DNA of 64,000 bases, from the IMG/VR virus record IMGVR_UViG_3300045988_173642, positions 1 through 64,000 of that record. The stretch is one strand, 5' to 3'. Shown in pieces: positions 1 to 64,000 of this stretch. The notes under the pieces are model-generated. The model did no database searches. It had not been told where the DNA came from and saw only the letters and a list, made by a program, of their open reading frames with translations. The translations under genes and the position numbers were made by a program. How positions within the stretch are numbered: the stretch's first letter is position 1; every line of letters starts with the position of its first letter. Origin of the DNA: a virus.

Positions 1-43
1 ATATTTTTTGATGCTTATTTTTCTGGAAATTATCATGCGTTTC

Positions 44-772
44 CTATGCAAAACGGAAGGGGAAACGCATGGGGAAAACAGGTAACGTGAGTTTGCCACT
101 GCTTTCAAACTCTCCAATCAGTTGTGTGCGGAGATAAATACGCCAGCATTTCATCTTTGCTTTGTCGGTTTCATCTCGGGCCACGAAATACGTCTGAAAG
201 AGCTTTGGCGAAATGGCTCTGTATTCCTCCATTGTGATGAGTTTGCCCGCCAAACCATCAACGCGCAGACCAAGCGACGCAATGGCTGCCTGTTGGTTTT
301 GCCAAATCTCCCGTAATTCCGCATCGGCCTCCTGGCGTTCCTTCGTCTCCTGCTTTTGATAAGCCTCGCAAGTCGTTGCTTTCTCTTCCAAACGCTTAAC
401 GTCTGAGGCCAAGGCCGCGTCAGCCGCCATGCGTTCCGCCCGTTCCGTTGTTAAATCGTTGTCAGGACTGCGATCAACATCATTAAGCCAAAATTGGTTG
501 CAACGCCAAATTTGGTTTGTCTCGCGAATGAGGATTTCAGAGTAATAAGGTATGTCTGGTTCGCCTTCACTGATAGGCGCATCCGATGCAAACGAGCCCT
601 TGCGATAAGTCGTGTTACGCGGGTCGGCCCCAACCTTATACTGATAAACGTCCTCCAGTTTGTTGAAAATGAAAGTTTTCTTGTTAATCATTTGTTCGTG
701 TTTGTTTAATGCCAAAGTTACGTGATAAATGCAACCGCATACGGACAAACAAAAAAGTCTGAAACGCTTCAT
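44..772 (-). CDS. hypothetical virion-module protein with central coiled-coil segment
   Basis: 242-aa ORF at the end of a same-strand string of large structural-type ORFs. It has an Ala/Glu/Gln-rich helical centre. The start is uncertain (772 or the ATG at 691). Confidence 0.5.
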   Translation of the reverse strand: MKRFRLFCLSVCGCIYHVTLALNKHEQMINKKTFIFNKLEDVYQYKVGADPRNTTYRKGSFASDAPISEGEPDIPYYSEILIRETNQIWRCNQFWLNDVDRSPDNDLTTERAERMAADAALASDVKRLEEKATTCEAYQKQETKERQEADAELREIWQNQQAAIASLGLRVDGLAGKLITMEEYRAISPKLFQTYFVARDETDKAKMKCWRIYLRTQLIGEFESSGKLTLPVFPMRFPFRFA

Positions 773-814
773 TGTGGTGTTTCAGACCTTTTAGAATATG
801 ATGAAAAAAAGTCT

Positions 815-1861
815 TCAGACAACGGGGAACGGATTGCCATTGATGCCCAATTCAGCTTTAAATGTGAGCGTGTACACATCATCCGTTGTTCGGTCAACGA
901 TGACCACTTCGTCTTCCTCTCCGGAGGTTAAATTACAAGGCAACCACACACCGCCACTAAACATCCATACGTGCTCCGCCATTAGGAACTCATGCAGATA
1001 CCAGCGCATCCATTCTTCATTAAGCGGGTCGGTCATAAACGTCCATTTTTCTGGATTCTTCTCTTTGCGAACGACAGAACGAGAAAAGCGGTTGAAGGTC
1101 TCGCGGCGTGTAACCACAAACGAATTTGTGGTTGTTGGCATGGTCTGCTTGTAGGGACACGGGACGCTCACGCTTTCCATTACGCCGAATGAGTTGATGA
1201 AACGAAACACCACGCGGTTTCTGGCATCTTCAGCAGGCATGGCATACACTTCAATGCCACCAATCGTTTGCAAGCCTTCGTTAACGATGTCAGCCACGAC
1301 AGACACGGGATTGGTGAGCGTGTCGCTCTCGGTCAGCAACTGCGGTGTGTCATAGGGCTTGGCGTAAACCAACTGCTCGCCAACGGTGGCCAATTGCTGC
1401 CCAATGGTCGGTTTGCACGACAAGCGCTGAACGGCCTTTGTTCCAGTAGATAGCCAACGCTCCATGTCGCTTAATTCGCCAAAAATGGTTGAAGCATAAG
1501 TGTCGGCAGAAGGATAATAGATAGGAGAGGACGTATGCACAACGCCTTCCGTCATATATTCGTCATACACTTTTAAGCGGAATTTCGCCACGGGAAACTC
1601 CGTGTCTTCCGGAGAATATTCGTGGGCATCACGCAACGCTTTGAACACCGATTGCGTGTTGAACTCCACCGCCTTGCCTTCAGCCAAGACAGGCTCATAC
1701 ATACGAAACGTTTCAGGGGCAACACCGCTCATGCCCACCTCCATGTCGATGACCACGCGATGGAAAGAGGGCAGTCCAGCCACAACGGTTGGTGAGATTT
1801 CAAATGTAATGGGGCTACCATTAAGCACGGAGCCGGAAGTCAGAGAAATTTTATTTGCCAT
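815..1861 (-). CDS. hypothetical tail/baseplate-module protein
   Basis: 348-aa ORF packed 32 nt downstream of the 930-aa ORF on the same strand. No recognisable motif. Confidence 0.55.
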   Translation of the reverse strand: MANKISLTSGSVLNGSPITFEISPTVVAGLPSFHRVVIDMEVGMSGVAPETFRMYEPVLAEGKAVEFNTQSVFKALRDAHEYSPEDTEFPVAKFRLKVYDEYMTEGVVHTSSPIYYPSADTYASTIFGELSDMERWLSTGTKAVQRLSCKPTIGQQLATVGEQLVYAKPYDTPQLLTESDTLTNPVSVVADIVNEGLQTIGGIEVYAMPAEDARNRVVFRFINSFGVMESVSVPCPYKQTMPTTTNSFVVTRRETFNRFSRSVVRKEKNPEKWTFMTDPLNEEWMRWYLHEFLMAEHVWMFSGGVWLPCNLTSGEEDEVVIVDRTTDDVYTLTFKAELGINGNPFPVV

Positions 1862-1892
1862 AGATTCTATTTATTATAAGGAGGTGAAATGT

Positions 1893-4685
1893 TCACAACG
1901 CATACACTTCTAATTCAACCTCACCGATGCCTTCCTGCACGGAGATGGAAGTATTAACCTTGTTGATAAGACATTTTCGGCCATCGATGTTCCACCATTC
2001 CTTCCAATGGTTTTTGATGTCGGCCACTTGTGCCACAGATGCCAGCACCTTCACGTAGAACGTCTTCCGATTAAGCAAGAAATAAACATAGTCAATCAAA
2101 AAAGTATCTACCCATCCTCTATTTTTTACAAAGGGGTCGGAGATGATTAACGGCGCGTCGGCCCATTCAGGCTGCACCCAGGCACGCGGTTTGAGCGAGA
2201 AACTATCGGCATTAGCAACGCCATACACATTGCCGTAGCAATCGATGGAATCCGTTGTCAAGGCATACTTCCCTGCCGTTGTTCGCCATTTGCTGTTGCC
2301 GAAGCCATCGTAATCTGGGTCGTAAACCTCGTGCGTGGCGCCTGCGCCGCCGCCCCTCATGATGGCAACGGACAGTCCCCAATCATGGCTTTGCAGCGGA
2401 GAATTGCCATCGTCGGTAGACGAAGGAGAATAGCTCTCACGAAGCGAAAGCACTTCCGTCACATAGAAGTCTGCCACGGGCGAAGAAATGGAAGTCTTGA
2501 TGTTCTGCACGATAAATTCATGTTCCATCTTGTCTTCGATGGAGGCCACCATGATGTTCTCGGCATATTGACTGTTGATGCCTTGAAGTTCCAAGCCTTC
2601 GTACACCTTTCCCGTCTCCGTCGGCTGCTTCGGATTATCCGACACACAAGTGCTATCGAAGTTAGCAGAGCGAGCCTTGCGGTAGTTGGCATCCACCATC
2701 GGAATGGGCACAAAACTTGATTTCATCTCGTGGATATACTCTTCATTTTCATCTGAGCAATCGCCAAACTCCACGCCCTTAAACGCCCCAACTTCAAACA
2801 AACGCGGTTCCATATTGCTAACGTCGGTGTATTGCGAATCAATCTTGACGCGGTATTTATTGCCCGTCTGCTTATCAATGAAAAGCGTGTCGAGCGTGTT
2901 GCTGATTTTCGGCAAGATTTCGCGGTAGGTGAAAGCCGTGGAAGTTTTCTCTTTATTATAGTCTATATAGTCATAGTCCGTGTTATAGTCCTTGACTTTG
3001 TTCTTCACGTTGTCGCGTTGTTCCTTTGCATCGCTCTCTGCGGAATATCCGACCTTGACCCCGGTGATTTTTTCCGTTATCGGTGTGAACGAAAGCACTT
3101 GTCCAAAGAATCGGCGCGGCTGTGGATTTTGCTTGCGAAAGACATCGCGGATGAGATAGGCCGTCACCTTCTTTTGCTCATAGTCGTAGTTGAACTTGAT
3201 GCCAAATTGCTGTTCCAACGACTCAATCACGTCGCTCACCGTCTCGTTGGGGAAGTTCTCGCCGTTGGCATACATTCGGAAAATGCTGGCGCTCATTTCG
3301 GCTCCCGTGATGGTGCTGCGGCAGGTGATGCTGACCACGTCATCTTCTCCAACAACGCGCTGTTCCCAGTCTCCCAATACCTTGACCACCTCCGTCTTCT
3401 TCGTCGTTCCACCCATGAAGTTTTTCTGTTCCTTCTCAACTATCTTATATTGCACGCTGCGGAAACGCACCTGTTGCACGCTCTTGTTCTTTGGGTTTTC
3501 CAACTTCAGATTGCCGCCACATCCGCGAGAATCCAACCAGGCATTCACGTCGTTGAAGAGGTCTTTAACTTCCGATTCGTTGTTGGCTGTCTTCGTGAAA
3601 TAGCCCAACTTCACATCGCCTTTTTTCTTTAATCCGGTGATGACCTCTTTATCTGTTTCATCATAATAGGTCTTGGCATACAAGGGTACAACGTCATAGG
3701 CACATTTCGTCGTGAAGAAACAAAGGCGGTTGAAATCATAGACTTCCGTCAGAGCGTCCTTGTCAAACTGCACGCCAAGGTGTTCGAAGAGACAGTCGAG
3801 GAAAAAAAGCAAATAGAAGCAAATTCCAGACTGCGGCCTGTCGGCATCCAACACCCACAATGGGCCCATGTCTTCATACATCTTGTCGGGGGCTGTTTCC
3901 TGCGCATATTCAACGATTTTACTCGACGTGTTGCCGTCTTCGCCGATGTCGTAATGAGCATAACAGATGCGGGCGTTGCAATAGGGCTTCGTTGGGTAAG
4001 GCTCAGAAACGTTGATGTATGATTCCGTCACCTCCGGAATGACCACCGACTTGCTATTTGGATAATAGCGCGTTTCCTTTTCCACGGCCTTGTGTCCCCA
4101 GGCGCCATCTTCCTTGCAAGCCGCAGGATAGGAGAATCCAAGCGCCTGTGGCGAAAACGTGATGCTATCCTCGCGATCATCACCAACGGAACCATAAACC
4201 TTATTGCCCTTTTTGCCTGCGAATTTGATTTCAACCGTTGTTGAATATTTGACCCTGACATTCACTTCGTCAATCTTCTCGCCAATCAAGAGTCGGTCGC
4301 GATGGCGCGAAGGGATGGGAACTTCGTTACATTTCAAGTCGCCTATGAGGTCGGAGAAAGAGCGGGTGGCTGCATCCACGTTGAGCGAGAGCGAATCGTC
4401 CGCGCGTTCCCCGTCCTGCACAACAGCCGTTCCAGAAGCGAGCGTGATGCCGTCGGCAACAATCTGCATATTGGTATGTTCCAGGTCAACGGGGCGAATG
4501 GCAGCGCTCGGGTCGTCAAGATTTTTGAGGAAATGGCGGTTGCCTTCAAACGGCAGGTCGACTGGGTAGGAAAACATCTCGTCGTCGTTGAAGAGCGGGT
4601 TACGCAGTTCAACGCTGACGGAAAAATCGCTACCCAGCGTCATCGGTTTGCCGTTAGCCAAGATAGAGAGTTTGCTGTTGCTCAT
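1893..4685 (-). CDS. large tail/baseplate structural protein (930 aa)
   Basis: Uninterrupted 930-aa ORF. Its size and its position among tightly packed same-strand ORFs are typical of tail tip or baseplate proteins. No catalytic motif recognised. Confidence 0.6.
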   Translation of the reverse strand: MSNSKLSILANGKPMTLGSDFSVSVELRNPLFNDDEMFSYPVDLPFEGNRHFLKNLDDPSAAIRPVDLEHTNMQIVADGITLASGTAVVQDGERADDSLSLNVDAATRSFSDLIGDLKCNEVPIPSRHRDRLLIGEKIDEVNVRVKYSTTVEIKFAGKKGNKVYGSVGDDREDSITFSPQALGFSYPAACKEDGAWGHKAVEKETRYYPNSKSVVIPEVTESYINVSEPYPTKPYCNARICYAHYDIGEDGNTSSKIVEYAQETAPDKMYEDMGPLWVLDADRPQSGICFYLLFFLDCLFEHLGVQFDKDALTEVYDFNRLCFFTTKCAYDVVPLYAKTYYDETDKEVITGLKKKGDVKLGYFTKTANNESEVKDLFNDVNAWLDSRGCGGNLKLENPKNKSVQQVRFRSVQYKIVEKEQKNFMGGTTKKTEVVKVLGDWEQRVVGEDDVVSITCRSTITGAEMSASIFRMYANGENFPNETVSDVIESLEQQFGIKFNYDYEQKKVTAYLIRDVFRKQNPQPRRFFGQVLSFTPITEKITGVKVGYSAESDAKEQRDNVKNKVKDYNTDYDYIDYNKEKTSTAFTYREILPKISNTLDTLFIDKQTGNKYRVKIDSQYTDVSNMEPRLFEVGAFKGVEFGDCSDENEEYIHEMKSSFVPIPMVDANYRKARSANFDSTCVSDNPKQPTETGKVYEGLELQGINSQYAENIMVASIEDKMEHEFIVQNIKTSISSPVADFYVTEVLSLRESYSPSSTDDGNSPLQSHDWGLSVAIMRGGGAGATHEVYDPDYDGFGNSKWRTTAGKYALTTDSIDCYGNVYGVANADSFSLKPRAWVQPEWADAPLIISDPFVKNRGWVDTFLIDYVYFLLNRKTFYVKVLASVAQVADIKNHWKEWWNIDGRKCLINKVNTSISVQEGIGEVELEVYAL

Positions 4686-4691
4686 GGTGGT

Positions 4692-5363
4692 TTAAATGTT
4701 TTGGGGGGAAATGAATTGCGCCTCGCCATGCAGCGTGACGTTGCGATCGCGATCGGCATAGACAACGGTCTTGCCATAGGCTTCAATCTTCTTAAACGAA
4801 AAGGCCGTAATCTGTCCACCGTGTGCCTCGCAAATCGCTTGGTCATACAAACAGGCATTCGCCTGAGTCACCAACCTGGCATTGTCATAAACCTGCGTGA
4901 AGCCCTTGCTAACATATCCGTAAGCATCGTCGTGGAGATGAATGAAGGCATGACTGACTTTGGAGTACACTTGGCTATGGTCTTTTGCCCGCACCAATGC
5001 TCGGCCCAAGACATAGGCTTTCGCATGGCCGTGGATGTTGATAATATTGCCTTTTTCCACGTCTTGCGTCGTCACGATGACCACCACAAATTCCTGCGCG
5101 TTTTCCGGACACTCGTTGACATAGACCCCTGCTTGGTTCATCTCCTCCTTGATGGATGGATAGATTTCCGGCAGGCGGCGGTTGATGATTTTGACATATT
5201 TGCTTTCCACCACGTCTTCCAGATATTTTCGCCAAACGGCCATCATCTGCCCAACGTTTTCTGCGGCCATCATATCCTTGTAACCCTCTTTGCATGCTTG
5301 CCGTTCATGGCAAGCGGCGGTGCATATCTCCTTCAGTTTTTCGTAAGCTTGTTCTTTTTCCAT
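4692..5363 (-). CDS. hypothetical protein
   Basis: 223-aa ORF lying 7 nt upstream of the 930-aa ORF start, on the same strand. Confidence 0.55.
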   Translation of the reverse strand: MEKEQAYEKLKEICTAACHERQACKEGYKDMMAAENVGQMMAVWRKYLEDVVESKYVKIINRRLPEIYPSIKEEMNQAGVYVNECPENAQEFVVVIVTTQDVEKGNIINIHGHAKAYVLGRALVRAKDHSQVYSKVSHAFIHLHDDAYGYVSKGFTQVYDNARLVTQANACLYDQAICEAHGGQITAFSFKKIEAYGKTVVYADRDRNVTLHGEAQFISPQNI

Positions 5364-5396
5364 ACCACATGCGTATTTAAATGGATTGAAAACAGT

Positions 5397-6473
5397 TTAG
5401 ACGCGCAAATCCTCAATCGTTTTGCTCAAGACGGCTTCATAAGCTGCCAATTCTTCGTCTGAAATGATGTCGGAAAATTCTTGGCGCAGGCGGTCAATGC
5501 GAGCCTTCAGACCATTCACGCGAACCTTTGTTGCCGGTTTATCCTTGCGAAGGATATATTTAATGAGTGCATCTGCTTTTTCCTTATGCTTGGCGGCTGC
5601 ATCGCGTGCGGCTTTCACCTCTGGGCGGTCGTCAGCAATCTTCTTGGCCACCATGTCGGCAAACAAAGGATTGCGGCTTTGCGCCTTCTCATAAAACGGC
5701 TTAAATTGCGTGCGAAGGTCTTGCGGCGCGATGTTGAAGGTCTTCTCAACATACGCGATGTATTCAGGGTCGCCCGTGCGGCGGCTCAACCGCAGATAAA
5801 CCTCTCCCATCTCTTCATCCACGGCTGCATAAATGACTGGCAGGATGTGGCTTTCAATTTCCACGGCGCGTGTGGCCAGAGCGGCAATCTCTTCTTCCGT
5901 GTAGAGCGCGGATGCCCCTTGGCTGATGGCCTTCTCGTTGGCTTCGGCCATAGTCTTGGCCTGCTCCGCATTGGCAGCCATTTCGTTGCGGAGTTCGCGC
6001 ACCGTGTTGACGCGCTCTTGCAGACCAGTTGAGAGGAAGGGGCGCAACTGCATGAGATTGGGCATGGTGGCCGCAATGCTCTCGCCGTTGGGGTTGGCCA
6101 CGATGCCATTGTGCGTGAGCGGTTGGATGGCGACGTTTGGCTTCAAATCTGGGAAGAGACTGCGTCGTGCTTCCTCCAGCGCCTTCTCCTTCTTGGCCTG
6201 CGCATAGGCCGCCTGCTCTTCGCGCGTTGGTCGGCCAACGTGACGCTTGGCGGGCGTTGCGACGGTGGTTTGCAGGGTTTGCAGATAGGTGAGGAGTTGG
6301 CGCACACGGCGATGATAGTCGCGGAAACGCCGGCTTTCGCGAACGAAGGATACCGCACTCGGTGTTTGTTCCAGTGCGGTCAATCCCTGCTCAAACGCCT
6401 CGCGCTGCTCTGTGGTGAGCATGCGTGAGGCGATGGCGGGTGTCAAAGTCTGAATGATGTTTTCGATTTCCAT
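5397..6473 (-). CDS. hypothetical helical protein
   Basis: ORF track gives 5397..6707. I trimmed it to the ATG at 6473 (MEIENIIQ...) because the upstream 78 codons are Pro/Arg-rich and overlap the 3' end of the next gene (stop at 6490). Confidence 0.55.
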   Translation of the reverse strand: MEIENIIQTLTPAIASRMLTTEQREAFEQGLTALEQTPSAVSFVRESRRFRDYHRRVRQLLTYLQTLQTTVATPAKRHVGRPTREEQAAYAQAKKEKALEEARRSLFPDLKPNVAIQPLTHNGIVANPNGESIAATMPNLMQLRPFLSTGLQERVNTVRELRNEMAANAEQAKTMAEANEKAISQGASALYTEEEIAALATRAVEIESHILPVIYAAVDEEMGEVYLRLSRRTGDPEYIAYVEKTFNIAPQDLRTQFKPFYEKAQSRNPLFADMVAKKIADDRPEVKAARDAAAKHKEKADALIKYILRKDKPATKVRVNGLKARIDRLRQEFSDIISDEELAAYEAVLSKTIEDLRV

Positions 6474-6489
6474 GTCTATTCCTTTTAGA

Positions 6490-7470
6490 TTAATACAACA
6501 GCGGCGAGACGAAAATCTTCGAGCCGGGCTGATTGTTCTCATAGCCCTTTGACGTGTCGGCGGTGGTGGAGGCATTGTCGGCAGCCGGCGGTGGCGTGGC
6601 GGCATCTTCGCGTTTGCTCTCTTCTTCACGCCGTCGCAGAAGGCGCGTGATGCTCTCGCGCAAGAGCACAGAATCATTGTGTGCCGTTTGTCGTTGCTGT
6701 TTGTCAAAGGCCAGCACGGCGGTGCGCTCCGTGAGGAAGGCGGCGGCCAGTTTGCGCAATTTGTCGAGTAGGATGTTTTCCCTTGTGTCGTTCTTCAAGG
6801 TCTCTTCCAAAAGGTCCGGGCCAACAAATTCTGCCAAATATTCCTCTTGGATGAAGCGGATGTCGGGAATGAGGTTGATGAACTTATAGCGGTTGTCGAA
6901 GTGGTGGAGATATTGCGAAAGAACGTCGTGAGAGGGGAAAATCAGTCCGCCACAGAAGTAATAGTATTTCGACTGCTTCCAAAGCTCCACGATTTCCAAT
7001 GTGCTCTCTTCGGTGGTTTCCATTTTGGCCCATCCCTCCAACATGCGGAGCAAGATGTTGGTGTCGCGCATGGCGTCGGCCTTGTAGCTCTGTGCCGCCT
7101 TGTCAACCTGCTTGTCGGAAGCTGCGTCATAGTCATTGCTTGAAGCGACGTTCACGCCCATGCCGTTGACCGACAATAGCTGTTTAGGGATGTTGCGTGC
7201 TTCGGCATCGGCGGCCACGATGCGCTGCGAACAAAGCAGAAGCATCTTCCACGGGTCTTTGGCATATTCGCCGCTCGTGAAGTCGTCGTAGAGTTCATCC
7301 GACGAGAGCGTTTTATAATATTCACAGAGGCGGGCATAGAGCGCATCGCCGAGTTTATCCTTTAAAACGTCTTGTTCGCTACTGTCAATCTGCGCTTGAA
7401 ACGAGGTGAAATCATCGAAGGCGCAGCTGGGGACGTAAAGACGAAATTCTTTTAGGGTTGAAATGATCAT
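6490..7470 (-). CDS. hypothetical protein
   Basis: ORF track gives 6490..7509. The ATG at 7470 (MIISTLKEF...) avoids overlap with the upstream gene, which ends at 7493. Confidence 0.55.
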   Translation of the reverse strand: MIISTLKEFRLYVPSCAFDDFTSFQAQIDSSEQDVLKDKLGDALYARLCEYYKTLSSDELYDDFTSGEYAKDPWKMLLLCSQRIVAADAEARNIPKQLLSVNGMGVNVASSNDYDAASDKQVDKAAQSYKADAMRDTNILLRMLEGWAKMETTEESTLEIVELWKQSKYYYFCGGLIFPSHDVLSQYLHHFDNRYKFINLIPDIRFIQEEYLAEFVGPDLLEETLKNDTRENILLDKLRKLAAAFLTERTAVLAFDKQQRQTAHNDSVLLRESITRLLRRREEESKREDAATPPPAADNASTTADTSKGYENNQPGSKIFVSPLLY

Positions 7471-7492
7471 GTTGTTGTATGTTGAATGGTGA

Positions 7493-7840
7493 TTATTCGG
7501 TGAAGCCAAATTGCCTTTTGAGGAAGTCGTTGCCTTTGATGAAGGATTCCATTTCTTCTTCGGTGTGGCGTCCTTCCCAAAACAAATCGGTGTGGGAGTT
7601 CAAACGATGATCGTCAACCGACATTGGAATGGAGTAGACGGTGTAAATCAAGCCGTAATGTCGAACGTATCGCGTGTGCTTGTCTGGCTCCCGATAGAGT
7701 TTGTCAATCCAATAATCGTTGTCGCATTCACAGAATCGGTTGTACTCTTCATGCGACAAGTCGGCATCAATGCCGATGGCCGTATGGCCTGAACTTCGGT
7801 TCGTGCCGAAATAAATGATTTTTGCTTTGTTTTTTGGCAT
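7493..7840 (-). CDS. hypothetical protein
   Basis: 115-aa ORF lying 13 nt downstream of the 587-aa ORF. Confidence 0.5.
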   Translation of the reverse strand: MPKNKAKIIYFGTNRSSGHTAIGIDADLSHEEYNRFCECDNDYWIDKLYREPDKHTRYVRHYGLIYTVYSIPMSVDDHRLNSHTDLFWEGRHTEEEMESFIKGNDFLKRQFGFTE

Positions 7841-7852
7841 GAGATGTATGGT

Positions 7853-9616
7853 TTATTCCTGCTTTGTCACCCCCGTTTTTGAATTATCCAGTGTTGTGAG
7901 CACTTCGCGGTCAATCTGCCAAACGAGGTGAGCGTCCCACTTGTTGACCCTCGTTATCACTTCCAAGGGGCGGAGCATGAGTTGCTGCAACGGGGCAAAC
8001 TGAATCTGCTTTACAAGGAAACGCTCGCGGAGGTCGGTGCCGCCCGATGAAGAAGCGTCGCCGGGGGTGTTTCCGATGAGCTTTGAATCAAGGCCCATAG
8101 CAAAGAAGATGATGGAAGAAATCTCCTGAAGTTCGGTCTTTTCGGCTTGCGCCTGCGAGTTGGCTTTGCTTTCAATCTCCACGATTTCCCACGCCTTATG
8201 CTCTTTGCCGTCTAAGCCCGTGAACACGGCAGAGATGAGCGCCTGACCTGCATTGTCGGGGTTGGAGAGCCACGTGTTGATGTCGGAGAATACCTCTTGC
8301 TGAATTTGCGCCATCGTCTTGTTTTTGTTCTCACCCTGCTGCGTGTAGAGCTGTTTGAGATATTCTTGATGAATGTAGATGACGCGGCCGATGATGTTGG
8401 AGTTTCGCTTGCGGGTCAAACGGTCGTCAACGATGGTGAAGGCATATTCAAAGATGCTTCCTGCAAAGATGGAGTGCCAGAGGGCATCGGCATAGTAGGG
8501 GCCACCGAAATCGCGTGGCGACATGATGAAGCGCGTTGGGCGGTTCTTGCGGCTCACGCGCTGCTGCCGGGCTTCACGCACACGGCGGTCGAGGTCTTTC
8601 ACGGCCGTGTCGGCGGCGAGATAGGGCACGGCGGCGATGCGCAAATCCTCTGGCTTCAGCGTTGTTTGAAGCAATGAGGAGTCGAGCCATTGGTTGGAGG
8701 TGTAGGCATAGTTGATGCGATATTGGTCGTCCATGCGTTCCAGGCGAGTGGTGAAGATGCTGCGGTGTTTCAGTCCGATGACCTTCGGGTCCCATTGCGA
8801 CGTTGGTACGGAATGGCCTTCTGCATCCAGTTGGCGCTGATTAAGTTGAATTTCGCAGAAGCATTGCGACATGAGGGCCATGTCGCCTGCCATGTCGAGA
8901 TAAGTTTGATGCAGATCGTTGTTGTCGATGAACGTTTGCAGTTCATTGTTCGTACGTTCCCATTCAGCGAGGTCGGCTTTGAGCGCCTTCATATCTTCGC
9001 TCTCTTCGTGTGTTTGATTGTTGCTGAGAAGTTCTGAGACGGGATTCTCTGCGGCCGAACCGCTGGCTCCCGAATTTTGTTTCGCTTCACGTTCCTTCGC
9101 TTTGAGGTCGGCAATCTGCCCTCTTAGCAACGTTCCGGCTGAGGAAAAAGGGATGAACTTCTCCGTGATGTTGCCGCCGACGTATTGCGTGTAATGGTAT
9201 TTAGGCGATGGGCCGCGTCCAACGAGAATCTTCTTGACAAACTCAACGCCGGCGGCCGTGAATGGCGACATCTTGGAAAGGATGTAAATGATGTTGGGCA
9301 AGCGGTTGCCAAGGCCCCATTCCATAAACCCGAGGCCTGGTGTGCCAACATGCTCGGGCTTTGCCGTGTTCTCCCCACCACTGGAGGCGAAGACGGCGGC
9401 GATTTCGCGGCGTGCGTTGCCGGTGCCGGTGGATGTGGAGAGCATGGAATGGGCATATTCAGCCCAAGAGAACGTTTGACTGCCATCGGCGTTTGGCCGA
9501 GAAAAAGCAGCGGGGCGCACGGCCTCATATCCTTGCGCCTTGAGCGCTTCGCTGCGCTGCTGGAGTTCGTTGATGTTAGATACGGTATTCATCGCGTTTG
9601 ATGTCTGTGTTGTCAA
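7853..9616 (-). CDS. putative portal protein
   Basis: 587-aa ORF with portal-like size in the virion module. The assignment rests on size and context only; no diagnostic motif was recognised. Confidence 0.4.
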   Translation of the reverse strand: MTTQTSNAMNTVSNINELQQRSEALKAQGYEAVRPAAFSRPNADGSQTFSWAEYAHSMLSTSTGTGNARREIAAVFASSGGENTAKPEHVGTPGLGFMEWGLGNRLPNIIYILSKMSPFTAAGVEFVKKILVGRGPSPKYHYTQYVGGNITEKFIPFSSAGTLLRGQIADLKAKEREAKQNSGASGSAAENPVSELLSNNQTHEESEDMKALKADLAEWERTNNELQTFIDNNDLHQTYLDMAGDMALMSQCFCEIQLNQRQLDAEGHSVPTSQWDPKVIGLKHRSIFTTRLERMDDQYRINYAYTSNQWLDSSLLQTTLKPEDLRIAAVPYLAADTAVKDLDRRVREARQQRVSRKNRPTRFIMSPRDFGGPYYADALWHSIFAGSIFEYAFTIVDDRLTRKRNSNIIGRVIYIHQEYLKQLYTQQGENKNKTMAQIQQEVFSDINTWLSNPDNAGQALISAVFTGLDGKEHKAWEIVEIESKANSQAQAEKTELQEISSIIFFAMGLDSKLIGNTPGDASSSGGTDLRERFLVKQIQFAPLQQLMLRPLEVITRVNKWDAHLVWQIDREVLTTLDNSKTGVTKQE

Positions 9617-9698
9617 TTGGGGCTTTGCGTTTCTTCCCCCTTGAATGTCAACGGCAAAGATACGGCAGGGGATTTTTTTAGGGCGGACATAAAAAAGA

Positions 9699-9769
9699 GA
9701 CAGACCGAACGCCGTCTCCTCATTTTCCCCGAATTATAAACGGGGAAAAAGGGGAACGTCCGGTCTGTC
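9699..9769. promoter_or_regulatory. nested inverted repeats between the accessory module and the portal gene
   Basis: Outer arms are gacagaccg (9699-9707) and cggtctgtc (9761-9769). They enclose a perfect hairpin, ttttccccg (9723-9731) / cggggaaaa (9741-9749). Confidence 0.4.
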
Positions 9770-9801
9770 GAGTGAAACAACAACAAGAAAAAAAATTATG
9801 G

Positions 9802-10920
9802 TTACACTGTCTCTAAATGGAACAACACCACATCGTTCGTTTCCAACAAATGTTCTGTTTCCTTATTATAGGGCACACACTGCACGAAGAACAAGGGGCG
9901 ATGCGCGTTGATAACGCCAAAGATTCTGTCAAGGCCCTCCGTGCCGTCGCGTCCGCAGGCAAAGAAGGCAGGGCGCCAAGGTTCGCTATCTTTGTTGCGC
10001 ACAAGCACCTTGTCGAAGGGCTTAAACACGAAAGGCTTGTTTACGAGGTTGCGCTCAAGGAGGCTTTTAACGCTCATCGTTTCGCAGTCGAAACGGAGAC
10101 CTTTGCTGGCGAGTGCGGAATTGAGTTCGGAGATTTGGTTGAGCGTGGCAGGCTGAATGCGGTAGTAACCGAAAGGGTCTTTTTCGGTGGAGAAGAGTTC
10201 CACGTCCTCTGGAGTTTTCATTTCAAGTTTGTCGGAATCATACGCCACAATGCAATGGGCAACGTGGCGAACGACATCATATCGATCCAACACGGCAATT
10301 CTTCTGTCAACCATTTCCCCCTGCTCGTTGTAACGGCGAATGATCACATAATCGCCTTTCACCAATTTCGGCGTAAGGAAATTCTCCTCACTTCCGCGCT
10401 TTACTTCCACGCCAAAGCGCGTTGAGATTTCCTTCAGGAATTTATCGCGCGTTTCTTCGCAGCGGCAACGACGGTAAAGATGCGTGGGGAGATCCGTATG
10501 GTCGAAGCCAAATTTGTGGCCTTCGCCTTCCTTTGCATAAGGATAGAAGAGGACGAACGGGGCACAGAAAAACGCGCAAGTAGAAGTGTTAAATCCGCCG
10601 AAGAGAATCATTTCGTCGTTGGCATTTCTCGGCACCAACACATCCCCCGGCCGCCATAAAAGCACATCCCAATCTCTGATTTTCTTGCTTGGGAAAAGTT
10701 GGCATTCGCCGTACCCGTTCTTGTTGAATAACAATTGCCCATAGGCATTAAAACCGATGACGCTATTGTCACCATTTAGTGCTGTAAATCTACAAGCGAT
10801 TTCGTTGTCCTTGACGTGCTTCAACGTCACGTTTCCGCAAAACGGAGAGTAAAGCATCGTGCCAAGCGCAATGTTGTTTTCTCTTAGGAGTTCTACGATA
10901 TTGGTTTTTGGTTGTTCCAT
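9802..10920 (-). CDS. hypothetical protein
   Basis: 372-aa ORF. Its first 7 codons (MEQPKTN) and 5 upstream nt are identical to those of the gene starting at 13338. Confidence 0.6.
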   Translation of the reverse strand: MEQPKTNIVELLRENNIALGTMLYSPFCGNVTLKHVKDNEIACRFTALNGDNSVIGFNAYGQLLFNKNGYGECQLFPSKKIRDWDVLLWRPGDVLVPRNANDEMILFGGFNTSTCAFFCAPFVLFYPYAKEGEGHKFGFDHTDLPTHLYRRCRCEETRDKFLKEISTRFGVEVKRGSEENFLTPKLVKGDYVIIRRYNEQGEMVDRRIAVLDRYDVVRHVAHCIVAYDSDKLEMKTPEDVELFSTEKDPFGYYRIQPATLNQISELNSALASKGLRFDCETMSVKSLLERNLVNKPFVFKPFDKVLVRNKDSEPWRPAFFACGRDGTEGLDRIFGVINAHRPLFFVQCVPYNKETEHLLETNDVVLFHLETV

Positions 10921-10924
10921 GATT
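10898..10924 (-). repeat. 27-nt start-box repeat, copy A
   Basis: The string atattggtttttggttgttccatgatt matches 13325..13351 exactly. It spans the ATG and the first 7 codons. Confidence 0.9.
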
Positions 10925-10939
10925 ATTTAGTATTCAGTT

Positions 10940-11060
10940 AAAAACGTGCAGTGGTTTATTCGGTTTACCTTCCCAAAATCACGTCTGCACAAGTGTCCGT
11001 TAATTACGTTGTACGGCGACAGCGGTAAGGTCGTGCCGGTCTACGTTCCCCTCGCCCTTC
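10940..11060 (-). repeat. ~115-nt conserved structured element, copy 1 (candidate cis-regulatory RNA or module-boundary cassette)
   Basis: Aligns with 13751..13870: 12 mismatches and one 2-nt gap over about 110 nt by manual alignment. On the minus strand it ends in a hairpin followed by a U run about 25 nt before the ATG at 10920. It overlaps the last 20 codons of the 212-aa ORF. Confidence 0.8.
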
Positions 11061-11638
11061 TCAATCTTCCAGTCGAACCCTGCCGCCTGCAAGCTCTGCA
11101 CGAAAATGTTATAGTCTCTATCTACGATATACGGAGAAATGTTTTCTTCTTCTAAGACAACGAGGCGAGGATTGCGGTCGAGGTCGATGCGAAGTCGGTT
11201 TTTGCCGAGGAAGTCGCAGAACGTGGCCATATTGATAGGAGTTTCAATATGCAGATTATAATGTCCATTTCCGCTTATCCAAAGGTAGGCATAGCAATAT
11301 AGTATTTCCTTTTCGGCATCGTATCGCTTGGCGCATAAAATGCAAATTTCAGAGTTGCTGGGCGAAAAGATTTCATAAAAACGTCCGTCCTCGATATGGT
11401 TGAGCATGTATTCGCGACGCTCTTGCAGGGTGAGGTCCACAGGCGGTGTCGGCAGCCATGTAGGTTTTTCATACTGTTGACATTTCTCCTTTTGCTTTGC
11501 CTTCTTTTCTCTCCAGGTAAGAAAAAACTCCTGCAACAGCCAATTGGAACAGGCGATTATGGCTACTACTACTATCACGCCCATCATGCACTGGAAGAAA
11601 AGCCCCACGCTGTAGTGTTTCAATAAGATTGTTTCCAT
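11000..11638 (-). CDS. hypothetical single-pass membrane protein
   Basis: 212-aa ORF with an N-terminal hydrophobic helix (GLFFQCMMGVIVVVAIIACSNWLL) followed by a Lys-rich stretch. Confidence 0.55.
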   Translation of the reverse strand: METILLKHYSVGLFFQCMMGVIVVVAIIACSNWLLQEFFLTWREKKAKQKEKCQQYEKPTWLPTPPVDLTLQERREYMLNHIEDGRFYEIFSPSNSEICILCAKRYDAEKEILYCYAYLWISGNGHYNLHIETPINMATFCDFLGKNRLRIDLDRNPRLVVLEEENISPYIVDRDYNIFVQSLQAAGFDWKIEKGEGNVDRHDLTAVAVQRN

Positions 11639-11658
11639 TGTTCTCTATTTTGTTATTA

Positions 11659-12759
11659 CTAATTTCTAAAACCATTACTCACCACCCACACGCTCAGTCC
11701 TATATTAAGCAGGAGCATAAGGATGATGATGGCCCAATACTGTTTGTCGCTCAGTTCTACCGAGAGATACTTGAAGTCGGAGAAATTCTTACGCTTCCAT
11801 TCCTTCTGCACGATAGGCTCTATGTAGGCGGCAAAGGCGCGGAGGTCGAGGGGGTGCGACATAAACCAGTCGCGGCTCTTTACCGAAAGCACGGGCGAGT
11901 CGCACCATGAGAAGGCATCGCTCCATACGACGCGGTTGCGGCTGTCAAGACCCCCACACACCACAAGCTCGTTCTTGTTGCCACCCTGCCAGTAGGAGCG
12001 TTGGCGATCGGCAATGGATAGAGGCTTGTTGCGATAGAAGAGCAGATAGAGGCGAAACTCCTTCTTCGGCCCGTATTTAGCATTGAACACACGGATGGCT
12101 CGCTCCTGACAAGCAGAAAACTTGGCTCCGATGATAGGACATTGGTCGCGCAAATGAATGTCGGGGTAATCGTATAGCCCGATGCGCCGAGCCTCCTTCT
12201 CGCTAATGTCCTCAAGCTTGAACACCGAGCGCGAAGCCTTCACTTTATTCTCGTATTCATGTTCACGGGTCACAGGATAGAGCTGGGCGGTCTGTCCGTT
12301 CCACTGGTATTCATAGGCATCGCCATCACGAGTGTAATACTGGCGGTGCATATCTACAAACACCGACGGAGCCTGCAAACGGTCTTTCATCGCCGAAAAC
12401 TCACTTCTACTGCAATCGCGCTCCTTGCCAGAATGGTCGTAATAAGACCATCGCTCGGAATGGTTTACCGTGACGTAATAGGTTTCTGTGTGGCTCTCGC
12501 CTTTTGAGTCGGTGTAGGTTCGGGTACGAATTTCCTGCTCATTCCACGGCTCATAATAGCGTATCTTCGTAACGTAGCTGCCTAAGTATTCGGTGTCGCT
12601 TGACTCTGCTCGTTCAAATGCCCTTATCATCGCTACGCCCACAAGGAGCGGCAAGAGGATTATAAGCACGGCGTGCTCCCACCATGTTGTCTGCTTTCGG
12701 AAGAACAGCAGCAGCACGGCCGACACGAAGAAGGGGATAAGGAAAACGAGTAGTTCCAT
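11659..12759 (-). CDS. hypothetical membrane protein (N- and C-terminal TM helices)
   Basis: 366-aa ORF. It has two hydrophobic helices at the N terminus and one at the C terminus (YWAIIILMLLLNIGLSVWVV) flanking a large soluble domain. Confidence 0.6.
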   Translation of the reverse strand: MELLVFLIPFFVSAVLLLFFRKQTTWWEHAVLIILLPLLVGVAMIRAFERAESSDTEYLGSYVTKIRYYEPWNEQEIRTRTYTDSKGESHTETYYVTVNHSERWSYYDHSGKERDCSRSEFSAMKDRLQAPSVFVDMHRQYYTRDGDAYEYQWNGQTAQLYPVTREHEYENKVKASRSVFKLEDISEKEARRIGLYDYPDIHLRDQCPIIGAKFSACQERAIRVFNAKYGPKKEFRLYLLFYRNKPLSIADRQRSYWQGGNKNELVVCGGLDSRNRVVWSDAFSWCDSPVLSVKSRDWFMSHPLDLRAFAAYIEPIVQKEWKRKNFSDFKYLSVELSDKQYWAIIILMLLLNIGLSVWVVSNGFRN

Positions 12760-12765
12760 AAGCCT

Positions 12766-13338
12766 TTATTGTTTCTTGCCGAACAAATCCACTTCATTGT
12801 CTTCGCCCTCCGTCATCACTTCCTTGGAGCGTGACGAAGAGATTACCTTATACTCGATAGGCATGGTGTTAGACACAAACCATCGGGCAGGGTAGGTGCG
12901 AGTGAGCGTTTCGTGTTCACGGATGATGTCGAGCATACGTTCCTGCGAGGACTGAAACTCGGTGCGCTGTATCTCAATGGCTTGCATAAGGTCGCGGTAG
13001 AGCGATACATCAAAGTTGGGGTTGCTCTCCTTAATCCACTTCATCATCGTGCCCTGGTCGTTCTGATAGCGGCCTGCAATGAGCTGCGGATAAATCTTCT
13101 CGAAAGTGGTCTTGTACTCGTCTGTTACCTGTGCCTTCTGCTGGATGATTTTCCACATCTTGTCGTGTACACCCTCAATCTTTCCACGCTGTGCCTCTGC
13201 CTGTTGGCGCAGCGCAATCTCGCGGTTGTTATAACTGAAGTAGGTGGCTACCAATGAACAGATAACGATGGCAACCACAAGCAGTATGGATGCCGTAATA
13301 ATGTTTTTTGTTTTCATATTGGTTTTTGGTTGTTCCAT
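12766..13338 (-). CDS. LemA-like single-pass membrane protein (weak call)
   Basis: 190-aa ORF with an N-terminal TM helix (IITASILLVVAIVICSLVATYF) followed by a YNN..L....AE helical domain. This resembles LemA-family topology. The similarity was judged by eye only. Confidence 0.35.
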   Translation of the reverse strand: MEQPKTNMKTKNIITASILLVVAIVICSLVATYFSYNNREIALRQQAEAQRGKIEGVHDKMWKIIQQKAQVTDEYKTTFEKIYPQLIAGRYQNDQGTMMKWIKESNPNFDVSLYRDLMQAIEIQRTEFQSSQERMLDIIREHETLTRTYPARWFVSNTMPIEYKVISSSRSKEVMTEGEDNEVDLFGKKQ

Positions 13339-13351
13339 GATTTTATTTTAT
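13325..13351 (-). repeat. 27-nt start-box repeat, copy B
   Basis: Exact match to 10898..10924. Confidence 0.9.
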
Positions 13352-13375
13352 TGTTTATTCCAAACACATTCGCTA

Positions 13376-13729
13376 TTACAAATGCTTGATAAGCGTGCTA
13401 CACTGATGGCCAACCGCCACTTCCTCATAGCCCAATCTCTGATACCATTGAAGCACCCACTGAGGAGAGTCGCGGCCGTCAAACGAGATGGCAACGCTTT
13501 CAACGCCGAAGTTTATCAATTCCCTCTCAGCCGCTTCCAACAAAACTTTGCCCACCTCGCTGCCGCGATAGTCTTCGTCCACCCATAGGGAGTAAATCAG
13601 GGCGTCGGCTTTGCCGTCGACAGGTTTGTCTTTGGTGTAAACGGGGATGAAGGCTTGAACGCTGCCATGATGTTGCTCATCCGTTATGAGAATGTGGATG
13701 GAATCTGCCCAATGTTGATATTGAATCAT
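13376..13729 (-). CDS. GNAT-family N-acetyltransferase (small, 117 aa)
   Basis: An acetyl-CoA-binding motif-A-like string is present (VDEDYRGSEVGKVLLEAAE). ORF track gives 13376..13933; I trimmed it to the ATG at 13729 because the upstream part is the repeated non-coding element. Confidence 0.6.
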   Translation of the reverse strand: MIQYQHWADSIHILITDEQHHGSVQAFIPVYTKDKPVDGKADALIYSLWVDEDYRGSEVGKVLLEAAERELINFGVESVAISFDGRDSPQWVLQWYQRLGYEEVAVGHQCSTLIKHL

Positions 13730-13750
13730 TTGTCGGTTTTTAGTGTAGTA

Positions 13751-13870
13751 AAAAAACGTGCAGTGGTTTATGCGGTTTTCCTTCCATGACTCACGTCTAC
13801 ACCAGTGTCCGTTAATTACGTTGTACGGCGGCATCGGTAGGGGTGCCGGGCTACGTTCCCTTGGCCTTCG
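13751..13870 (-). repeat. ~115-nt conserved structured element, copy 2
   Basis: See copy 1. This copy lies in the intergenic space between the HU-like gene and the GNAT gene. Confidence 0.8.
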
Positions 13871-13947
13871 GGATAAGATGGCAATTGTTGTACCAAGCCA
13901 CTTAATTACTTCCTTCAGTGGCAAATTATGCAAGCGAGATGGCCATT

Positions 13948-14478
13948 TTATCCATCAATATCGCCCGAGTCAGAGCCGCCAGGGTTCTTGTCTGTGCCAG
14001 GGGCGGAGGGGGCATCGGTTACGGATGCGTCGCCAACGCGCTTAAACGAGCCGTGTTGCGCAAAGGCCGCGTTGAACTTCTTGGAGAAGTCGATGGCCAC
14101 GCCTGCGGTGAGGTCTTTCGTGGTGAGGTCGGTAGCCGTGATTTGGCGGTTCACGTCAACGTCCTCTCCTGCGGCCTTGCGTTCTTCAAGCTTTGCTTTG
14201 AGCTGCGTCTGGGTGAGCGAACCGCTAACGGTTGGGCGCACCGTCATGCCTTCGGCCGACACCTGTACCTTGGTGCCCAATGCGAGCAACAAAGGCAACT
14301 TCTTTTCCAACTGCGACATGACGGCCATTACGTCCGCAACGCCAACGGTGGAATCCTGCGCCATGTAGTCGCAAAACTCGGTAAACGACATTTGCTGCAA
14401 GTCGACGATTTGTGCGCTTGCAACCCTTTCTTTCGTGAAGTTGTTTACACGAACAGCAATTTTTGTTTTGATTGCCAT
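13948..14478 (-). CDS. HU-like (HU-HIG type) DNA-binding protein
   Basis: The N terminus (MAIKTKIAVR...MSFTEFCDYMAQDSTVGVADVMAVMSQLEKKLPLLLALGTKV) follows the Bacteroidota histone-like HU-domain pattern. The C-terminal tail is disordered. Confidence 0.5.
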   Translation of the reverse strand: MAIKTKIAVRVNNFTKERVASAQIVDLQQMSFTEFCDYMAQDSTVGVADVMAVMSQLEKKLPLLLALGTKVQVSAEGMTVRPTVSGSLTQTQLKAKLEERKAAGEDVDVNRQITATDLTTKDLTAGVAIDFSKKFNAAFAQHGSFKRVGDASVTDAPSAPGTDKNPGGSDSGDIDG

Positions 14479-14547
14479 AAGTTAAAATGATGTTTGGGCG
14501 TTAATACTATCCTCCATGTTTTTACCCGATTCTGCAAAGAGGGTTTT

Positions 14548-14588
14548 ACAATGTGCCGACACTTTTCATCCAAAGTTCCGACACATTG
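14548..14588. promoter_or_regulatory. operator-like motif with inverted repeat
   Basis: The string acaatgtgccgacacttttcatc (14548-14570) recurs at 44758-44780 (22 of 23 nt). Locally, caatgtgccg is inverted as cgacacattg (14579-14588). Confidence 0.5.
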
Positions 14589-14796
14589 CAATTTTTGAGT
14601 ACAAATATAGGAAGAACAGTTTTAGCCGTTCGGACATGCTCAAAGCTCCACCAACACCTTTATCTCTCTGTGCCCACCCCCTTGCGTATGCAGCGCGGGC
14701 GATATTCCTTTTGCGGAATACACTCGGCGGCTATTCTCGAACATGCGGTCGTAGGGCGGCGTTTGTATCAGGCCGACAACGATGATGCGCGTGGTT

Positions 14797-15300
14797 TTAT
14801 CCTTCATCGATGCTCACCTTCATGTCCTTCAGACTATGCAAGCAAACCACGCCGTGCCCATCAATCGCCTTCAGGCACGCTGGGCATTCCAGGCAGAACA
14901 CGGAACCAACGGGCGTGCGTTCTCGCTTATGGAGGCACAACGACTTTTTGCTCACATAGAGTTTATTTCTCACCATAAAATCGTTGACAGCACTGACATA
15001 CGTCTTCAGATGTTCATTTTCGGCGCTCAAATCATTACAAAGCGATTTCTTTATTTGTTTGGCAGCGATTTTGTTGTCCTTTTTCATTTCACGAATCTCA
15101 CGCGCCAACTTTTTGTTGTAGTCCATGAGCAGATGCAAGCGCTGCTCCAGCTCTGCGTTTTCTTTCACGGTAATGATGTACTGACGAAGGAGGGCGTGTT
15201 CAAGAGGTTGTTGAGGTGGGTTCTTGGGGGGGGTCTGTGGCCGGTGCGCTTGCTTCTTCTGGCGCATTATTCTCGAGAACAGTAAGCACATCGTCCACAC
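14797..15300 (-). CDS. hypothetical coiled-coil protein with Cys-rich C terminus (probably continuous with 15200..15352)
   Basis: 167-aa ORF with only a GTG at its 5' end. It contains a heptad-rich centre and a CLECPAC...C..H cluster. See the C8-tract finding. Confidence 0.5.
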   Translation of the reverse strand: MWTMCLLFSRIMRQKKQAHRPQTPPKNPPQQPLEHALLRQYIITVKENAELEQRLHLLMDYNKKLAREIREMKKDNKIAAKQIKKSLCNDLSAENEHLKTYVSAVNDFMVRNKLYVSKKSLCLHKRERTPVGSVFCLECPACLKAIDGHGVVCLHSLKDMKVSIDEG

Positions 15301-15352
15301 AAGAATTGGCTATACGTTCTAAATCTGACGAAGAAATAAATTTGTTGTTCAT
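15200..15352 (-). CDS. 50-codon ORF, likely the true 5' part of the 14797..15300 gene
   Basis: Manual translation gives MNNKFISSSDLERIANSCVDDVLTVLENNAPEEASAPATDPPQEPTSTTS. The ATG lies 11 nt after the stop of the upstream mini-ORF. The frame changes at the G8 run 15226-15233. Confidence 0.4.
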   Translation of the reverse strand: MNNKFISSSDLERIANSCVDDVLTVLENNAPEEASAPATDPPQEPTSTTS

Positions 15353-15363
15353 ATTTTTAGAGA

Positions 15364-15540
15364 TTACTCAAATTCATAAATAACGTAAGGCGTGGTATTT
15401 CCAAGCCCATCATTCGGATCGGGGAATCCGCCAGGTGGTAAAGTCGTCACGGCGGTGGCAATCTGCTTGCGTGGTCGGCTCTTCACGATGCCTTTGCCAT
15501 CTTTGTTGCGCACCCAGCCGATGTAAAGTTTTTTAGTCAT
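15364..15540 (-). CDS. TRD-like mini-ORF T6 (58 aa)
   Basis: Sequence is MTKKLYIGWVRNKDGKGIVKSRPRKQIATAVTTLPPGGFPDPNDGLGNTTPYVIYEFE. Its ATG is nested in the stop region of T5 (ATGACTAA). The TTL..GG...hydrophobic-strand pattern resembles the end of a C5-MTase target-recognition domain. Confidence 0.45.
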   Translation of the reverse strand: MTKKLYIGWVRNKDGKGIVKSRPRKQIATAVTTLPPGGFPDPNDGLGNTTPYVIYEFE

Positions 15541-15682
15541 ACTCAATTAAAATAATCGTGTGTTGCCCGTGCGCATCATAGAGTCCTGCCCATCCATCGT
15601 AGCGAGCAGAGAGGGCAGTGGAATACCCACGACGCTGACAGATGCAGGAGAGGCGTTGCACGAAAGGGATTTTTTTAATCAT
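15533..15682 (-). CDS. TRD-like mini-ORF T5 (49 aa)
   Basis: Manual translation gives MIKKIPFVQRLSCICQRRGYSTALSARYDGWAGLYDAHGQHTIILIEYD. The TALSARYDG...ILI string resembles the Dcm-type TLSARY TRD string. It is below the ORF-track size cutoff. Confidence 0.45.
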   Translation of the reverse strand: MIKKIPFVQRLSCICQRRGYSTALSARYDGWAGLYDAHGQHTIILIEYD

Positions 15683-15848
15683 ATTCGATGTATAACATAT
15701 TATCCTTGCCAACTGATGTAAGCGTGTTAATTGTACGCTCTCCGATTATCTCCATGCGCTGACGGAATCGGCCGTTTGAGGGGTAACGACGGTCGGATGG
15801 ATTGTTGGGGTTGCGGCCTCGAAAGGACACTATCTGAAAGTTACGCAT
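15675..15848 (-). CDS. TRD-like mini-ORF T4 (57 aa)
   Basis: Manual translation gives MRNFQIVSFRGRNPNNPSDRRYPSNGRFRQRMEIIGERTINTLTSVGKDNMLYIEYD. The RGR...Q.E....NTLTSV.KDN pattern is typical of one C5-MTase TRD class. Confidence 0.5.
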   Translation of the reverse strand: MRNFQIVSFRGRNPNNPSDRRYPSNGRFRQRMEIIGERTINTLTSVGKDNMLYIEYD

Positions 15849-15864
15849 AGGAGATTATCTTTCG

Positions 15865-16156
15865 TTACGGTGCTGATGGTGTTGCTCCACGGCCACGGAC
15901 TGGGGAGATGCAGCTTGTCTTGAAACCGACACCCGCCCCGGTCGCCATGCACGCGGCGGTAGGCTTTGGCATGTTCCGTTCGGAGATGGATAAGGACGGC
16001 GCGGCGTAATCATACGCTATCAGTATTTTCGGTTTGTCAACATCGTGCCCCTTTCCACCACCAACCAAACAAGGGGAGATACCAAGGGGCGAAACGATGG
16101 TGCCGTTCTGCGAGGGGCTGTAAGAGCCGAGGATGATGGGGCGAGGGGGTGTTCAT
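15865..16156 (-). pseudogene. TRD-like module T3 with no clean start (frame break or read-through)
   Basis: The frame ...PRPIILGSYSPSQNGTIVSPLGISPCLVGGGKGHDVDKPKILIAYDY...VRGRGATPSAP is open from the TGA stop of T2 (16153-16155) to the TAA at 15865. The ATG at 16156 is in a different frame and would join only if the C5 run lost one C. ORF track shows the part from a TTG at 16068. Confidence 0.35.
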
Positions 16157-16320
16157 AATTCTACTGCTACATAATAGTGGTTACGACTGCTGACACCGGT
16201 TTGAATGGTGTAGACAACGCCCACACCGAATCGCTTGTTGTAGGTGTCGACCCACAAAGCATGAGCGGGGCGAAAAACACGTTGGTACATTTGTTCAAGA
16301 CGGGCGTTCTTGTTAAGCAT
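16153..16320 (-). CDS. TRD-like mini-ORF T2 (55 aa)
   Basis: Manual translation gives MLNKNARLEQMYQRVFRPAHALWVDTYNKRFGVGVVYTIQTGVSSRNHYYVAVEL. Its ATG is nested in the stop region of T1 (TATGCTTAA), and its stop overlaps the next ATG (TTATGA). Confidence 0.4.
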   Translation of the reverse strand: MLNKNARLEQMYQRVFRPAHALWVDTYNKRFGVGVVYTIQTGVSSRNHYYVAVEL

Positions 16321-16471
16321 ATTCAAAGATTACTCCTATTGCATCAAAGCCATCTCTTTTCGTGAATAGGAAGTTTCGGGTTCCCATCTTGAAATAGTTA
16401 GCTTTTATCATATGGGCGAGTGGAGTGTTACCCCCATTTGCCGCATTGAGGATTCTTTTATTCAAACTCAT
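16313..16471 (-). CDS. TRD-like mini-ORF T1 (52 aa)
   Basis: Manual translation gives MSLNKRILNAANGGNTPLAHMIKANYFKMGTRNFLFTKRDGFDAIGVIFEYA. It lies 52 nt downstream of the methyltransferase core stop. Confidence 0.4.
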   Translation of the reverse strand: MSLNKRILNAANGGNTPLAHMIKANYFKMGTRNFLFTKRDGFDAIGVIFEYA

Positions 16472-16525
16472 ACAATACTACTGCCATTAGATAGTGGGCG
16501 AATGTGAGGAATGTTCATTCTTTAC

Positions 16526-17854
16526 CTATTTCTTTCCAGGTTTCCTTTCCATATTCTCCTTGAACAACTGCTCAAAGCCTTCGCACGGCATGGTTCCGTT
16601 GGTGGCAAACTTTTCGTAGTTGTCCATGATGTTAGGTGTCTGGCGTTGCAACAGGGCTTCAAGTTCGGTTGGCGATTTGCTCCATCCGTCCAACTCATCC
16701 ATCGCGATTTGCAATGACGTTTTGAGGAACATCGCCGCCTCATGTGTAGGCGGCAAGGCGAATTGCACGAAGAGGGCATTATCCGAGTCGTTGGCCTTGA
16801 GGAACTTGCTAACGGCATCATATTTGAGGAAGAATCTGTCGGCCACCTCTTCTTCGAGAACATCCTCTAAACGGGTCTTCAATTCAAAAGGCGCAGGAAA
16901 CTGATATTCAAAGGCCACATCGCTGCGCATGGAGAGGCAGAACACGCGGTCGCGGTTTTGCGGCACACCATAGTCTTTGGCGTTGAGACGTGCCCAACGG
17001 CTCACATAGCCGAGCGACGAGAGCTTGTCGAGCCACTTTTGAAAGTCGGGCATAAACTTCTGGCTCACCAGTGCCGCCACGTTCTCCTGCAAGAGATACT
17101 TCGGGCGAAGCACCTCCACGGCATCTGCCACGCGCCACAAGAGGGCACTTCGCGTATTGCTACCATCCGTCAATCCCATCTGCTTGCCAGCCTGACTGAT
17201 GTCTTGGCAGGGCGAAGAGTAAGTGAAGAGGTCAACTTCGCTCCCCTGGAGCGACGCCTTGACGGCGTGCCAGTCAATCTTGGTGATGTCGCCAAGAGCG
17301 CGGTTGGCAAACTGCGGAAAGACGAGGTTGTGCATCTGGCAGGCATATTTATCGATGTCGCTCCATCCCATACACGTCCATCGGAAATCGGGATGTCGCT
17401 CCTTCAGCACATCGGCCGCCATGAGCTGAGAATCATAGCCGGAAAACGTCGTGATGATGATTTTCTCGCCACTATCACCTTTGTCAACGGGAAACGCTGG
17501 TAACATCTGCTCGGGAAACATCGTCAACTGCTCATGGCTTTTCACAGGTTGGCTGGGGTACCACAACTGCTCATAGATGTAAGACAACACGTCCACCACA
17601 ATGGAATTACCCGCTTGCTTATATTGCTGACTGGCAGAAACGGCCATCTCCTCTGGCTTACCCTTGGCTTTCCAATCGGGAAGAATGGCCGAAGACTGGG
17701 CGTTGGTGCTCTGCATCGTGCGAATCACGCCCTCACGCACCCCCATCAAACGGAAACATTCGGGGGGGTAAGTTTGCGGATGGCATAGCTTTTGATGGTG
17801 TGGTCGGTGAAATTCAGTTTGGTGATCATTAGTTCGGTTTTTAGTTGTATTCAA
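16526..17854 (-). CDS. DNA (cytosine-5)-methyltransferase catalytic core, circularly permuted motif order (IX-X-I..VIII), no internal TRD
   Basis: Motifs read in order are: PPECFRLMGV (IX), YKQAGNSIVVDV (X), TTFSGYDS (I), SDIDKYA, GDIT, SSPCQDIS (IV, PCQ), QENV (VI) and QNRDRVF (VIII). The ORF-track start at 17854 is a TTG. The natural ATG at 17829 (MITKLNFTDHTIKSYAIRKLTPP...) is out of frame by one nt at the homopolymer 17762-17768. Confidence 0.85.
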   Translation of the reverse strand: MNTTKNRTNDHQTEFHRPHHQKLCHPQTYPPECFRLMGVREGVIRTMQSTNAQSSAILPDWKAKGKPEEMAVSASQQYKQAGNSIVVDVLSYIYEQLWYPSQPVKSHEQLTMFPEQMLPAFPVDKGDSGEKIIITTFSGYDSQLMAADVLKERHPDFRWTCMGWSDIDKYACQMHNLVFPQFANRALGDITKIDWHAVKASLQGSEVDLFTYSSPCQDISQAGKQMGLTDGSNTRSALLWRVADAVEVLRPKYLLQENVAALVSQKFMPDFQKWLDKLSSLGYVSRWARLNAKDYGVPQNRDRVFCLSMRSDVAFEYQFPAPFELKTRLEDVLEEEVADRFFLKYDAVSKFLKANDSDNALFVQFALPPTHEAAMFLKTSLQIAMDELDGWSKSPTELEALLQRQTPNIMDNYEKFATNGTMPCEGFEQLFKENMERKPGKK

Positions 17855-17992
17855 TCATAACGCCTGCATCATTCACATTAGCCTTCAGACATCGGCTTAC
17901 TCCGATAAGGCTTCCACGGTTGAACTCGGCTGTTACTTGCGTAAATACCCCCCGACTTTCGGGATGTGGTAGTTGATTTTGATTTTTGGCAT
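17841..17992 (-). CDS. TRD-like mini-ORF b, frame broken at a 6-nt homopolymer
   Basis: The ATG at 17992 gives MPKIKINYHIPKVGG and then stops early. Adding one nt to the run 17948-17953 joins it to VFTQVTAEFNRGSLIGVSRCLKANVNDAGVMIEYN, which is the ORF-track frame 17841..18023. Confidence 0.4.
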
Positions 17993-18051
17993 ATTGTTTT
18001 ATTATAATTCCACAAACACGCAAACTCCGCCGCCTGACGCGGTCAGAGAGT

Positions 18052-18360
18052 TCACCAACTTACCCCCCCGGCTGTTCTGCTGCGCCTCAGTGCCGAAGAC
18101 GGATAACTGAGGTCGGCAGCTCCGTGGCAGGGGCAATCGGTGTAGCCCAGCTCGGTGGCTTGACGTATGCGAAGGAACGTCTCGCCACCTACGTCCACCA
18201 ACTGAAGGAACGGGCGGTCGGAGGTGGAGTAGATGCGGTAGAGCGAGCCGTCGGGATAGCGTCCATACAGTTTGCCGTCCTTGCGGATGGTGCCGCGCTT
18301 ATAGTGAGGCGGGGCACTTCGGGGCGCAGGTTGGTTTTTGCGGGGTTTTAGTGAAACCAT
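18052..18360 (-). CDS. TRD-like ORF a (102 aa as sequenced; 119 aa ending at 18002 if the 7-nt homopolymer had 8 nt)
   Basis: The string LRIRQATELGYTDCPCHGAADLSYPSSALRRSRTAGG matches the ATKKGY...S.TRRGRVG TRD pattern of phage C5-MTases. With one extra nt at 18063-18069 it continues GKLVNSLTASGGGVCVFVEL followed by a stop. Confidence 0.45.
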   Translation of the reverse strand: MVSLKPRKNQPAPRSAPPHYKRGTIRKDGKLYGRYPDGSLYRIYSTSDRPFLQLVDVGGETFLRIRQATELGYTDCPCHGAADLSYPSSALRRSRTAGGVSW

Positions 18361-18365
18361 GTGCG

Positions 18366-19544
18366 CTATCCTTTCGCCTTGAAGTTGTATATCGGTTTTA
18401 TGCGCTTCACGACTTCCACTGTATCGCCTATAAGCGATTCAATTTCTTCGGCCGACTTATATGCCATTGGCGACTCGTCGATGGTTGACTCGCAGACGGA
18501 TGTAGAGTATATGCCCTGCATTTCCTTGCTGTATTCCTCCATAGTAAGCGTTTCCTTTGCCTTGGCTCTCGACATAAGGCGACCTGCACCGTGAGGAGCC
18601 GAGCAAAGCCAATCCTCGTTGCCTTTGCCACGGCATATCAACGAACCATCGCGCATATTGAGCGGAATGATGAGCCGCTCGTCCTTTTCAGCTCGCACGG
18701 CTCCTTTTCGGATGATACTTGAGTGGATGTTGAAATAGTTGTGTCTGGTGGTGAAGAAATCCTCGAACGGCATTTGAAGCCCACGAAGGATAGTCATTGC
18801 TATATTCCATCTGTTCTCGTCGGCAAAATCCTGGCAGACGTGCGCAGCAAAATTGTAAGCGTTAAGGTCTTCGCCTTCAAGATAGGCGAGGTCGGAAGGT
18901 ACCGTACCTAAGCGACGCAACGTATTGTTAATCTCTCTCTCCAAACCATACCTCTTTAAGTCTTCGATGATGCGGTTGCGCTCCTCTCTGTGGTTCACAT
19001 TCTTCTGGGCTAAGTGTTGGAAATAGTTGCACACCTTCACACCGAGATTACGACTTCCCGAATGTACAACAAGATACTTACAGCCCTGCTCGTCCTCGTT
19101 AAGTTCGATGAAATGGTTGCCACCACCGAGAGAACCAAGCGAACGTTCGATATAGTCGAGGTCGAAGCAACCTTCTGTACGTTCGTGCAAAACGTCCAAA
19201 CAACGTAACATTAACGGACTCATTTCTTTTAGTTTGGACTTTTCGTAAACGTCAAATCCGCTCGGCACCGACTCGTTGATGATTCGGTCGAGAAGCGAAA
19301 GGTTTACATCCTTCTTGCCGAGCTGAACTACCAACATGCCACAGCCTATATCTACGCCTACGGTATTTGGTACAACCTTGCCGGCAATCTTAATTACCGT
19401 GCCAATCGTGCTCCCCTTGCCGGCATGACAGTCGGGCATAATGCGTATCTGACAGTCGCGATAAGCCTCGCTCGCTGCCATTCTCTTAATCTGTTCCTTC
19501 GCCTCCTGCTCAATGGTCTTGGCGAAAATCTTTACGTTCTTCAT
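18366..19544 (-). CDS. rtcB: RtcB-family RNA 3'-phosphate/5'-OH ligase
   Basis: Conserved RtcB strings are present: MPDCHAGKG, GGGNHFIEL, VVHSGSRNLG and SAPHGAGR. Length is 392 aa. Confidence 0.9.
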   Translation of the reverse strand: MKNVKIFAKTIEQEAKEQIKRMAASEAYRDCQIRIMPDCHAGKGSTIGTVIKIAGKVVPNTVGVDIGCGMLVVQLGKKDVNLSLLDRIINESVPSGFDVYEKSKLKEMSPLMLRCLDVLHERTEGCFDLDYIERSLGSLGGGNHFIELNEDEQGCKYLVVHSGSRNLGVKVCNYFQHLAQKNVNHREERNRIIEDLKRYGLEREINNTLRRLGTVPSDLAYLEGEDLNAYNFAAHVCQDFADENRWNIAMTILRGLQMPFEDFFTTRHNYFNIHSSIIRKGAVRAEKDERLIIPLNMRDGSLICRGKGNEDWLCSAPHGAGRLMSRAKAKETLTMEEYSKEMQGIYSTSVCESTIDESPMAYKSAEEIESLIGDTVEVVKRIKPIYNFKAKG

Positions 19545-19575
19545 ACTGTATATTTCTATAAATCCTTTTATATTG

Positions 19576-19977
19576 TTAGATTAAATCCAGTCCTAATGCC
19601 GGATTTTCTTCAAAATCATACCTAACATCTCTGTTCATTTCCCACGAGATGGGTGTTTCATCGAAAATGTCTACTTCACTATTTTTTATGGCTTCAACAC
19701 ACAGAAGATACTCTTCCTTACAAGAAGAAACCGGAAATTCAACAGAGCAAGACTCCCAACGCAAATTGGGGCGAGTGCCGTCTTTTTGTGGTTTTCCCTT
19801 AACCATAAGAAATATTTCAAGAATCATACCGGCATCAACATTGCGAACTTTGGCACATAGGACGCCATAACCGATTGGTTTCACGTAAATGTGAACTCCT
19901 TCTTTCTCGCCTAAGTAGCGGTAGCTGCTATTGTGCAAAGCCTTATTTAAAATTCTGAAACTCATAATACTATTCAA
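19576..19977 (-). CDS. hypothetical protein
   Basis: 133-aa ORF overlapping the upstream gene's stop by 8 nt. Confidence 0.5.
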   Translation of the reverse strand: MNSIMSFRILNKALHNSSYRYLGEKEGVHIYVKPIGYGVLCAKVRNVDAGMILEIFLMVKGKPQKDGTRPNLRWESCSVEFPVSSCKEEYLLCVEAIKNSEVDIFDETPISWEMNRDVRYDFEENPALGLDLI

Positions 19978-20437
19978 ATTTTAGATCCAATTTTTCCTGC
20001 CATTTCTTATCGAGGATAGAACCGACGACCTCAAATTCTTGCAAATAATCTTGCGTTAGAGTGGAACGATGGCCGTCTGAAAAACCAACGACGGAAGACT
20101 CTGGATTTTTAATATCCATGAGGTAGAACATGGCAGTTTCGTCATTCCAACCTATCATACCGAAATAATTATCGCGTTTATTGTCTTCGATGCGGCTAAA
20201 CGGATAAAGGTCTGACCGCAACACGTCACCTTCATATATCTCCTTGCCGTTCTTGTCATAGAATCCGGTGTTCTGGGCGACGGTCTTGTAGTCAACCTCA
20301 TAAGGAATATTTCGGTTCAACATACTTACATTTTGACGATTCTCAATAATGTATGTATTACCATTTTCTTGATAAAAATAACCGCAAACCCATTCATTAT
20401 TGTCAAGGCGTCTTGCTCTAAATTTGATTGTTCTCAT
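19970..20437 (-). CDS. YopX-family phage protein
   Basis: Shows IKFRA....W..GYF, TGFYDKNGKEIYEGDV and a C-terminal EVVGSI pattern, all typical of YopX. Confidence 0.7.
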   Translation of the reverse strand: MRTIKFRARRLDNNEWVCGYFYQENGNTYIIENRQNVSMLNRNIPYEVDYKTVAQNTGFYDKNGKEIYEGDVLRSDLYPFSRIEDNKRDNYFGMIGWNDETAMFYLMDIKNPESSVVGFSDGHRSTLTQDYLQEFEVVGSILDKKWQEKLDLKFE

Positions 20438-20478
20438 GTTTTCTATAAATCATTTTTTATGCTATTACACTGTTAATC

Positions 20479-21579
20479 CTATCTTCTTCTCATCTGCTCC
20501 AAATCCTCGTTCTCCTTGGAAAGGCGTTCGAGGTGTTCAAGAACGAGAGAATACGATTGATTATTGATTTTGTCTTCATCCAAACCCGTGTACTTCTGCA
20601 TGGTGGCGATGGTGGCCGTGTAGATTTCCAACGGGGTGTTGGGACGTTCCTTGCGCGAAATTTTCTGCACCTTGAAGACGTGGGGGAAACGGCGAGAGAG
20701 CACCTGCATCATGCCTGTCCACCAGAAGAGGATGGGTTGCCACTGATGGTCGGGGAATTTGAGGAAAAAGGAGGCGTTGGCCGTTGTTTGCCGCGCATCA
20801 AAATGGAAATCTTTAACGGGCAAATGGGTATTCGCGTCGAGGAACGAGATGCGGCGGTTGAAGATGGTGGCGAGAAACATGGCGCGAGCCACATTCACGC
20901 TGTTGGCCTGCTGAGAGAGCTGCTCCTCCGTAAACTTTCCAATTTGCTTCATGCGAATGAGATTATTGGAAAGCGTGGTATATTGCCCCATGAGGTCGGC
21001 GGCAAATCGATATTGTTGCCAAGAGAATCCATCCATGTCTGTCGGCACGCCCATGAACTCCGTGCGGCGGCGCAACCAAGGGCCTTTGCTTCGGCGGCAA
21101 AGGGTGGGGTAGGGAAAACGGGTGAGTACGAAACTGCTGTCGCCATCGAGCCAGTCGAGTAGGCCGGCACCTGCCGCTTTGTATTCGGCCGACTGGCGGT
21201 CGTCGGTCTTCGCCTTTGGCGAAAGCCAATAGTTGATTTGCCAGAGATAGACGGGGAAAGGGGCGTTGTCCTTGCGCTGCCGACCACGCCGGCGGAACCA
21301 ACTGCGCCCACGCTTGCCGAGAGGCTTGGAGGAGAAACGACATACGTAGCATTGCTCCTCAATTGGCCGAAAAACGTCTGGCCCTTCAATAATCTCCATC
21401 CCAGAGAAAAGGAAGAAGCAAGCAATCTTCACGTTGCGCATATCGAAAGGATGATAGCGATCAGCGCGGTCAATCTGCTCAAGGATGATGCGAGAGATGA
21501 GTTCCAGTTGCTCCGTGGTGCATTCGTTCCAGGAACGGGGCAAGGTGAGATTGATGTTTCGAGTGTCTGATATTACCAT
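20479..21579 (-). CDS. hypothetical protein
   Basis: 366-aa ORF. Its ATG overlaps the endolysin stop region. Confidence 0.55.
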   Translation of the reverse strand: MVISDTRNINLTLPRSWNECTTEQLELISRIILEQIDRADRYHPFDMRNVKIACFFLFSGMEIIEGPDVFRPIEEQCYVCRFSSKPLGKRGRSWFRRRGRQRKDNAPFPVYLWQINYWLSPKAKTDDRQSAEYKAAGAGLLDWLDGDSSFVLTRFPYPTLCRRSKGPWLRRRTEFMGVPTDMDGFSWQQYRFAADLMGQYTTLSNNLIRMKQIGKFTEEQLSQQANSVNVARAMFLATIFNRRISFLDANTHLPVKDFHFDARQTTANASFFLKFPDHQWQPILFWWTGMMQVLSRRFPHVFKVQKISRKERPNTPLEIYTATIATMQKYTGLDEDKINNQSYSLVLEHLERLSKENEDLEQMRRR

Positions 21580-22127
21580 GTGATTCTCCTTCCTTTGTTG
21601 TCCACCAAATAGCCATAGTTGATGGCATTGACACGGCGATACCAGCCTGCCATGAAACGCTTTTGTGCCGGACGGTTGCGGATGATGCCATCGATGAAGC
21701 GGAGACGGCGCTTGCGCAATTTCTCAAAGAAAACAGGAGCATAAACGTTGTTGAGCGCAGCGAGCGTTTTCGGCCCAACGATGCCATCGGCCGTCACGCC
21801 AAGCAACTTCTGAGGAATGATGATGCCGTTGACACCACTGGCCCACGTCCAATCAACAAGCGCGTTAGCCAAACTCTGGTCTTCTATGCCGTCGGCCTTC
21901 CAGCGATTCCAATAGTTATTACGCATGATTCCAACGGCGTCTTCAACGGAAATCAGTTTCAAATCTTCCACGTCGATTCTCCCGTCGCCGTTCTTGTCAT
22001 AGCCCTGCGCTTTCCAGGTGGCGATGGTCACACCGCGATTGGTGGCACCGCCCAGGTCGTGCGGGTCGTTGACGTAGCCTCCTTCATAAGAAAGGATGAA
22101 CTTTGCCAATGGTTCGAGTTTTGCCAT
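21573..22127 (-). CDS. endolysin, glycoside hydrolase family 108 with C-terminal peptidoglycan-binding region
   Basis: The GH108 signature EGGYVNDPHDLGGATNRGVT is present near the N terminus. ORF track gives 21573..22259; I trimmed it to the ATG at 22127 (MAKLEPLAKF). Confidence 0.8.
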   Translation of the reverse strand: MAKLEPLAKFILSYEGGYVNDPHDLGGATNRGVTIATWKAQGYDKNGDGRIDVEDLKLISVEDAVGIMRNNYWNRWKADGIEDQSLANALVDWTWASGVNGIIIPQKLLGVTADGIVGPKTLAALNNVYAPVFFEKLRKRRLRFIDGIIRNRPAQKRFMAGWYRRVNAINYGYLVDNKGRRITW

Positions 22128-22243
22128 AATGATGTTCTGGTTAATGAGTTTTTTGTATAACACAAAATTAAAAAAACAGTACCGCCCCATCCGGACATAC
22201 CAGATGGGGCGACACCGCCAAACACATCCCCACCAAGGGAACA

Positions 22244-22286
22244 CAAAAAGCCCTGGCATCTGCCTTCATGGGGCACGACACCAGGG
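22244..22286 (-). terminator. rho-independent terminator
   Basis: On the minus strand, GCCCUGG...CCAGGGC (7 bp) is followed directly by UUUUU. A second hairpin, CGCCCCAUC/GAUGGGGCG, lies at 22182-22210. Confidence 0.6.
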
Positions 22287-22409
22287 CTAATGATTGGGTA
22301 ATAGCGCGTCGATAGGAATGTTACTCAGTTCCGAAGAGGTTGGTCGGGCCTTCTTCATCATTGGGAACATCCTTAGCGATATTGTCTGCGCTCTGTGTTT
22401 CAATATCGC

Positions 22410-22973
22410 TTACTCTTTTTTTGTGGCCAAGAGCGAATCCCAGCCAGATTCTGGCGTCGGAATGTTATAGTAGCCATACGCTGTGGGTTGCAAAGTTCCC
22501 GACAAAGTCACGCTACGGTCGTCGTCTGCCTTCTTACCTGTGTCACCCTTGATGCCGCCAGAGGCAAATTCAAACTTATGCTTAGAGTCGTAAACGATGA
22601 TATTGCTATCGCCGTCCTGGAGGATGAAACCGCAATCAAGGTTGTTCAAAGCGCGACCCACCTTTGCTGTTTCAGCGTTAACTGCTTCAATCACGAAGTC
22701 AACCTGCTGTTTGAACCCTTTCTTTGGGCCCAGGCTTTCATAGCTGAAACCCTGGCTGTTTTCCTTACACTCGAATTTGTAAAGACCCTTGCCAGTGTTA
22801 AACGATTCAGTGGACAAAGCAGCGTAGTCGTTATCCTTTGTCGGTGCCAACGGCGCTTTGAGGTCGCTCTTGACAAAGACATAAACGTTCACGCCAAGGC
22901 CGCCAAAGTTCTCCAGACAATCATTAGCCGCGAGAAGGTCCTTCAATTCCGGACATATTGCTGTTACTGCCAT
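22410..22973 (-). CDS. virion structural protein (major tail or head-decoration candidate)
   Basis: 187-aa ORF immediately downstream of the major capsid gene. It is followed by tandem terminators, and an A7 slippery run sits at its last codons. Confidence 0.55.
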   Translation of the reverse strand: MAVTAICPELKDLLAANDCLENFGGLGVNVYVFVKSDLKAPLAPTKDNDYAALSTESFNTGKGLYKFECKENSQGFSYESLGPKKGFKQQVDFVIEAVNAETAKVGRALNNLDCGFILQDGDSNIIVYDSKHKFEFASGGIKGDTGKKADDDRSVTLSGTLQPTAYGYYNIPTPESGWDSLLATKKE

Positions 22974-23000
22974 AGTTTATGTGTTTTTGTGTGTTGTTAA

Positions 23001-23050
23001 ATAAAAATGGCGACGGCCACTATCTTCCGTCAGGTCAAGCGACCGCCGCC
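23001..23050 (-). terminator. terminator-like hairpin downstream of the major capsid gene
   Basis: On the minus strand, GGCGGCGGUC...GGCCGUCGCC (about 10 bp, including G-U pairs) is followed by AUUUUUAU. The loop is large. Confidence 0.45.
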
Positions 23051-23082
23051 GAGGATTTATAGATGGAAAAACAGCATCGTTG

Positions 23083-24372
23083 TTAACCGTTCTTCTTGAA
23101 GAAGGCCGTCAAGCCCATATTCATGCCAGTGGCGGTGAGCTGAAGGGTCTTATTGGTAGAACCGTTGCTCCACGAAACGAACTTGTAAGTTGCGCTGTCC
23201 TCGGCTAAGAGCGTGACAATCTGGTTGGGAGTAGTCGCGATCGGAGTCTTATACTCTACGCCATTTACCTTAACCTTTGCGTCAATATTGCCTGTGTCTG
23301 AATCAGAATGGGCAATGGTAACAACGAGGTTAGAGTTGGTGTAGTCGCCCGACTGGAAGTCTGTGCTTTCGAGGCTTCCGTCTGTGATTGCAAACGAATG
23401 TGCCAGCGTCGACATCACCATTGCTCCCTGTATTGATTGACACTGGAACACAACGTCTCTCAAGTCGTTGTCAGAGCCAAGGGCCACGTCAACTCGAGTC
23501 TGATTGCTCTCGGTGTCAACAGCGTAAATAAGGTTGCCCTCTACTGAGAAGATGATGCGGTCGCCTACACCCATGCCTTCAACAGGCGCGATGGTGACCT
23601 TAGGCAGTTCGGGAATGACATAGTTGCCACCGTCTACAACGTTGAGCTTGTGTGTGCCGTATGACTGGAGCGCGTAACCGTCAGCAATATTGATGGCTGT
23701 CTCGGGCGTCATGTAGGCATAAAGTTTCTGACGACGCAGACGCGGGTCAAGGCTCATGTAAGCATCACGGAAGTTTTTGTAAGCCGAAGAATCGGTAGCG
23801 TTAGCAGGAGCGGTGATCGCCTCACAGTGAATGAGGTTATGGTTTGTCTCGCTGATGATACCGTCCTCAATGTCGTGATTGATGCAAGTGATAAAACCGT
23901 CGTAAAGGGCCATCGCCTTCTTCTCGTCTGATGCGCCCTCGACATCGTCGTCAATGTTGCCCCACCAGAGGTTGTTGTAAAGATCGTCGGCATGAGTCTT
24001 GATGACGGCTTCCACTGCCACGGTCGAAAGAGGATAAGCACCATGTGCGTCTACACCGAATACTGTCTCACAATATCGGTCTATATTATCCACCCCGCGG
24101 AACCAGGCGAGTCGGGCGGTCAACACACGTTCTTTGATGAATCCGATTTCGCCCTTCATGGTCGGGTTCGTGTCCTTACGACGAGTAGTACCACCCTTGC
24201 GGATGAACACGTTCATGGTGCGCTGGTACTGGATGCCGCTAATGATCTTGATGCCGAGACGATTCATCTCTTCGGGATTAGCAAACGCAGGACCCTGTAC
24301 GACACTTGCGAATACCTGGTTAGCCACTTCCTGAAGTGCGCTAATGCCAATAAAGTCTTTTGGTGTTGCCAT
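23083..24372 (-). CDS. major capsid protein with C-terminal Ig-like extension
   Basis: 429-aa ORF directly after the protease-scaffold gene, which is the canonical order. The C-terminal ~80 aa are beta-rich (KVKVNGVEYKT...YKFVSWSNGSTNKTLQL). Confidence 0.6.
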   Translation of the reverse strand: MATPKDFIGISALQEVANQVFASVVQGPAFANPEEMNRLGIKIISGIQYQRTMNVFIRKGGTTRRKDTNPTMKGEIGFIKERVLTARLAWFRGVDNIDRYCETVFGVDAHGAYPLSTVAVEAVIKTHADDLYNNLWWGNIDDDVEGASDEKKAMALYDGFITCINHDIEDGIISETNHNLIHCEAITAPANATDSSAYKNFRDAYMSLDPRLRRQKLYAYMTPETAINIADGYALQSYGTHKLNVVDGGNYVIPELPKVTIAPVEGMGVGDRIIFSVEGNLIYAVDTESNQTRVDVALGSDNDLRDVVFQCQSIQGAMVMSTLAHSFAITDGSLESTDFQSGDYTNSNLVVTIAHSDSDTGNIDAKVKVNGVEYKTPIATTPNQIVTLLAEDSATYKFVSWSNGSTNKTLQLTATGMNMGLTAFFKKNG

Positions 24373-24422
24373 AGTCTTGTTTAATTTTTGTGTTGGTTGT
24401 GTTTTGTGATTGTCTTGTGTTG

Positions 24423-26105
24423 TTAGATGATGCCGTTCTTACGTTTGTAGTCCTCGATGGCCTTCTTTGAACCTACGGGGTCGGCATCATTCCATGTGGG
24501 ATAGCCAGTCTGAGCCTTTTTCATCTTCACGCTCTCGCCATTGTTGGCCGGGGCTGCCCCAGCGTTGGTCTCTTCGCCTGCCTCGTTGGTCAGATCGTCA
24601 ATCTGAGCCTGCATGTCGGCAATCTTCTGCTCTGCCGTGGCAAGCGCGTCCTTAGCACCCTTTAAGTCGGCTTCAGCCTGCGCCTTTGCCTCGGTGAGAG
24701 CATTCATCTCGTCGTTCTTCTTGGCAATGGCCTCTGTGTGTTGGGCGTTAAGTTCTTCAATTTCTCTACTATGAGCCTCCTTTGCTTCGGCCAGTGCGTT
24801 CTCCGCGACGGTCTTGGCATCGTTAGCTGCGGTTACTTGTGCGGAGAGTTCGTCAACCTTGCCCTGCATATCTGCGAGAGCCGTCTCCGCTGTGGTGGCT
24901 TTCTGCTCAGCATCGGCCACCTTTTGCTCAGCTTCCTTCATGTTGGCTTCGAGTTTGTCAAGAAGCGAGGCGTTCATATACGCGCCCTCTTCCGTCACGG
25001 CAATCTCTCCAGCCTTCAATCCGCAAGCGGCATTGATAAGTGGATAATTCTCCATATTGAAATTTTGGTTGGTTGCTGTCTGTTTGTTCTGTGGTTCGTT
25101 CTGAGGGTCGTTCTGTGGTTCGCTCTCTGGTTCATTCTGTGGTTCCGCTTCTGGTTCCGATGCCTCGCGCTTGATAAGTTCTGCTCTGCCATCGTAAAGG
25201 GCAAACGCGCGTTGCACCACTCCCATGAATGTTGACTGACCATCGGCGAGAATACCCTTCACGTCTTCGGCATTAAATACCTTACCGTGCAAATGTTCGT
25301 CTTTGGCATTTGGGAAAGCCTTCTTGATGTCGGCGCGGAACTCAACACCCAATTCAGCCAATTCCTTGACCAACTCCTCGTCATCGTCATTGTTAGCAAG
25401 GTCGCGATAGGCCTTGTTCTTGTCAAACGACTCTGGGTCGTAAGCCTCGTGGTAAGTCTCGTCGGTGAACTGATTCTTTGAGCCATCGGCCAACGTGTAG
25501 AAAGCAGCCATCACGCCGATACAACCCATTTGGTCTTTCGGATTCATATAGTAGACCTCGTCACATAGCGAAGCGAGATACATACCGGCCGAATCGCAAA
25601 GGCCGTCAATCAAGGCAATCACCTTCTGACCTTTCGAGTGGGCATATTCAATGGCAAGCGCATAATCGTTTTTGGCCCATGCTGAACCGCCCGGCGTGTT
25701 GATGATGAACACGTGGCCGCGACAAAGCGGATTGTCAGCGGCACGCATCATCATGTCGCGATGGTCGATAGATCCATACGAGCAGGCACCACCGTTGCGC
25801 GTGATTGGCCCGTCAATCGCAAGCACTGAGACGAAGGGGAAGTTCTGTGCATGTTCGTCGTCATCCGGAAGCGTCAAAACCCAATTGCCTCTGACCTGCG
25901 TGCCATCCTCCGAAATCTGATATTCCTCCGGGTAATAAAGGTTGCCTTCTCGGTCTTCTGCGGAGACAAAGCCAGAAGTCTTCTCTGGCTTGCTGAATGC
26001 CGCATGGGTGTTCAGATTCTGCTCAAGCGACTTGCGGAAACCATGAACGAAGTCAGGACTCACCATCCACTTCCGTTCGGTGATAATCTCATAAAGTCCT
26101 TTCAT
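24423..26105 (-). CDS. prohead protease (S49/ClpP-like) fused to a coiled-coil scaffold domain
   Basis: The string INTPGGSAWA...IALIDGLCDSAGMYLAS...MGCIGV fits the S49 serine-peptidase pattern. The C-terminal half is a long Ala/Glu/Lys coiled coil. Confidence 0.75.
   Translation of the reverse strand: MKGLYEIITERKWMVSPDFVHGFRKSLEQNLNTHAAFSKPEKTSGFVSAEDREGNLYYPEEYQISEDGTQVRGNWVLTLPDDDEHAQNFPFVSVLAIDGPITRNGGACSYGSIDHRDMMMRAADNPLCRGHVFIINTPGGSAWAKNDYALAIEYAHSKGQKVIALIDGLCDSAGMYLASLCDEVYYMNPKDQMGCIGVMAAFYTLADGSKNQFTDETYHEAYDPESFDKNKAYRDLANNDDDEELVKELAELGVEFRADIKKAFPNAKDEHLHGKVFNAEDVKGILADGQSTFMGVVQRAFALYDGRAELIKREASEPEAEPQNEPESEPQNDPQNEPQNKQTATNQNFNMENYPLINAACGLKAGEIAVTEEGAYMNASLLDKLEANMKEAEQKVADAEQKATTAETALADMQGKVDELSAQVTAANDAKTVAENALAEAKEAHSREIEELNAQHTEAIAKKNDEMNALTEAKAQAEADLKGAKDALATAEQKIADMQAQIDDLTNEAGEETNAGAAPANNGESVKMKKAQTGYPTWNDADPVGSKKAIEDYKRKNGII
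25089..25160 (-). repeat. six tandem 12-nt units inside the protease-scaffold gene
   Basis: The units ctgtggttcgtt / ctgagggtcgtt / ctgtggttcgct / ctctggttcatt / ctgtggttccgc / ttctggttccga encode an (E/N)P(E/Q)x linker (EPEAEPQNEPESEPQNDPQNEPQN). Confidence 0.85.
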
Positions 26106-26167
26106 TGTCTGTGTAACTATTGTTTTGTGTTAGTATTCGGCTGGTCTTCACGACCATTGCTTCATCG

Positions 26168-26238
26168 TTGCGGAAGAAGGAGTCGAACCTTCGTCTCTTA
26201 ATGGGCGATAAGCGAGCTTCCATCTGCTCCATTCCGCG
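26168..26238 (-). tRNA. initiator-tRNA-like gene with non-canonical anticodon loop
   Basis: Manual fold: CGCGGAA UG GAGC AGAUGGAA GCUC G CUUAU CGCCCA UUAAG AGAC GAAGG UUCGACU CCUUC UUCCGCA A. It has a C1xA72 mismatch and an A11:U24 pair, as in bacterial tRNA-fMet. The anticodon loop is 6 nt (or 8 nt if U31-U39 is open) and has no CAU in position. Confidence 0.55.
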
Positions 26239-26383
26239 ATTTGTTTGTTGATTCAAACGATTGCTCGTTTATTGTCTTGTTTGATTATTCATTTAAACAT
26301 TTGAACAATCAAACATTTGTTCAGTGCAAAAGTAGAAAAGGCAGCATCTGCGAACAAGGACATAAAAAGCGGCGTAAGCGCAC

Positions 26384-26421
26384 AAAAAAAGCCCCGCCAT
26401 CCGTGATTCGGACAGCGGGGC
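26384..26421 (-). terminator. rho-independent terminator
   Basis: On the minus strand, GCCCCGC...GCGGGGC is followed by UUUUUUU, directly after the stop at 26448. Confidence 0.7.
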
Positions 26422-26447
26422 TGAACAATGAAAAAAACGATGTAGAA

Positions 26448-26936
26448 TTACTCAGATAGGGTAATTGGAATGAAATCAGACATAGACTTCAAGGTGGATT
26501 GAATAGTGGCTTGGCATGCCGTTGTGGAAAACGTCAGTCCAACTTGAAAAAGGAACGAACCGGGCAACGCATAAGCCAGAAGCAAACTGCCATCTGCCTT
26601 TTTCAATACCGGATAAAACACTTCATAGCGCCTTTTACGCGCAAATTCCCGTACATTTTCCTCTCCAGCCATTATATTGGCGTTGATTTCTATGGCATAA
26701 AGACTGCCGTTGCCATTTTCCGAAACCGTCGTTTTAGCCGAAATGGAATCAGCAACAGCGTGCCCTTCATCGCTAATGGAGATATGGAAGGCAGATGGAG
26801 TGAAACGGCATCCGTCCATTTTCTGAATCTTAGCAACCCATGGCGGGATTGGCAATTGAGCGCCAGCCACGTAATGGAAATAAACGTCTGTCACGCCTTC
26901 GAGGAAGATGTCTCTACAAGATATAGGTAAATCCAT
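26448..26936 (-). CDS. hypothetical protein
   Basis: ORF track gives 26448..27011 with a GTG start. The first ATG, at 26936 (MDLPISCRD...), is preferred, but the start remains uncertain. Confidence 0.5.
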   Translation of the reverse strand: MDLPISCRDIFLEGVTDVYFHYVAGAQLPIPPWVAKIQKMDGCRFTPSAFHISISDEGHAVADSISAKTTVSENGNGSLYAIEINANIMAGEENVREFARKRRYEVFYPVLKKADGSLLLAYALPGSFLFQVGLTFSTTACQATIQSTLKSMSDFIPITLSE

Positions 26937-27007
26937 AGAAAAGAAAAATAATGATTGATATTTAACATCTATTATTAAGCCTATTAACGAAAAGAAACAA
27001 TAGAAAA

Positions 27008-27787
27008 TCACTCCCAGACGAACTCGTCTATCTGGGTGATGCGTTCTTTTTCGTCCTCGAATTGCATATCAAGCATCGAATAGGCTTTAAAATTAACGTG
27101 TTCATGATTGAGCCAACGCTCAATGATGCGGCGAAGATTGTCTTTTTCGTAAACGCTTGGTTCAATGCCGTAGCGCATCAAATAACGCTCCAACATAGAA
27201 GCCTGCGAACGGCAGACCACTTTGCCGCCGGAAGTGCAGAAGTCGAAGGTGGCAAGTGCCCATTCCACCACACTGCGCTTGAAATCATTGTTGAGCATGA
27301 TGGTGAGTTGGTTGGCGGCAAGGCGACACAGATTCCAGGTGGCCGTGACCACCTTCACTGTATCAATAAACTCCACCTCCCTCGGCAAACGGATGCAAAG
27401 GTAATCTTCCTTCGAGCTCTTGTCGTAGTCTTGTATGCCACATAAATGTTGCACCTCGGCAAAGGAAAGATATTCTATATTGTCGCGTTTGTGGATTTTC
27501 TTGCCGTCGTTGGGAGCACCGCCAGCCATCATGTTACGCCATTGTTGTTCAGAAAAACATCGAGTGCCGACATCCTGGTTATCGTTGGAAGCTGGCACCA
27601 GACCATTTTTCAAAACAAAATACTCCGGCATATACATACTGAAAACCAACGGTTCGTCTTTCGCCAACGTATGATTCGGATTGCGGTGCCGAAAAAACAA
27701 GCAACGGCTGGTTGGCATTCTCAGATAAATGTTAGGCATGGCGAAAGGAACGTTATTTCGGTTTGTTGTAATGCGAAAGGATGCCAT
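27008..27787 (-). CDS. hypothetical protein
   Basis: 259-aa ORF overlapping the upstream ORF by 35 nt. Confidence 0.55.
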   Translation of the reverse strand: MASFRITTNRNNVPFAMPNIYLRMPTSRCLFFRHRNPNHTLAKDEPLVFSMYMPEYFVLKNGLVPASNDNQDVGTRCFSEQQWRNMMAGGAPNDGKKIHKRDNIEYLSFAEVQHLCGIQDYDKSSKEDYLCIRLPREVEFIDTVKVVTATWNLCRLAANQLTIMLNNDFKRSVVEWALATFDFCTSGGKVVCRSQASMLERYLMRYGIEPSVYEKDNLRRIIERWLNHEHVNFKAYSMLDMQFEDEKERITQIDEFVWE

Positions 27788-28688
27788 CCGTCACGGCGAG
27801 GCAATAGCTGAGCACATCTCTTGATTTGCGCTTGCCCACCAGTCTATCCAGTTTCTCCGTCTGCTCGTTGTCGAGATTGAATGCCAGTGCCACGGCATCA
27901 ATGTATGCGCCGCCACTCTCTGTGTGCTTGATGAAGTTGTGGCCAAAGCGCTTGCCAGAGTCAAAAAACTGGTTGATGGCCATGATCATATCTTCCTGCG
28001 TGTAGGCAGTAGGCAGCGGGCGGAATTTAGTAATCTTCTCTGAATAGGTCTTTAGGCGTTTCTCGAGGTAGTCGTTGATGCTGTCGGCATAATCCATATA
28101 GAGCTGCGCTTCCTTGCTTTCGCTCTCCTGTGGCCGCACCGACTGGAAATAGCCGCCAAGGTGTTTCAATACTTGCAAAACGGCATCAAACTGCTGAAAT
28201 TGGATGTTGTGCCCAAATAATCCGTCCATGTCGTCGCGAATTTCGAGCAACAGACCTTCCAACATATCAGCCAGGAACGTGAGCTTGTAAAGCCGTGCCG
28301 TCAGCCGCTGAACATTGGCTGAAGCATCGGCCTGGGAATAATCAACGAAATACTTCAACAGATGCGTAAACGACAAAGTCTCCACCTCTTCATTGGAATG
28401 CAGATTTGTCTGCACAACCGACGACAAGAGCACGTCGGCTAACTGCCGATCTTTCTTCTCAATCTGCCGCACCAAATTGGCGAGCACGCTGGAACCTTTT
28501 GCAGATCGCGAAGCTGCTTCCACGAAACGGTTGCGTTTCTCCACCATCGCCTTATATTCCGGATGACGGAAAAGCACGCTCAACGTCTCTGCATATTTCT
28601 CAATCGGCACATCGTTGAAGTTAAACGTATAAATGGTGGGCTTGGCCACAACATTGGCCAAGTCCTGAGTTTTCTGTTTTTTATTCAT
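27753..28688 (-). CDS. hypothetical protein
   Basis: 311-aa helical ORF downstream of the dUTPase gene. Confidence 0.55.
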   Translation of the reverse strand: MNKKQKTQDLANVVAKPTIYTFNFNDVPIEKYAETLSVLFRHPEYKAMVEKRNRFVEAASRSAKGSSVLANLVRQIEKKDRQLADVLLSSVVQTNLHSNEEVETLSFTHLLKYFVDYSQADASANVQRLTARLYKLTFLADMLEGLLLEIRDDMDGLFGHNIQFQQFDAVLQVLKHLGGYFQSVRPQESESKEAQLYMDYADSINDYLEKRLKTYSEKITKFRPLPTAYTQEDMIMAINQFFDSGKRFGHNFIKHTESGGAYIDAVALAFNLDNEQTEKLDRLVGKRKSRDVLSYCLAVTDGILSHYNKPK

Positions 28689-28724
28689 TGCCTAAATCCG
28701 TTTTAAACATAATGAACATACTTT

Positions 28725-29171
28725 TCATTTTCCCGTATGACCATATCCACGGTCGCCACGTACCGTTTTTCGCAGTTCCGTCACCTCCACGAAGTCCAAC
28801 GCCTCGGTGCGCTCCAAACAAATCTGGCACAGTTTTTCGCCCACCTTATAGCGTGGCATGTCGGGCATGACGTGATAGAACACCACGGAAATCTCTCCAG
28901 TGTATGACTCGTCGATGGTGCCTTGTGCGTTGGAAAGCACCATGCCCGTCTTCCACACAGAAGAACGGGCGCGAACGTTGAAGGCTCGGATGTTATGGCC
29001 GTCATATTCGTTGACTGGCTGCAAAGCAAAGCCAAGGCCATATTTCCACACGTTGGGGGCCACCTCTTCTTCGCTAACGGCAAAGCAGTCGTAACAGAAA
29101 TCATTCTCATACCCAGAAGCCTTAACCGGAATCTGGGCTTTTTCGTCTAACTTTTTGAAAAATACTTTCAT
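28725..29171 (-). CDS. dut: dUTP diphosphatase
   Basis: dUTPase motifs are present: ARSSV, GTIDESYTGEI and a C-terminal RGDRGYGHTG. Confidence 0.8.
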   Translation of the reverse strand: MKVFFKKLDEKAQIPVKASGYENDFCYDCFAVSEEEVAPNVWKYGLGFALQPVNEYDGHNIRAFNVRARSSVWKTGMVLSNAQGTIDESYTGEISVVFYHVMPDMPRYKVGEKLCQICLERTEALDFVEVTELRKTVRGDRGYGHTGK

Positions 29172-30070
29172 TATATCTCGAAATTAGGGAGGTATGCTTG
29201 CATACGCTCGTTGATAATCTTGCTGATTTGTGCCGCCACGATACGCGCATCTTCATGCGCCTTTCCTGTTGTGTCGCGCAAACGCATATCTATGATGTGG
29301 TGCCATTCGTTCAAGGTGTAGGTGTAGGCACAAATGGTGTACGTATTAAACGTCAGATTACCGCGTGCATCCTCTGGCTTGAGTCCTGTCCACAATAAAA
29401 ACTTATAGACCTTCTCTGCCACCCAATAGCCGAAGTGAGAGGCCCAGCGCTGATACCACTTAGAATTGGCCTCCCAATGCGGACGGCAAATCATAACGCC
29501 GCCTTTCTTGACGAGATTCACGTAACGTGTGCTCTGCTCCGCGATGTTGTTTGGCGATTTTCGGTTATATGATTCTCCTTGTATGCGCTGCGTTGTCACC
29601 ACTAAAGTCATACGCAACAAGAGAAAAGCATCGTCGCAATGATATTTCTGCGCCTTCGCGATGAACACTTCTTCTGTGACGATATATCTGGAAAGCATCT
29701 GCAACCAGTCCTTGTGCTCGCCGAGAAACTGACTATTGGTGCTTATCCACACTTTACTGCCCTTGACGGCATAATCTATATATGGAGAAGCCACCATGAG
29801 CGACCACACATGAATCGTATGCAGCAACTTCTCGTTCGGCACAAAGAAATACGTGGTGCCGTGGCGATACATCGACCGATGGCCGCTTTCCCAGAATCCC
29901 TGACAACGTTCTTGGTCGCGCTTCAAGATGAAAGCTTCAGTTTCTTCTTCTGTCAGTCCTTCTGCCGGCTGCTTTCCTTTTGCCTTGTAGCATATTCTGC
30001 CAACACGTGCAATGTGTTGGAACAACGATTTCTGCGGCCACCATTCGACCGACGCATTAATGAATTTCAT
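29171..30070 (-). CDS. ThyX-like (flavin-dependent thymidylate synthase family) protein, divergent
   Basis: SGHRSMYRHGTTYF resembles the GH.S..EH motif. NRKSPNNIAEQSTRYV aligns with RHR(x7)SQRYV, but RHR is not conserved. LNEWHHIIDMRL...AHEDAR resembles the C-terminal ThyX helix. Confidence 0.55.
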   Translation of the reverse strand: MKFINASVEWWPQKSLFQHIARVGRICYKAKGKQPAEGLTEEETEAFILKRDQERCQGFWESGHRSMYRHGTTYFFVPNEKLLHTIHVWSLMVASPYIDYAVKGSKVWISTNSQFLGEHKDWLQMLSRYIVTEEVFIAKAQKYHCDDAFLLLRMTLVVTTQRIQGESYNRKSPNNIAEQSTRYVNLVKKGGVMICRPHWEANSKWYQRWASHFGYWVAEKVYKFLLWTGLKPEDARGNLTFNTYTICAYTYTLNEWHHIIDMRLRDTTGKAHEDARIVAAQISKIINERMQAYLPNFEI

Positions 30071-30116
30071 GACTTATGAATTATAATTTGTTTTACAATA
30101 GAGCTAAACATGACTA

Positions 30117-30614
30117 TCACCGAAGGAGATATTTGATGCGCAACACTTCATCCGCAAGTGCTTCTGTCGTTCCATTATTGTAGATGCAATAGTCGAAGAA
30201 TGCCTTTGGCAAGAATACCCGTTCTTTGTCGCGCTTGATACGCTCTTTGCTGACACCGCGACGCAAACGAGTGCGCTCTGAGGCATACACACTGATGGAG
30301 AAGCGTTCCATCCACGGAAAACGGCGACACAACATCTTCAATCCTTCTTCATCAACCACGTAGATGCCCGCCTCGCCAATCTGCTCCACCGTGGTCCAAT
30401 ATTCGTAACCGCCATATTTAGTGTAAGCCAACATCTTGTCGCGCGGCACATCACATTTCTCCACGAAATGATGTTCAACGCCGTCAATCTCGCCCGGACG
30501 CTTTGGACGCGTCGTGTAAGAACACAACACTTTATAGCCACATAGCTCAGAAAGCATACGCGCTACGGTGTCTTTTCCAGTGCCACTCGGCCCTGTAATT
30601 GTTATTAATTTCAT
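30117..30614 (-). CDS. guanylate-kinase-like nucleoside monophosphate kinase
   Basis: Has a P-loop (ITGPSGTGKDT) and SYTTRPKRPGEIDGVEHHFV (guanylate kinase signature pattern). I trimmed it to the ATG at 30614. Confidence 0.7.
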   Translation of the reverse strand: MKLITITGPSGTGKDTVARMLSELCGYKVLCSYTTRPKRPGEIDGVEHHFVEKCDVPRDKMLAYTKYGGYEYWTTVEQIGEAGIYVVDEEGLKMLCRRFPWMERFSISVYASERTRLRRGVSKERIKRDKERVFLPKAFFDYCIYNNGTTEALADEVLRIKYLLR

Positions 30615-30738
30615 GTAGTATTTTTTTGATTTATGATGTGAATTTTTTCGATAGACAATCATAGGACTTTCATAAGACTTTTAATAGACTTGAGGTAGAC
30701 TTGCTCAAAGCATAAAAATCAATAAATATTTATAGAAT

Positions 30739-31821
30739 TTAGCCTTTTAACTCATTCCAAACACGCCTGCAAATCTGCCTATATGTTTTAACATCGAGTT
30801 CTGCTTTGCAGACATGAATAAGGTAGTTATAGGTCACGGTCTTACTTTGGCCCAACTGATTCCATTTCACGTTTGTCTGACCTTCATTGTATTTCAGGCT
30901 ACATCGTGAGAGTTGATGAAACAAGTCAAGCCCGTAAGGATGCGACCGCAACGCCCAACCGACCTTGATCCACTCATGATAACTCTCGGTGATATTTTTA
31001 TGATTGGCAACAAGTTCCTGTACAATCAGCTCTATCAATCTGTCTTGCACTCGTCGCTGCTCCCAGAACTGCACCCCACCTTTATCATTGTAGATAGCGC
31101 CGCTACCATAGCGATACGATGGCCTGAGCGCATTCGGAAGCGCGTACGGAATCGCCGGTGGAATGTACTCTTCCACCCCCCTATACGGCACCACGTTCTC
31201 ATTTATATATATACGCTCTGGCTCATCCCACGATGCAAAACGCACGCGCCCAATGTTGCTACAAGCCTTGTCAAGCCGAATACCAATGCGTGCATATTCC
31301 TTCAACAACGCTTTAAACTGCGCCTTGTGGCGGTCAGGGTAAGCCAGACGCACCAAACCGAAATAACCGCTGCCGGAGCAGGATCGCATGAGGAGACCAA
31401 TTTCTGGCCTGAAACGGCAAACCATACGGATATTTTCGAAATTGCTCAACTGCACGTTGTCGGCAAAGTCAATGTCGATGGCGAGCCATCCCGTATGTTG
31501 CTGAAGATGGCTCTCACGGCGGCTCACCATCACGCGCTTGCCAGGATGCGTCAAACTGTCATCTTCATAGAGCGCAAAGAGGCCGCTGAGCGTGGCTCCA
31601 GGCAACATCTTTTTGGTCTCGATATATTCAGGCATCTGCTTGGCCTGACTGCCATACTTCTGCCGCAGATCGCGCAAACGCTGCACATACGGCTTCCAGC
31701 GATCGGTCAGGCAAAACTCGCGGATGGTCATCTGCTGGATGCACTCACCCGTTTCACGGTCAACAAAACGCCCATAGGCATCGGTTGACTTCTCATACAC
31801 AGAGCATAATTCCTCGAACAT
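30739..31821 (-). CDS. BT4734/VirE-N-like primase-domain protein
   Basis: The strings WLAIDIDF...MRSCSGSGYFGLVRL...GRVRFASWDEPE fit the BT4734-like N-terminal (VirE_N) primase-type pattern. The ORF-track start at 31878 is a TTG; the first ATG is at 31821. Confidence 0.5.
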   Translation of the reverse strand: MFEELCSVYEKSTDAYGRFVDRETGECIQQMTIREFCLTDRWKPYVQRLRDLRQKYGSQAKQMPEYIETKKMLPGATLSGLFALYEDDSLTHPGKRVMVSRRESHLQQHTGWLAIDIDFADNVQLSNFENIRMVCRFRPEIGLLMRSCSGSGYFGLVRLAYPDRHKAQFKALLKEYARIGIRLDKACSNIGRVRFASWDEPERIYINENVVPYRGVEEYIPPAIPYALPNALRPSYRYGSGAIYNDKGGVQFWEQRRVQDRLIELIVQELVANHKNITESYHEWIKVGWALRSHPYGLDLFHQLSRCSLKYNEGQTNVKWNQLGQSKTVTYNYLIHVCKAELDVKTYRQICRRVWNELKG

Positions 31822-32092
31822 TTGATTTACGTTTTTGATGTCGGTGACAAAATTAAAAAATATATGATAATCTCGCAATGAAAACTTGTTTAATCTTGCT
31901 CTATCATAGGATTTTTAACTTTACAGGGTGTTTTCAAGGATTTTATGGCGGTTAGTCTCTGGTTGTATTAGTTATTATAATGCCTAATACAACATCAAGA
32001 AATCTTCATAGCCAAACCAAAATTTGGCTATGCTTTGTCTCTATCTTTGCGCCAAGTTCAATCATGAACGAAACTAAACAAACACAAAAACT

Positions 32093-32599
32093 ATGCAGAT
32101 TAAAACTAACAACGGCGACTTCGATGTTGCCAGTAAGGGGCTTGGCAACACGGCCCTTGGTCTTGGCATTGCGGGCTTGGCAACAAGTCTGCTCGGTGGC
32201 GGTGCCACTTTGCTCGGAGGCTTCGGCAACAAGCCGACCATGAACACCAATGACCCCGATGCGCGATTCGTCACGAAATCGGAGACTAACCTCATTCAGG
32301 AGAACTCTACACTCAAGACGGAGCTTGCTATTCAAAAGAGCGAGAACTACACCGATAAAAAGTTGGTGGAAGTGACGGCTTACATTGAGGGCAAAATCAA
32401 TCGCCTCGAAGACAAAGTGAATGCCAATAAGGATGCTCAGCAGGCCATCAATGCTCAGCAAATGGCTTATAACGCCGCAGCAAATGCCAACATCGACGTA
32501 CTGAAGTCGCAGGTGGCTGCACTGACAAGCGTCACGAAGATGTACATTCCGTCCAGCAATGTTTGCCAAACGAACTGCGGATGCGGATGCACCGCCTAA
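32093..32599 (+). CDS. glycine-zipper TM + coiled-coil protein ending in CQTNCGCGCTA
   Basis: 168-aa ORF with a hydrophobic Gly-rich segment (LGNTALGLGIAGLATSLLGGGATLLGGFG), a heptad-rich centre and 4 Cys in the last 11 residues. Confidence 0.55.
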   Translation: MQIKTNNGDFDVASKGLGNTALGLGIAGLATSLLGGGATLLGGFGNKPTMNTNDPDARFVTKSETNLIQENSTLKTELAIQKSENYTDKKLVEVTAYIEGKINRLEDKVNANKDAQQAINAQQMAYNAAANANIDVLKSQVAALTSVTKMYIPSSNVCQTNCGCGCTA

Positions 32600-32606
32600 A
32601 AGATGA

Positions 32607-33035
32607 ATGAAGATGAATTTCACAAATTCACAAATCCTGGCAGCCGTCGTGTCCGAATGGGCACGGCCTGCCATTTCTCAAATTGCGACGGGAAAGCTCA
32701 TGCACCTACCAATGCTGCAATCCATGCAGGCCACCATCGCCTCAATGGGACTGGTTAGCGGGGATTATGCGTTGCAGAAAGACATTGAACCGCTCATTCA
32801 GCCCATAATCAACTCGCTCGTCACACCGATTCTCGCCAAATACTTCGCCCAAATCCCTGAAGAGAGCATCCCGCAGATGGCACACGACATTGTGGAAAAG
32901 GTCAGATACAACGGCCCATTGTCTGTGCTTGAAGACATGGTGACCTTCGACGAGGAAGACCTTGACGAATTGGCCGACCTGTTGCAGAAGAACCTCCCCG
33001 TTGAAACGACGGAGACTTATCAAATAAAGAGATAG
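32607..33035 (+). CDS. hypothetical protein
   Basis: 142-aa ORF starting 7 nt after the previous stop. Confidence 0.5.
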   Translation: MKMNFTNSQILAAVVSEWARPAISQIATGKLMHLPMLQSMQATIASMGLVSGDYALQKDIEPLIQPIINSLVTPILAKYFAQIPEESIPQMAHDIVEKVRYNGPLSVLEDMVTFDEEDLDELADLLQKNLPVETTETYQIKR

Positions 33036-33090
33036 AAGAAACATGAAAAGCGGCGGCAAGCATCGTCGCATTACTAAAACAGAAAAGATT

Positions 33091-33519
33091 ATGAACAAAA
33101 AAACGCTTCCGGCCAACATTACGGCCACACTTGCAGTTGGCGCAACGGCCACTGCTCCTTATTATGACATCAACATCACGCAGCAGCTCTGCACACCGGC
33201 CTGCGTGGACGAAACGCCCGTGTTCTCCCCTACTTTCATGGTGAAAAGCATCGCAAATGTCGGCACCTCGCAATATTTGGTGGTGATACACGTGGAGGGC
33301 GTGGTCAACTACATTCCTTGCAACTGCGGCCCATGCTGCACGAGGTCGCAAGTCATCAGTCAGGATTTCACGATTCCCGTCTTTAGTGCAACGCCCGTAA
33401 CCGCCGTCAAGCCATCCATCGGAACGGTGCAAAACGGCATCGCACGCATTTCCTGCTGCGCCTGCTCTAAAACGTTCGTGTCGGACGTACCATTGACGCT
33501 GACCATTACAAATGCCTAA
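33091..33519 (+). CDS. Cys-cluster beta-rich small protein
   Basis: ORF track gives 33043..33519. The ATG at 33091 (MNKKTLPAN...) is preferred. Cys clusters are CTPAC, PCNCGPCC and SCCACS. Confidence 0.5.
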   Translation: MNKKTLPANITATLAVGATATAPYYDINITQQLCTPACVDETPVFSPTFMVKSIANVGTSQYLVVIHVEGVVNYIPCNCGPCCTRSQVISQDFTIPVFSATPVTAVKPSIGTVQNGIARISCCACSKTFVSDVPLTLTITNA

Positions 33520-33525
33520 TAAGTC

Positions 33526-33822
33526 ATGCTCTTGCTGACTGCGTTTGCCGCCATGATTTCCGCCACCCTTATTCACCATCTCGGACTGGCACAGGCCATC
33601 GCTGGTGTTGTGAAGAAGGTGACGGATTGCGGACAATGTTTCACGTTTTGGACCACACTCACGGGCCTGCTCTATTCCGGCGGCAACATCATCACGAGCA
33701 CGCTTCTGGCCATCATTATGGCCTACTTATATAATTGGTTTGTTTTACTTTTGTTGCTTTTGCAACGAATATTCACTAACTTGTATGGCAAAGAAACAGA
33801 ACAACGACAAAAAGGCGAATAA
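33526..33822 (+). CDS. small multi-pass membrane protein (holin-like size)
   Basis: 98 aa with three hydrophobic segments and a charged C-terminal tail (KETEQRQKGE). Confidence 0.5.
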   Translation: MLLLTAFAAMISATLIHHLGLAQAIAGVVKKVTDCGQCFTFWTTLTGLLYSGGNIITSTLLAIIMAYLYNWFVLLLLLLQRIFTNLYGKETEQRQKGE

Positions 33823-33930
33823 GGATGAACAAAAAGTTGGCACAAAACGTGTTGGCTTCTTCGCTACCTTAGTACCGGCAATACCAAAATTCAAAGGCAT
33901 TTGCCCTAACTGTTAAAACATAAACAAAGC

Positions 33931-34431
33931 ATGAAATACATACAACTGATTGAACAGGCAAAAACACATGGTGTGACATCGGAAAAGAAAATGTGGAACG
34001 CAATGGAGAAGATGTCGTGCGACCTCTCCTTGCTGGAAGAGGAAAAACCAGCGCTCTACTGGCGCATCATGCGCAACCAACACGCCGTGCTCTACGACCG
34101 CCACTATAGTGAGAAATTCGCCAACCACGATGTCAACCGCCTTGTCTACAGTAAAACAGACGAGAACGGGGAACCGGCAGGATATGGCGCCCACTGGACA
34201 CGTGCGCAGATCATCGACGCGACCAAGGGCATGAAGTTTCACCAGAAGGTCAACGACTGGGACAAATATGTCGCTTTCAACGCCATGTATGCCGACCTTT
34301 CGGCAAAGATGACCGACGAGGAGATCATCAAAGCTGCTTATCTGTTTTACTTCTGCGATGCCGACTGGCAACCGGAAGACGACAACTGCACGAAAATCTG
34401 GGATTATACGGCGATGCACGCCAATATGTAG
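33931..34431 (+). CDS. hypothetical phage protein
   Basis: 166-aa ORF followed by a hairpin plus T run. Confidence 0.5.
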   Translation: MKYIQLIEQAKTHGVTSEKKMWNAMEKMSCDLSLLEEEKPALYWRIMRNQHAVLYDRHYSEKFANHDVNRLVYSKTDENGEPAGYGAHWTRAQIIDATKGMKFHQKVNDWDKYVAFNAMYADLSAKMTDEEIIKAAYLFYFCDADWQPEDDNCTKIWDYTAMHANM

Positions 34432-34458
34432 CTCGCTGAATTTCAACGAATAAGAACA

Positions 34459-34507
34459 GAAAGCCCCCTTGCGAAATGAAAACAAAACGTAAAGGGGCTT
34501 TCTTTTG
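34459..34507 (+). terminator. terminator-like hairpin
   Basis: GAAAGCCCC (34459-34467) and GGGGCTTTC (34494-34502) are followed by TTTT. The loop is long. Confidence 0.45.
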
Positions 34508-34615
34508 ATGAAAAAATCTGAAAACTAATACGTTTATAAGATATTCTAATCAAAAACGCATCTCGGATAAGATAATCTTTTCTAACTTCGCTATCCTCAA
34601 AAACCACTTGAAAAC

Positions 34616-35521
34616 ATGGAATTACGTCATCTACGCTCTTTCGTCAGTGTCGCCGAAACGCTTTCTTTTTCTTTGGCAGCCATGCGATGTTTTGTCACTC
34701 AGTCGGCCATCAGTCAACACATCAAAGCGCTGGAAGACAAACTTGGCTGCAAACTATTTATTCGCTCTTCACACGAAATCACACTAACGGAAAGCGGAGC
34801 GGCCTTGTTGCCGCGTGCAAAAGAGATTCTCAAACAAGCTGAAGACTGCAAGGAACACATTAACGCCATCAACAACTGCATGAAGGGTGAGCTGCGCATC
34901 GGCGTTGGCTCGTTTATCGCACCATACATCCGCGAGGCAGCACTCCGCTTCATGGAGCGATACCCTAACGTGCGGCTGAATGCGGAACTTACCAAGGCAA
35001 CCAGTCTCAACCGCTTGCTGAAGGAACACACCATCGACCTGGCATTCACGATGAACACGGCCTACCAGGATGAAGGCATTGAAACACAACCTTGCATCCC
35101 CTTCCATATCTACACCGTCATGCGAAACACGCATCCGCTGACGCGCCTGCCGAAGGTGACGTATGAGGATTTGTTGAAGCATAGCGTGATTATGCCAGAT
35201 GTAGGTGACCGCTTGTTCAACACTTTTCAACAATACCTGCAACACGACCTGACGAAACTAAATGTCAAGTGCATCGTCAGTGACCCAGACGAAGACTTGG
35301 CCATTGTGGAACAAACGTCCTACATTACCTTCATGTCGAAACTCTACATGAAGCAACATCCAACGTTGGCGGCACGCCCTATCGTTGGCCTGGAACACGA
35401 ATTAATGAGCAACGCGCATTGGATGCAAGATGTGCCAATGAAACGCTCAGCACAAATTTTTCTTGACATCATCCGACAGGAGGTGGTGCCCTACATTAAA
35501 GAACTGGAAAAACTCTACTGA
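34616..35521 (+). CDS. LysR-family transcriptional regulator
   Basis: The N-terminal wHTH string LRHLRSFVSVAETLSFSLAAMRCFVTQSAISQHIKALEDKLGCKLF is typical of LTTRs, as is the 301-aa length. Confidence 0.85.
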   Translation: MELRHLRSFVSVAETLSFSLAAMRCFVTQSAISQHIKALEDKLGCKLFIRSSHEITLTESGAALLPRAKEILKQAEDCKEHINAINNCMKGELRIGVGSFIAPYIREAALRFMERYPNVRLNAELTKATSLNRLLKEHTIDLAFTMNTAYQDEGIETQPCIPFHIYTVMRNTHPLTRLPKVTYEDLLKHSVIMPDVGDRLFNTFQQYLQHDLTKLNVKCIVSDPDEDLAIVEQTSYITFMSKLYMKQHPTLAARPIVGLEHELMSNAHWMQDVPMKRSAQIFLDIIRQEVVPYIKELEKLY

Positions 35522-36320
35522 GTCTTCTACCAAAACCGAAAAAAAGAACAATTTCCAAATATCCAACTTATCTCATGCAGCTGCACGCCGATGGGCAAAA
35601 GTTCAACTTTGAACTTCTGACCTGTCGGCGTGCGCATTTTTGGACTTTTCGTCTGGAAATCTGAAAAAACGCCGATACAACACAAAACCAAAAGTTCAAA
35701 ACAGATACAAAAGTCCATAAGAAATCCATACTGTGTTCCCTATTTGTCTGTTGATTAATTTGCCTTTTCTTATTGAAACACAATTACTTATCATTCAAAA
35801 GTTCAAAAAAATTATTTTTTCATTAAACCTATACGTGAGAGAAATACATTTTATAAAATAGAAATTCATGAAATACAGTGATTTTATAGCTATTTTTTTG
35901 TGCCATCAATTTGCCTTTTCAAATATCGCTAATACATTGAAAGTCTTTAGTTTACAACAACGTTGTAGATGCTACCTACTACAATGTTGGGGTTCGGGGA
36001 TTTCGATTCCGGTAAAATTAAAAAATACGGCAAAATTTTTATATAGTATTAGGTGATTTCAGTGCATTTTTGGACTTTTAATAGACATGGAATACTGAAA
36101 GCCCACAAAATCAATTAGTTAGAAAAGTTCGTAAAATTGGACAAAGTCCAAACCAGAAATGGACCACAACGGACAGGAGAAAACAAAAAAACGGGGCGCA
36201 ACATCGCTGAAAGATGGCGGCCCGCTTCAAACGAAAGTGCGGCGTTGTTGCGAAATAGAACAAAATACGGGAAGGAGGCGGTTGACCAAGAATGCCGAAG
36301 CCGCTCATCATCAATGCTGC
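35522..36320. other. ORF-poor AT-rich region with iteron-like TGGACTTTT repeats
   Basis: The string gcatttttggactttt occurs at 35632-35647 and 36064-36079. An inverted aaaagtcca lies near 35709, and the palindrome ttggacaaagtccaa lies at about 36136-36150. No convincing ORF is present. Confidence 0.5.
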
Positions 36321-36349
36321 TGAACACAGAAAGAGCGGCAATGCCGCTC
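36321..36349 (-). terminator. terminator after the tape measure gene
   Basis: On the minus strand, GAGCGGC AUU GCCGCUC is followed by UUUCUGUGUU. Confidence 0.55.
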
Positions 36350-36399
36350 ATAAGAGTGACACTGCCGCTCACATGGGTTACTGCTGCTGCTCATAAGCG

Positions 36400-39300
36400 T
36401 CACGACTTGCCCTTCATGAATTTTGTTGCCTTGTTCATGCTGTCGTAGAGGTTGCCGTGGCCGAACATATCAATCTTGGCGGGGATTGGTTCGCTCAGGC
36501 GTTTCAAGAGCGCGTTTGCGGCCTGCAAAAGTGCGGCGTTGGCTGCAACATTGCTCGCCATCAAATCATCCGACAGAGAAACGCCAGAGAGCTGAGTGGC
36601 GGAATCCGCCACATTGCCGCCGTCAAAGACACGGCGGACACTTCGCCCAGAATAATTGCGGTCGAAGTTGACAAGCGCCTTCAACAGTTGCGGACTATTC
36701 AGCATCATGGCGCGTGTCGTTTCGCGGCCGATAACGATTTCTGGTCCATTCTCGGCAACGAGCGAGGGTTGGCCGTTGATGATGGTTGCCGTTGGCGTTG
36801 TCAGTAAGTTCACGCCGCCATGCCGCGCGTTGTCTTCCCGTGCCATGAAAATTTCTCCGGTGTCGGCCACGTATGGCCGCAATTCTTGAACGTTTCCGGA
36901 ATCGTAAGTCAGCATTCCGGACGTCACCTTGAATTTGTTGGAGTTGGTATCTGCGGCCTTATTGCCTCCAAAGGCACTCGACAAAGCACCCTTAGCCATC
37001 GACAGAAGACCTCCGAGCACTGCACTGATGACGGCAATAAGCGGAATGCCCCACCAACCGAGTTTACCGATAGTCTTGGCAGAACCTTCAGCAATGCCAG
37101 CGGCCGTTCCGACACTGGCACTTGCAACAGAGGTGTTGGCGTCTTCGATGGCTTGCGCCTTCTTCGTGGCAGACAGTTCAACTTCTGACTCCGCCATCAA
37201 CGTGTTGTAGAGCTTTGTCATCACGAACTGTGTGAGTTTTTGTTTTACATATTCGCCCGTGAGGTCGATGAAGGAATTTATCATGTCGCGCGTAGCTTGC
37301 TTTACCGATTTGCTCTCGTCGGTCAGTGCTTCGCCCAAGGCTGTGCCATATTGTTCAATTGGCTTATACCATTTTATCTGCGCTTCGGCCGTTGCCTTCG
37401 CTTTGGCTGCCACGGCATCCATCAAGGAACTATTGAGTTCTGCGACGCGCGCCGCAGCGGCCATGCGGTCTTCGTCGCTGCCTTTGTGGTCTTCAATAAA
37501 ACGATAATACTCCTTCGCCTGGTTAAGTTTCAATTTCAGCAATTCAAGTTCAGGGTCGGTGCCCTTGCTCTGGCCCCACGGCAAAACGATGTCAGCATTT
37601 GCGCCGAAAGAATAGCGACGAGCACTCTCCTTGTTTGTTTCCTCTTTCGCGTCGATAGCTGCCGTCCATTGTTTATTTTCGTCTGACTTATTCCACCGAT
37701 ATTCATTCAATTTCTTTCGCTCTTGGTCATTCTTCTTCAGCGCAGCAGTATAATCTTCATCATACTTAATGAGCCGTTCGTAAAACAGTTTCCAGGCCTC
37801 TGTGTCATCGCCGAGCGTCTGCTTAATGCGGTTGCCGAAACCATCTGCGTCATCGCCAAAAAGCAGATATATGAGCGAAAGACGGCCTTTCACGCTGCTC
37901 ACATCTATCGAGAGCACCTTCACAATTTCGCGCCGTGCCTGCTCATACATGTCTAAAATCAAGTCCTTGCGCTTATTAAACGCCTGGCGGCCTGCTGCGT
38001 CGTCTTGATTCTCCAGCTCATTCAGATTGGCGAACCCGAAGCTATTAAACGCGCCATACGCTCCGCTCTTCACTGCATTCGTGAAGTCAAGTGAAAGAAT
38101 CTCCTTCTGTCGCGCCTGTTGTTGCTGTGCCGCTAACGTCAAATTGTCTTTCGCATTCTTGGTAGCTTTTTTGAAAATTTCAGCCATTACAGAGTGCAGA
38201 GGGATGCCGAGTTCCTGAGATAACTTGCCGATTTTCTTTCGCAAGGCTTCAACGTCATTATTCATAATGCTCTCCAGCAGTTCCTCAGAAAGATTCACCC
38301 CCGCAGCATCTTCCTGCTCCAACATCTGCTTCCTCAAAGATTGCTTTAGAGCCTCCCAAACGTTCGCCTTTCCGGCGATAGCCAACCGAGCCTGCTCGAG
38401 AGCCTTGTTTTCCGCCGCCTTCAGTGGAGCAACATACAACGCCTGCTCCTCCTTGTCCATACCGCGAGCAATAGCTTCTTCGAGCTTAACATTGATTTGC
38501 CGCTCGAAAAAATTAGTAACATTATCCAACAAGGCGTTGGCGTCCGCCTGTGCCTGTTTTAATTCGTCGCGCCGCGACTTTATTCGTTCGCGACGTTCCC
38601 GTGCCAAACGCTTTTCCCTTTCTTCTTCTGTTTCTCCGTCAGACAAAGTACCGAGGTCGTCAATGGGAGGTTCGTAATTGCCAATCCAGGGTTTGAAAAC
38701 GGCATCGATTTCTGACATTGATTTGACAAGTCTATTGCCGCTATTACGATACCAATTAAGAGCCCTCCATAGTCCTGTATCGCCGTAAGTGATAATCCCA
38801 GGGATGCGTCCATTTGGACCATAGCTTACAATGTTATAATCTCCACCAACTTTCCAGTTTAAACCCTTTTCTAACTTACGACTTGTCGCTCCTTTTATGA
38901 ATTTGCCAGACATTGGATGCTTTCCGCTATTTATGGCTTCTCGAACAAGCCCCAAATAGATGTCCCACACATTCTTTCCATCCTCAATGTCATCGATTAT
39001 AGCGTCATAAGAATCCACCGAAAACCACGGGGTTTTCTGCAAATACCGACGAAGATTAATTGCAGCCCCCTGCTTGTCTCTACGTCTCTCCTCCCCTACT
39101 TCTTCTACCGCCTTCTGCTTGAAACGATAATAAGTTGCCTGGGAAATCGACGTCGACAACTTGTCATAATACTTACGCAAATCGTCAACAGTCTTGATTT
39201 CAATGCCGAGGTTTGTAAGATATTGTCGATATTCCGAATTGATGCGGCGAATGAGTTTCTGCTTATTTTCCTGCGACACGTTGGCATCATCCAAGCGCTT

Positions 39301-41988
39301 TTTGTAGTGATTCAATTTGTCTTGAAGTTTTTCAACCTCCACTGCAGCATCTGTTAACGAGCTCTTCCAAGCATTTGCCTTGCGCTTGGCTTCTTCGGCT
39401 TCCTCCTGAGCCAATTTCTCGGCATTCACAAGCGACATAATCACTTCAACGGCTGTCATCACCAAAGCAATGAAAGCCCCCAGTGCATTGGCCTTGAACG
39501 CATTGTTGAATGCAGTTTGCGCGGCAGTGGCTGCGTTCGTTTCGGTAATCCAGAGGCGAACAAAAAGAGTCACCTGTTTAATGGCAACACCCATATTGCG
39601 AAACAGCGTCACACCACCGATCAAAGCACGAGCAACCAAGAAATTAATCAAAGAAGGAAGTAGATACACCAACGCTTTGATGTTGCCAACCACCAACGAC
39701 AAAGCTCCGCTCAAAGTGCCACGGAACAATGGACTATTAAGCATTTCGTTGGACATGTCATACCACACTTGTGCCAACTGCTTAACCATTTCAACACCTT
39801 CTGTTGACACAAACGCCTTCTCCCAAAGGTTATTGGCGCGATCAAGGATGCCAACAGCACTCGTCTGCTGCATCTCGTATTCATTTGTCACCGCTGTCGC
39901 TTCCTCAAAAGCCGTTTCTGCCTCATAGAGATGGTCTTTCAGCAGGTCAACGTTTTTCGACATTGTAATCATCGTCGTTATCAAGCGCTGACCATCCGAA
40001 CCAAGGTCCTTAAAGATGTCGCCCAGCACGCTCATGTTGCCCTTGTCGCGCATCTTTTCGAGAACCATCACCATTGCTTCCGCAGTTTTCCGCGATTCAA
40101 ACATCTTGGAAATGATGCCCTGCTGCAAACCAAGGTCGGTTTCTATCTCTTTATGATTACGTTGCAGCGACACGATAAATTTAGAAATGGCCGTGGCGCT
40201 AACTTCTGGCATAAGGAACAGCGCATCTGAGGCCGAGCCAAGAGCCAACAATTGGTCGGCCGTGATGCCAGCCGTGCGCGAGACACCTGTCAATCGTTTA
40301 GCAAATTCAACGATATTACCACTCGTCGCAGTACTCGTTGCCGACAATTTAAACATAGCTGAACCCGTTGCAAGCATTGCTTTTTCGATGCCCATCTTCG
40401 GAATCAGTCCCATTGTCTCCACTAGTTTTGCCAATGAAGGCAAAGACTTTTCACCCATCTCTTCACCGATGGCCACGTTGATTTGGTCGGCAGCACGCAC
40501 GAAACCAGCCAAACCTTCTGAACCATATTTACCCATGCCGAGCTTCGCACCTTCATAAGCCAGTTTTGCCAAGCCCTCCATGTTGGTGCGAGTTTCGATT
40601 TTCGCCAACGATGCCGAAAGTTTGTCAATTTCTCCTGCCGTGAGACCGCTGACCTTTCGGATGTCGGTCAGTGAGCTGGAATACTCAAAGTTCTTCTTAA
40701 TGGCCGACGTAATGACACCTTGCAACATACCGAACACCTGAAAGAGGCCGACGTATGCCGTCAAGTTTTTCAACGCCGTTGACCAAGCACCGCCCTGCTT
40801 TTTTGCCGAGCCCGTCACCTTGTCGATGTCGGCTTTAATTCGCTGCATGTTTTTCTGCGTCTCTACAAACTTCTTACTGCGGATGTTCACCTGCTTTAGT
40901 TTCTCTTCCAATTGCTTGTAAGCCTGGCGCAGTTCTTCGAGCGATGCTTTCCCGTTTTTGCTGCGGGCAATAATATCGTTGAGTTGCGTCTGCGTCAGTC
41001 GCGTGCCCTTCAACGTCTGCTCCAACATCGCATACTGCTTGCGAAGGGCAGCAACGGCATTAGAGCCTGCCGGCAATTGCTGAATTTTCTGTGCAATCAC
41101 CTCCATCGTACGCTTGATGTCCTCACCAGATGCCTTGTTAGGCTCAGACAATACCTGACGCATCTGTTTCCAGCTAATGGTGGCTTCACGTGCCTTGCCA
41201 GACACCGCCTCCAGGCGCTCTTCCACCTGCGCCAACAACTCGTTGTATTTTTGGATGGCTTGCGTATCAGTCACCGACGTGTTGTCACGCGCCGATGTCA
41301 GTGTGGTGCGGGCTCTTCTTAAATCGGAAGCGGTTGTGTCTGGCGCCCCAAGAGCGGCGGCAGACGCATCTGCCTCGCTCATCTTCCCCTTACGGCGGTC
41401 TTCTTCCGCCTCCAACTGCTTCAACGTGGAGAGGTTCGACTGATACGAAGTATCCGTTTTCTGCAGCGAACCGACAAGGTCGCGCTGCTGTTTGATGGCC
41501 TTGTCGAGCCATTGGTCGGACTGAACGTATATGTTTTTCAACCCTTCCTCAATTTTCACATACTGACCTTCAATAAGTCGAATCTCGTCGCCCACCTGCT
41601 TCATCTTCTTACGAATTTCCTCAGCACGCTTCAAGTCCGCTTCCGACCCTGTGAGTTTCGCCAATTCCGCCTTTCCAGAACCAAGGGCCCGACGGAGGTC
41701 GCGAAGTTTCGTGTTGGTCAAATCCTCCACCACCTCACTAAGCCGCTTCGTATCGTTGATGTTGTCGCGCTGCACCTGAGACAGCGCCTTCAACGTGCTC
41801 TCTGCTTTCTTGCAGGCCGCAGAGTTGGCCTCACCGGCCGCCGTCATCTTCTGTATATCGGCGGTGTATTTCTCGACGAGTCGGTCAATCTCCTCCAACA
41901 CCTGCTTGGCGGTTGCGGCATTGGCGGTGATGACCACTTTTGCTAATTTTTCTGTTGCCATGTCTATATAATATTGTTTTTGAATCAT
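36400..41988 (-). CDS. tail tape measure protein
   Basis: 1862-aa uninterrupted ORF. It has long coiled-coil N- and C-terminal parts and hydrophobic central segments, and it is preceded by a chaperone-type ORF pair. Confidence 0.85.
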   Translation of the reverse strand: MIQKQYYIDMATEKLAKVVITANAATAKQVLEEIDRLVEKYTADIQKMTAAGEANSAACKKAESTLKALSQVQRDNINDTKRLSEVVEDLTNTKLRDLRRALGSGKAELAKLTGSEADLKRAEEIRKKMKQVGDEIRLIEGQYVKIEEGLKNIYVQSDQWLDKAIKQQRDLVGSLQKTDTSYQSNLSTLKQLEAEEDRRKGKMSEADASAAALGAPDTTASDLRRARTTLTSARDNTSVTDTQAIQKYNELLAQVEERLEAVSGKAREATISWKQMRQVLSEPNKASGEDIKRTMEVIAQKIQQLPAGSNAVAALRKQYAMLEQTLKGTRLTQTQLNDIIARSKNGKASLEELRQAYKQLEEKLKQVNIRSKKFVETQKNMQRIKADIDKVTGSAKKQGGAWSTALKNLTAYVGLFQVFGMLQGVITSAIKKNFEYSSSLTDIRKVSGLTAGEIDKLSASLAKIETRTNMEGLAKLAYEGAKLGMGKYGSEGLAGFVRAADQINVAIGEEMGEKSLPSLAKLVETMGLIPKMGIEKAMLATGSAMFKLSATSTATSGNIVEFAKRLTGVSRTAGITADQLLALGSASDALFLMPEVSATAISKFIVSLQRNHKEIETDLGLQQGIISKMFESRKTAEAMVMVLEKMRDKGNMSVLGDIFKDLGSDGQRLITTMITMSKNVDLLKDHLYEAETAFEEATAVTNEYEMQQTSAVGILDRANNLWEKAFVSTEGVEMVKQLAQVWYDMSNEMLNSPLFRGTLSGALSLVVGNIKALVYLLPSLINFLVARALIGGVTLFRNMGVAIKQVTLFVRLWITETNAATAAQTAFNNAFKANALGAFIALVMTAVEVIMSLVNAEKLAQEEAEEAKRKANAWKSSLTDAAVEVEKLQDKLNHYKKRLDDANVSQENKQKLIRRINSEYRQYLTNLGIEIKTVDDLRKYYDKLSTSISQATYYRFKQKAVEEVGEERRRDKQGAAINLRRYLQKTPWFSVDSYDAIIDDIEDGKNVWDIYLGLVREAINSGKHPMSGKFIKGATSRKLEKGLNWKVGGDYNIVSYGPNGRIPGIITYGDTGLWRALNWYRNSGNRLVKSMSEIDAVFKPWIGNYEPPIDDLGTLSDGETEEEREKRLARERRERIKSRRDELKQAQADANALLDNVTNFFERQINVKLEEAIARGMDKEEQALYVAPLKAAENKALEQARLAIAGKANVWEALKQSLRKQMLEQEDAAGVNLSEELLESIMNNDVEALRKKIGKLSQELGIPLHSVMAEIFKKATKNAKDNLTLAAQQQQARQKEILSLDFTNAVKSGAYGAFNSFGFANLNELENQDDAAGRQAFNKRKDLILDMYEQARREIVKVLSIDVSSVKGRLSLIYLLFGDDADGFGNRIKQTLGDDTEAWKLFYERLIKYDEDYTAALKKNDQERKKLNEYRWNKSDENKQWTAAIDAKEETNKESARRYSFGANADIVLPWGQSKGTDPELELLKLKLNQAKEYYRFIEDHKGSDEDRMAAAARVAELNSSLMDAVAAKAKATAEAQIKWYKPIEQYGTALGEALTDESKSVKQATRDMINSFIDLTGEYVKQKLTQFVMTKLYNTLMAESEVELSATKKAQAIEDANTSVASASVGTAAGIAEGSAKTIGKLGWWGIPLIAVISAVLGGLLSMAKGALSSAFGGNKAADTNSNKFKVTSGMLTYDSGNVQELRPYVADTGEIFMAREDNARHGGVNLLTTPTATIINGQPSLVAENGPEIVIGRETTRAMMLNSPQLLKALVNFDRNYSGRSVRRVFDGGNVADSATQLSGVSLSDDLMASNVAANAALLQAANALLKRLSEPIPAKIDMFGHGNLYDSMNKATKFMKGKS

Positions 41989-42515
41989 TAGAGCGGAATG
42001 TGAATCTCTGAATCCTCAAAGGCCTTGATGAGCGCCGTTTCGCCACGGAATCCGTAAAAATCCACGAGGTAATTCTGCATGCGCGATTGTAAATGGCGCA
42101 ACTCCATCATAATGGCTGGACGTTGAGAGCGGCCTGCGCCAGTACGCTGCCAAGACTTAACATATCGGCGAGCATAATTCGCCTTTCGCGCACTGTCGAC
42201 GTCGTCGTATTTAGTTCCGAGACCAACGCCCATATCAACGAAGCGCATGTAGTCGTTAAACGTGAACTCATAAGTCCAATTCTCTAGCGTGTCACTCACT
42301 ATTCTTCCACGGAATGAATTAACACCAACGCCTTCGGCATGCCACTGCCCACGGGCGGCACGGGCGGCATTCACAGCCATGAAGCCACTGTAGATTTCTT
42401 TCGGATAGATGCACTGCGTCTGCGTATTGATTTTCAACTGACGCAACACATCGCCAAGATACCATCTGGCGGTGTCTTTAAACTCAAAGGCCGGGTCTTG
42501 AATCGGTTTTGCCAT
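41988..42515 (-). CDS. tail assembly chaperone, T-like ORF
   Basis: 175-aa ORF between the G-like ORF and the tape measure gene. It is reachable by a -1 shift from the upstream ORF and also has its own ATG. Confidence 0.45.
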   Translation of the reverse strand: MAKPIQDPAFEFKDTARWYLGDVLRQLKINTQTQCIYPKEIYSGFMAVNAARAARGQWHAEGVGVNSFRGRIVSDTLENWTYEFTFNDYMRFVDMGVGLGTKYDDVDSARKANYARRYVKSWQRTGAGRSQRPAIMMELRHLQSRMQNYLVDFYGFRGETALIKAFEDSEIHIPL

Positions 42516-42520
42516 AATGA

Positions 42521-43117
42521 CTATTTTTTAGTTGTTTCACCCTCTGTTGGTAGAATATAATTCCCATTCATTCCGCAAGCAAAAGCATAGAGCGGCTTGA
42601 ACGTCTTCCAGTCAACGCCAGCCACCAACCATTGCCCCGTGTAGATTTCTGGCATGATGCCGAATGAGAACGATGCGGGGTCGATGCTGCGCACCTCTAC
42701 CATGAGTTGCGCGTCTTCCGCAAACTTTCGCCCTGTGACGGGACAAACGCCCGTGCGCTTCACTTCCATCAACCAGGAGATGAGTTGCAAGCAATGTTGC
42801 GTGAGGTCGTCGGTGGCCCGCTCTAATTGCGTGCCATTGAAACGGCCCAACGTCTGCGAGGAGTCTTTCAATTTGGATAAGAACCAAACTTGGTGCGACA
42901 CCTCGGCCTTGCGTGCGTCTACAAGTTCACCCGTCGTGACCACGCTTTGCAACATACAAGGCGAATGAAGAATGTTAGCATTACGGGAAAACGTATTTTC
43001 AAGGTCGATATAGCGGATGCGGAAGAAACGTTGGTCTTCCAGGCGCTCGCTCTCTGGATTGTGTGACAAAGGCTTGTAGATACTCGCCCAATGTTCAAGA
43101 ATATTGCTGATTGTCAT
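42521..43117 (-). CDS. tail assembly chaperone, G-like ORF
   Basis: 198-aa ORF ending ...ACT AAA AAA TAG. The call rests on its position two genes upstream of the tape measure gene. Confidence 0.45.
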   Translation of the reverse strand: MTISNILEHWASIYKPLSHNPESERLEDQRFFRIRYIDLENTFSRNANILHSPCMLQSVVTTGELVDARKAEVSHQVWFLSKLKDSSQTLGRFNGTQLERATDDLTQHCLQLISWLMEVKRTGVCPVTGRKFAEDAQLMVEVRSIDPASFSFGIMPEIYTGQWLVAGVDWKTFKPLYAFACGMNGNYILPTEGETTKK

Positions 43118-43275
43118 GATGATTAATTTGGTTGCGTGTCGTTGAAAACAAACGAATGAAAGAATGGATATTTGAATAAACGATTAAACAAACAAACATT
43201 TGAACAGACAAACGTTTATACGAATGAATGTTTGAATAATTGTTGGTTTATATCATTTTTCAGCATCTTCGTGGC

Positions 43276-43848
43276 CTACTCTCCTGCCTTTTCCTCTGCT
43301 TTTTCATCCATCATCTTTTCATCCTTGGCTGATTCATTCTTTTGGTTTTCGTCTTCTTTATTGCCCTCTATCAGTTCTTTCAACTTCATATTGAAATGAC
43401 GTTCCGTCTTATCTGCCACGATTTTCTGCATCACTCGCGCCCATGCCGCCCCGTTGCAAGTGCTCTCGTTTTCGAGGATGGAAACAAACTGTACGGCGCA
43501 ATAAACGGCAGCGAGGTAGTTGGCAAGGTGCAGCTTGTCCATATAGCCAAACAAGCCATCGTCAATGGCCGTTGCCAAAAAGATGGCCATTATAAGCACG
43601 GAGAAGTCCTGCACCATTTTGGCCATTTTCTTCGACCTCAGTTTGCCATCCATTTTACATTTTGGATTTTTCTTGATTTGCTCTCGGAAGCGGGAATAGA
43701 TGCGACGGTTGCAGCGCCATGCCGTGTAGCAATCGAGTACGAGGGCGAAGAAGCACACGGCAATGAAATTAAAACTCGGTTCGATGTAGCACCACACCAC
43801 ACTGATGATGCTGGCCACTACGCGGGCAAGGGAAAAGGTTGTGTTCAT
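43276..43848 (-). CDS. holin (phage_holin_4-like)
   Basis: Has three to four TM segments, a FVSILENES string like the holin family E..SI.EN motif, and a highly charged C-terminal tail. Confidence 0.5.
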   Translation of the reverse strand: MNTTFSLARVVASIISVVWCYIEPSFNFIAVCFFALVLDCYTAWRCNRRIYSRFREQIKKNPKCKMDGKLRSKKMAKMVQDFSVLIMAIFLATAIDDGLFGYMDKLHLANYLAAVYCAVQFVSILENESTCNGAAWARVMQKIVADKTERHFNMKLKELIEGNKEDENQKNESAKDEKMMDEKAEEKAGE

Positions 43849-43988
43849 ATTTTTTTATGTTTTTGTGTTTGACAAAGCAAAAATAGGGAACAAGCATGAG
43901 ATATATCGGACATCCATCCATTGCCGCAATGTCCTGACGGTGCAAGATGAAAATACTAACTTTACGACAAAACCAACAAAAAACGAAC

Positions 43989-44756
43989 ATGTCAGGATTA
44001 ACCAACAATACGCTGGCCCGCATTGATAAATGGCTAAGCTACGGGACGAGCATCGAAGCTGCCTTTCCAAAGTTAGAACAACGCTATCGCATGCAGGTCT
44101 GTTCAGAATTTTACAAACGCTGGGTTCAAAACCGCGACATCGACCCGCGCACCGTGTGTCGCAACATTTCCCGGCGCGACTATGAAATGTTTTTCAATCA
44201 AGCCGCGCAGGGCAATGCAGAAGCGCAGGCCTACGTGCTTGCACTAAAAATCACGCTCGATGACGAGGGAAATATCTGTCCGCGCACCGTCACGGAGCTC
44301 AACAACGACATCATGGTGTGCAACCATCTCATCCGCTTCTTCCAAACGGATGAGAGTCCGCGCCACAAGGCCATGTTCCTCGGTTCGGCAGAATGGCTCA
44401 TCCGAACGGGCAAACAACAAAATAACGACCGCGCCGTGGCAAAGGGCATGGAGGCCCTGGCAAAGGTTTACAAGGATTTCGACGAAGAACGCGACGCGAC
44501 GGACGAGATGCCCGACATGAGCCGCATTGCCATCACGCAAGACGTGAGCATCGTGAAACGCGATCGTGTCAACTATACCGAAGAAGAAAAACTGCGCATG
44601 GCACGCAAATATGGTCTTACGACTAAAGACCTCCAAGAGATTGAAGATGAAGAGCTACTCAGCGGGGGAAAGAATGGGAAAAAGCCAGATTATTTTGAAT
44701 ATTTGGAGATGGAGAACGAGGAAGGAAAAGCGGAAACTAAAGAAGCCAATTTTTAA
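43989..44756 (+). CDS. putative small terminase subunit / DNA-binding packaging protein
   Basis: 255-aa ORF from the first ATG (MSGLTNN...), at the head of the plus-strand block that ends with the large terminase. The call is by position only. Confidence 0.3.
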   Translation: MSGLTNNTLARIDKWLSYGTSIEAAFPKLEQRYRMQVCSEFYKRWVQNRDIDPRTVCRNISRRDYEMFFNQAAQGNAEAQAYVLALKITLDDEGNICPRTVTELNNDIMVCNHLIRFFQTDESPRHKAMFLGSAEWLIRTGKQQNNDRAVAKGMEALAKVYKDFDEERDATDEMPDMSRIAITQDVSIVKRDRVNYTEEEKLRMARKYGLTTKDLQEIEDEELLSGGKNGKKPDYFEYLEMENEEGKAETKEANF

Positions 44757-44757
44757 A

Positions 44758-44780
44758 ACAATGTGCCGACACTTTGCATC
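44758..44780. promoter_or_regulatory. second copy of the acaatgtgccgacacttt motif
   Basis: The string acaatgtgccgacactttgcatc lies in the 135-nt spacer upstream of the PAPS-reductase-like gene. Confidence 0.5.
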
Positions 44781-44891
44781 AAAACGTTTAGCCATTAAAA
44801 AGCGAATGTTCGAACCTTTTCATCAAAAAATTTGAACTTCAATAAAAACATACCATTGATGGCTTAAAAAAAGTAACAAATCAACAGAGGA

Positions 44892-46040
44892 ATGAACATA
44901 AACATTACGCTTCCAGAAGCCTTAGACCGCGCTTCGGAACGACTACGAAAGAAGATGCTCCACTCGGTGGAACTATTGCAAAAGGCAGAGAAAATTGCGC
45001 TTAGCTATGATACTGAGCAAGGTTATTATTTAGCCTTCAGCGGCGGCAAGGATTCGCAGGCGCTTTACCACATAGCGCAATTAGCAGGCGTGAAGTTCCG
45101 GGGACACATGAACCTCACGAGCGTTGACCCTCCGGAGGTGATACGTTTCGTTAAGCTAAACTATCCAGAAGTAGAACTTATCAAGCCCAAGAAATCCATC
45201 TTTCAAATTGCGATTGAACGGCAGTACCTTCCGACGATGAGAGCTCGTTGGTGTTGCGAAGAATACAAAGAGAAGGCAGGATCGGGCAAAGTGACGCTTA
45301 TCGGCATCCGCAAAGCAGAGAGCGCACGGCGGGCGAAACGCAACGAGGTTGAAATCAGTAGTCGGAAATTCAGCGGCGACCTTGAAGCGCTGGAGGCCTA
45401 CAGGCAGGAACAACGCGCAAAACGCGCACGGCTACAGTCAAAGAAAAAGGGCGTTAACATCACAAATGCCGACAAAGAAACAACCCTTGGTTGCATCCAC
45501 GGCAAAGAGAGTTTGCTCATCTCGCCCATCATCCACTGGGCGGAACAAGATGTATGGGAATTTCTCAACGACGTGGTGAGCGTGTCACATTGCGCGCTAT
45601 ACGATGAAGGTTGGCACCGCATCGGCTGCATAGGTTGTCCGATGAGTTCGTACAAGCAGAAAACACTGGAAAACGAACGCTACCCACACGTGAAACGCGG
45701 TTGGCTTCGGGCCATCAAAAGAATCCGTGATGTGGGGGGACTTCAAAAGAGAATATATCTGGTGGAACATCCGTTCGAACTGGATGCCGATGCAAAACGT
45801 CGGCAGATTGCTCCGAACGCAGGCGGCTACATCAAGCATCCAGCCCCGGAACACAGGATGGGAAAAACGTTCGGGTTTTCATCTTGCTCATCTTCTGACC
45901 GCTTGAACGATGAGCAAGAAAACGAAATAGCGGAGAACATCTACGACTGGTGGATTTCGGGAAAATCATACAAACGATGGTATGCTGAGAAATTCCAACA
46001 GATGAAATTGGATTTTAAAGAGGAAACTAACAATGGCTAA
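44892..46040 (+). CDS. PAPS-reductase-like (PP-loop ATP pyrophosphatase) protein with C-terminal Cys cluster
   Basis: Has a PP-loop (YLAFSGGKDSQA), RWCCEEYKEK and a later GCIGCPM. It resembles the phage DndC/IbrA-like family. Confidence 0.65.
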   Translation: MNINITLPEALDRASERLRKKMLHSVELLQKAEKIALSYDTEQGYYLAFSGGKDSQALYHIAQLAGVKFRGHMNLTSVDPPEVIRFVKLNYPEVELIKPKKSIFQIAIERQYLPTMRARWCCEEYKEKAGSGKVTLIGIRKAESARRAKRNEVEISSRKFSGDLEALEAYRQEQRAKRARLQSKKKGVNITNADKETTLGCIHGKESLLISPIIHWAEQDVWEFLNDVVSVSHCALYDEGWHRIGCIGCPMSSYKQKTLENERYPHVKRGWLRAIKRIRDVGGLQKRIYLVEHPFELDADAKRRQIAPNAGGYIKHPAPEHRMGKTFGFSSCSSSDRLNDEQENEIAENIYDWWISGKSYKRWYAEKFQQMKLDFKEETNNG

Positions 46041-46626
46041 AGACTGGACGGGCGGCACGGCTTCCGTGTTCAAAACATTAGGAGCGAGCAACCACAAAGA
46101 CGGGGAACGCCAACGAGAAGATTATTATGCCACAGAGCCGAAAGCAACAGAATGGCTCTGTCGGTTGGAGCAGTTCGAGGGCAGGATATTAGAACCTTCG
46201 TGCGGCGAAGGGCATATCAGCGAGGTGCTGAAGACGGCCGGATATGAAGTGGTGAGCCGAGACCTGATAGATAGAGGCTACGGCGAGGTGGCGGATTTTC
46301 TTGCCATTGACAATCTGGCATGGGATGGCAACATCGTGACCAACCCGCCATACCGATATGCACAGGAGTTTGTGGAGAAGGCACTCAGCATCATTCAAGA
46401 AGGCAAGAAGGTGGCGATGTTTCTCAAACTGACGTTCCTCGAAGGCAAAGCCCGTCGCCATCTTTTCCGTACTACCCCACCCATTCGGGTATGGTGCAGC
46501 TCGTCACGACTGAAATGCGCCATGAACGGTGATTTCTCGTCGATGGATAGCAGCGCGCAAGCCTACGCCTGGTTTATTTGGGAGAAAGGATATAAGGGTG
46601 AGACCGTGGTGAAATGGTTTAACTGA
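46033..46626 (+). CDS. N6-adenine DNA methyltransferase (small, NPPY type)
   Basis: Has an AdoMet motif (LEPSCGEGHIS) and a catalytic TNPPY. Confidence 0.75.
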   Translation: MAKDWTGGTASVFKTLGASNHKDGERQREDYYATEPKATEWLCRLEQFEGRILEPSCGEGHISEVLKTAGYEVVSRDLIDRGYGEVADFLAIDNLAWDGNIVTNPPYRYAQEFVEKALSIIQEGKKVAMFLKLTFLEGKARRHLFRTTPPIRVWCSSSRLKCAMNGDFSSMDSSAQAYAWFIWEKGYKGETVVKWFN

Positions 46627-46633
46627 CAAGACA

Positions 46634-47404
46634 ATGATAGAACTCAACAGAATTTACAACGAAAACTGCCTCGAAGGAATGAAGAAGATTCCGGACGAAA
46701 GCGTGGATTGCATTGTGTGTGACTTGCCATACGGCGCATTGAATAAAGGAAACGAAAAAGCGCAATGGGATAACGTTATCCCGACGGAACTGCTATTTCG
46801 GGAGTATTGGCGTGTAGCAAAAGCCGCCGCGCCCGTTATTCTCTTCTGCCAAGGAATGTTCACGGCGCAACTGATGATGGCAGAACGGAAAAACTGGCGA
46901 TATAACCTCGTGTGGATGAAGGACAGACCTACTGGCTTTCTCAACGCGAAGCGCATGCCTATGCGGAAACATGAGGACATCGCCGTGTTCTATCGCGCTT
47001 TGCCGACGTTCCATCCGCAAATGCAACAAGGGGTTCCATCTCATCCGCGAGGGCACAAACACGTGAAGACGAAGGGAAACGCTTGCTACGGCAGTTACGA
47101 CATAGGAATCTATTCCAAGGAAGTGACCACAGAGAAATACCCAACATCCATTATCTACTTTCCCAAAGAGAAACAACTGGGAATGCACCCAACGCAAAAA
47201 CCTGTTGCCCTTCTTCAGTATCTCATCCGCACCTACTCCAACGAGGGCGACACAATCTTAGACAACTGCATGGGGAGCGGCACTACTGCCATTGCAGCCA
47301 TCCGAGAAAAACGCAAATTCGTCGGATTTGAACTCAACAAGGAATATTACGAAAAAGCCTGCAAACGCATCCAAAAGGAACAAGCGCAACTCACGCTGTT
47401 CTAA
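46634..47404 (+). CDS. DNA methylase N-4/N-6 family (beta class)
   Basis: Has CDLPYG (motif IV), TQKP and NCMGSGTTAIAA (motif I), in beta-class order. Confidence 0.85.
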   Translation: MIELNRIYNENCLEGMKKIPDESVDCIVCDLPYGALNKGNEKAQWDNVIPTELLFREYWRVAKAAAPVILFCQGMFTAQLMMAERKNWRYNLVWMKDRPTGFLNAKRMPMRKHEDIAVFYRALPTFHPQMQQGVPSHPRGHKHVKTKGNACYGSYDIGIYSKEVTTEKYPTSIIYFPKEKQLGMHPTQKPVALLQYLIRTYSNEGDTILDNCMGSGTTAIAAIREKRKFVGFELNKEYYEKACKRIQKEQAQLTLF

Positions 47405-47424
47405 CACACACCAACACTTAAACA

Positions 47425-47652
47425 ATGAGCAAACACGGACGAAGCAAATATTTCAATAAGATTCCGCCTTTTAAGCCCGACCCGGAACACTACACACGGA
47501 AACAACACTCCTGGAAGGCAAAAGTGGCCTACGAAACGGAGGAAGAAGCGTGGGAGTTCCTGCAACAGAATCCAAAGATGATGGCGCAGGGCTATCGGGC
47601 TTACCGATGCAGGGCGTGCCAGAGATGGCACGTGGGACACAAAGCAAACTAA
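47425..47652 (+). CDS. small basic protein with CxxC...H element
   Basis: 75-aa ORF directly upstream of the large terminase. Contains YRCRACQRWHVGH. Confidence 0.45.
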   Translation: MSKHGRSKYFNKIPPFKPDPEHYTRKQHSWKAKVAYETEEEAWEFLQQNPKMMAQGYRAYRCRACQRWHVGHKAN

Positions 47653-47686
47653 GGAACGAAGAACAATTCAAAACCAAGAACAAGAG

Positions 47687-49687
47687 ATGCAACAGGCACA
47701 CAACATTTATCTAACCAAATTCCAGCAACAGTCGCTCTACATGGGGGCGAAGGATGAGCGCGTGATTGCGGCCCGCCGCGTGGGTAAGACGGACGGACTT
47801 GTGGCTCCTTACGTCTGGACGGCAAGTAACTCAATGCCTGGTATGCTCGGCGCATGGGTGGCGGTGTCGCGCCAACAGGGATTTGGCAAAACGATTCCAG
47901 GGACGATGGCCGCAATGGAGCGTATGTTTGGCTTCACGCAAGGCATTCATTTTGGATGGGGACGACCGCCGAAGCATGCGCGAGAGAGCATTTTCAAACC
48001 GAAGAACTATGACAACTACATTTGGTTTGCCAATGGTGCCGGATGGGTTCTTATTTCTCTCTCGCAGACGGCATCTGCCAACTCCTATACTTTCTCGGCG
48101 ATGGTGGGCGACGAAGCCAGATTCTTTCCTTATAAGAAGGTGACGGACGAACTGATGCCGGCACTGTCGGGTCAAACGCATCCGCTGGGCAATATCAACT
48201 TCTCAGACTACAATCCTTGGTATAAGTCGACACGCTTTCTCTCTGATGCCTCACTCACGGCGAAGGGCTCGTGGCTGGAAAAAGAAGAAGAAAAGCTGGA
48301 AAAGGAAGTAGAGATTGGCCCTTTCAAGGGAAAGACGTATCGTTGGGTGCAGGAACGCTTGGAGGAATATGCCGACAAGGTGATACGCTACAACGACCTT
48401 CTGTATAACGCGAAAAAGACAGGGCACGGAGTACACGTGGTCAACGCCGATCTGCGCACGATGATACGCGCCGTCGCACTGAAGATGATGAACCACGAAG
48501 GGCCGTTTCGCATAATGCCCAACCACGGCAAACACGTGACAAAAGGCATGGTGGAGATGGCCGTCAATTATAAGCTGGTGCCGCAAGAAGATGCCGAACT
48601 CATTTACGATTACGAATATCTGATTACGCCAGAAGAGGACTTTGAAATGCAAATGTTCCTGCGCTCAAAGAAATTCTCCGAGGACTATCTGAGAGAACTT
48701 CGCCGCGTGGCTTTCTGTGTGCGACGGGCATCATCGCTCGACAATGTGGACATCCTGGGTGAAGACTATATCCGGCAGATGAAACGTGACTTGCCCCCAT
48801 ATACCTTCGCGGTTTCAATTCTCAACGTGAAGGTGCAGAAGTCGAACGACGGTTTTTATTCAAACCTCGACATAGACCATGTTCATGGATATATCCCCGA
48901 CGAAATAGACCCTCTCACGGCCGCCAATTTTAAGACTCAGAAGGCCACGGGCATCATCAACGGCAAGCGCATCACGAGCGAGAGCTATCAGCCTGACTTC
49001 CAAGAACTCGCTGAGCGAAACGACTGCCGCATGGATGCTGACTGCATTAACGCGCTTCCGTTGTATATAGCGTTTGACTACAATGCCAATCTGAACACGC
49101 TCGTTGTTGGGCAACGGTATGAACGCGATGGCATGGATTGCTTGAACGTGATAAAGAGTTTCTACGTGAAGAACGAGCGCAAATTGCGCGAACTCATTGC
49201 GGATTTCTCCGACTATTATGCGCCGAAGCGAGCCATCAACCCCGACGTGACGTTCTTCTATGATGCCACGGCCAAGCAGGGGGCATCCTACGCTTCAACA
49301 GACGAACGCTTCTACATGACCGTGATTTCGGAACTGGAGAAACGCGGATGGAACGTCACGGCGATTGACATGGGGGCACCGGAACGCCACGATGTCAAAC
49401 ACAAGATTATTAATGAAGGCTTGGCCCACCAGTCGCCGCCGGCCATCCGCATCAACCAAACAAACAACCCAGACCTTATCATCGCCATGCAGCTCTGCGA
49501 GGTGGAAATATCTTACAGGGGATTCCACAAAGACAAATCGGGAGAGAAAAAGCCGGAGAGCGAAGATTCGGATTCTCTACCGCTCCAGCAACGAACGGAC
49601 TTCACGGATGCTTTCGACACACTGTATCTCGGCGTCAAACTTTTTCTTGGCGGATGGGGATGGGTGGTCATGCCCAGCGGAAGATAG
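47687..49687 (+). CDS. terL: terminase large subunit
   Basis: Has a Walker A-like AARRVGKTD, a Walker B-like FSAMVGDEARFF and a C-terminal nuclease-sized domain. Length is 666 aa. Confidence 0.75.
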   Translation: MQQAHNIYLTKFQQQSLYMGAKDERVIAARRVGKTDGLVAPYVWTASNSMPGMLGAWVAVSRQQGFGKTIPGTMAAMERMFGFTQGIHFGWGRPPKHARESIFKPKNYDNYIWFANGAGWVLISLSQTASANSYTFSAMVGDEARFFPYKKVTDELMPALSGQTHPLGNINFSDYNPWYKSTRFLSDASLTAKGSWLEKEEEKLEKEVEIGPFKGKTYRWVQERLEEYADKVIRYNDLLYNAKKTGHGVHVVNADLRTMIRAVALKMMNHEGPFRIMPNHGKHVTKGMVEMAVNYKLVPQEDAELIYDYEYLITPEEDFEMQMFLRSKKFSEDYLRELRRVAFCVRRASSLDNVDILGEDYIRQMKRDLPPYTFAVSILNVKVQKSNDGFYSNLDIDHVHGYIPDEIDPLTAANFKTQKATGIINGKRITSESYQPDFQELAERNDCRMDADCINALPLYIAFDYNANLNTLVVGQRYERDGMDCLNVIKSFYVKNERKLRELIADFSDYYAPKRAINPDVTFFYDATAKQGASYASTDERFYMTVISELEKRGWNVTAIDMGAPERHDVKHKIINEGLAHQSPPAIRINQTNNPDLIIAMQLCEVEISYRGFHKDKSGEKKPESEDSDSLPLQQRTDFTDAFDTLYLGVKLFLGGWGWVVMPSGR

Positions 49688-49702
49688 CAAACACCACGCA
49701 AC

Positions 49703-49739
49703 AAAAAAAGGCAGACGTTTCACAACGGCTGCCTTTTTC
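49703..49739. terminator. bidirectional terminator between convergent genes
   Basis: The structure is AAAAAAA-AGGCAG...CTGCCT-TTTTT, between terL (+) and the 109-aa ORF (-). Confidence 0.7.
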
Positions 49740-49803
49740 GTCTCTTCGCTAAGAGACTCGTTCTTAACTCATGATTTAAATAGTTCACTACATTATTCAC
49801 ACT

Positions 49804-50133
49804 TTACATCATCTCATGCCGCGCCCCTCGGAGCCACGACTTGAGGTTTATATATTGCTCATGGTCGAAATTGGCATCCCGCCATGCAGCATATTGCCTA
49901 TATGTTAGTTCGTTTTCAACGACACGCACCATGTCTTCCACGCCAAGACAATCACATTCTTCAAAATCGCAGACGCCGCCACGCTCATCGGCCACCCAAT
50001 ACCAATTGCGACAACCGTCAAACAACTGGCTGTTGACTTCTTCGGCCAGAGCGTCGCACGCTTCCTTGAACACACGAACAGCGCCAATGGCACCATGCCG
50101 CTCCTTAGTTTTCTTCAATATCTTGTTGATCAT
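49804..50133 (-). CDS. hypothetical early protein
   Basis: 109-aa ORF. Confidence 0.5.
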   Translation of the reverse strand: MINKILKKTKERHGAIGAVRVFKEACDALAEEVNSQLFDGCRNWYWVADERGGVCDFEECDCLGVEDMVRVVENELTYRQYAAWRDANFDHEQYINLKSWLRGARHEMM

Positions 50134-50149
50134 ATTCGTTTGGTTTTAA

Positions 50150-50395
50150 TCAAAGCACCGCAAATTCCTGTTGCTTTTGGTCGCGATGTGCCTTGATGTA
50201 TTGTTTGATTTGCTGGATGATGTCGTTTTTTTCTTCGGCCGTTATGTAAGCTTCTAAATCGACGTAACCCATTCCTTTCGCACATCGAAAATAATAGAAA
50301 TCATCTTTGACCGATTCCAAATACAACAGAGTGTCATTAAACCTCGTCAACTCTTTACAGACTTTATTGGCTTTATCTAAATCTTCCTGTTTCAT
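50150..50395 (-). CDS. hypothetical early protein
   Basis: 81-aa ORF with a 4-nt overlap with the upstream gene. Confidence 0.5.
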   Translation of the reverse strand: MKQEDLDKANKVCKELTRFNDTLLYLESVKDDFYYFRCAKGMGYVDLEAYITAEEKNDIIQQIKQYIKAHRDQKQQEFAVL

Positions 50396-50847
50396 TGTTC
50401 CAGTATTAATGGTTTAACTCTTAATCTGCATCCCATCGCATCTAACAAGGCTTGCAATTCATGAACGCCGTGTATGCAGTTCAAAACCATTCCGACCTTC
50501 CTATCCACGAAACATCCGGGGAAAACAAAAGGGCAAAATCCGTCTCCGTCCACTGATTTTCGGATGCCGATTAACTTGTCATCAAATAATCTAACCATCA
50601 AAGGACCACCATACACATAGTCCCAGCCGTGCGCCTTCAATATGGCCTCACTCAATGGAAACGGCGACATACTGAGTGCTGATGTTATGCTATTTTGTGT
50701 GCCGCCTTTTTCGTAGATTTCCTTATGGCGTATCATTCCACTTATACTATCAACACCAAGCACGACGGAATACACGTAGCTATTAAAATGATTATTGTCT
50801 TGCACGACGATGTCGCCAATACGCAATGAATTGATGTTAATGCTCAT
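50392..50847 (-). CDS. hypothetical protein, paralogue of 51629..52090
   Basis: Shares LRIGDIV..., SG.IRH.E.YE..GTQ..., SMSPFPLS...LKA.GW and VHELQALLD strings with the 153-aa ORF. Confidence 0.55.
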   Translation of the reverse strand: MSININSLRIGDIVVQDNNHFNSYVYSVVLGVDSISGMIRHKEIYEKGGTQNSITSALSMSPFPLSEAILKAHGWDYVYGGPLMVRLFDDKLIGIRKSVDGDGFCPFVFPGCFVDRKVGMVLNCIHGVHELQALLDAMGCRLRVKPLILEQ

Positions 50848-50862
50848 AGCTTTTGTGATTTA

Positions 50863-51453
50863 TCATTTCTTAATCAGGTTGAAGTCCGCCAAAATTTTGA
50901 TGAATTGTTTGCCACAATACGTGGCGAGATCATTGCTCTTAAAGCAAAGGCAAGAACCGAAGCTCGCATCCGTACACGAGGGGGAGTAAATCGTACCCGC
51001 ATAAGCGAAGCCCGCCCAGTCTCCTGAATAGTCGCCTGTTGATATGAGGTGTCGGTCGGCTTTCCATTCGTCACTCTTCTCCGACAGTTCTTCTTCCGTC
51101 CATAGCGCGAACCAAGGAAACCAACGCCGCTCGTATTTTGTGAACAGAGGTTTCCAACCCTCATTCAGGGCGGCGGCGATGATACAAAGCTTCAAGTATG
51201 CAATAAAGTCGTGACCGTCACTTGTAAAATTTCCGCTTTTCACAATCGCATGATATTGCTCTACGAAAAGGTTGTCTTCTCCCAACTCACGGCAAGCGTC
51301 CTCAAAGGTCTTCACACGTTCTATAATCGGGCGATTTGCGACTGTCTGTGCCTCTGTTTCTTTCAATTCGGGTAAGAGAGCAAGAAGTACTTTTTTGACG
51401 CTCTTGTCGGCGGCTTTCAAAGCAGCTTTTGCGTTTTCAATATTGATTTCCAT
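50863..51453 (-). CDS. hypothetical protein
   Basis: 196-aa ORF. Confidence 0.5.
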   Translation of the reverse strand: MEINIENAKAALKAADKSVKKVLLALLPELKETEAQTVANRPIIERVKTFEDACRELGEDNLFVEQYHAIVKSGNFTSDGHDFIAYLKLCIIAAALNEGWKPLFTKYERRWFPWFALWTEEELSEKSDEWKADRHLISTGDYSGDWAGFAYAGTIYSPSCTDASFGSCLCFKSNDLATYCGKQFIKILADFNLIKK

Positions 51454-51628
51454 AAATACTGTTATTTTTTGGTTGTTTTCTTTGATGTCTTCTTTTGGGG
51501 TTCGGCAGCGGGCTGTTTTATTCCGCCCGTTTCAGGGTCAGCACCCACAAGGGCTTGCGCACCCATTTCCTGAGCGATAGCGGCTGCAGCTCTTTAGAGA
51601 TTCTCGTATTCTGTAATATCTATGATTG

Positions 51629-52090
51629 TCAGGGTTTGATTTTTACTCTTACTCTTGATATATCTCTTATCTTCCACATATCAAGCAGCGCTTGCAGTTC
51701 ATGCACAGAGTCGATTTCGTACATAAACATCGCATCGTGCATTATTTTTGAACTATCTGGAAACAATATCGGGCAGAACGCATCATAAAATAACGCAGAA
51801 GATATAAGTCCGATGGTAATAGGCTCAAAATCTGCAAAAAGCATGCTTACTCCATTTACTGATGACTTCTGCCATCCGTTTGCTTTCAGTAATTCTACTG
51901 AAAGCGGAAACGGCGACATATCTTCGAATGAAGAAATAGCCATTTGTGTACCTTCATATTCATATACCTCTCTGTGACGAATAGTACCGCTGATGTTGTC
52001 AATACCTTCAACGATAGAGTATTTATAGCCTTCGTACTTGTTTTCTTTGGTGATAATATCACCAATTCTTATATCACTGATGTTTATCAT
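51629..52090 (-). CDS. hypothetical protein, paralogue of 50392..50847
   Basis: See 50392..50847. Confidence 0.55.
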   Translation of the reverse strand: MINISDIRIGDIITKENKYEGYKYSIVEGIDNISGTIRHREVYEYEGTQMAISSFEDMSPFPLSVELLKANGWQKSSVNGVSMLFADFEPITIGLISSALFYDAFCPILFPDSSKIMHDAMFMYEIDSVHELQALLDMWKIRDISRVRVKIKP

Positions 52091-52144
52091 TTTATTCCTC
52101 CTCGTTTATGGCTGGTATCACTTACTCACGTTTAATTTCTTTCT

Positions 52145-52396
52145 TCAATTTAACTTGTAGCACCACCCGAGAAGGCGATTAAATGACAGCGCTAAGTTTT
52201 CTGGGCCATGAAGGGACATCATTAGGAAAAAATAACCGCTTTCATCAACTTCACCATCACAATATCCACGATATACCAGTCCGTTATCCATCACAAAACA
52301 GGCTTCTCGGTTTTCGTCTATTTTCCCCAGTTCTTCTTTGCTTTTCAACACTCTGCGACTTCCATCTGCGAATGTTACTGTTTTTTTTGTTTCCAT
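52145..52396 (-). CDS. hypothetical protein
   Basis: 83-aa ORF. Confidence 0.45.
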   Translation of the reverse strand: METKKTVTFADGSRRVLKSKEELGKIDENREACFVMDNGLVYRGYCDGEVDESGYFFLMMSLHGPENLALSFNRLLGWCYKLN

Positions 52397-52519
52397 TGTA
52401 TTTGAATTTTAAAAAGCCGTCCGTACTTGCAAATACGAACGACACCTTAGTATGAATTTATGTAATAGAGAATAGCGAAAGCACTAATTACATCTATCCA
52501 TTACGGCCGCCCTTGTTAA

Positions 52520-53173
52520 CTATGGTCTCCCATCATCAACAAGTTTTACATTTAAATTCTTGTTTCCATTAATTAATTCAGCATCCGCCTGCAGGCAACG
52601 CAAGAAATGGTCGTACACGTCTAAATCATACCACCAATCTTCCTTTCCGCTCAGCACATAACGGTTTTCCAGAATCGGCCAGCGGTCAGCCGTCTGAATC
52701 CAATCCGGCGGAATGATGGAATTATAACGCTGAATGTATTTCGTTTGATGCCAAGTATCTGTTGTTCCTTCGTCACGCAACGAACGAACAAACTCTGGGA
52801 AGTCTTCATCCGTGCGAGCATAAAGCGCATAATATTCGCCGTTGAAACGATAACACACGGCCGACAACAGACCACCGACCTTGCTGGTCTTGCACGTCAC
52901 GAGATAGCGATTGCCGCGATGAAGTGCGGCCAAAGTATGAAGATAGTCCTTATGCCCTATGACTGGAACAATGCGCCCCTTCGCGTTGTAGAAGTAATTG
53001 GACCACAAGTCACGGCGGAAAAAATACCACAGGAAATCCATTTCGTCTAAGCTCATCTGTGGTATGGAAGGATAAACAATCTGTTTCCACACGTGCTGTC
53101 GCAAATGACTGCCGCGAGCAAAGCCTTCAACGGCACTGACGAAATCAAAACGATCTAAAAGAAGATGTATCAT
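52520..53173 (-). CDS. hypothetical protein
   Basis: 217-aa ORF with an ATGA overlap with the upstream gene. Confidence 0.5.
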   Translation of the reverse strand: MIHLLLDRFDFVSAVEGFARGSHLRQHVWKQIVYPSIPQMSLDEMDFLWYFFRRDLWSNYFYNAKGRIVPVIGHKDYLHTLAALHRGNRYLVTCKTSKVGGLLSAVCYRFNGEYYALYARTDEDFPEFVRSLRDEGTTDTWHQTKYIQRYNSIIPPDWIQTADRWPILENRYVLSGKEDWWYDLDVYDHFLRCLQADAELINGNKNLNVKLVDDGRP

Positions 53174-53433
53174 GAGCGGCCGTTTTTTGATACTCGTTCT
53201 TGCATCTGCCGGCGCCCATCACAAATGTGACGATACATCCGTGCGCTCCATTCATCGCCCGACAAACCATAAAGTTCACGGTCGGCATAGTCAATCAGAC
53301 AATCTAAGGTGATATATGCACCAAGGTCAAGGGCGTTGTCGCCATTCTTGCGGCAGGCATCAGGCGTGATACCACCAAGTTTCTTTATCAGCCACATGCG
53401 GAATTTACGCATGATTTTATTTGTTTTTTTCAT
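53170..53433 (-). CDS. hypothetical protein
   Basis: 87-aa ORF. Confidence 0.45.
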   Translation of the reverse strand: MKKTNKIMRKFRMWLIKKLGGITPDACRKNGDNALDLGAYITLDCLIDYADRELYGLSGDEWSARMYRHICDGRRQMQERVSKNGRS

Positions 53434-53435
53434 AA

Positions 53436-53996
53436 TTAGGAACGGAATAAGTTATACTTAACATCGTCGAATAAAGCCAGCTCCACCTGCTTGCCATCGA
53501 AATGGCCAACGGCGAGGAGCATGCCATTTTCTTCTGTGGCTTCTTCCATGATGGCGTGTTGACGAATAATCATAATATCGAACTCCTTAACACAGTTGAG
53601 CGATTCAATCGGCAGAGGCTGCATCGTCTCGCGAGCAAATTCGCGGATGCGCACAAGGTCGTCTTTAGTGAGCCCAGGCGTTCGTTCTTGTGCTTTGCGA
53701 ACGGCGGCCATCTCCACCTGTATGCGGTGGCGTTCGTAGGCATCCTGAATAATGCGATTGTTTTGCCAAAGTGAAACTTGGTTCAAAAAATTCAGAAAAG
53801 ACTTCCGACCACGCGCCAGTTCGGGCAAAGCCAAACGCTCTTCAATCAGCAAAGCGTTGTCTTTCGGCATCCAATGAATGGCGCCGTCGCGTTCAAAGGC
53901 ATCAAGATAGGCAAATATCTTGGTCAGATCGCGCAAATCCTGCAAGAGGATTCTGTTGCGCGTGAAACCTAATAAGACTTTTAATCGTTTCCACAT
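53436..53996 (-). CDS. hypothetical protein
   Basis: 186-aa ORF. Confidence 0.5.
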   Translation of the reverse strand: MWKRLKVLLGFTRNRILLQDLRDLTKIFAYLDAFERDGAIHWMPKDNALLIEERLALPELARGRKSFLNFLNQVSLWQNNRIIQDAYERHRIQVEMAAVRKAQERTPGLTKDDLVRIREFARETMQPLPIESLNCVKEFDIMIIRQHAIMEEATEENGMLLAVGHFDGKQVELALFDDVKYNLFRS

Positions 53997-54010
53997 AATC
54001 TAATTTTTAA

Positions 54011-54050
54011 AAAGAAAAGGCCGCCTCTATCCTCACGGACCGAAGCGGCC
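54011..54050 (-). terminator. rho-independent terminator
   Basis: On the minus strand, GGCCGC...GCGGCC is followed by UUUUCUUUUU. The loop contains GUCCGUGAGGAU. Confidence 0.6.
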
Positions 54051-54088
54051 GTACTTATTCAATAATCAATAACACTTTCAATGTTTTA

Positions 54089-54436
54089 TCAATGCGCCAC
54101 GAAACGTGTGCCGTCAACCTCCAAAACGAGGATGTCGTTGACCACGCGGATTTCCTTACTACTGACGAACTGCACTTTTCGCTGATGGCGCATAACATCA
54201 ACTGAAAGGCACACACATTCGCCTTCATCAACGTGTCCTGTCTTTGTGAGGAATTTTATGTAGAAGGATTTGCGCTGAACGTTGGTGGCCGTCTGCGGAT
54301 GAACGTAGCCAGTCACTTGCTGATGGCTACGCGGGTCGGTCCATTGCCATTTCTCGCAATAGCGACGCAGTTCCGTGAAACTCTGGGTTGGTCTTGTCCT
54401 CATACTAATCATCGTTATATGGCGGAAATTCGTCAT
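54089..54436 (-). CDS. hypothetical protein
   Basis: 115-aa ORF. Confidence 0.5.
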   Translation of the reverse strand: MTNFRHITMISMRTRPTQSFTELRRYCEKWQWTDPRSHQQVTGYVHPQTATNVQRKSFYIKFLTKTGHVDEGECVCLSVDVMRHQRKVQFVSSKEIRVVNDILVLEVDGTRFVAH

Positions 54437-55037
54437 GAAGGAACAACATCAACTCTTTGCAGAGCTTCGCTGGCTTCACCTTGCGAACTTGCTGGCGATG
54501 GCGCAACACGTCGGGGAAGAGCACATTGCGGAATGGATGGCTCCACTCTCTTTCCTTTCGCGAATAGGCGTGCATCGGATAGAAGTTGGCATGGTAGGCT
54601 GTCAGGCCGGAATCGATGTAACGCGAATACATCGGTCCCTGGATGATGACCCCACGTTCTTCGTTGTAGAACACTAAATGGGCAGAAAGGTCGGAAACAT
54701 CACGGTGGCTGACATAGAGCACACGCGAACGATAGTCGGCTAAATAGCGATCAACCATTGCCTGATAGTCGCCAGAAGTTGAAAGCACAAGCGCATTTAT
54801 CCATTTACGTTCAAAACATTGCTGGAGAAAAACGAAGGTCTCCGCAGCGACAACTGGCTGGCTGAGCACCATGACGTGGCCTTCGTCGACAAGATAGGCA
54901 ACAGCACGGTAGAACTTTTCCATCGTCACATCGCCGTGCGTGTAAAACGAGAGAGAAAAGCGCTCCGCCTGCATCAACGCCTTTGGCAAGGTCTTGTCGA
55001 CGCAGCAAGGCTGGATGAAGAGCATGTTATCGTCCAT
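54405..55037 (-). CDS. hypothetical protein
   Basis: 210-aa ORF downstream of the clamp gene. Confidence 0.5.
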   Translation of the reverse strand: MDDNMLFIQPCCVDKTLPKALMQAERFSLSFYTHGDVTMEKFYRAVAYLVDEGHVMVLSQPVVAAETFVFLQQCFERKWINALVLSTSGDYQAMVDRYLADYRSRVLYVSHRDVSDLSAHLVFYNEERGVIIQGPMYSRYIDSGLTAYHANFYPMHAYSRKEREWSHPFRNVLFPDVLRHRQQVRKVKPAKLCKELMLFLHDEFPPYNDD

Positions 55038-55062
55038 TTCTTTAGATTTTATTCGTTATTGG

Positions 55063-56250
55063 TTAGTCATCTATGACCATCGGCATACACATGGTGAGCA
55101 CTGACGGTGCAGGAATATCGGCCGTGAACAACATCTGATGTCTCTCATCCGAAAATTGCATGCGGATGTCTGGCGCATCGATGGCACTCAGTGCTGAAGA
55201 AAGGTAAGATGAGTTGACGCCGATGCGGAATCCATCAAGACATTCGGCATTGGAGACCAGCACTTGGTCAGCAGCCGACGTAGAGAAGTCAACGTCGCGC
55301 GAAGAGACATCCAAGAACATACCGTTTTTCTCAAGCACAAGCAGGTTGCTCGACTTGTCGCCAAACAGACTAACGAGCTTGATGGTCTCCAGCATTTCGC
55401 GCTTGTTGAACACAACGTAATACGGATTGCCACGCGGAATGACGGAACCGTAATTCGGATATTTCGCCTCGCAAGTTTTACAAATGTATTCCATCGACCC
55501 TGAAACGAACCTCAAAGAATGTGTGTCACATTCTATGTGAATTTCTTCACATCCGTCAAACACAGAGACGGCGCGGAAATAAAGTTGCGGAAGCAACATC
55601 CTGCTGGGCTGACCACCACGGAAGAAATCTCCACCGCCTGTTGCTGGATTGTTTGTGTAGTTGGTCTTAATAAGTCCGTGTCCATCCGAGGCAACAAACA
55701 CCACATCTGACAAATCTTCTGCCACATCGATGCAGATACAGTTCATCTGCGGCCGGATGATGTCTTTGGCTGTGAACGGAGCGGAATTGTCCAACACCTT
55801 TGAGAAGAACGGAGACGGCAGGGTAATGCACGTCTTATCTTCCATCAAATCTGGCGAAATCGGGAAGTCCTTGCCATCGAAGTAAGCGAAATTGGCTTTG
55901 CCTTCTTTTACTTGCCCGCCGCTCTCCGTGCAATAGGAAAGTGAAACACTCTTGTTGCTGCCATCGAAATCGAAGGTCAGCGTGCAATCTGGAAGAGAGG
56001 AGATAAACGGCAGAATGGTCTTCACTGGCAACGCGATTGGGGAATCAAGATTGCCGTCGAAGATGGTCAAAGGGGCTGGCAGCGTTAACTGAGAACTACT
56101 TGTAGCGGCCACGAAGAAGAAGACTCCGTCGGCATGGCGAACGAGCAACACGTTATCCAGGATGGCCAACGAGTTTTTGGTGGAGATGGCTTTGGAGGCT
56201 TTCTGCAAGACCTCTGCAAGCAGGCGTGAGGATTGAGCTTGTAATTTCAT
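55063..56250 (-). CDS. dnaN: DNA polymerase III beta sliding clamp
   Basis: The N terminus (MKLQAQSSRLLAEVLQKASKAISTKNSLAILDNVLLV...FFFVAATSS) follows the DnaN pattern. The 395-aa length fits three clamp domains. Confidence 0.7.
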   Translation of the reverse strand: MKLQAQSSRLLAEVLQKASKAISTKNSLAILDNVLLVRHADGVFFFVAATSSSQLTLPAPLTIFDGNLDSPIALPVKTILPFISSLPDCTLTFDFDGSNKSVSLSYCTESGGQVKEGKANFAYFDGKDFPISPDLMEDKTCITLPSPFFSKVLDNSAPFTAKDIIRPQMNCICIDVAEDLSDVVFVASDGHGLIKTNYTNNPATGGGDFFRGGQPSRMLLPQLYFRAVSVFDGCEEIHIECDTHSLRFVSGSMEYICKTCEAKYPNYGSVIPRGNPYYVVFNKREMLETIKLVSLFGDKSSNLLVLEKNGMFLDVSSRDVDFSTSAADQVLVSNAECLDGFRIGVNSSYLSSALSAIDAPDIRMQFSDERHQMLFTADIPAPSVLTMCMPMVIDD

Positions 56251-56265
56251 GCTTCGTTTGTTTTA

Positions 56266-56871
56266 TTAAAATGGAAGGTCGTCTTCGTTGAAGTTAGAAC
56301 CAAAGGCATAGGCATCATTCTGTTCGGCCGACGGCACATAAGCCGTTGCTGCGCCTGCCGTCTGATAGTTGGGTTGCGGCGTGGTTGACGGCGCTGCCTG
56401 CTGTTGTGGCTGATAGAGCATAGCCAAACGTTTGTTCATTCGACTGCGAAAGGCTTTAAAGAGATGTGAGGTCTCATCCTGCACGTTCTGCGTGACGATA
56501 CCTGGATCGCGATCTTTGTTCTGCTGCTTCACCTGCTCAACGAGACCGGGAGCCTTGGCAGCAATGTACTTGACATAGTCCGTTGAATAAGACATCTGCA
56601 CTTCGTGTGTCGGCACATTCACGTTTGCATCGCCGCGTTCCTGCGCCGAGCAGCGGACGGCCTTCTTATAGTTTTCGTTGAGTGGCCAGATGTTCACACG
56701 TAATCCTGCAATCTGTTTGCTGGGGTCGTTTCGCGAAACAGTCAGTTTGATTTCGTTGAAGTCTACAGGAATACAGACATACGCACGTTGTGGATTCTTC
56801 TGATCTACTCCTGTCATAACCTGTGCACCATTCAAGGCCAACAGGTCAATACTGCCATTGTAACTTGCCAT
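56266..56871 (-). CDS. putative single-stranded DNA-binding protein (non-canonical N domain, Q/P linker, acidic DDLPF tip)
   Basis: Has SSB-type architecture: a folded N domain, a Gln/Pro/Ala-rich linker and a C-terminal NEDDLPF (compare E. coli SSB DDDIPF). It lies in the replication module. Confidence 0.5.
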   Translation of the reverse strand: MASYNGSIDLLALNGAQVMTGVDQKNPQRAYVCIPVDFNEIKLTVSRNDPSKQIAGLRVNIWPLNENYKKAVRCSAQERGDANVNVPTHEVQMSYSTDYVKYIAAKAPGLVEQVKQQNKDRDPGIVTQNVQDETSHLFKAFRSRMNKRLAMLYQPQQQAAPSTTPQPNYQTAGAATAYVPSAEQNDAYAFGSNFNEDDLPF

Positions 56872-56919
56872 GATTTGTTTGTTTTTTATTTATTGTTGAT
56901 GAATGATTATTTGTCGGTT

Positions 56920-57153
56920 TTAATAGAGCCTACCGCGAGGGTCACTCATGTCGTCCATCGTCTTTACGCGAAACCATTTCTTTGGTCGGTTTTTCTTCTT
57001 ATAGACCGCTCCAAGACTGATATAGTGAGCGCAGGCGAGATGGAAAGGCGAAATACTGCCGCCGAACAACGGCGAACTTTTCTCACGACAACTGTTTTTG
57101 ATTTGGTCGTATGAGATGCAGTTTTCGCATCTTGGGGGGGTATATGTTCGCAT
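56920..57153 (-). CDS. small Cys-containing protein
   Basis: 77-aa ORF. Contains a G7 run (57134-57140) in frame. Confidence 0.4.
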   Translation of the reverse strand: MRTYTPPRCENCISYDQIKNSCREKSSPLFGGSISPFHLACAHYISLGAVYKKKNRPKKWFRVKTMDDMSDPRGRLY

Positions 57154-57195
57154 CGTTTTTTTGTTTAAAAATTCTTTCTATAGGTTTTAGGTGCA

Positions 57196-60100
57196 TCAAA
57201 ACGGCAAGTCCTCTTCTTTGATTTCCGGCAAGGTTGGCGCCGTTGTGGACGTTGCTGCAGGCATGACCACTCGCCTACCCTGCCTTCTCATCTTATTGTT
57301 TTCCCAACGTTCTTTTTCTTCGTCGGTGAGCGTAACGATTTTGCCATCATCATCGCGGTATGGCAGAGGGTCTGGCTGCTCGGCGTATTGCTTGGCAATA
57401 CGTTTCAAATCGCGATAGTTCTTCGGTATAACATCCTTCCCTGGACGATAAAAGAAGAATACGTGCTTAGAAGTTTGAAGATAGCGAATGAACTTCGGTT
57501 CGATGGTGTTGTCATTCTCCCACTCGCGGCCGGTGAAATACTCCTGCGTCACCCAGGCCTGCAATTTAAAGCACTTGCGCTGTTTGTCGCTCTCATTCTC
57601 AAAGAGCTGTTTAGGATTGCACGTGATCGACATATTCTCGCAATAGTCGTATATCTTCTTCTTGAACGTGGCTCGGCTGTATTCCTTCGACTTGCCTTCA
57701 GAGGCATCCGCCCAATCGCGCATAAACTCGTTGAACATATCGTCGGTACATATCGGCACTCCATAAACCTCATTGCGAGAAAAGAACCACTCGAAGTAGC
57801 GAACGATGCTCTCGGTGAGTTTCTGAACCATTTGACGGCGACGCACGTTGCCTTGCGGTGCGATGGCAAAAGTGTGGTAGCGCATCAGGAACTGAACGGC
57901 CAAGGCACAGAGATAGATGGTCTGATTGCGGTCGGTGTCGGTGAGCTTTTCGGGATTAGGGTCGAAATGCTTCATAAGTTCGGCCGGCGAACGTTCTGGC
58001 TGTCGCTTCTGCTGATTCTCTCGCGAAAAACGGTCAGAGAAACTGACCAAAGGGAAACGGCCGATAGTTGACGGATCATCGTCGCTCAGCGGACTATTAC
58101 TCGTTATGACATGAATGGGGGAATCTTCCATCTTCAATCCGACGGGGTCGCCAAACTTCTTCTCAACCTTGGTGCCTTGCGTCACCTTGTTATAAAAGTA
58201 TTTCATGGGAAAACTCTTTTGTTTGTCTTCCCAATGAACAACGCGATATTTCCCTGGATATACGATTAAATCCGTGAGGGCAAACTTGGCATCGGTTATC
58301 ACCATGAAGTCTTTCATGTCGACGGGCAACACATTAACAGCCGAGCCAACAACCGTGTTCACTAATACCGATTTGCCGGAACCGCCTGCCGCCTGTTTCT
58401 CGTCGGCAATATTGTCCTCCAAGAGGTAAGGCGCGACATTCTTCATACCTTCCCAAGAACGGAAGCACAAACGGCCGATACATGAGAGCATATTGGCGAA
58501 GTGAGCATTCATCACGGCCGTCTCGTCTTCGGTGAGCGGTTGTTTGTTGCGCTGCGCTTCTTTCTCCCGTTCCCAAAGTGTATTGGAAAAACCACGCACA
58601 ATGCGGAGAATCGGCCACAAGTCTTGCTCACGTTGCCCTTGCCAGTCAACGAACCAGCGATAAGTCTGTGCCCATTCCATGAGTTCGCCACGCAGTTTCT
58701 TTATCTCGTCGTAGGTGAATACGGAAGAGCCATCCTCGTTCTTCATGGCCTCTTTCTTGTTTATCGCTTCCAGGCGGTCGCGGTATTCCTGACGCTCGGT
58801 AATGACAAACGGAGTTTTAAACACACGCATCGTGAAATCATACGGCTTTCGTGCGAGTGAAGGAATGAAGAAACTGATGTCGTTGTATGACACCGGACGG
58901 ATGTTGTCTGGCGTAATCCTTAGCGCCACATTGCGGAAATAGAAATATTCCGTCTTGGCATTAAAGGCGTCAGCGAAGTTGATGACCATGCTCTGCAATC
59001 CGCCTGCCGACTTCTCCGTGAAAGTTTTGTCAACCATATTGGCGCAATCAGACATCAAGCGCTGCTCGGTGTCATTATGTCGCCAGCTCTGTTCAATATA
59101 TTCAAGCAACAAAATTTTGGCTGCCTGGATAATGCTCTTTGCATCAATATACTCAACGAAGCAACGGTCAAGGTGGATGTATTGTCCCACGAGGTCAGTG
59201 CTCTCAGTGTCAATCATGCGATAATATCCGTGCGCAGTCATGAAGAGCCAAAGGCGCGTTGGCGACACTTTGCAGGTTGGCGGTTTAGGCTTTCCGCTAC
59301 GAGGGTCACGGGGGTATTCAATTTCAAATGGCTCCGTGTTTCTCGCTCCGCGCAATCGGGAGTAGAGCGGCAAGCGCAAGTCGTGGTCAAACTGAAAGTT
59401 ATCTTCATCGGTCATATTGTATGACAAGAGATAGTCACGCACACTTCTCGGTGAACACCCAAAGAGCCATTTCCATCGCTGGTTATAACGCGAGCGGAAC
59501 TGCTCCGGCAACATGGCATAGTGAATGGCGCTGAATTTGGTAGCTATTGCACCGCAGTCGCGCTGCGAAGCGATGTCGTTGGGATAGAGGATGATGACAC
59601 GTTCGGCAAAACAATTCATCTTCTGATATTGCACGGCGCTGAAATCCAGTTTTTCTTGTTTCCATTCTCCCCGTTCGATGTACCAGAAGTTTCTTCGCCC
59701 GATGGAGAACGCCACGTGATACCAACAATAATCTGCAAAATGCTGGTCGCCATCCTGCTTATCAAGTCGGAGCGAACGCATGGCGTAATACACGCTCAAG
59801 GCATCTTCGGGGGTGCGGCAGAAAACGATGTTGCGAGCTTTGATTTCATTGGTCGGTATCTTCACGTCAATTCTCTTGAACGTGCCTTTCGGCTCTCCGT
59901 CCTTCGTTTCGTTTTCTTCCCATTCTTCACGGGTCTCGGTGTATTTCTCCTCCGGCTCTATCTGATTGATGGCGGCATGGACGGCGGTGTTGTCGCTCTT
60001 GCGGTGGTCCATCGCATAAACAAAAACGTTGTCGCCCATGAGCCATTTGCTCACCTTCCGCACGCTATGCTCCTCGGCGGTGGAGAACACAATCGGTTCG

Positions 60101-60870
60101 CTGCCCCCCATTGCAGGACGGAAGAAACATCCGTATGAGTTTTGCGGGCCAAATTCTTGAGAGGCGAAACAGACGAAGAGCGGATTCCACGGCGTGCCGT
60201 GGATGATTTCGCTGACATGCTGACCATTTCGGATAACGTCTGGCAGTGTGACGCTCAGCAGGGAATAGATGCGAAAGTCTTTGTTGAGCAAATCTGGTGT
60301 GAACGTCCGACCGAAACCGAAACGTGGAAGACCTTTTTCTAACGTCACCTCACATCCAAGCGCCGCCAGTTCTTGCGGAGAGAAATCCATTTTCGGCATA
60401 AACGAGAATGTCTCAATGGTCTGCTGCGCAACGGTGCGGTAATCCATGTTGCCGAATACTTCTGGGAATGCAGCTCGCGTTTCTTCCGTGTCGCCGTAGC
60501 ATTTCAACACCAATGCCTTGCAGATTCTTAGTAAACTTTGCCCGTGCATCAGAAGGTGATGGACGGCGGCATACAGTTCAATGGCACCATAACCTTTTTT
60601 CCCAGTCTTTGTACACATCCACTTCACGGCGCCATGTTGCGCCAGACTGTCACCTTCAACCCCCACTCCATCGTACAAACCGCCACGTTCATTATTATAT
60701 ATGATGAAATGTGGTGTACGCGCCGATCTGCCGTCTGCAGCAGCTTCGTCTTTCTCACAAAAGGGACAGAAACAGGCTGTCTGCCCTTCGACGCGCTGCT
60801 CGTCAGAAGGCCGCACCAATAATGCCAAGTCGATGTTGGCAAGCTGGTTGAGTATCGGGTGATATATCAT
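57196..60870 (-). CDS. primase-helicase (P4/D5-like) replication protein
   Basis: 1224-aa ORF with an N-terminal CFCPFC zinc element, a central P-loop (AAGGSGKSVLVN) and a C-terminal EEDLPF tail. Confidence 0.65.
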   Translation of the reverse strand: MIYHPILNQLANIDLALLVRPSDEQRVEGQTACFCPFCEKDEAAADGRSARTPHFIIYNNERGGLYDGVGVEGDSLAQHGAVKWMCTKTGKKGYGAIELYAAVHHLLMHGQSLLRICKALVLKCYGDTEETRAAFPEVFGNMDYRTVAQQTIETFSFMPKMDFSPQELAALGCEVTLEKGLPRFGFGRTFTPDLLNKDFRIYSLLSVTLPDVIRNGQHVSEIIHGTPWNPLFVCFASQEFGPQNSYGCFFRPAMGGSEPIVFSTAEEHSVRKVSKWLMGDNVFVYAMDHRKSDNTAVHAAINQIEPEEKYTETREEWEENETKDGEPKGTFKRIDVKIPTNEIKARNIVFCRTPEDALSVYYAMRSLRLDKQDGDQHFADYCWYHVAFSIGRRNFWYIERGEWKQEKLDFSAVQYQKMNCFAERVIILYPNDIASQRDCGAIATKFSAIHYAMLPEQFRSRYNQRWKWLFGCSPRSVRDYLLSYNMTDEDNFQFDHDLRLPLYSRLRGARNTEPFEIEYPRDPRSGKPKPPTCKVSPTRLWLFMTAHGYYRMIDTESTDLVGQYIHLDRCFVEYIDAKSIIQAAKILLLEYIEQSWRHNDTEQRLMSDCANMVDKTFTEKSAGGLQSMVINFADAFNAKTEYFYFRNVALRITPDNIRPVSYNDISFFIPSLARKPYDFTMRVFKTPFVITERQEYRDRLEAINKKEAMKNEDGSSVFTYDEIKKLRGELMEWAQTYRWFVDWQGQREQDLWPILRIVRGFSNTLWEREKEAQRNKQPLTEDETAVMNAHFANMLSCIGRLCFRSWEGMKNVAPYLLEDNIADEKQAAGGSGKSVLVNTVVGSAVNVLPVDMKDFMVITDAKFALTDLIVYPGKYRVVHWEDKQKSFPMKYFYNKVTQGTKVEKKFGDPVGLKMEDSPIHVITSNSPLSDDDPSTIGRFPLVSFSDRFSRENQQKRQPERSPAELMKHFDPNPEKLTDTDRNQTIYLCALAVQFLMRYHTFAIAPQGNVRRRQMVQKLTESIVRYFEWFFSRNEVYGVPICTDDMFNEFMRDWADASEGKSKEYSRATFKKKIYDYCENMSITCNPKQLFENESDKQRKCFKLQAWVTQEYFTGREWENDNTIEPKFIRYLQTSKHVFFFYRPGKDVIPKNYRDLKRIAKQYAEQPDPLPYRDDDGKIVTLTDEEKERWENNKMRRQGRRVVMPAATSTTAPTLPEIKEEDLPF

Positions 60871-60886
60871 AATTAAATTTGAGAAT

Positions 60887-61306
60887 CTACAAGTTCACGA
60901 ATGTTTCCAATTTATAATGCCTAATGGAACAGTTGCATACGTTCTTCATACGTGTAATGAGCAACGAAGTGAAATCTTTCAACGAGATGAATTGTTCGTC
61001 TAAACCATGAATTTGAATCATGGTGCGCCAATAACATTTCCCGTTGCACCAACGGCATGAATGTTCTCGGTCAATCACTAAATCTTCAACCTTTCCGTTC
61101 ATCATATTAAAGACATACAAACAAACATCGCGCAGCAAGTCAAACGGAGCGCCATAAAACAGCAATGTCGGGATATTGTCTTTCTCGCCGCGTAGGTCTT
61201 CTGAATAAGCAATGCGGTGCAGATACGAATAAGGCGTGGGACGGCCCATTTTCTTTTTGTTGCTTCGGTTTGGAACGTATGGAACAGACAAATAACTTCT
61301 TTCCAT
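60887..61306 (-). CDS. hypothetical protein
   Basis: ORF track gives 60887..61333. The ATG at 61306 lies just after the upstream stop at 61308. Confidence 0.45.
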   Translation of the reverse strand: MERSYLSVPYVPNRSNKKKMGRPTPYSYLHRIAYSEDLRGEKDNIPTLLFYGAPFDLLRDVCLYVFNMMNGKVEDLVIDREHSCRWCNGKCYWRTMIQIHGLDEQFISLKDFTSLLITRMKNVCNCSIRHYKLETFVNL

Positions 61307-61307
61307 C

Positions 61308-61976
61308 TTATTCCATCGATTTCTCGTTAACACATTGCTTCAACTGCTTCATCATCTGCCACGTAGAATAGATGCTCCGCTTACAATCATAAAGCGGAGA
61401 ATGAACGATGTTTTCTCCGTCGTCGAAATCCTCTGCAAAATCGCTATATCTGATTTCATCGCGACCGCCACGACTTAAAAGCCGAGCCCCTTCCAAGAAG
61501 AAAGTTCGATGGTCGCGAAATTTGGTGTAGCGAACGGGAATTTGCTTATTATATCGATGGCAGATGTGGCGCAAGATGGCTATGTCGAAATCTGTGCCCT
61601 GCGACCATAAATATAGATTGTCTGCCGACAAATCTTCAGACAGCCCCTTAATCCAGGCAAAGAAATGCTCCAGTACGCCTTCAATGGAAAGCAAGGGCGT
61701 GGCATCATCGTCACTAAGAAGTTCTTGCTTGGCCTTAGCGTCTTTCTCCTTCCACCAAATTGAAGTGGAAGCATCAAACGTGAAGCCATCCAAAAACTGC
61801 GAGCGCAAATCAACGTGCTTGTAAAACTGGCAAATGGTTTTCATGCCATTGCCTTCGCCGAAGAACGGCGTATTCTCAAAGTCGCGCCCCCAAGCAACTG
61901 CACCAATACTCATCACGGCGGCCGTTGGGCAAAGCGCACAAGTCTCGAGATCAAAAGTTATATCCAAAATATCCAT
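61308..61976 (-). CDS. DnaQ-like 3'-5' exonuclease
   Basis: Has Exo I (ITFDLET), Exo II-like (WSQGTDFDIAIL) and Exo III (HSPLYDC). Confidence 0.6.
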   Translation of the reverse strand: MDILDITFDLETCALCPTAAVMSIGAVAWGRDFENTPFFGEGNGMKTICQFYKHVDLRSQFLDGFTFDASTSIWWKEKDAKAKQELLSDDDATPLLSIEGVLEHFFAWIKGLSEDLSADNLYLWSQGTDFDIAILRHICHRYNKQIPVRYTKFRDHRTFFLEGARLLSRGGRDEIRYSDFAEDFDDGENIVHSPLYDCKRSIYSTWQMMKQLKQCVNEKSME

Positions 61977-62002
61977 ATTGCGAATGTCTTTTTTGAGACT
62001 AA

Positions 62003-62491
62003 TTATTCGTTATTATCATTCCCTGCGGTAAATTCATCAAGAATGGCGCGTACTCCTTTCAGTTCCCACAATTTCCAAGAGTTTTCGGCAAAACGGGTAC
62101 GCACAGTCACCTGTGACTTCATGCCACGTGCGGCCATGAACTCACACAACTTGATACCGATTTTCAAGTCAGTGACCATCCGGTAAAAATCTCGGCGGTC
62201 ATATTCCCCGTCCTGCCTCAGCACATAGCCATAGCCGCGAGAGCCTTCTTCGCCCTCACCATTGTGGTCGGTTCCGCATTGTTCAGTTAGAAAAAATTCA
62301 TACTGAACCTTTGATATTCCCTCTATTTCCCATTCGTCGAAACCTTTCTCAAACAATCGACGATAGCAGGTACTCTGACAGAGTTCATAACGATCAAAGA
62401 GTTCATACAATCGAATTTTTTCGGCAGGAGTAAGGTCTTTTACGCTTAATATGCCGCCACCTTTGACTTTTTCTATAACATCCTTGGTCAT
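62003..62491 (-). CDS. hypothetical protein of the divergent switch region
   Basis: ORF track gives 62003..62545. The first ATG, at 62491 (MTKDVIEK...), is preferred. Confidence 0.45.
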   Translation of the reverse strand: MTKDVIEKVKGGGILSVKDLTPAEKIRLYELFDRYELCQSTCYRRLFEKGFDEWEIEGISKVQYEFFLTEQCGTDHNGEGEEGSRGYGYVLRQDGEYDRRDFYRMVTDLKIGIKLCEFMAARGMKSQVTVRTRFAENSWKLWELKGVRAILDEFTAGNDNNE

Positions 62492-62626
62492 TCCGATTAT
62501 AATTTCTAAATTTATCACCGCAAAGATACAAAGAAACTTTGTCAATCAAAGACTATTTCAAATTTTAACACTATTCAATACGGATATTCAAAGTTGGATA
62601 ATACAATAACTAAAATTAAAAACATA

Positions 62627-63259
62627 ATGAATATACACAATTTTGTTTACAATTACGGATTCTTGGCCGACTGGATAAAAGCTAACCCTGATATTCTTCG
62701 TAAAGACCTTTTAGAAAGTTTAGAAATGTACGATTATGGCACACTCAACAAATGGATTGACGGAATAACCATGATGCCGCTGGCGCAGATGATGAAGTTC
62801 TGCAATGCTTGGAACGTACCAATCACGGCCTTCTTCTTTGATGAACAAGCAGACGAAAATGATGTGTGCGCCCCCATTACACCAGAATCCCAAATTGAAC
62901 CAAACGGCGGTTGGCCTGACCCAAACAGAAAGAATGGTCCAAAGGTCTGCGACCCTCGAACGACAGTCCACCAAAATTCCAAACTTCCGAATTATGTAAG
63001 AACGGCCAAGACGAGAAGAAGTGCGAGTAATGATGCGCATACGACGGAAAATGAGACTGCTGCGAAAACTCAGACCGAAATACCAAGCATGGAGCGCATG
63101 CGCTATCTTGACATCATCGAAAAGCAAAACGAAAGGATGATGAATCTTGTGAACGAAATCAACGAATTACACCGTCAACTGCAGAAAAAATATTACGTGC
63201 ATTACGAACAAGATACTTCCGTCCTCCCAATGGTTGCTGAAAACGACTCAATGGAATAA
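62627..63259 (+). CDS. HTH (XRE/CI-like) regulator candidate
   Basis: The ORF-track start at 62594 is a TTG; the ATG is at 62627. The N-terminal ~70 aa have an XRE-like helix pattern (...LNKWIDGITMMPLAQMMKFCNAWNVPITAFFFDE). The gene is divergent from the neighbouring gene. Confidence 0.4.
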   Translation: MNIHNFVYNYGFLADWIKANPDILRKDLLESLEMYDYGTLNKWIDGITMMPLAQMMKFCNAWNVPITAFFFDEQADENDVCAPITPESQIEPNGGWPDPNRKNGPKVCDPRTTVHQNSKLPNYVRTAKTRRSASNDAHTTENETAAKTQTEIPSMERMRYLDIIEKQNERMMNLVNEINELHRQLQKKYYVHYEQDTSVLPMVAENDSME

Positions 63260-63260
63260 A

Positions 63261-63300
63261 ACAACAAAAAGCGTCGCCGATCCTCACGGACAGGCGACGC
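63261..63300 (-). terminator. terminator hairpin
   Basis: On the minus strand, GCGUCGCC...GGCGACGC is followed by UUUUUGUUGUUUU. It has the same 12-nt loop core as the hairpin at 54019-54050. Confidence 0.55.
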
Positions 63301-63368
63301 CACCTAATCTAAAAACCATGAAAACATGAGCCTACGCTTAGGCTCGATACAAAAAACAAATAATAACT

Positions 63369-63893
63369 TCAGCTTTCGTTCACCGCAGCTAAACGGCGGC
63401 GATAAAATTCTTTTTCTGTAATGGGCTGCATATCGGCATGCTGGCTCTCATAAGGCACTCTTACATACCAATATCCATGATGCCGGAACAAAACAGGGGT
63501 TTTGTCGCCAAACGTGAAAGGCGCTTTCATGCCGTTTCTGGTCACACTTGGCTGGAGGGATAAAATGGGCACAAGCTCCGTCTCGGCAACAATCGGAAGA
63601 GCATTTATTTCTTTTATCAATTCGGAGCCTGCCTCTGGCACAAATATTGCGCCGCCGTCTTGTATCTCAATACGATCCCACCCTTTCTTGTATAACACAT
63701 GGTCAAATTCAACGGCCGCGACGCCTCCAGCCATGCCGACTGGCGATTCATAATAATGCTCTGCACCTTGACGCTTCACCCATGCCTTCGCCGCTTCTTC
63801 GGCTTCTTGGCATTTCTTTACAAATAGGGTCAATCGGATGCCAACTTCTGATTCTACTGCTGTTTTATACAGAAAATATTTTGCATGTTTCAT
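63369..63893 (-). CDS. hypothetical protein
   Basis: 174-aa ORF. Confidence 0.5.
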   Translation of the reverse strand: MKHAKYFLYKTAVESEVGIRLTLFVKKCQEAEEAAKAWVKRQGAEHYYESPVGMAGGVAAVEFDHVLYKKGWDRIEIQDGGAIFVPEAGSELIKEINALPIVAETELVPILSLQPSVTRNGMKAPFTFGDKTPVLFRHHGYWYVRVPYESQHADMQPITEKEFYRRRLAAVNES

Positions 63894-64000
63894 AAAATAG
63901 ATATTTTATTTGATTTTTGCATAAATGACCGGCTCGCCACATTCATCGTCCACCATCTTAAAGCCGCGTGCTGCCAGTTCTTCTAAGTACAAGGCAAGAG

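Follow-up and report, generated by a model that had tools for sequence, protein, structure and literature searches.

Two repeats represent a structured phage RNA family absent from Rfam 15 whose members may act as dimers

In a 64,000-nt stretch of viral DNA (hereafter the window), two similar elements of about 115 nt lie as direct copies 2.8 kb apart, each shortly ahead of a start codon. They raise the question of whether they are copies of a functional RNA and, if so, whether this RNA controls the gene that follows it or is itself the gene product. A sequence-only reading of the window had described the repeat and left the choice between a cis-regulatory leader (attenuator or riboswitch-like) and a small RNA gene.

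A duplicated element and its relatives

When each copy was compared with the window by blastn, positions 11056-10940 and 13866-13752 on the minus strand aligned with 86.3% identity over 117 nt (E = 5e-35). The duplication of about 110 nt and its single 2-nt gap were as described in the sequence-only reading, but blastn counted 14 mismatches where that reading had 12. No third copy was found in the 64-kb window by blastn, or by covariance-model search at E <= 1. With the covariance model R1, copy 2 scored 119.4 bits (E = 2.4e-27, full model) and copy 1 scored 89.5 bits.

Pattern-based scans of uncultivated phage and metagenome contigs gave, among the matches listed, a family of at least about 135 loci, most of the visible ones with a single copy. 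Members are common among uncultivated gut phages and also occur in environmental phages; one was found on a contig that had been binned together with a Prevotella genome. Its subclasses include class 1, to which the window belongs, and class 2, whose members lie within arrays of tRNA genes.

The element had previously been left unmatched to any RNA family. This was also the result of scanning Rfam 15 (4227 covariance models), in which neither the gathering scores nor permissive thresholds (E <= 5-10) gave a match to the element in the window, the class-1 loci and loci from every other subclass. ARAGORN and the Rfam tRNA and tmRNA models did not call the element either, and the only tRNA of the window is at 26167-26238. 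Among 50,697 deposited phage genomes (INPHARED), blastn gave no match to the 6-kb region, to copy 1, or to the class-2 and class-3 elements, and sequence strings and keywords retrieved no published description of the element from the searchable literature. The family may already be contained in the set of 10,006 unnamed RNA candidates from Fremin et al. 2023 (PMC10690425). Judged from sequence comparison, both repeats are copies of one structured phage non-coding RNA, of a family absent from Rfam 15.

Fold and covariation of the RNA

Copy 2 is flanked by the genes for HU-HIG (13948-14478) and GNAT (13376-13729), and is complete from the P1 hairpin through the U-run (13750-13873, minus strand), as delimited by model R1 and by reading of the sequence. 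Its limits had been set too short in the sequence-only reading; about 17 nt more on the 5' side, to 13873, constitute P1. As shown by covariation, the predicted fold consists of P1, a junction, P2, P2b and then an H-type pseudoknot, formed by P3 and the GUGCAG/CUGCAC helix, that encloses P4. The element had already been assigned to the minus strand, which is that of the genes, and the base changes fit pairing there; all features below are on this strand.

Two alignments, A4 for class 1 (37 distinct sequences) and A6 for class 2 (27 sequences), were used in place of RNAalifold on the raw MAFFT alignment, which recovered invariant helices only and missed P2, P3 and P4. Both are fixed-register alignments hand-anchored on conserved motifs, which favours structure somewhat, and the controls with slid partners speak against an artefact: in A4, standard pairs occupy 95.9% of the pair cells, against 84.5 +/- 0.7% in shuffles (0/500 reached 95.9%) and 28-39% with slid partners, and in A6 they occupy 97.8%, against 91.6% and 29-34%, respectively. 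Thirteen pairs in A4 and six in A6 change on both sides. Minimum-free-energy folding gave no gain over shuffled sequences for either copy on either strand (z = +0.3 and +1.3); the case for structure rests on the comparative data and not on thermodynamic stability.

P1 (13857-13873), UCCC-GAAGGCCAA-GGGA, has a 9-nt loop with GGCC, for which the counts of loop tetramers are given below. It is followed by the junction ACGUAGCC (13849-13856), which contains the first conserved single-stranded N-CGUA-R motif; its CGUA is invariant in both A4 and A6. P2 (13829-13848), CGGCA-(10 nt)-UGCCG, is the CGGCA...UG(C/U)CG hairpin of the sequence-only reading, and its loop does differ between the copies in sequence and length. 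All four counted pairs of P2 change on both sides; the length of this arm ranges among relatives from 20 to about 65 nt, and L001-type sequences have one that is 43 nt longer. The next hairpin, P2b (13809-13828), contains the second CGUA motif in its loop and is identical in both copies (CCGU-ACAACGUAAUUA-ACGG), again as previously described. P2b is invariant within A4 and covaries outside it, with a step from CUGU/ACGG to CUGU/ACAG in L145 and L134, with UGGU/ACCA in L131, and also in class 2.

P3 (13791-13808), ACAC...GUGA around the loop UGGUGUAGAC, is stem 1 of the pseudoknot; its pairs change on both sides in 4/4 cases, and the variants include CAC/GUG, CUC/GAG, CUG/CAG, UGC/GCA and UAC/GUA. 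Since the 5' strand of the closing helix (GUGUAG in copy 2, 13797-13802) lies within the loop of this covarying P3, the two helices form an H-type pseudoknot. The mini-hairpin P4 (13773-13786), UGG-AAGGAAAA-CCG, lies within loop 3 of the pseudoknot; its three counted pairs all change on both sides, and only 78% of its cells are paired because its register varies. The element ends at 13750-13763 with the covarying 3' strand CUGCAC (13758-13763) followed by G and U7 (13750-13756).

The closing helix is GUGCAG/CUGCAC in copy 1 and GUGUAG/CUGCAC in copy 2, and we confirmed that the change gives a G-U pair on the minus strand only. In A4, the pseudoknot pair 67-111 is GC in 30 sequences, AU in four and GU in three, and the helix passes through the series GUGCAG/CUGCAC, GUGCAG/CUGCAU and AUGCAG/CUGCAU. 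L131 has AUACGG/CCGUA, with two additional double changes, and class 2 changes from GCAAC/GUUGC to GUAAC/GUUAU. Numerous pairs are G-U, where the opposite strand would have A-C mismatches. The stem-preserving substitutions that had been proposed from the two copies are thus borne out by compensatory changes across the relatives.

The terminator-like 3' hairpin of the sequence-only reading was only partly retained. Its helix and U-run are present, with G and U5 in copy 1 and G and U7 in copy 2, but the helix is a pseudoknot stem with P3 and not a simple hairpin. It has 6 bp and encloses about 35-40 nt (the 3' strand of P3 and P4), whereas a canonical terminator is a G+C-rich hairpin with a loop of 3-8 nt, and a simple terminator scan did not call it. 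In both copies the U-tract begins after a single G, within the 0-2 nt from the helix that are expected of such a terminator.

Across the subclasses, about 15 unpaired nucleotides are conserved, and both CGUA motifs persist even though the pseudoknot sequences of the subclasses are otherwise unrelated. No covariation was observed for CGUA-CGUA pairing between the two motifs. The twice-repeated (A/U)-CGU-A-R motif resembles positions 33-38 in the anticodon loop of tRNA-Thr(CGU).

Copy 1 and the gene cassette

Copy 1, as delimited by the covariance model (10940-11046, minus strand), is truncated at the 5' end and has no P1. It contains the junction (11039-11046), P2 (11017-11038), P2b (10997-11016), P3 (10979-10996) with the pseudoknot 5' strand (10985-10990), P4 (10959-10977), the pseudoknot 3' strand (10946-10951) and U5 (10940-10944). 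Copy 1 alone deviates at two loop sites on which the remaining 36 A4 sequences agree, with UUGUGCAGAC for UGGUGCAGAC and AAGGUAAA for AAGGAAAA.

The upstream gene was correctly said to overlap copy 1. This gene, an open reading frame of 212 aa in the ORF list (11000-11638, minus strand), is fused at its 3' end to copy 1, so that the RNA element encodes its final 15 or so codons and its stop codon TAA (11000-11002) is inside the P2b loop. Homologues of the 212-aa protein in L010 and L011 have different C-terminal ends, and their genes are located downstream of a complete element. Comparison of the window with L134, L027, L105 and L145 by blastn delimited a cassette of the 212-aa gene and copy 1 (10928-11649, minus strand), which is present in the window and L145 and missing from the close relative L134; copy 1 forms its 3' edge. 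The proteins of 366 aa and 372 aa encoded behind the copies were compared as well and showed no paralogy.

By these comparisons, copy 1 is a 5'-truncated derivative from cassette recombination and not a second intact regulator; its role is probably just that of a 3' end or terminator for the message of the 212-aa gene. Copy 2 would then be the working, complete RNA of the window, and copy 1 a remnant that arrived with the inserted cassette. Further breakpoints were found inside the element in L003 and L044, where the 5' half is replaced, and in L066, L069 and L221, where the 3' half is replaced. The RNA may be a recombination point for cassette swaps because it is conserved among otherwise different phages, and in practice it marks the breakpoints of accessory-gene exchange among the phages that carry family members. 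It may also serve as a marker in annotation, as annotators may take it for a leader or a terminator and ORF callers read through it, as in the 212-aa gene.

A comparable role is played in T4-type phages by PeSL ('promoter-early stem-loop'), a mobile regulatory cassette which consists of a promoter and a simple stem-loop and acts at the level of DNA or transcription. Like PeSL, the present element is a conserved intergenic boundary of small accessory-gene cassettes and offers homology for shuffling. Unlike PeSL, it has extensive covariation at the RNA level, a pseudoknot and a candidate dimerisation loop.

Possible functions of the RNA

The RNA is invariably oriented as the surrounding genes. 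In class 1 it always lies between two ORFs, beginning 13-110 nt past the upstream stop codon and lying 19-47 nt ahead of the next start codon, and a T-rich tail is present in 60/61 unique sequences. In the window, the start codons noted earlier at 10920 and 13729 are indeed close, 19-20 nt past the U-run. In class 2, tRNA genes begin 7-10 nt after the RNA, and the U-run is absent in 23/29 unique sequences and present in 6/29. At one locus (L143) the RNA is flanked by tRNA genes on both sides, and at another (L098) the order is element, tRNA, permuted tmRNA and tRNA. The upstream gene is steadier than the downstream one, being mostly GNAT or HU-HIG, whereas the downstream genes encode RtcB, SPFH, GNAT or families of 68, 199, 212 and 372 aa with unknown function, or are tRNA genes. 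RtcB is immediately downstream in 11 loci; it is not adjacent in the window (18366-19544) or in class 2. When all ORFs up to 5 kb on either side of 83 loci were clustered, the only protein common to both subclasses was a C5 DNA methyltransferase. The sequence GGATTTATAGAG that follows the element was rejected as a part of it or a promoter, as it is a general gene-start motif with 35 other occurrences on the gene strand. A sigma-70 promoter scan, which is ill-suited to Bacteroidota promoters, gave hits no commoner than in shuffles.

The varied neighbours, and the location of class 2 in tRNA arrays without the U-run, argue for a stand-alone RNA rather than a gene-specific leader or riboswitch. 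Likewise, since most of class 2 has no U-run, the run is an optional signal for the 3' end rather than a conserved expression platform. Our preferred explanation, to which we give an even chance, is that the element is a stand-alone phage RNA acting in trans as a dimer and not controlling its neighbour genes. Of the functions considered in the sequence-only reading, the small RNA gene fits best, and the leader, attenuator and riboswitch are disfavoured by the varying downstream genes. An RNA of about 110-160 nt would itself be the gene product, probably co-transcribed with the preceding gene. In the window's subclass, transcription would halt at the pseudoknot helix and U-run, and in the other subclass processing would generate the 3' end by removing the following tRNA.

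The dimer is suggested by the loop of P1. Its context is GAA-GGCC-AA, GAA-GUAC-AA or GAA-GCGC-AA, that is, a self-complementary core with flanking purines. In a pattern search in which the four loop positions were left free, the accepted members had GGCC, GUAC or GCGC save three single sequences, each one base off (AGCC, GGUC and GACC), whereas chance matches of the same pattern had assorted tetramers. The loop pair 12-13 in A4 is GC in 31 sequences, UA in five and CG in one, and GGCC and GUAC were switched at least four separate times. An intramolecular partner of the P1 loop is excluded by the pair L022 and L033, which differ within the compared fixed-register core solely by GGCC versus GUAC. 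Thus, the RNA probably dimerises by a kiss between P1 loops, although the predicted kiss has only 4 bp and the palindrome may instead have a cause at the DNA level. Variants of the HIV-1 dimerisation signal, DIS, switch palindromes by paired change (GCGCGC/GUGCAC). The P1 loop is similar to DIS in being a 9-nt hairpin loop with a self-complementary core and purine flanks, and in switching palindromes, here GGCC, GUAC and GCGC. It differs in having a core of 4 nt instead of 6 and in belonging to a non-coding RNA of a DNA phage, with a putative dimer, instead of a retroviral genome.

Two molecules joined in such a DIS-type kiss would display four single-stranded N-CGUA-R motifs, and this surface would bind a host or phage protein, with the RNA as a decoy or scaffold in trans. 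The tRNA arrays, the RNA ligase RtcB and the GNAT acetyltransferase nearby suggest, from context, tRNA or RNA-repair biology. The more specific proposal of a new class of symmetric-homodimer RNA with a 4-bp kiss in tRNA or RNA-repair biology, for example as a decoy for a defence or an enzyme that targets tRNA, or, more rarely, of a new self-cleaving ribozyme, is tentative and has less than an even chance. Natural homo-oligomeric functional RNAs are rare, and the recently characterised GOLLD, ROOL and OLE are large (PMC12286853). If the proposal is true, the present RNA would be a small, tractable one (about 115 nt) in which a DIS-like kissing loop is combined with an H-type pseudoknot and two conserved single-stranded motifs, backed by unusually clean covariation. 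Since it occurs in tRNA arrays and near RNA-repair genes, it is a concrete candidate for an RNA with which phages manipulate the tRNA biology or defence of their hosts.

One alternative, which we consider unlikely but worth weighing, is that the element acts purely in cis, as a terminator, a stabiliser of mRNA 3' ends, or a cassette boundary or insulator for the GNAT or HU-HIG message. The U-run behind the pseudoknot helix in nearly all class-1 sequences, the start of the element shortly past the upstream stop codon, the mosaic breakpoints and cassette edges that fall on it, and the retention of only the 3' part in copy 1 are in line with this possibility, and the constant position between two ORFs is explained equally well. 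However, such an element needs neither a covarying self-complementary loop nor two CGUA motifs kept across subclasses, its helix spans far more than that of a simple terminator and escapes the terminator scan, and class 2, within tRNA arrays, is mostly without the U-run.

We regard as improbable a cis-regulatory leader, in which a ligand or factor would set the pseudoknot-terminator and so the reading of the downstream gene. The short distance to the start codons, the highly conserved, pocket-like unpaired nucleotides in a structured domain supported by covariation, and the U-run after the pseudoknot resemble a riboswitch or attenuator, but the downstream genes are functionally unrelated and most of class 2 has no U-run. 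Furthermore, the sole antiterminator candidate seen in a non-exhaustive look, the alternative pairing UGGU/ACCA, finds no support in the AUGCAG variants, where it is broken and the pseudoknot is compensated instead.

There is also a small chance that the element is a new self-cleaving ribozyme or processing element, acting on polycistronic transcripts to cut them between cassettes or beside tRNAs. It is intergenic with no fixed gene partner, occurs near tRNAs, and has some 15 conserved unpaired nucleotides in a pseudoknotted fold; a cut leaving 2',3'-cyclic phosphate and 5'-OH ends would produce the type of substrate that RtcB, directly downstream in some loci, ligates. No known ribozyme class was matched, however, even at permissive E-values, nothing points to a cleavage site, and RtcB is non-adjacent in the window and class 2.

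Very improbable is a processive antitermination RNA of the HK022 put type, in which the nascent RNA binds polymerase and passes downstream terminators. As with putL and putR, similar structured copies occur in one phage, here within a single run of co-directional genes; they are not tied to a particular gene and are always in sense orientation. Unlike put, with its two stem-loops, the element has another fold, is directly followed by a U-run, does not lie just behind promoters and is single-copy in most visible loci, and its self-complementary loop would be left unexplained. Neutral duplicated DNA, template or variable repeats of a diversity-generating retroelement, or a miniature mobile repeat, which the two direct copies, one of them overlapping the 3' end of an ORF, might suggest, can be dismissed with near certainty in view of the strong strand-specific covariation over the family, the mismatches of all kinds (T/G, C/T, A/C and indel) not confined to adenine, and the presence of just two copies in 64 kb; no reverse transcriptase was found among the selected window ORFs scanned. 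A type III toxin-antitoxin RNA (ToxI-like) was also rejected, as the copies are single, 2.8 kb apart and not in a tandem array.

A stand-alone, putatively dimeric RNA has partial parallels in known phage and bacterial RNAs. The phi29-type pRNA (RF00044) is a small structured RNA of a dsDNA phage that oligomerises via loop-loop base pairs. The present RNA is similar in kind and in its inferred mode of oligomerisation. However, it has no match to RF00044 and has a pseudoknotted architecture; its one palindromic loop would give a symmetric dimer, whereas the two different, complementary loops of pRNA give a ring, and its carrier phages, represented by contigs of 50-100 kb, are unrelated to phi29. 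Like small RNAs from mRNA 3' UTRs, which share the terminator of their parent gene, the class-1 RNA begins shortly past a stop codon with scant room for a promoter and ends in a helix and U-run; unlike in them, the 3' helix is a pseudoknot stem, and the degree of structure far exceeds that of typical seed-pairing small RNAs. The tRNA gene cluster of phage T4 encodes the stable RNAs species 1 and 2, of unknown function, to which no relationship in sequence is expected. Similarly, the RNAs of class 2 and L143 lie inside phage tRNA arrays and are presumably freed by tRNA-processing enzymes, whereas the window's subclass lies between protein genes and ends in the U-run.

The repeat pair and its relatives

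On the minus strand, which carries every gene flanking both copies, blastn aligned 11056-10940 with 13866-13752 at 86.3% identity over 117 nt (14 mismatches, one 2-nt gap, E = 5e-35), in agreement with the sequence-only reading of a duplicated element of about 115 nt. All hairpins of that reading were present, as were the G-U wobble in GUGUAG/CUGCAC and the G+U5 and G+U7 tails, and both copies stand at the described distances from the start codons (10920 and 13729). Within the 64-kb window, blastn and a covariance-model search (E <= 1) detected no third copy. In the local gene order on the minus strand, the gene for an HU-HIG protein (13948-14478) precedes copy 2 (13750-13873), which is directly followed by a GNAT acetyltransferase gene (13376-13729), the genes for a 190-aa phrog_1383 protein and a 366-aa phrog_2087 protein, a 212-aa open reading frame (ORF; 11000-11638), copy 1 (10940-11046) and a 372-aa ORF (9802-10920). 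The window itself had no match among the deposited phage genomes of INPHARED; one relative (L043) comes from a contig that binning placed with a Prevotella MAG.

Single-copy folding was no better than that of shuffled sequence for both copies (z = +0.3 and +1.3), and the question of structure therefore had to be decided from relatives. We scanned IMG/VR and metagenome contigs with exact patterns, which covered first the 3' half, next only the 5' half, and last left four loop positions free; this gave at least about 135 loci with at least 103 unique sequences, and the family is larger than the loci recovered. Two subclasses have the 5' domain in common and unrelated pseudoknot sequences: class 1 (108-162 nt), the window's type, occurs in human-gut-type contigs of 50-100 kb, and class 2 (111-131 nt) in varied environmental samples. 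The same plan is kept in further variants (L098/L102, L106/L119, L121, L131, L142, L143 and L172). No match to either class or to the further variants was found in Rfam 15, even at E <= 5-10, in line with the sequence-only reading, which could match it to no RNA family; the RNA element had no match in INPHARED, and its sequences were not found in the searchable literature. The element is real and part of something bigger than was supposed: a phage RNA family that is widespread and unannotated, contains a pseudoknot and probably has a loop for dimerisation. Fremin et al. 2023 (PMC10690425) may already include it among their unnamed candidates.

Fold and covariation

From its 5' end, the complete copy 2 consists of P1 (UCCC-GAAGGCCAA-GGGA), a junction (ACGUAGCC), P2 (CGGCA...UGCCG, from 20 to about 65 nt long across relatives), P2b (CCGU-ACAACGUAAUUA-ACGG), P3 (ACAC-UGGUGUAGAC-GUGA), the small hairpin P4 (loop AAGGAAAA) and a 3' end of CUGCAC followed by U7. 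Since the GUGUAG of the P3 loop is the pairing partner of CUGCAC, P3 and the "closing helix" of the sequence-only reading form an H-type pseudoknot; the helix exists, but as a pseudoknot stem with P3 rather than a plain terminator-like hairpin. Because it encloses about 35-40 nt, the helix is passed over by a simple terminator scan.

When 37 distinct class-1 sequences were aligned in a fixed register (A4), with the variable parts set to N against MAFFT register shifts, standard pairs occupied 95.9% of 999 pair cells, compared with 84.5 +/- 0.7% in column shuffles (0 of 500 reached the observed value) and 28-39% when the 3' partners were slid. The slid controls, the fairer comparison, are far under the observed pairing. 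Changes on both sides were found in 13 of 27 pairs (P2, 4/4; P3, 4/4; P4, 3/3; one each in the pseudoknot helix and the P1 loop), counts that come from hand-chosen anchors and from mutually related sequences. In class 1, the pseudoknot helix forms the series GUGCAG/CUGCAC, GUGCAG/CUGCAU and AUGCAG/CUGCAU, and in the variant L131 it is AUACGG/CCGUA. P2b, invariant across most of class 1, covaries among the nearest relatives of the window (CCGU/ACGG, CUGU/ACGG, CUGU/ACAG), is UGGU/ACCA in L131, and takes the forms CCUG/CAGG, CCUA/UAGG and ACUG/CAGU in class 2. In class 2, 97.8% of cells were paired versus 91.6% in shuffled and 29-34% in slid controls, and six pairs changed on both sides. Relatives with compensatory changes exist in both classes. 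Many pairs are G-U, from which the transcribed strand is the gene strand.

In a class-1 relative (L020, about 3960-4000), the otherwise conserved P2b loop has a 38-nt insertion that can itself form a hairpin, and thus an extra arm can be accommodated at this place in the loop; AAUGG replaces AACGG in its P2b, giving a G-U wobble. CGUA occurs twice per member, in the context (A/U/N)-CGUA-R, in the junction and the P2b loop (13852-13855 and 13817-13820 in copy 2; 11042-11045 and 11005-11008 in copy 1). This pair and the P1 loop are the only unpaired nucleotides conserved in all subclasses. The CGUA motifs look like positions 34-37 of the tRNA-Thr(CGU) anticodon loop; we found no pairing partner for them and no covariation between the two.

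The P1 loop

The P1 loop has 9 nt, GAA-NNNN-AA. With all four N positions free in the pattern, accepted members had GGCC, GUAC or GCGC (34, 34 and 1 unique sequences in viral contigs; about 27, 24 and 1 among the matches listed from metagenomes), together with three single sequences one step off a palindrome (AGCC, GGUC and GACC); chance matches to the pattern had assorted tetramers. The middle two positions covary as GC, UA and CG, and being adjacent they cannot pair inside one loop. Furthermore, the compared cores of L022 and L033 are identical except for GGCC versus GUAC, so that no intramolecular partner changes along with the loop. Four GUAC sequences have a nearest neighbour of the GGCC type, with 0-3 differences each, and therefore at least four separate switches took place. 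The simplest reading of these sequences is that two RNA copies would form a loop-loop kiss, as in the HIV-1 DIS.

The window has a C5 cytosine DNA methyltransferase gene (16526-17854) upstream of the element, at a distance of about 2.8 kb, and so do 20 related loci. When ORFs within +/-5 kb of 83 loci were clustered, this was the only protein family accompanying the RNA in both subclasses. GGCC, GCGC and GTAC are classic 4-bp methylase/restriction sites; this match, together with the nearby methyltransferase, may well be a coincidence.

Neighbourhood, cassettes and possible function

Copy 1 starts at the junction, lacks P1, and deviates at two loop positions identical in the other 36 A4 sequences. 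The 212-aa ORF runs through its junction, P2 and half of P2b and ends at a stop codon within the P2b loop; homologues in other phages have different ends and are located downstream of a complete element. Among close relatives, L134 lacks exactly 11649-10928, that is, the 212-aa gene and copy 1; L027 lacks 13315-10925, L105 lacks 13353-9819, and in L145 (93.5% identical) both copies are present, separated by 2790 nt. Copy 1 therefore marks where an inserted cassette ends on its 3' side. Over 9819-13353, these phages, 90-94% identical, show nested presence or absence of accessory cassettes. Breakpoints also fall inside the element, with the 5' half absent from L003 and L044 and the 3' half from L066, L069 and L221. 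Being conserved among otherwise different phages, the RNA provides homology through which cassettes can be exchanged.

The gene after the RNA is RtcB in 11 loci, the 212-aa family (cluster 8) in 14, and elsewhere a 183-aa phrog_1383-type protein, SPFH, or a 68-aa or 199-aa family; GNAT follows in the window's type. The gene before it is less variable (GNAT in 28 loci, HU-HIG in about 12). In class 2, tRNA genes or other RNA-like sequence start within 7-10 nt of the RNA's end. In L143 it has a tRNA gene on either side, and in a 64-kb viral contig (L098, 6735-7287) it is followed by a tRNA (6887-6958), a permuted two-piece tmRNA (6973-7147, 64 bits) and another tRNA (7201-7287). A U-run follows 60 of 61 unique class-1 sequences versus 6 of 29 in class 2, and is an optional route to the 3' end.

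These neighbours suggest a tie to tRNA or RNA-repair biology, and the recurrence with varied downstream genes and in tRNA arrays supports the small RNA gene considered earlier. The account that we favour, with about even confidence, is a stand-alone non-coding RNA: it would be co-transcribed with the upstream gene or tRNA array, freed by termination at the pseudoknot and U-run or by tRNA processing, and dimerise through P1, and its repeated single-stranded N-CGUA-R motifs in the junction and P2b loop might be shown to a protein, so that the RNA would be a trans-acting decoy or scaffold. Of this account, the data establish the fold, the strand, the context and the covariation in the loop; the ends, the dimer, the partner and the action in trans are inferred. 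A purely cis role, as a terminator or 3'-end stabiliser that also forms a cassette boundary, would accord with the class-1 U-runs and the position of copy 1, and is unlikely with class 2 mostly devoid of U-runs. The sequence-only reading also proposed a leader, riboswitch or attenuator of the two downstream genes. Both copies do precede start codons; however, the varied downstream genes, the tRNA contexts and the mostly absent class-2 U-run make a sensor dedicated to one downstream gene unlikely; that proposal is not supported, and we regard a riboswitch or attenuator as doubtful. Slightly more doubtful is a new self-cleaving ribozyme, and a put-like antiterminator is improbable. Neutral or retroelement repeats, set against compensatory changes in both classes, hardly deserve consideration.

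The window's RtcB RNA ligase gene (18366-19544, minus strand; Pfam E = 5e-61) lies, like that of the methyltransferase, farther upstream, 4.5 kb from copy 2. The sequence GGATTTATAGAG, present after many class-1 copies, was rejected as element-specific, being a general gene-start motif of these phages. A strand-specific motif, (A)AGGATTTATAGA(G/A), precedes many start codons by 3-15 nt in the window and in class-1 loci (74 occurrences on the gene strand versus 22 on the other; examples on the window's minus strand lie upstream of copy 2, at about 5.8 and 6.7 kb). It may mark translation initiation or gene starts in a group that lacks a classic Shine-Dalgarno sequence.

A tRNA gene at 26167-26238 (minus strand; Rfam, 42.9 bits) has an anticodon loop of apparently 8 nt (UCGCCCAU), and ARAGORN assigned it no amino acid ("tRNA-???, anticodon (cc)"); it could be frameshift-suppressor-like or otherwise unusual. 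Finally, a second conserved non-coding sequence, AAAAACGCUGAUG-(variable hairpin)-GAAGAGUGYA..GCUAGCARCUCA..GGUUAAGCGUG, which has no match in Rfam, lies directly after the class-2 element in L058, L059, L078, L080, L081, L083, L089 and L104, and after the tRNA next to the element in L088 and L182. Its hairpin covaries (GAUG-UUCGG-CAUC versus AUG-GAAA-CAU), and it may be another unannotated RNA gene of these arrays.

Follow-up and report, generated by a model that had tools for sequence, protein, structure and literature searches.

What gives a phage C5-cytosine methyltransferase its sequence specificity when the enzyme carries no target-recognition domain (TRD)? A locus on the minus strand of a 64,000-nucleotide stretch of DNA, hereafter the window (positions 1-64,000 of IMG/VR virus record IMGVR_UViG_3300045988_173642), raises this question. 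The phage is a tailed gut phage whose host is probably Prevotella-like. Judged from sequence, the TRD is absent from the enzyme and is replaced by about ten tiny, separate TRD-type genes. The layout, which is conserved among numerous relatives of this phage, points to an enzyme whose specificity subunits can be exchanged. We found no description of a permuted TRD-less core accompanied by separate TRD mini-genes in the searchable literature.

The core ORF spans 16526..17854 on the minus strand (442 aa), with its true start at ATG 17829 (MITKLNFTDHTIKSYAIRKLTP) and its stop at 16526, and is matched in two stretches by the Pfam profile PF00145 (E = 6.5e-46). All of the motif strings quoted in the earlier note (TTFSGYDS, SDIDKYA, GDIT, SSPCQDIS, QENV, QNRDRVF and others) are present in the translation. 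The chain runs from an N-terminal β-hairpin through motif IX, motif X, a linker and motifs I-VIII to a helical C-terminal tail of approximately 110 aa. The permuted order that had been proposed, IX-X-I...VIII, is borne out by comparison of the intact relative L010 with the solved structure of M.MpeI: L010 residues 15-44 align to M.MpeI 333-362 (motif IX), and residues 190-325 to M.MpeI 115-253 (motifs IV-VIII). With this order, both chain ends therefore sit at the usual TRD position. TRD-family HMMs did not match the core, and Pfam and PDB alignments to it were confined to motifs IX-X and I-VIII, in agreement with its description as TRD-less. The AlphaFold model of the relative P0306 has a confident core (pLDDT 82), for which Foldseek returned M.MpeI, M.HhaI and M.HaeIII. 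The core family comprises thousands of database proteins. Among 80 related phage loci from IMG/VR, with core identities of 67-94%, the core is intact in 77 and is then 435-463 aa long.

Ten mini-ORFs of 45-120 aa flank the core: two upstream, seven downstream and one more distant. The earlier note had placed two upstream correctly but counted six downstream, eight in all, having missed the modules that we call F2 and F10, the latter lying beyond the region it described. HMMs made from relatives recognize the modules of the window with E-values between 1e-18 and 4e-53. All but F7 show homology, directly or via a profile-linked family, to TRDs fused between motifs VIII and IX of conventional enzymes and of multispecific phage methylases, including those of H2, rho11s and phi3T and many metagenomic enzymes. 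All ten lie on the minus strand.

The two upstream modules are F3 (18002..18360; RIRQATELGY…RRSRTxGGGKLVNxLTA…VFVEL) and F18 (17841..17992; …GVSRCLKANVNDAGVMIEYN). F3 is a large TRD module, 105-119 aa long in relatives, with a pN/pS of 0.18; it matches the VIII-IX interval of P0237, P0283, P0309 and P0234, and also a Streptococcus phage methylase. F18 matches Dulem virus 40 gene b (Dulem40_b) at 199-227, and also P0194, P0270, P0283 and P0309.

Downstream of the core lies the intact F32 (16313..16471; …HMIKANYFKMGTRNFLF…GVIFEYA; E = 3.4e-34, pN/pS 0.26), which is profile-linked to F42, F60, F20, F17 and F69, families with matches to the TRD intervals in P0258, Dulem40_b and further proteins. 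Its stop is overlapped by 8 nt by the start of F33 (16153..16320; …YTIQTGVSSRNHYYVAVEL; E = 3.3e-40, pN/pS 0.23), likewise intact, which recurs fused at the N-terminus of the single-chain permuted proteins P0212 and P0306 and internally in P0224. F1 (16007..16156; …SPSQNGTIVSPLGISPCLVGGGKGHDVDKPKILIAYD; E = 1.2e-30, pN/pS 0.17) is a classical GIxPxLxxGGG TRD, profile-linked to F10 and F53, and an F1-like stand-alone ORF adjoins the distant core in L087 (E = 1e-22). F2 (15830..16013; TISTVTKDNLLCVTFR at 15833-16006, and …HGDRGGCRFQDKLHLPSPWPWSNTISTVTKDNLLCVTFR; E = 1.1e-38, pN/pS 0.25) matches TRD intervals of P0195, P0234, P0249, P0283 and P0182. It is overlapped by 19 nt by the intact F0 (15675..15848; FRGRNPNNPSDRR…INTLTSVGKDNMLYIEYD; E = 1.4e-32), which matches Dulem40_b at 93-136 (E = 2e-11) and P0238, P0251, P0259, P0266 and P0319 at approximately 1e-13.

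The last two of the seven, F7 (15533..15682; …STALSARYDGWAGLYDAHGQHTIILIEYD; E = 5.1e-34, pN/pS 0.30) and F6 (15364..15540; MTKKLYIGWVRNKDGKGIVKSRPRKQIATAVTT…GLGNTTPYVIYEFE; E = 7.6e-35), are intact and each overlaps by 8 nt. No fused counterpart of F7 was found, and only its position, its size and its C-terminus make it TRD-like. F6 has 51 database clusters, every one of which consists of stand-alone proteins 47-72 aa long; fused forms of the module also occur, as an N-terminal part of permuted P0210, as a C-terminal extension of core P0114 and internally in P0213, P0258, P0269 and P0307. The distant module, F10 (14640..14807; …RRVYSAKGISPALHTQGGGHREIKVLVEL), is an intact classical TRD. By tblastn it matches the TRD region of the multispecific methylase of Bacillus phage H2 (E = 1e-4, 48% identity) and those of Bacillus phages rho11s, phi3T and SPβ, and its HMM recognizes H2, rho11s and phi3T with E-values from 3e-16 to 3e-10, together with about 40 conventional enzymes. 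Multispecific Bacillus phage enzymes had been named for comparison in the earlier note.

Within the array lies one non-TRD gene (14797..15352, minus strand; coiled-coil with a Cys-rich C-terminus), which had no match in PHROG and is probably not part of the methylase. It is split in the window at a homopolymer (plus-strand G8 at 15226) and intact in locus L003 (8599-9153, 184 aa). An RtcB-type RNA ligase gene (18366..19544; PHROG 1075, E = 6e-127) lies immediately upstream on the same strand. No minus-strand terminator-like sites were found inside the module array.

The window's copy has about five frame disruptions in a 3-kb stretch: one in the core and, judged against L003, which is 94% identical, one each in F3 and F18 and two in F1; three fall in G/C homopolymers. 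In the core a C7 run is 1 nt short (plus-strand G7 at 17762-17768); L057 and L059 carry C8 at this run and are in frame. This deficit underlies the frame repair applied to motif IX in the earlier note. F3 is split where a G run is 1 nt short near 18066 (G7, against G8 in L003; plus-strand C7 at 18063-18069), and its HMM matches two frames (E = 3.5e-53 over positions 3-85 and 1e-4 over positions 84-105). F18 is split near 17950, again by 1 nt (G6 against G7 in L003; plus-strand C6 at 17948-17953), with HMM matches of 1e-18 (positions 13-50) and 9e-5 (positions 1-15). A 1-nt insertion at approximately 16149 puts the body of F1 out of frame with ATG 16156, and a second at approximately 16006 removes the F1 stop and throws the F2 start out of frame. 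The core and four modules are disrupted, with three of the sites in homopolymers; either, then, the copy has been switched off or is decaying, or these runs were mis-sequenced. The core is frameshifted both in the window and in L003, and at least the window copy may therefore be inactive.

Homology to fused TRDs extends well beyond the window. In a set of 150 diverse C5-MTases, about 75 are matched in the VIII-IX interval by members of 19 families, and several of these enzymes have 4-8 tandem modules. Dulem virus 40 gene b carries TRDs in a tandem array, which is matched by F0, F5, F18, F10, F60, F42 and F3 and runs on into motifs IX-X. Families F7, F12, F54 and F61 gave no demonstrable TRD homology; one of them, F7, is present in the window. 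In natural single-chain proteins a module is fused at the N-terminus of the core (P0212, P0306, P0210 and P0182) or at its C-terminus (P0114), and therefore either terminus can lead into a TRD.

Among the 80 loci, where the median number of modules is 12.5 and at least 26 families are represented, the modules stay separate: true two-module fusions number 3 among 990 module-bearing segments. Fused forms, which the earlier note had named as grounds for rejection, occur only in relatives that are distant (among them P0258, P0309 and gene b of Dulem virus 40), whereas all close relatives have separate modules. At least 26 families are under purifying selection at a synonymous divergence (pS) of 0.4-0.6, with pN/pS of 0.15-0.50 in the mini-ORF frames and above 1 in the overlapping shadow frames. 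ATG starts are conserved across modules and overlap the preceding stop, usually as TATGAnTAA; the overlap of adjacent modules is 8 nt long in 276 pairs, and a further 48 pairs overlap by 19 nt and 24 by 4 nt. Module C-termini are EYD (181), EYE (104) and VEL (91), directly after the last hydrophobic strand. The boundaries, the stop/start overlaps and the view that these are genes rather than random decay had all been anticipated, and the comparative sequence data indicate that the mini-ORFs are maintained as separate genes and are not decay products. A second clade of TRD-less permuted cores, approximately 40-55% identical (P0374, P0435), has the same split layout, its cores adjoining stand-alone F1-, F2-, F14-, F6-, F32- and F0-like mini-genes with short gaps, not overlaps, at the junctions. 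Assemblies of many samples in IMG/VR, ENA, Logan, JGI and NCBI show the split layout.

We propose, with a probability of roughly 60%, that the product of the locus is a C5-cytosine DNA methyltransferase, multispecific and built of several subunits, with one core and interchangeable TRD subunits. One gene would supply the catalytic core, TRD-less and with both ends at the TRD site; about ten small, translationally coupled genes would each supply a single TRD, 45-120 aa long and homologous to the TRDs that stand in tandem in classical multispecific phage methylases. Each mini-protein would dock non-covalently between the core termini. Contact would probably be made by the hydrophobic strand at its end (…ILIEY-D/E), which would add to the N-terminal hairpin and the C-terminal strand or tail of the core. 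The docked TRD would complete the small domain, making one catalytic core common to many alternative specificity subunits. The trans-assembly hypothesis is partly supported; it passed on every point open to in silico testing. The enzymes of Bacillus phages H2, rho11s and phi3T carry their TRDs fused in one chain, whereas here homologous TRDs are separate genes. M.BssHII is permuted but retains an attached TRD, and is thus a precedent for permutation only, not for a TRD-less core; M.AquI and artificial splits are further precedent examples (PMC5944983).

The mini-proteins might instead be real but independent of the phage core, acting as DNA-site blockers, titrating or redirecting host methylases or restriction enzymes, or regulating in some other way, with the core a methylase that works unaided and has a low or fixed specificity. 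Modules always cluster on both sides of a TRD-less core in two divergent clades, however, and the same modules serve as ordinary cis TRDs in related enzymes. Moreover, we know of no TRD-less C5-MTase that is sequence-specific, nor of an isolated 45-aa TRD that binds DNA alone. We consider this reading unlikely, while recognizing three points in its favor. AlphaFold gave no usable placement of a TRD on the core (pLDDT 45 for the natural core-TRD fusion P0114 and 32-51 for the TRD region of P0306); the core in the P0306 model retains its own N-terminal hairpin and C-terminal strand/helix beside motif IX; and the closest engineered analogue, class-J permuted M.MpeI/M.SssI split into two pieces, one with the large domain and a detached one with the TRD, failed to complement and gave no active enzyme (PMC5944983). 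The modelling and complementation results also weigh against the assembly proposed above, as do the four families with no demonstrated TRD homology and the frameshifted core of the window copy. The disruptions in the window, the existence of fused ancestor-like forms (Dulem40_b, P0258, P0309) and the approximately 29% of module matches in relatives that are not end-to-end over the HMM would fit a core active alone or with one or two modules, the rest of the array being baggage recently detached from a fused multispecific ancestor and drifting to loss, with the window in advanced decay. The selection on the module families, their conserved starts and overlaps, the intact cores, the recurrence of the architecture in a distant clade and the size of the core family make this less probable still.

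Recoding by stop reassignment, readthrough, serial programmed frameshifting or ribosome hopping could join the modules into a conventional multi-TRD chain. Stop-codon reassignment occurs in some gut phages, and in L087 three mini-ORFs and the core share one reading frame with single stops between them. Yet the separating stops are mixed (TAA 456, TGA 162, TAG 84) and also end ordinary genes, neighbors in the window's family lie in different frames, every module has its own conserved ATG, slippery sites were not noticed at the module junctions read, and about ten recoding events in succession would be required to link ten modules; we regard this as very improbable. That errors of assembly or sequencing have broken up a normal multispecific methylase gene is hardly credible: several frame breaks in the window do fall in homopolymers, but the module boundaries do not, and they recur at the same structural position in the 80 loci and in the other assembly collections, with conserved ATG/stop overlaps and frame-specific selection. 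Random decay is disfavored, as are stop-codon recoding and a hidden polyprotein.

If one core does assemble with interchangeable TRD subunits into active enzymes of differing specificity, the phage genome would be 5mC-methylated at about ten different motifs and shielded from many host restriction systems. The modules would be gained, lost and swapped between phages as cassettes.

The C5-cytosine methyltransferase core is encoded on the minus strand at 16526-17829, with its true start at the ATG at 17829. It matches Pfam family PF00145 at E = 6.5e-46 in two stretches, one spanning profile positions 23-218 of 324 and the other covering motifs IX and X. All of the motif strings quoted in the earlier note were found in the core translation, where motifs I, IV, VI, VIII, IX, and X read TTFSGYDS, SSPCQDIS, QENV, QNRDRVF, IRKLTP.ECFRLMG, and QAGNSIVV, respectively. 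Alignment of the intact core of a relative (L010) to PDB entries placed residues 190-325 on M.MpeI 115-253 (motifs IV-VIII) and residues 15-44 on M.MpeI 333-362 (motif IX), confirming that the permuted order IX-X-I…VIII proposed from the sequence is real; core alignments were also made to M.HhaI and M.HaeIII. [quoted passage not shown] The chain begins at the hairpin before motif IX (N-terminus MITKLNFTDRTIKSYAIRKLTP, 16 residues ahead of motif IX) and ends after a helical tail behind motif VIII. None of the TRD-family profiles matched the core family, which, together with the extent of the Pfam coverage, bears out the claim that the core contains no TRD.

The core belongs to a family of thousands of database proteins of 435-463 aa, some annotated as 'uncultured Prevotella sp.' or 'Caudoviricetes sp.', and 14 of the 150 best representative homologues share the permuted layout. 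Single-chain permuted relatives include P0212, P0306, P0210, and P0182. An AlphaFold model of P0306, which carries an N-terminal TRD fusion, was obtained from a 74-sequence alignment with a mean pLDDT of 82 and was placed by Foldseek on M.MpeI, M.HhaI, and M.HaeIII. In this model the residues N-terminal to motif IX form a β-hairpin and the chain ends in a helix-strand-helix tail; the core is confident, and the TRD region, at pLDDT 32-51, carries no docking information. The model of P0114, a natural fusion of core and TRD, was built from a correct but shallow alignment and was unusable (pLDDT 45). The C-terminal tail of the core is approximately 110 aa long (window 16526-16870) and is absent from the conventional C5-MTases examined. 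It is mostly helical in the low-confidence P0114 model, the same tail is carried by P0176 (329 aa, motifs I-VIII only), and it may be where the mini-proteins dock, as an adaptor.

The methylase block is compact and co-oriented on the minus strand of a tailed phage, which encodes a tape-measure protein of 1862 aa and a head maturation protease. Immediately upstream of the block is a gene for an RtcB-type RNA ligase (18366-19544, minus strand; PHROG 1075, E = 6e-127), so that the phage carries an RNA-repair function beside the putative anti-restriction locus. The RtcB gene is also immediately upstream of the block in L003 (3288-4466), a locus 94% identical to the window, and the other inspected loci have different upstream genes. 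All ten modules, named here by our own family labels from clustering, are on the minus strand. F3 (18002-18360) and F18 (17841-17992) precede the core, which is followed by F32 (16313-16471), F33 (16153-16320), F1 (16007-16156), F2 (15830-16013), F0 (15675-15848), F7 (15533-15682), and F6 (15364-15540), and, beyond an unrelated gene on the same strand (14797-15352), by F10 (14640-14807). This interspersed gene is conserved and is not a TRD; in L003 its 184-aa product combines a coiled-coil with a Cys-rich C-terminus, and it has no PHROG match. The arrays of other loci are interrupted by different unrelated genes (e.g. L003 7442-8239). Such interspersion indicates that the modules behave as loose cassettes and not as one rigid block. 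Megablast with the 4.2-kb region found no match among 50,697 deposited phage genomes, and hence no close deposited relative.

The earlier note had read the mini-ORFs as TRDs, and homology now supports this for nine of the ten modules in the window. Pfam searches with single mini-ORFs returned nothing significant, and a phmmer search of the PDB with one of them gave no matches even at E≤10, as the modules are too short and too divergent for single-sequence searches of this kind. Searching full-length enzymes with family HMMs built from 80 related loci succeeded where these had failed. F10 matches the TRD region of the H2, rho11s, phi3T, and SPβ multispecific methylases by tblastn (E = 1e-4 to 2e-3, 84-91% coverage), and its HMM matches H2, rho11s, and phi3T at E = 3e-16 to 3e-10; F3, a large module, matches a Streptococcus phage methylase. 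Among the best 150 matches of a search with the core protein P0001 in a 50%-identity representative library, which served as the HMM target set, the VIII-IX interval of approximately 75 conventional C5-MTases was matched by 19 module families, and several conventional enzymes (P0258, P0237, P0283, P0309, and P0234) contain four to eight modules in tandem. Profile-profile comparison joined further families and resolved three superfamilies. It is these matches and links taken together that cover nine modules; for the tenth, F7 ('TALSARYDGW…'), homology support was not found and the assignment as a TRD comes from its context. The mini-proteins correspond to a TRD only, in about ten alternative forms, with motifs IX and X located on the core.

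To place the window among its relatives, IMG/VR was scanned, yielding 130 loci that share the core at 67-94% identity, of which 80 were fetched and underlie the counts given here. The earlier note had asked whether the same core-plus-array architecture, with separate mini-ORFs, occurs in other phage genomes, and it does. The 80 loci contain 990 module-bearing stop-to-stop segments. The per-locus median is 12.5 (4 upstream, 9 downstream of the core), a relative may carry up to 20 modules, and only three of the 990 segments are genuine two-module fusions. Every module is delimited by a start and a stop of its own. The packing with overlapping stop and start codons remarked on in the window is general: the ATG reaches back over the prior stop, with an overlap of 8 nt in 276 pairs (…GAA TAT GAn TAA, where the new frame reads ATG Ann), 19 nt in 48, and 4 nt in 24. 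Termination right after the last hydrophobic strand likewise recurs, with C-termini EYD, EYE, or VEL across the relatives. In at least 26 module families pN/pS (Nei-Gojobori) is 0.15-0.50 at a pS of ~0.4-0.6; in overlapping shadow-frame ORFs it is ~1 or more, up to 9. Cores are intact in 77 of the 80 relatives, and in all 51 of its database clusters module F6 is a stand-alone 'hypothetical protein' of 47-72 aa. Together these data demonstrate that the permuted core lacks a TRD and is closely linked to an array of TRD mini-genes that are translationally coupled and under selection, an anatomy that is solid and widespread.

The window copy itself carries several frame breaks. The core reading frame is interrupted in a C7 run (17762-17768) that is also C7 in L003 and is C8, in frame, in the related loci L057 and L059. 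Relative to L003, there are 1-nt length differences in G/C runs inside F3 (18063-18069) and F18 (17948-17953), and 1-nt insertions at ~16149 and ~16006 disrupt F1 and F2. The interspersed 184-aa gene is also broken at a G/C homopolymer (15226-15233). Three of the four G/C runs of at least 7 nt in the window fall in 15226-18069, a region of approximately 6% of its length, and all three are at frame breaks. In other loci, modules are split in two frames precisely at GGGG codons in the 'T.GGG' loop of the TRD (L004 8987-9167; L055 8337-8502; L081 6562-6730; L035 6800-6969), the same kind of event as in F3 of the window. These homopolymer frame breaks resemble the phase variation of contingency loci, the alternatives being homopolymer miscalling or real decay.

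Modules do occur covalently joined to a core. A search from P0306 recovered a clade whose members fall into two size groups: one, of ~432-500 aa, carries an N-terminally fused module, as in the known 'type H' permuted layout, and the other, of ~366-383 aa, carries none. On contigs encoding the short form, the core is flanked by stand-alone F1-, F2-, F14-, F6-, F32-, and F0-like mini-genes whose junctions are short gaps. At one locus of this distant clade (L087 2850-3520), three TRD mini-ORFs and the core all lie in one frame, parted by TAA, TGA, and TAA with a new ATG 3-6 codons later, which looks like a snapshot of a fused type-H enzyme being cut into separate genes. In P0114 (L086 2534-4009; rare, from a single 4.1-kb contig), module F6 is instead fused to the C-terminus of the core. 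Fusion at either core end is expected if the TRD sits between the termini. The rare natural fusions, core+F6, F10+F2, and F2+F14 (L086 2534-4009; L081 7137-7481; L080 6907-7203; L031 6627-6968), may be functional variants or frameshift products. A PAPS-reductase-family gene (PF01507; L086 1423-1947) lies ~600 nt upstream of the gene for P0114. Among the permuted C5-MTases homologous to P0306, some of 738-809 aa (P0359, P0413, P0423, P0427, and P0430) contain intein or Hint domains (PF14528, PF13403, PF14890).

A different arrangement, a split methylase like M.AquI, is found in the deposited phage Dulem virus 40 (PP511379.1; L001 4025-5965), in which gene a (258 aa) encodes motifs I-VIII and gene b (373 aa) approximately six or seven TRDs in tandem and then motifs IX and X; both are annotated merely 'cytosine specific methyltransferase'. 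The family HMMs resolve gene b into a fused run of F60/F42, F10, F0, F3, F5, and F18 ahead of motifs IX and X. This pair looks like an intermediate between a single-chain multispecific enzyme and the fully detached state.

Textbooks treat C5-MTases as single-chain enzymes with specificity residing in the same polypeptide, and the known exceptions are fixed two-part splits. A proposed functional parallel is provided by the multispecific enzymes of temperate Bacillus phages (M.SPRI, M.Phi3TI, M.Rho11sI, M.H2I, and SPβ MtbP), orphan enzymes in which one catalytic framework serves several TRDs of ~40-60 aa, each with its own target, and for which the presumed role, self-protection from host restriction, is alike. 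One of their TRDs is directly homologous to F10. However, their defining feature, tandem TRDs in a single polypeptide between motifs VIII and IX in canonical order, is absent from the window locus, which has one gene per TRD, a permuted TRD-less core, and a larger number of modules. The system is split, as is M.AquI (α/β): its core ends after motif VIII plus a tail, and the TRDs lie on separate ORFs. In M.AquI and the Dulem virus 40 pair (XCD03592 + XCD03591), however, two fixed subunits have the TRD(s) covalently joined to IX-X, whereas in the window IX-X is fused ahead of I-VIII and the free TRDs would be alternative subunits; a second subunit combining TRD and motifs IX-X, the state seen in Dulem virus 40 gene b, is not present. 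Type I HsdS offers a functional analogy only, as recognition there resides on a separate exchangeable polypeptide paired with a shared methylase subunit and module exchange diversifies specificity. Its folds and chemistry are unrelated (an N6-adenine γ-class MTase with two TRDs per HsdS), and it has no homology to the window system. Type I systems usually have one active HsdS, not ten modules side by side in one apparent operon. The type H permuted enzymes (M.BssHII, M.Alw26I, M2.Eco31I, M.Esp3I, and M2.BsaI) likewise have IX-X ahead of I-VIII. M.BssHII, cited as a precedent in the earlier note, is therefore apt with respect to permutation but not to the missing TRD, since type H enzymes keep theirs at the N-terminus (PMC5944983). 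Natural permutations all fall in the variable region, and M.AquI-type splits complement efficiently (PMC5944983). Engineered class-J permuted M.MpeI and M.SssI, split into large-domain and TRD-containing fragments, were inactive (Slaska-Kiss et al. 2018, PMC5944983). That design is similar in pairing a large-domain fragment (motifs X, I-VIII) with a detached small-domain fragment, but it left motif IX with the TRD, whereas the natural core keeps motif IX and adds the ~110-aa tail. In full-text searches of an open-access library, no account of TRDs encoded as stand-alone genes was found.

We propose that each mini-protein would bind the core non-covalently and supply recognition of one target, giving a multispecific holoenzyme that would protect phage DNA from host restriction. 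We assign this trans-assembly model a probability of roughly 0.6. That several modules serve one core is suggested by their linkage. The variable-region position of all natural permutations (PMC5944983) supports the model; the two structure predictions, in which no usable position was obtained for the TRD, count against it. The main rival is a self-sufficient core, with mini-proteins that act independently of it; we regard this as unlikely. Partial decay, which the broken frames of the window copy would fit, appears less likely still. For the family as a whole, the reading as a simply decayed pseudogene was rejected on the basis of selection, conserved junctions, and the scarcity of fusions; this rejection does not extend to the window copy.

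Two further explanations were set aside. Stop-codon reassignment or readthrough was rejected: modules and ordinary genes alike end in TAA, TGA, or TAG, and the mixture of stops indicates that reassignment does not fuse the modules. Pilin-like cassette recombination into an expression site was dropped, as none of the loci whose core is intact (77 of 80) contained a fused-TRD expression site, and the co-orientation and individual starts of all modules also contradict it. Returning to the trans-assembly model, its fuller form envisages dissociable C5-MTase holoenzymes in which a permuted core is programmed by free TRDs of 45-60 aa from at least 26 families, 'S subunits' for m5C that give gut phages cassette-exchangeable, possibly phase-variable, multi-target anti-restriction methylation. 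For this we consider the odds to be about even.

The multispecific methylase literature had long asked where TRDs begin and end, and the modules, if the model is correct, would be a library of minimal TRDs with naturally defined boundaries. A dissociable holoenzyme would provide programmable cytosine methylation with a plug-and-play scaffold of natural origin, and would be a model for building split or programmable methylation tools, an aim in which engineered counterparts of this design failed (PMC5944983). Free, interchangeable specificity mini-subunits would also change how m5C methylase specificity is annotated, as no specificity would be assigned to such cores and the label now given to the mini-genes is 'hypothetical protein'. 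For the phages themselves, the model would account for the ability of abundant gut phages to deal with the dense restriction-modification repertoires found in Bacteroidota-like hosts.

Follow-up and report, generated by a model that had tools for sequence, protein, structure and literature searches.

G/C homopolymer tracts as likely mutational switches in the cytosine methylation locus of a gut phage

Introduction

Hypermutable poly-G tracts occur in the receptor-binding proteins of Fletchervirus (Sorensen et al., 2021, Cell Rep 35:109214, as cited in PMC12823448), and contingency loci of T2 and T4 have been described in a study that also mentions a BPP-1 methylase gene with an unstudied poly-G (bioRxiv 10.1101/2025.10.21.683753). 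The locus considered here resembles these phage contingency loci in that homopolymers of about 7-11 bases lie inside ORFs and show frame-shifting length differences between close genomes, a pattern that has been read as bet-hedging. It is distinct from the Fletchervirus and T2/T4 cases, however, since its tracts lie in a DNA-modification locus and not in receptor-binding or glucosylation genes. Furthermore, sequence comparison suggests that here several tracts share one locus, as a master switch in the core and separate switches in the module genes.

Repeat-driven phase variation in bacterial restriction-modification is known from the Type III mod phasevarions and from the homopolymer-bearing methyltransferases of Helicobacter pylori (PMC3936762, PMC4209511, PMC7383803). 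There, as here, a simple-sequence repeat in the methyltransferase ORF sets the ON/OFF frame, and recognition-domain alleles define specificity. However, those systems are cellular, act mostly on N6-adenine and reprogramme host expression when they switch, whereas the present locus encodes a C5 enzyme of a phage without integrase and, therefore, is unlikely to control a regulon. Also unlike in those systems, its recognition modules are separate genes, which would be switched individually.

Multispecific C5 methyltransferases are known from the Bacillus phages SPR, phi3T, rho11s and H2, studied by the Trautner laboratory. These enzymes and the multi-module PF00145 proteins share with the present locus arrays of short recognition modules (TRDs) of the same families, each with one expected specificity. 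In those enzymes the modules are joined in one polypeptide, between motifs VIII and IX, and are expressed together at all times, whereas here mini-genes, each with a start and a stop codon, flank a permuted core, many of them with a frameshift-prone tract. Circularly permuted or split C5 methyltransferases include M.BssHII, M.AquI and M.EcoHK31I, with which the present enzyme shares the order IX-X-I..VIII and, presumably, a function reconstituted from more than one chain. None of these three is known to use homopolymer switches or a large choice of recognition subunits.

Results

The methyltransferase locus lies on the minus strand of the window, i.e., the whole stretch of 64,000 nucleotides that was analysed (Table 1). 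Its core is a C5 cytosine DNA methyltransferase (PF00145 at E = 6.5e-46), present as a single copy in the genome. A phmmer search with the core retrieved M.MpeI, M.HhaI and M.HaeIII at E = 1e-24 to 1e-11, and the translation shows motifs I, IV (PCQ), VI (ENV), VIII (QxRxR) and X. The permutation is of the M.BssHII type: positions 294-322 of PF00145 match at 17564-17650 and come, in coding direction, before positions 23-222, which match at 16772-17377. Residues 42-72 of the core pair with motif X at the C-terminal end of M.MpeI, a match that is not significant singly (i-Evalue ~6.6e3). A megablast search of the locus against GenBank phages gave no match, and pattern scans of IMG/VR for further copies of the core tract returned the L002 contig only.

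Table 1. Coordinates of the features of the methyltransferase locus in the window.
Feature	Position	Strand	Remarks
TRD gene A	18002..18361	-	Split: ORF a and a C-terminal piece ..KLVNSLTASGGGVCVFVEL (stop 18002)
G7 tract in TRD gene A	18063..18069	-	Relatives in frame with G8 or G11, coding RTV-GGG-KLVN
TRD mini-gene B	17841..17992	-	MPKIKINYHIPKVGG + VFTQVTAEF..AGVMIEYN (stop); intact 50 aa in L083
G6 tract in TRD mini-gene B	17948..17953	-	Relatives in frame with G7
Circularly permuted C5 cytosine methyltransferase core	16526..17828	-	Motif order IX, X, I-VIII
C7 tract, core codons 23-25	17762..17768	-	Motif IX, TPP/ECFRLMG; C8 in frame
TRD mini-gene C	16313..16471	-	Intact here with G5; G8 in L002 (in frame), G7 in L083 and L084 (broken)
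TRD mini-gene D	16153..16320	-	Intact; Gly site interrupted here
C5 at start of TRD mini-gene E	16145..16149	-	One base more than in L002, L083 and L084
Extra C	16006	-	Outside any long run; E loses its TAG stop; ATG of mini-gene F (16013-16011) shifted
TRD mini-genes G (15848->15675), H (15682->15533), I (15540->15364)	15364..15848	-	Intact; Gly sites short or interrupted
C8 tract	15226..15233	-	Separates a 50-codon ORF (15352->15200) from a 167-aa ORF (15300->14797)
TRD mini-gene J	14640..14807	-	Intact; family profile matches repeated modules of multi-module C5 methyltransferases

In most TRD genes of the family a Gly-Gly(-Gly) loop is encoded by a poly-G run, and in the core of the window's lineage a poly-C run encodes Pro-Pro in motif IX. 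The profile of the J family (A1) matched 1,526 proteins at E <= 1e-3, among them PF00145 enzymes, and all nine of the long matches scanned were PF00145 proteins, each with 2-6 matched stretches. The full-length methyltransferase P0032 carries a B-like module immediately before motif IX. By these two homologies, the mini-genes are true TRD modules of multispecific C5 methyltransferases, gene A putatively so. A Pfam scan of eight mini-ORF proteins assigned no family, giving one weak match at chance level, and phmmer found no match for mini-ORF J among PDB sequences. The J-family profile matched the TRD regions of M.MpeI and M.HhaI in the PDB at E about 1, which is suggestive but not significant; it was the wider search with 1,526 matches that settled the homology.

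The original prediction held that three frame breaks, on a G7, a G6 and a C7 run, are each repaired by one added nucleotide. All three runs were indeed seen, and a frame check of the ORFs agreed that each reading is rejoined by a single added base. As sequenced, ORF a (18361->18052, 102 aa) ends in ..RTAGGVSW and a stop, while the frame one step back, which is the effect of an added base, reads ..GGKLVNSLTASGGGVCVFVEL up to the stop at 18002. The start of mini-gene B terminates after YLRK and would, with one more base, run on to the stop at 17841. In the core, MITKLNFTDHTIKSYAIRKLTPPNVSV is followed by a stop at 17746, and the corrected frame reads ECFRLMGV.. and then the entire core down to 16526. 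That the corrected readings are the meaningful ones was borne out by intact orthologues in relatives, i.e., gene A with G8 in L002 (119 aa), B with G7 in L083 and L045, and the core with C8 in L056, L058 and L095, the last being an assembly of the same strain. The breaks had also been said to be concentrated in this locus, and counts of G/C runs show clustering above chance: the complete genome (99,985 bp) has only 12 runs of at least 6 bases, where 30 are expected from base composition, and three of its four runs of at least 7 lie inside the 3.7-kb methyltransferase locus. An intergenic G7 is found at 57134-57140.

Three additional breaks in the locus, at 16145-16149, 16006 and 15226-15233, do not obey the rule of adding one base. 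Owing to the extra base in the first, the ATG at 16156 is no longer in phase with the TRD body of E, and the extra C at 16006 looks like an ordinary frameshift. The third needs one base fewer: L002 and L083 are one base shorter there and have the gene fused, and two near-identical assemblies have C9. Read-through of the in-frame TGA between D and E was considered and rejected, because L002, L083 and L084 are one base shorter and have the overlapping ATG in frame.

A comparison of tract lengths in related phages showed the orthologous sites to be multi-allelic. Site A occurs as G6 (3), G7 (5), G8 (13, in frame), G9 (4) and G11 (1, in frame), and site B as G6 (6), G7 (3) and G8 (1); the core tract among relatives is C7 where the gene is broken and C8 where it is intact. 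Tracts at site A that are interrupted are in frame in 31 of 33 cases. Family-wide, G/C runs of at least 6 bases make up 0.26% of bases and yet hold 82 of 100 well-supported frame breaks (81 loci), the other 18 being off-tract. For G runs of at least 6, 121 are intact and 82 broken, whereas for coding A/T runs of at least 6 these numbers are 220 and 5. Over 51,900 bp, the contigs G001 and G002 differ only at their four G/C tracts of at least 7 bases, while their A/T runs of at least 7 are all the same (27/27); one contig has the longer version of all four tracts, and this common direction could hint at technical bias. The lengths of coding-strand G runs fall into two modes, the second at 7-9. 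In the long genes of the phage, GGG accounts for only 10% of Gly codons, and none of the 69 Gly-Gly pairs is GGG-GGG. Runs of in-frame length amount to 60%, against 33% expected under neutral length. Judged from these distributions, the tracts look selected. As in recognised contingency loci, the frame is set by the length of a tract within the ORF, and this length varies between close genomes while the rest of the gene is conserved.

In other ENA assemblies of the strain, site A is G7 (12 of 12), site B is G6 (14 of 14) and the core tract is C7 in 13 and the in-frame C8 in one. The assemblers were MEGAHIT and SPAdes, and at least 7 SRR runs are named as sources; the ENA records cite, e.g., SRR2187452, SRR2187971, SRR2187969, SRR2187396, SRR2187422, SRR2187942 and SRR2187959 of PRJNA217052, and the assemblies include ERZ27229757 and ERZ27229642. 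Most of the assemblies are 100% identical to the window, although many possibly derive from one cohort or are the same runs re-assembled. Within the strain only the core (C7 vs. C8) and the tract at 15226 (C8 vs. C9) vary. Under-calling by the sequencing platform, which had been put forward as one explanation, is rejected at the consensus level by this recurrence and by the near absence of breaks on coding A/T homopolymers.

The core is also off in L002, L083 and L084, in L084 by a break just past motif IX and not within it. Downstream of the break, dN/dS is 0.15-0.22, as determined from within-lineage pairs only, distant pairs being saturated, and the lineage maintains 400 codons without a stop although every member is broken. 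The 23-codon leader of the core shows 7 synonymous changes vs. 1 non-synonymous change, as read off the aligned sequences, and it is fused and strongly conserved in ~70 relatives. The dN/dS values and the changes in the leader indicate that purifying selection on the core persists though all four lineage members are broken.

Discussion

The breaks on G/C runs are most likely mutational on/off switches that are all off in this gut phage. On balance we favour the view that the three breaks truly exist in the DNA, as states of hypermutable homopolymers, i.e., contingency loci, in a phage anti-restriction methylation locus. This locus encodes a single permuted C5 methyltransferase core together with about ten TRD mini-proteins, each from a gene of its own, and the mini-proteins may dock on the core. 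Slipped-strand mispairing at DNA replication would add or remove a base and so turn a gene off, or on again, and such changes would be frequent and reversible within the phage population. At its consensus the strain would have the master switch of the core (C7), TRD A (G7) and TRD B (G6) all off, with the C8 variant as an "on" form of the core. For rapid switching, a run of G6 or G7 is on the short side.

Slipped-strand variation had been proposed as the basis of a phage-borne phasevarion. The variation itself is supported by comparison, i.e., by the polymorphism of orthologous tracts, the occurrence of both C7 and C8 cores within the strain and the tract-only differences between G001 and G002. 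The phasevarion part finds no support: neither an integrase nor a resolvase was found in the complete genome, which carries direct terminal repeats. This speaks against residence in a host, and the missing integrase makes a phasevarion unlikely. Protection of the phage itself from restriction is, therefore, the more natural role of the locus. The pay-off could be bet-hedging between host restriction enzymes that are blocked by m5C and methylation-dependent restriction. A more specific proposal, which we put forward tentatively, is that methylation is combinatorial and stochastic, with a poly-C-switched core and some ten free-standing recognition subunits, many with a poly-G switch of their own. 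If so, the population would continuously yield genomes with differing sets of protected sequences, even none, and this variety would hedge against both hosts with classical and hosts with methylation-dependent restriction enzymes.

It is unlikely that the breaks are fixed pseudogenes, with a locus decaying in this strain in which homopolymers are simply the likeliest spots of inactivation and no adaptive, reversible switching takes place. The constancy of A and B in the 12-14 strain assemblies, a core that is off in 13 of 14 of these and broken throughout the lineage, and frameshifts outside tracts in E and F of the window are all consistent with such decay. Sites A and B do not vary within the strain and may represent fixed decay. 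However, decay fits poorly with the low dN/dS and the stop-free core, with the almost exclusively synonymous changes in the leader and with the C8 revertant or variant of the same strain. Nor does it explain why long GGG-based tracts with a length peak at 7-9 are kept against the codon usage of the genome, or the excess of in-frame tracts. For the core, the dN/dS value makes a long-term pseudogene unlikely. The non-tract frameshifts in E and F, together with the off-tract share of breaks in the family (~18%), do imply that ordinary decay is ongoing as well.

Recoding, by which out-of-frame alleles would still be expressed through RNA polymerase slippage or a -1 ribosome shift, is an improbable explanation. 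One identical correction (+1 base) suffices for all three breaks first noted, C CCC CCG in the core is a correctly phased heptamer of the X XXY YYZ form, and lineages with a broken core retain purifying selection. Against this, most relatives have the plain in-frame state, broken alleles of one site deviate by -2, -1 or +1, and L027 and the C8 at 15226 require the opposite correction. The 82 nt past each tract show no significant RNA structure (z = -0.75, -0.67 and -1.64). A programmed -1 ribosomal frameshift was thus rejected for conservation (homologues are mostly in frame), direction (both ways) and structure (none significant downstream). Transcriptional slippage in bacteria is efficient on A/T runs and not on short G/C runs, and it is disfavoured here by the in-frame state of most relatives, by the deviation of broken alleles in both directions and by the G/C nature of the runs.

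There is little to recommend the idea that the core break does no harm since an internal ATG (17746, MGVREG.., 406 aa) serves as the start of translation, the N-terminal 27 residues being dispensable or a separate peptide. Gene finders call the 406-aa product in all C7 assemblies, the break of L084 falls just after motif IX instead, and M.EcoHK31I is a natural C5 methyltransferase with motif IX on a separate chain. However, the leader is kept fused and highly conserved in the relatives, and the break in the window lies within motif IX, which leaves the whole motif on neither piece. The breaks in A and B would, moreover, be left unexplained. A sequencing or assembly artefact, to which breaks confined to homopolymers and the one-directional differences of G001 and G002 might point, is very improbable given equal tract lengths in 12-14 further assemblies from two assemblers, a break of the same kind in the 117x-coverage contig L084, unaffected A/T runs and a G7 within the core of 14 relatives that is always G7 and intact.

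Contingency loci in phages have been recognised only recently, and chiefly in receptor-binding genes. In the phage studied here the same device, i.e., contingency tracts, appears to govern, module by module, which sequences the phage methylates. On the practical side, annotation routinely mistakes genes of this kind for fragments or pseudogenes, and the consensus of a metagenome conceals switching. If confirmed, our reading would mean that exchangeable small subunits can supply the specificity of a C5 methyltransferase, and it would offer a simple genetic account of how gut phages contend with diverse and fast-changing host restriction systems.

Three broken frames at the methyltransferase locus

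The three frame breaks of the original prediction are confirmed: the homopolymer tracts occur as G7, G6 and C7 at the positions listed below, and the stop-to-stop translations agree with them. Gene A, a putative small target-recognition-domain (TRD) gene, runs from an ATG at 18361 to ..RTAGGVSW* at 18052, and the frame one step back reads ..GGKLVNSLTASGGGVCVFVEL* and reaches 18002. Mini-gene B begins with MPKIKINYHIPKVGG and stops four codons on, with the frame one step back (VFTQVTAEF..AGVMIEYN*) reaching 17841. The methyltransferase core starts with MITKLNFTDHTIKSYAIRKLTPP and stops at 17746; one step back, ECFRLMGV.. is followed by a 442-codon open frame reaching 16526. One added base per run mends each break. 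Elsewhere in the window, the 930-, 1224- and 1862-aa ORFs are uninterrupted, as had been reported.

Tracts read from the sequence, their lengths in other assemblies of the strain (number of assemblies, the window's own record L092 left out), and other features of the window
Feature	Position	Strand	Length in same-strain assemblies
G7 tract, gene A (site A)	18063-18069	minus	G7 in 12/12
G6 tract, mini-gene B (site B)	17948-17953	minus	G6 in 14/14
C7 tract, methyltransferase core	17762-17768	minus	C7 (13), C8 (1)
C8 tract	15226-15233	minus	C8 (6), C9 (2)
PAPS-reductase-domain protein (PF01507)	44892-46040	plus	
Sliding clamp (DNA polymerase III beta), phage's own	55063-56250	minus	

PF00145 matches the core at E = 6.5e-46, which identifies it as a C5 cytosine methyltransferase, and the genome has no other such core. 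Its motif order is circularly permuted: profile positions 294-322 lie upstream of positions 23-222. In the comparison with M.MpeI, a second, non-significant stretch aligns the N-terminal part of the query, around motif X, with the C-terminal end of M.MpeI. Approximately ten small ORFs on the same strand flank the core and end in ..VEL*, ..IEYN*, ..FEYA* or ..IEYD*; their proteins were not recognised by Pfam. A profile of one such family, J (alignment A1), matched 1,526 proteins in a library of 1.8 billion proteins. Many of the matches were long, and the nine long ones that were scanned all proved to be PF00145 enzymes, each matched in two to six stretches. In two of the library proteins, P0023 and P0032, J-like, G/F-like and B-like modules occur in tandem directly before ..IRKLTPTECWRLMGW or ..RRLTPLEYWRLMDF. 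These tandems and the PF00145 matches of family J, the family on which the profile test was carried out, indicate that the mini-ORFs are true target-recognition modules, here present as separate genes. The earlier readings of a “textbook motif IX” and of TRDs hold.

The virus record that contains the window is complete, with 99,985 bp and direct terminal repeats, and the phage gene products include a tape-measure-like protein of 1862 aa. Gene A is preceded, at a distance of 5 nt, by the end of an RtcB ligase gene. The PAPS-reductase-domain protein may be part of another DNA or nucleotide modification pathway. The sole other G/C run of at least 7 in the genome, a G7 at 57134-57140 (C7 on the gene strand), is located within the 324-nt gap from the 1224-aa ORF to the next gene (56266-56871), where it might tune a promoter or spacer. 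Relative to window position 14576, two near-identical assemblies (L105 and L106) carry a 22-nt insertion (CACATTTGATGAAAAGTGTCGG-like), which duplicates a TGTCGGCAC motif in non-coding DNA downstream of mini-gene J.

Tract lengths within the strain and among relatives

Same-strain ENA contigs, gathered from public assemblies by exact matches to the RtcB protein and to mini-protein D, derive from MEGAHIT and SPAdes assemblies, with seven SRR runs of PRJNA217052 named in the records, and most match the window at 100% identity over 2.4-9.9 kb. Homopolymer under-calling is rejected by the near-uniform lengths of the three tracts in these assemblies (see table), which may come from a common cohort or even common runs, so that their independence is one of sequencing and assembly events and not necessarily of hosts. 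The C8 core variant (L095, ERZ27229642) differs from the window by two substitutions and has a gene call from the MITKLNF ATG; the two assemblies with C9 show slight divergence. Site A is also G7 in L084, a ~95% identical 102-kb contig from another sample with 117x coverage. A G7 inside the core (AGAATAATGT-G7-CAAGAAATCG, near position 4519 in loci with the core at 4001-5236) has the same length and keeps the frame in all 14 relatives that have it, an internal control showing that a G7 as such is not miscalled. The breaks are real tract-length alleles and not sequencing errors.

In 80 related loci fetched from IMG/VR, the proposed comparison of tract lengths revealed polymorphism at sites A and B. 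Gene A is intact (119 aa) with G8 in L002 (94% nucleotide identity), mini-gene B with G7 in L083 and L045, and the core with C8 in L056 and L058 (MITK..IRK(L/F)TPPECFRLMG); in ~70 further relatives the core site lacks a C run (TPKEC, TPLEC or TPFEC) and is in frame. Site A codes for RTV-GGG-KLVN, and its pure runs comprise G6 (n = 3), G7 (n = 5, window included), G8 (n = 13), G9 (n = 4) and G11 (n = 1), only G8 and G11 being in frame; tracts interrupted by another base are in frame in 31 of 33 cases. Site B occurs as G6 (n = 6), G7 (n = 3) and G8 (n = 1). Clustering of all runs by their flanks showed the same length variation at about twenty more sites in other TRD mini-genes. The Gly site of mini-gene C (16313-16471) is G5 in the window (NGGN), G8 and in frame in L002 (NGGGN), and G7 and broken in L083 and L084; tracts therefore change by whole codons besides single bases.

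Frame breaks, detected as adjacent tblastn segments in different frames, are concentrated on G/C runs of at least 6, which make up 0.26% of the bases and carry 82 of the 100 well-supported breaks. G runs of at least 6 were intact in 121 and broken in 82 cases, coding A/T runs of at least 6 in 220 and 5. The lengths of coding-strand G runs are bimodal (G5 196, G6 49, G7 67, G8 62, G9 24), and long G runs are confined to the TRD arrays that flank the core on both sides. Two near-identical contigs (G001 and G002) have no substitutions in a 51,900-bp overlap and differ solely at their four G/C tracts of at least 7 (G7/G8, G8/G9, G7/G9 and C7/C8), while all 27 A/T runs of at least 7 are identical.

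Of 227 coding-strand G runs of at least 6 in L002-L081, 150 have TA directly after the run (as G(n)TAA, TAC, TAT or TAG), so that GGT is almost invariably the last Gly codon and the next codon begins with A. The pattern may be inherited from a shared ancestor of the modules, may serve to place a stop directly in one of the off frames, or may be a mechanistic signal.

Maintenance, recoding and decay

In the window's genome G/C runs of at least 6 are depleted (12 observed, 30 expected), GGG makes up 10% of the Gly codons, and GGG-GGG encodes none of the 69 Gly-Gly pairs found in long genes; the long G/C runs are thus maintained although the genome as a whole tends to avoid them. In the window's lineage (window, L002, L083 and L084) the core is broken near its start in all four members, in three of them at C7. 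In L084 (1480-1540; ERZ1034917 NODE-63) the core C run contains an interruption and the reading frame is kept (SPTECFRLMG), and a G5-to-G6 change 20 nt downstream of it breaks the core just after motif IX, which is a second, independent off route. Over the 400 codons downstream of the break, the core has no stop in this lineage and a dN/dS of 0.15-0.22, and its 23-codon leader, with sequences read by eye, has seven synonymous changes and one non-synonymous change. Hence, the off states are young compared with the divergence, which implies frequent switching, or the core is expressed despite the break.

Low-level transcriptional slippage may occur, but recoding as the explanation of the breaks is unlikely. 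Broken alleles at the single site A deviate from the in-frame length by -2, -1 and +1, and both L027 (C7 then AC) and the window's C8 at 15226 require one base fewer, not more. Moreover, folding of the 82 nt downstream of each of the three tracts is no stronger than that of shuffled sequences (z = -0.75, -0.67 and -1.64).

The reading of the tracts as switches is tempered by their shortness (G6, G7); within the strain the A and B tracts are invariant, and 13 of the 14 assemblies carry the core in its off state. A C5 at 16145-16149 (minus), located at the start of mini-gene E and not a long run, shifts the ATG of E out of frame, and an extra C at 16006 (minus), also not in a long run, removes the stop of E and shifts the ATG of F; at both positions L002, L083 and L084 have one base fewer than the window. 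The C8 tract at 15226-15233 separates a 50-codon ORF from a 167-aa ORF, and L002 and L083 have one base fewer there. L002 and L084 have extra one-base indels right after the ATG of mini-gene B. From the frameshifts in E and F outside tracts and the indels in B it follows that some recognition genes are simply decaying, and decay of accessory modules is expected when the core is off.

Implications for the phage

The G/C tracts of this locus are hypervariable and apparently under selection. The best mechanism, judged from the sequences, would be slipped-strand mispairing, which would change run length and thereby produce heritable on and off states. The phage would then have its master switch, the core, and two recognition genes, A and B, turned off, with C8 as a natural on-variant of the core in the same strain. 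Parallels are known from Campylobacter phages, with their poly-G tracts, from the contingency loci of T2/T4 and from the phase-variable methyltransferases of bacteria. The suggested “phasevarion”, i.e., regulation of host genes, is unlikely because the phage lacks an integrase (neither an integrase nor a resolvase was found in the complete genome). The likelier pay-off would be protection against restriction, balanced against methylation-dependent restriction.
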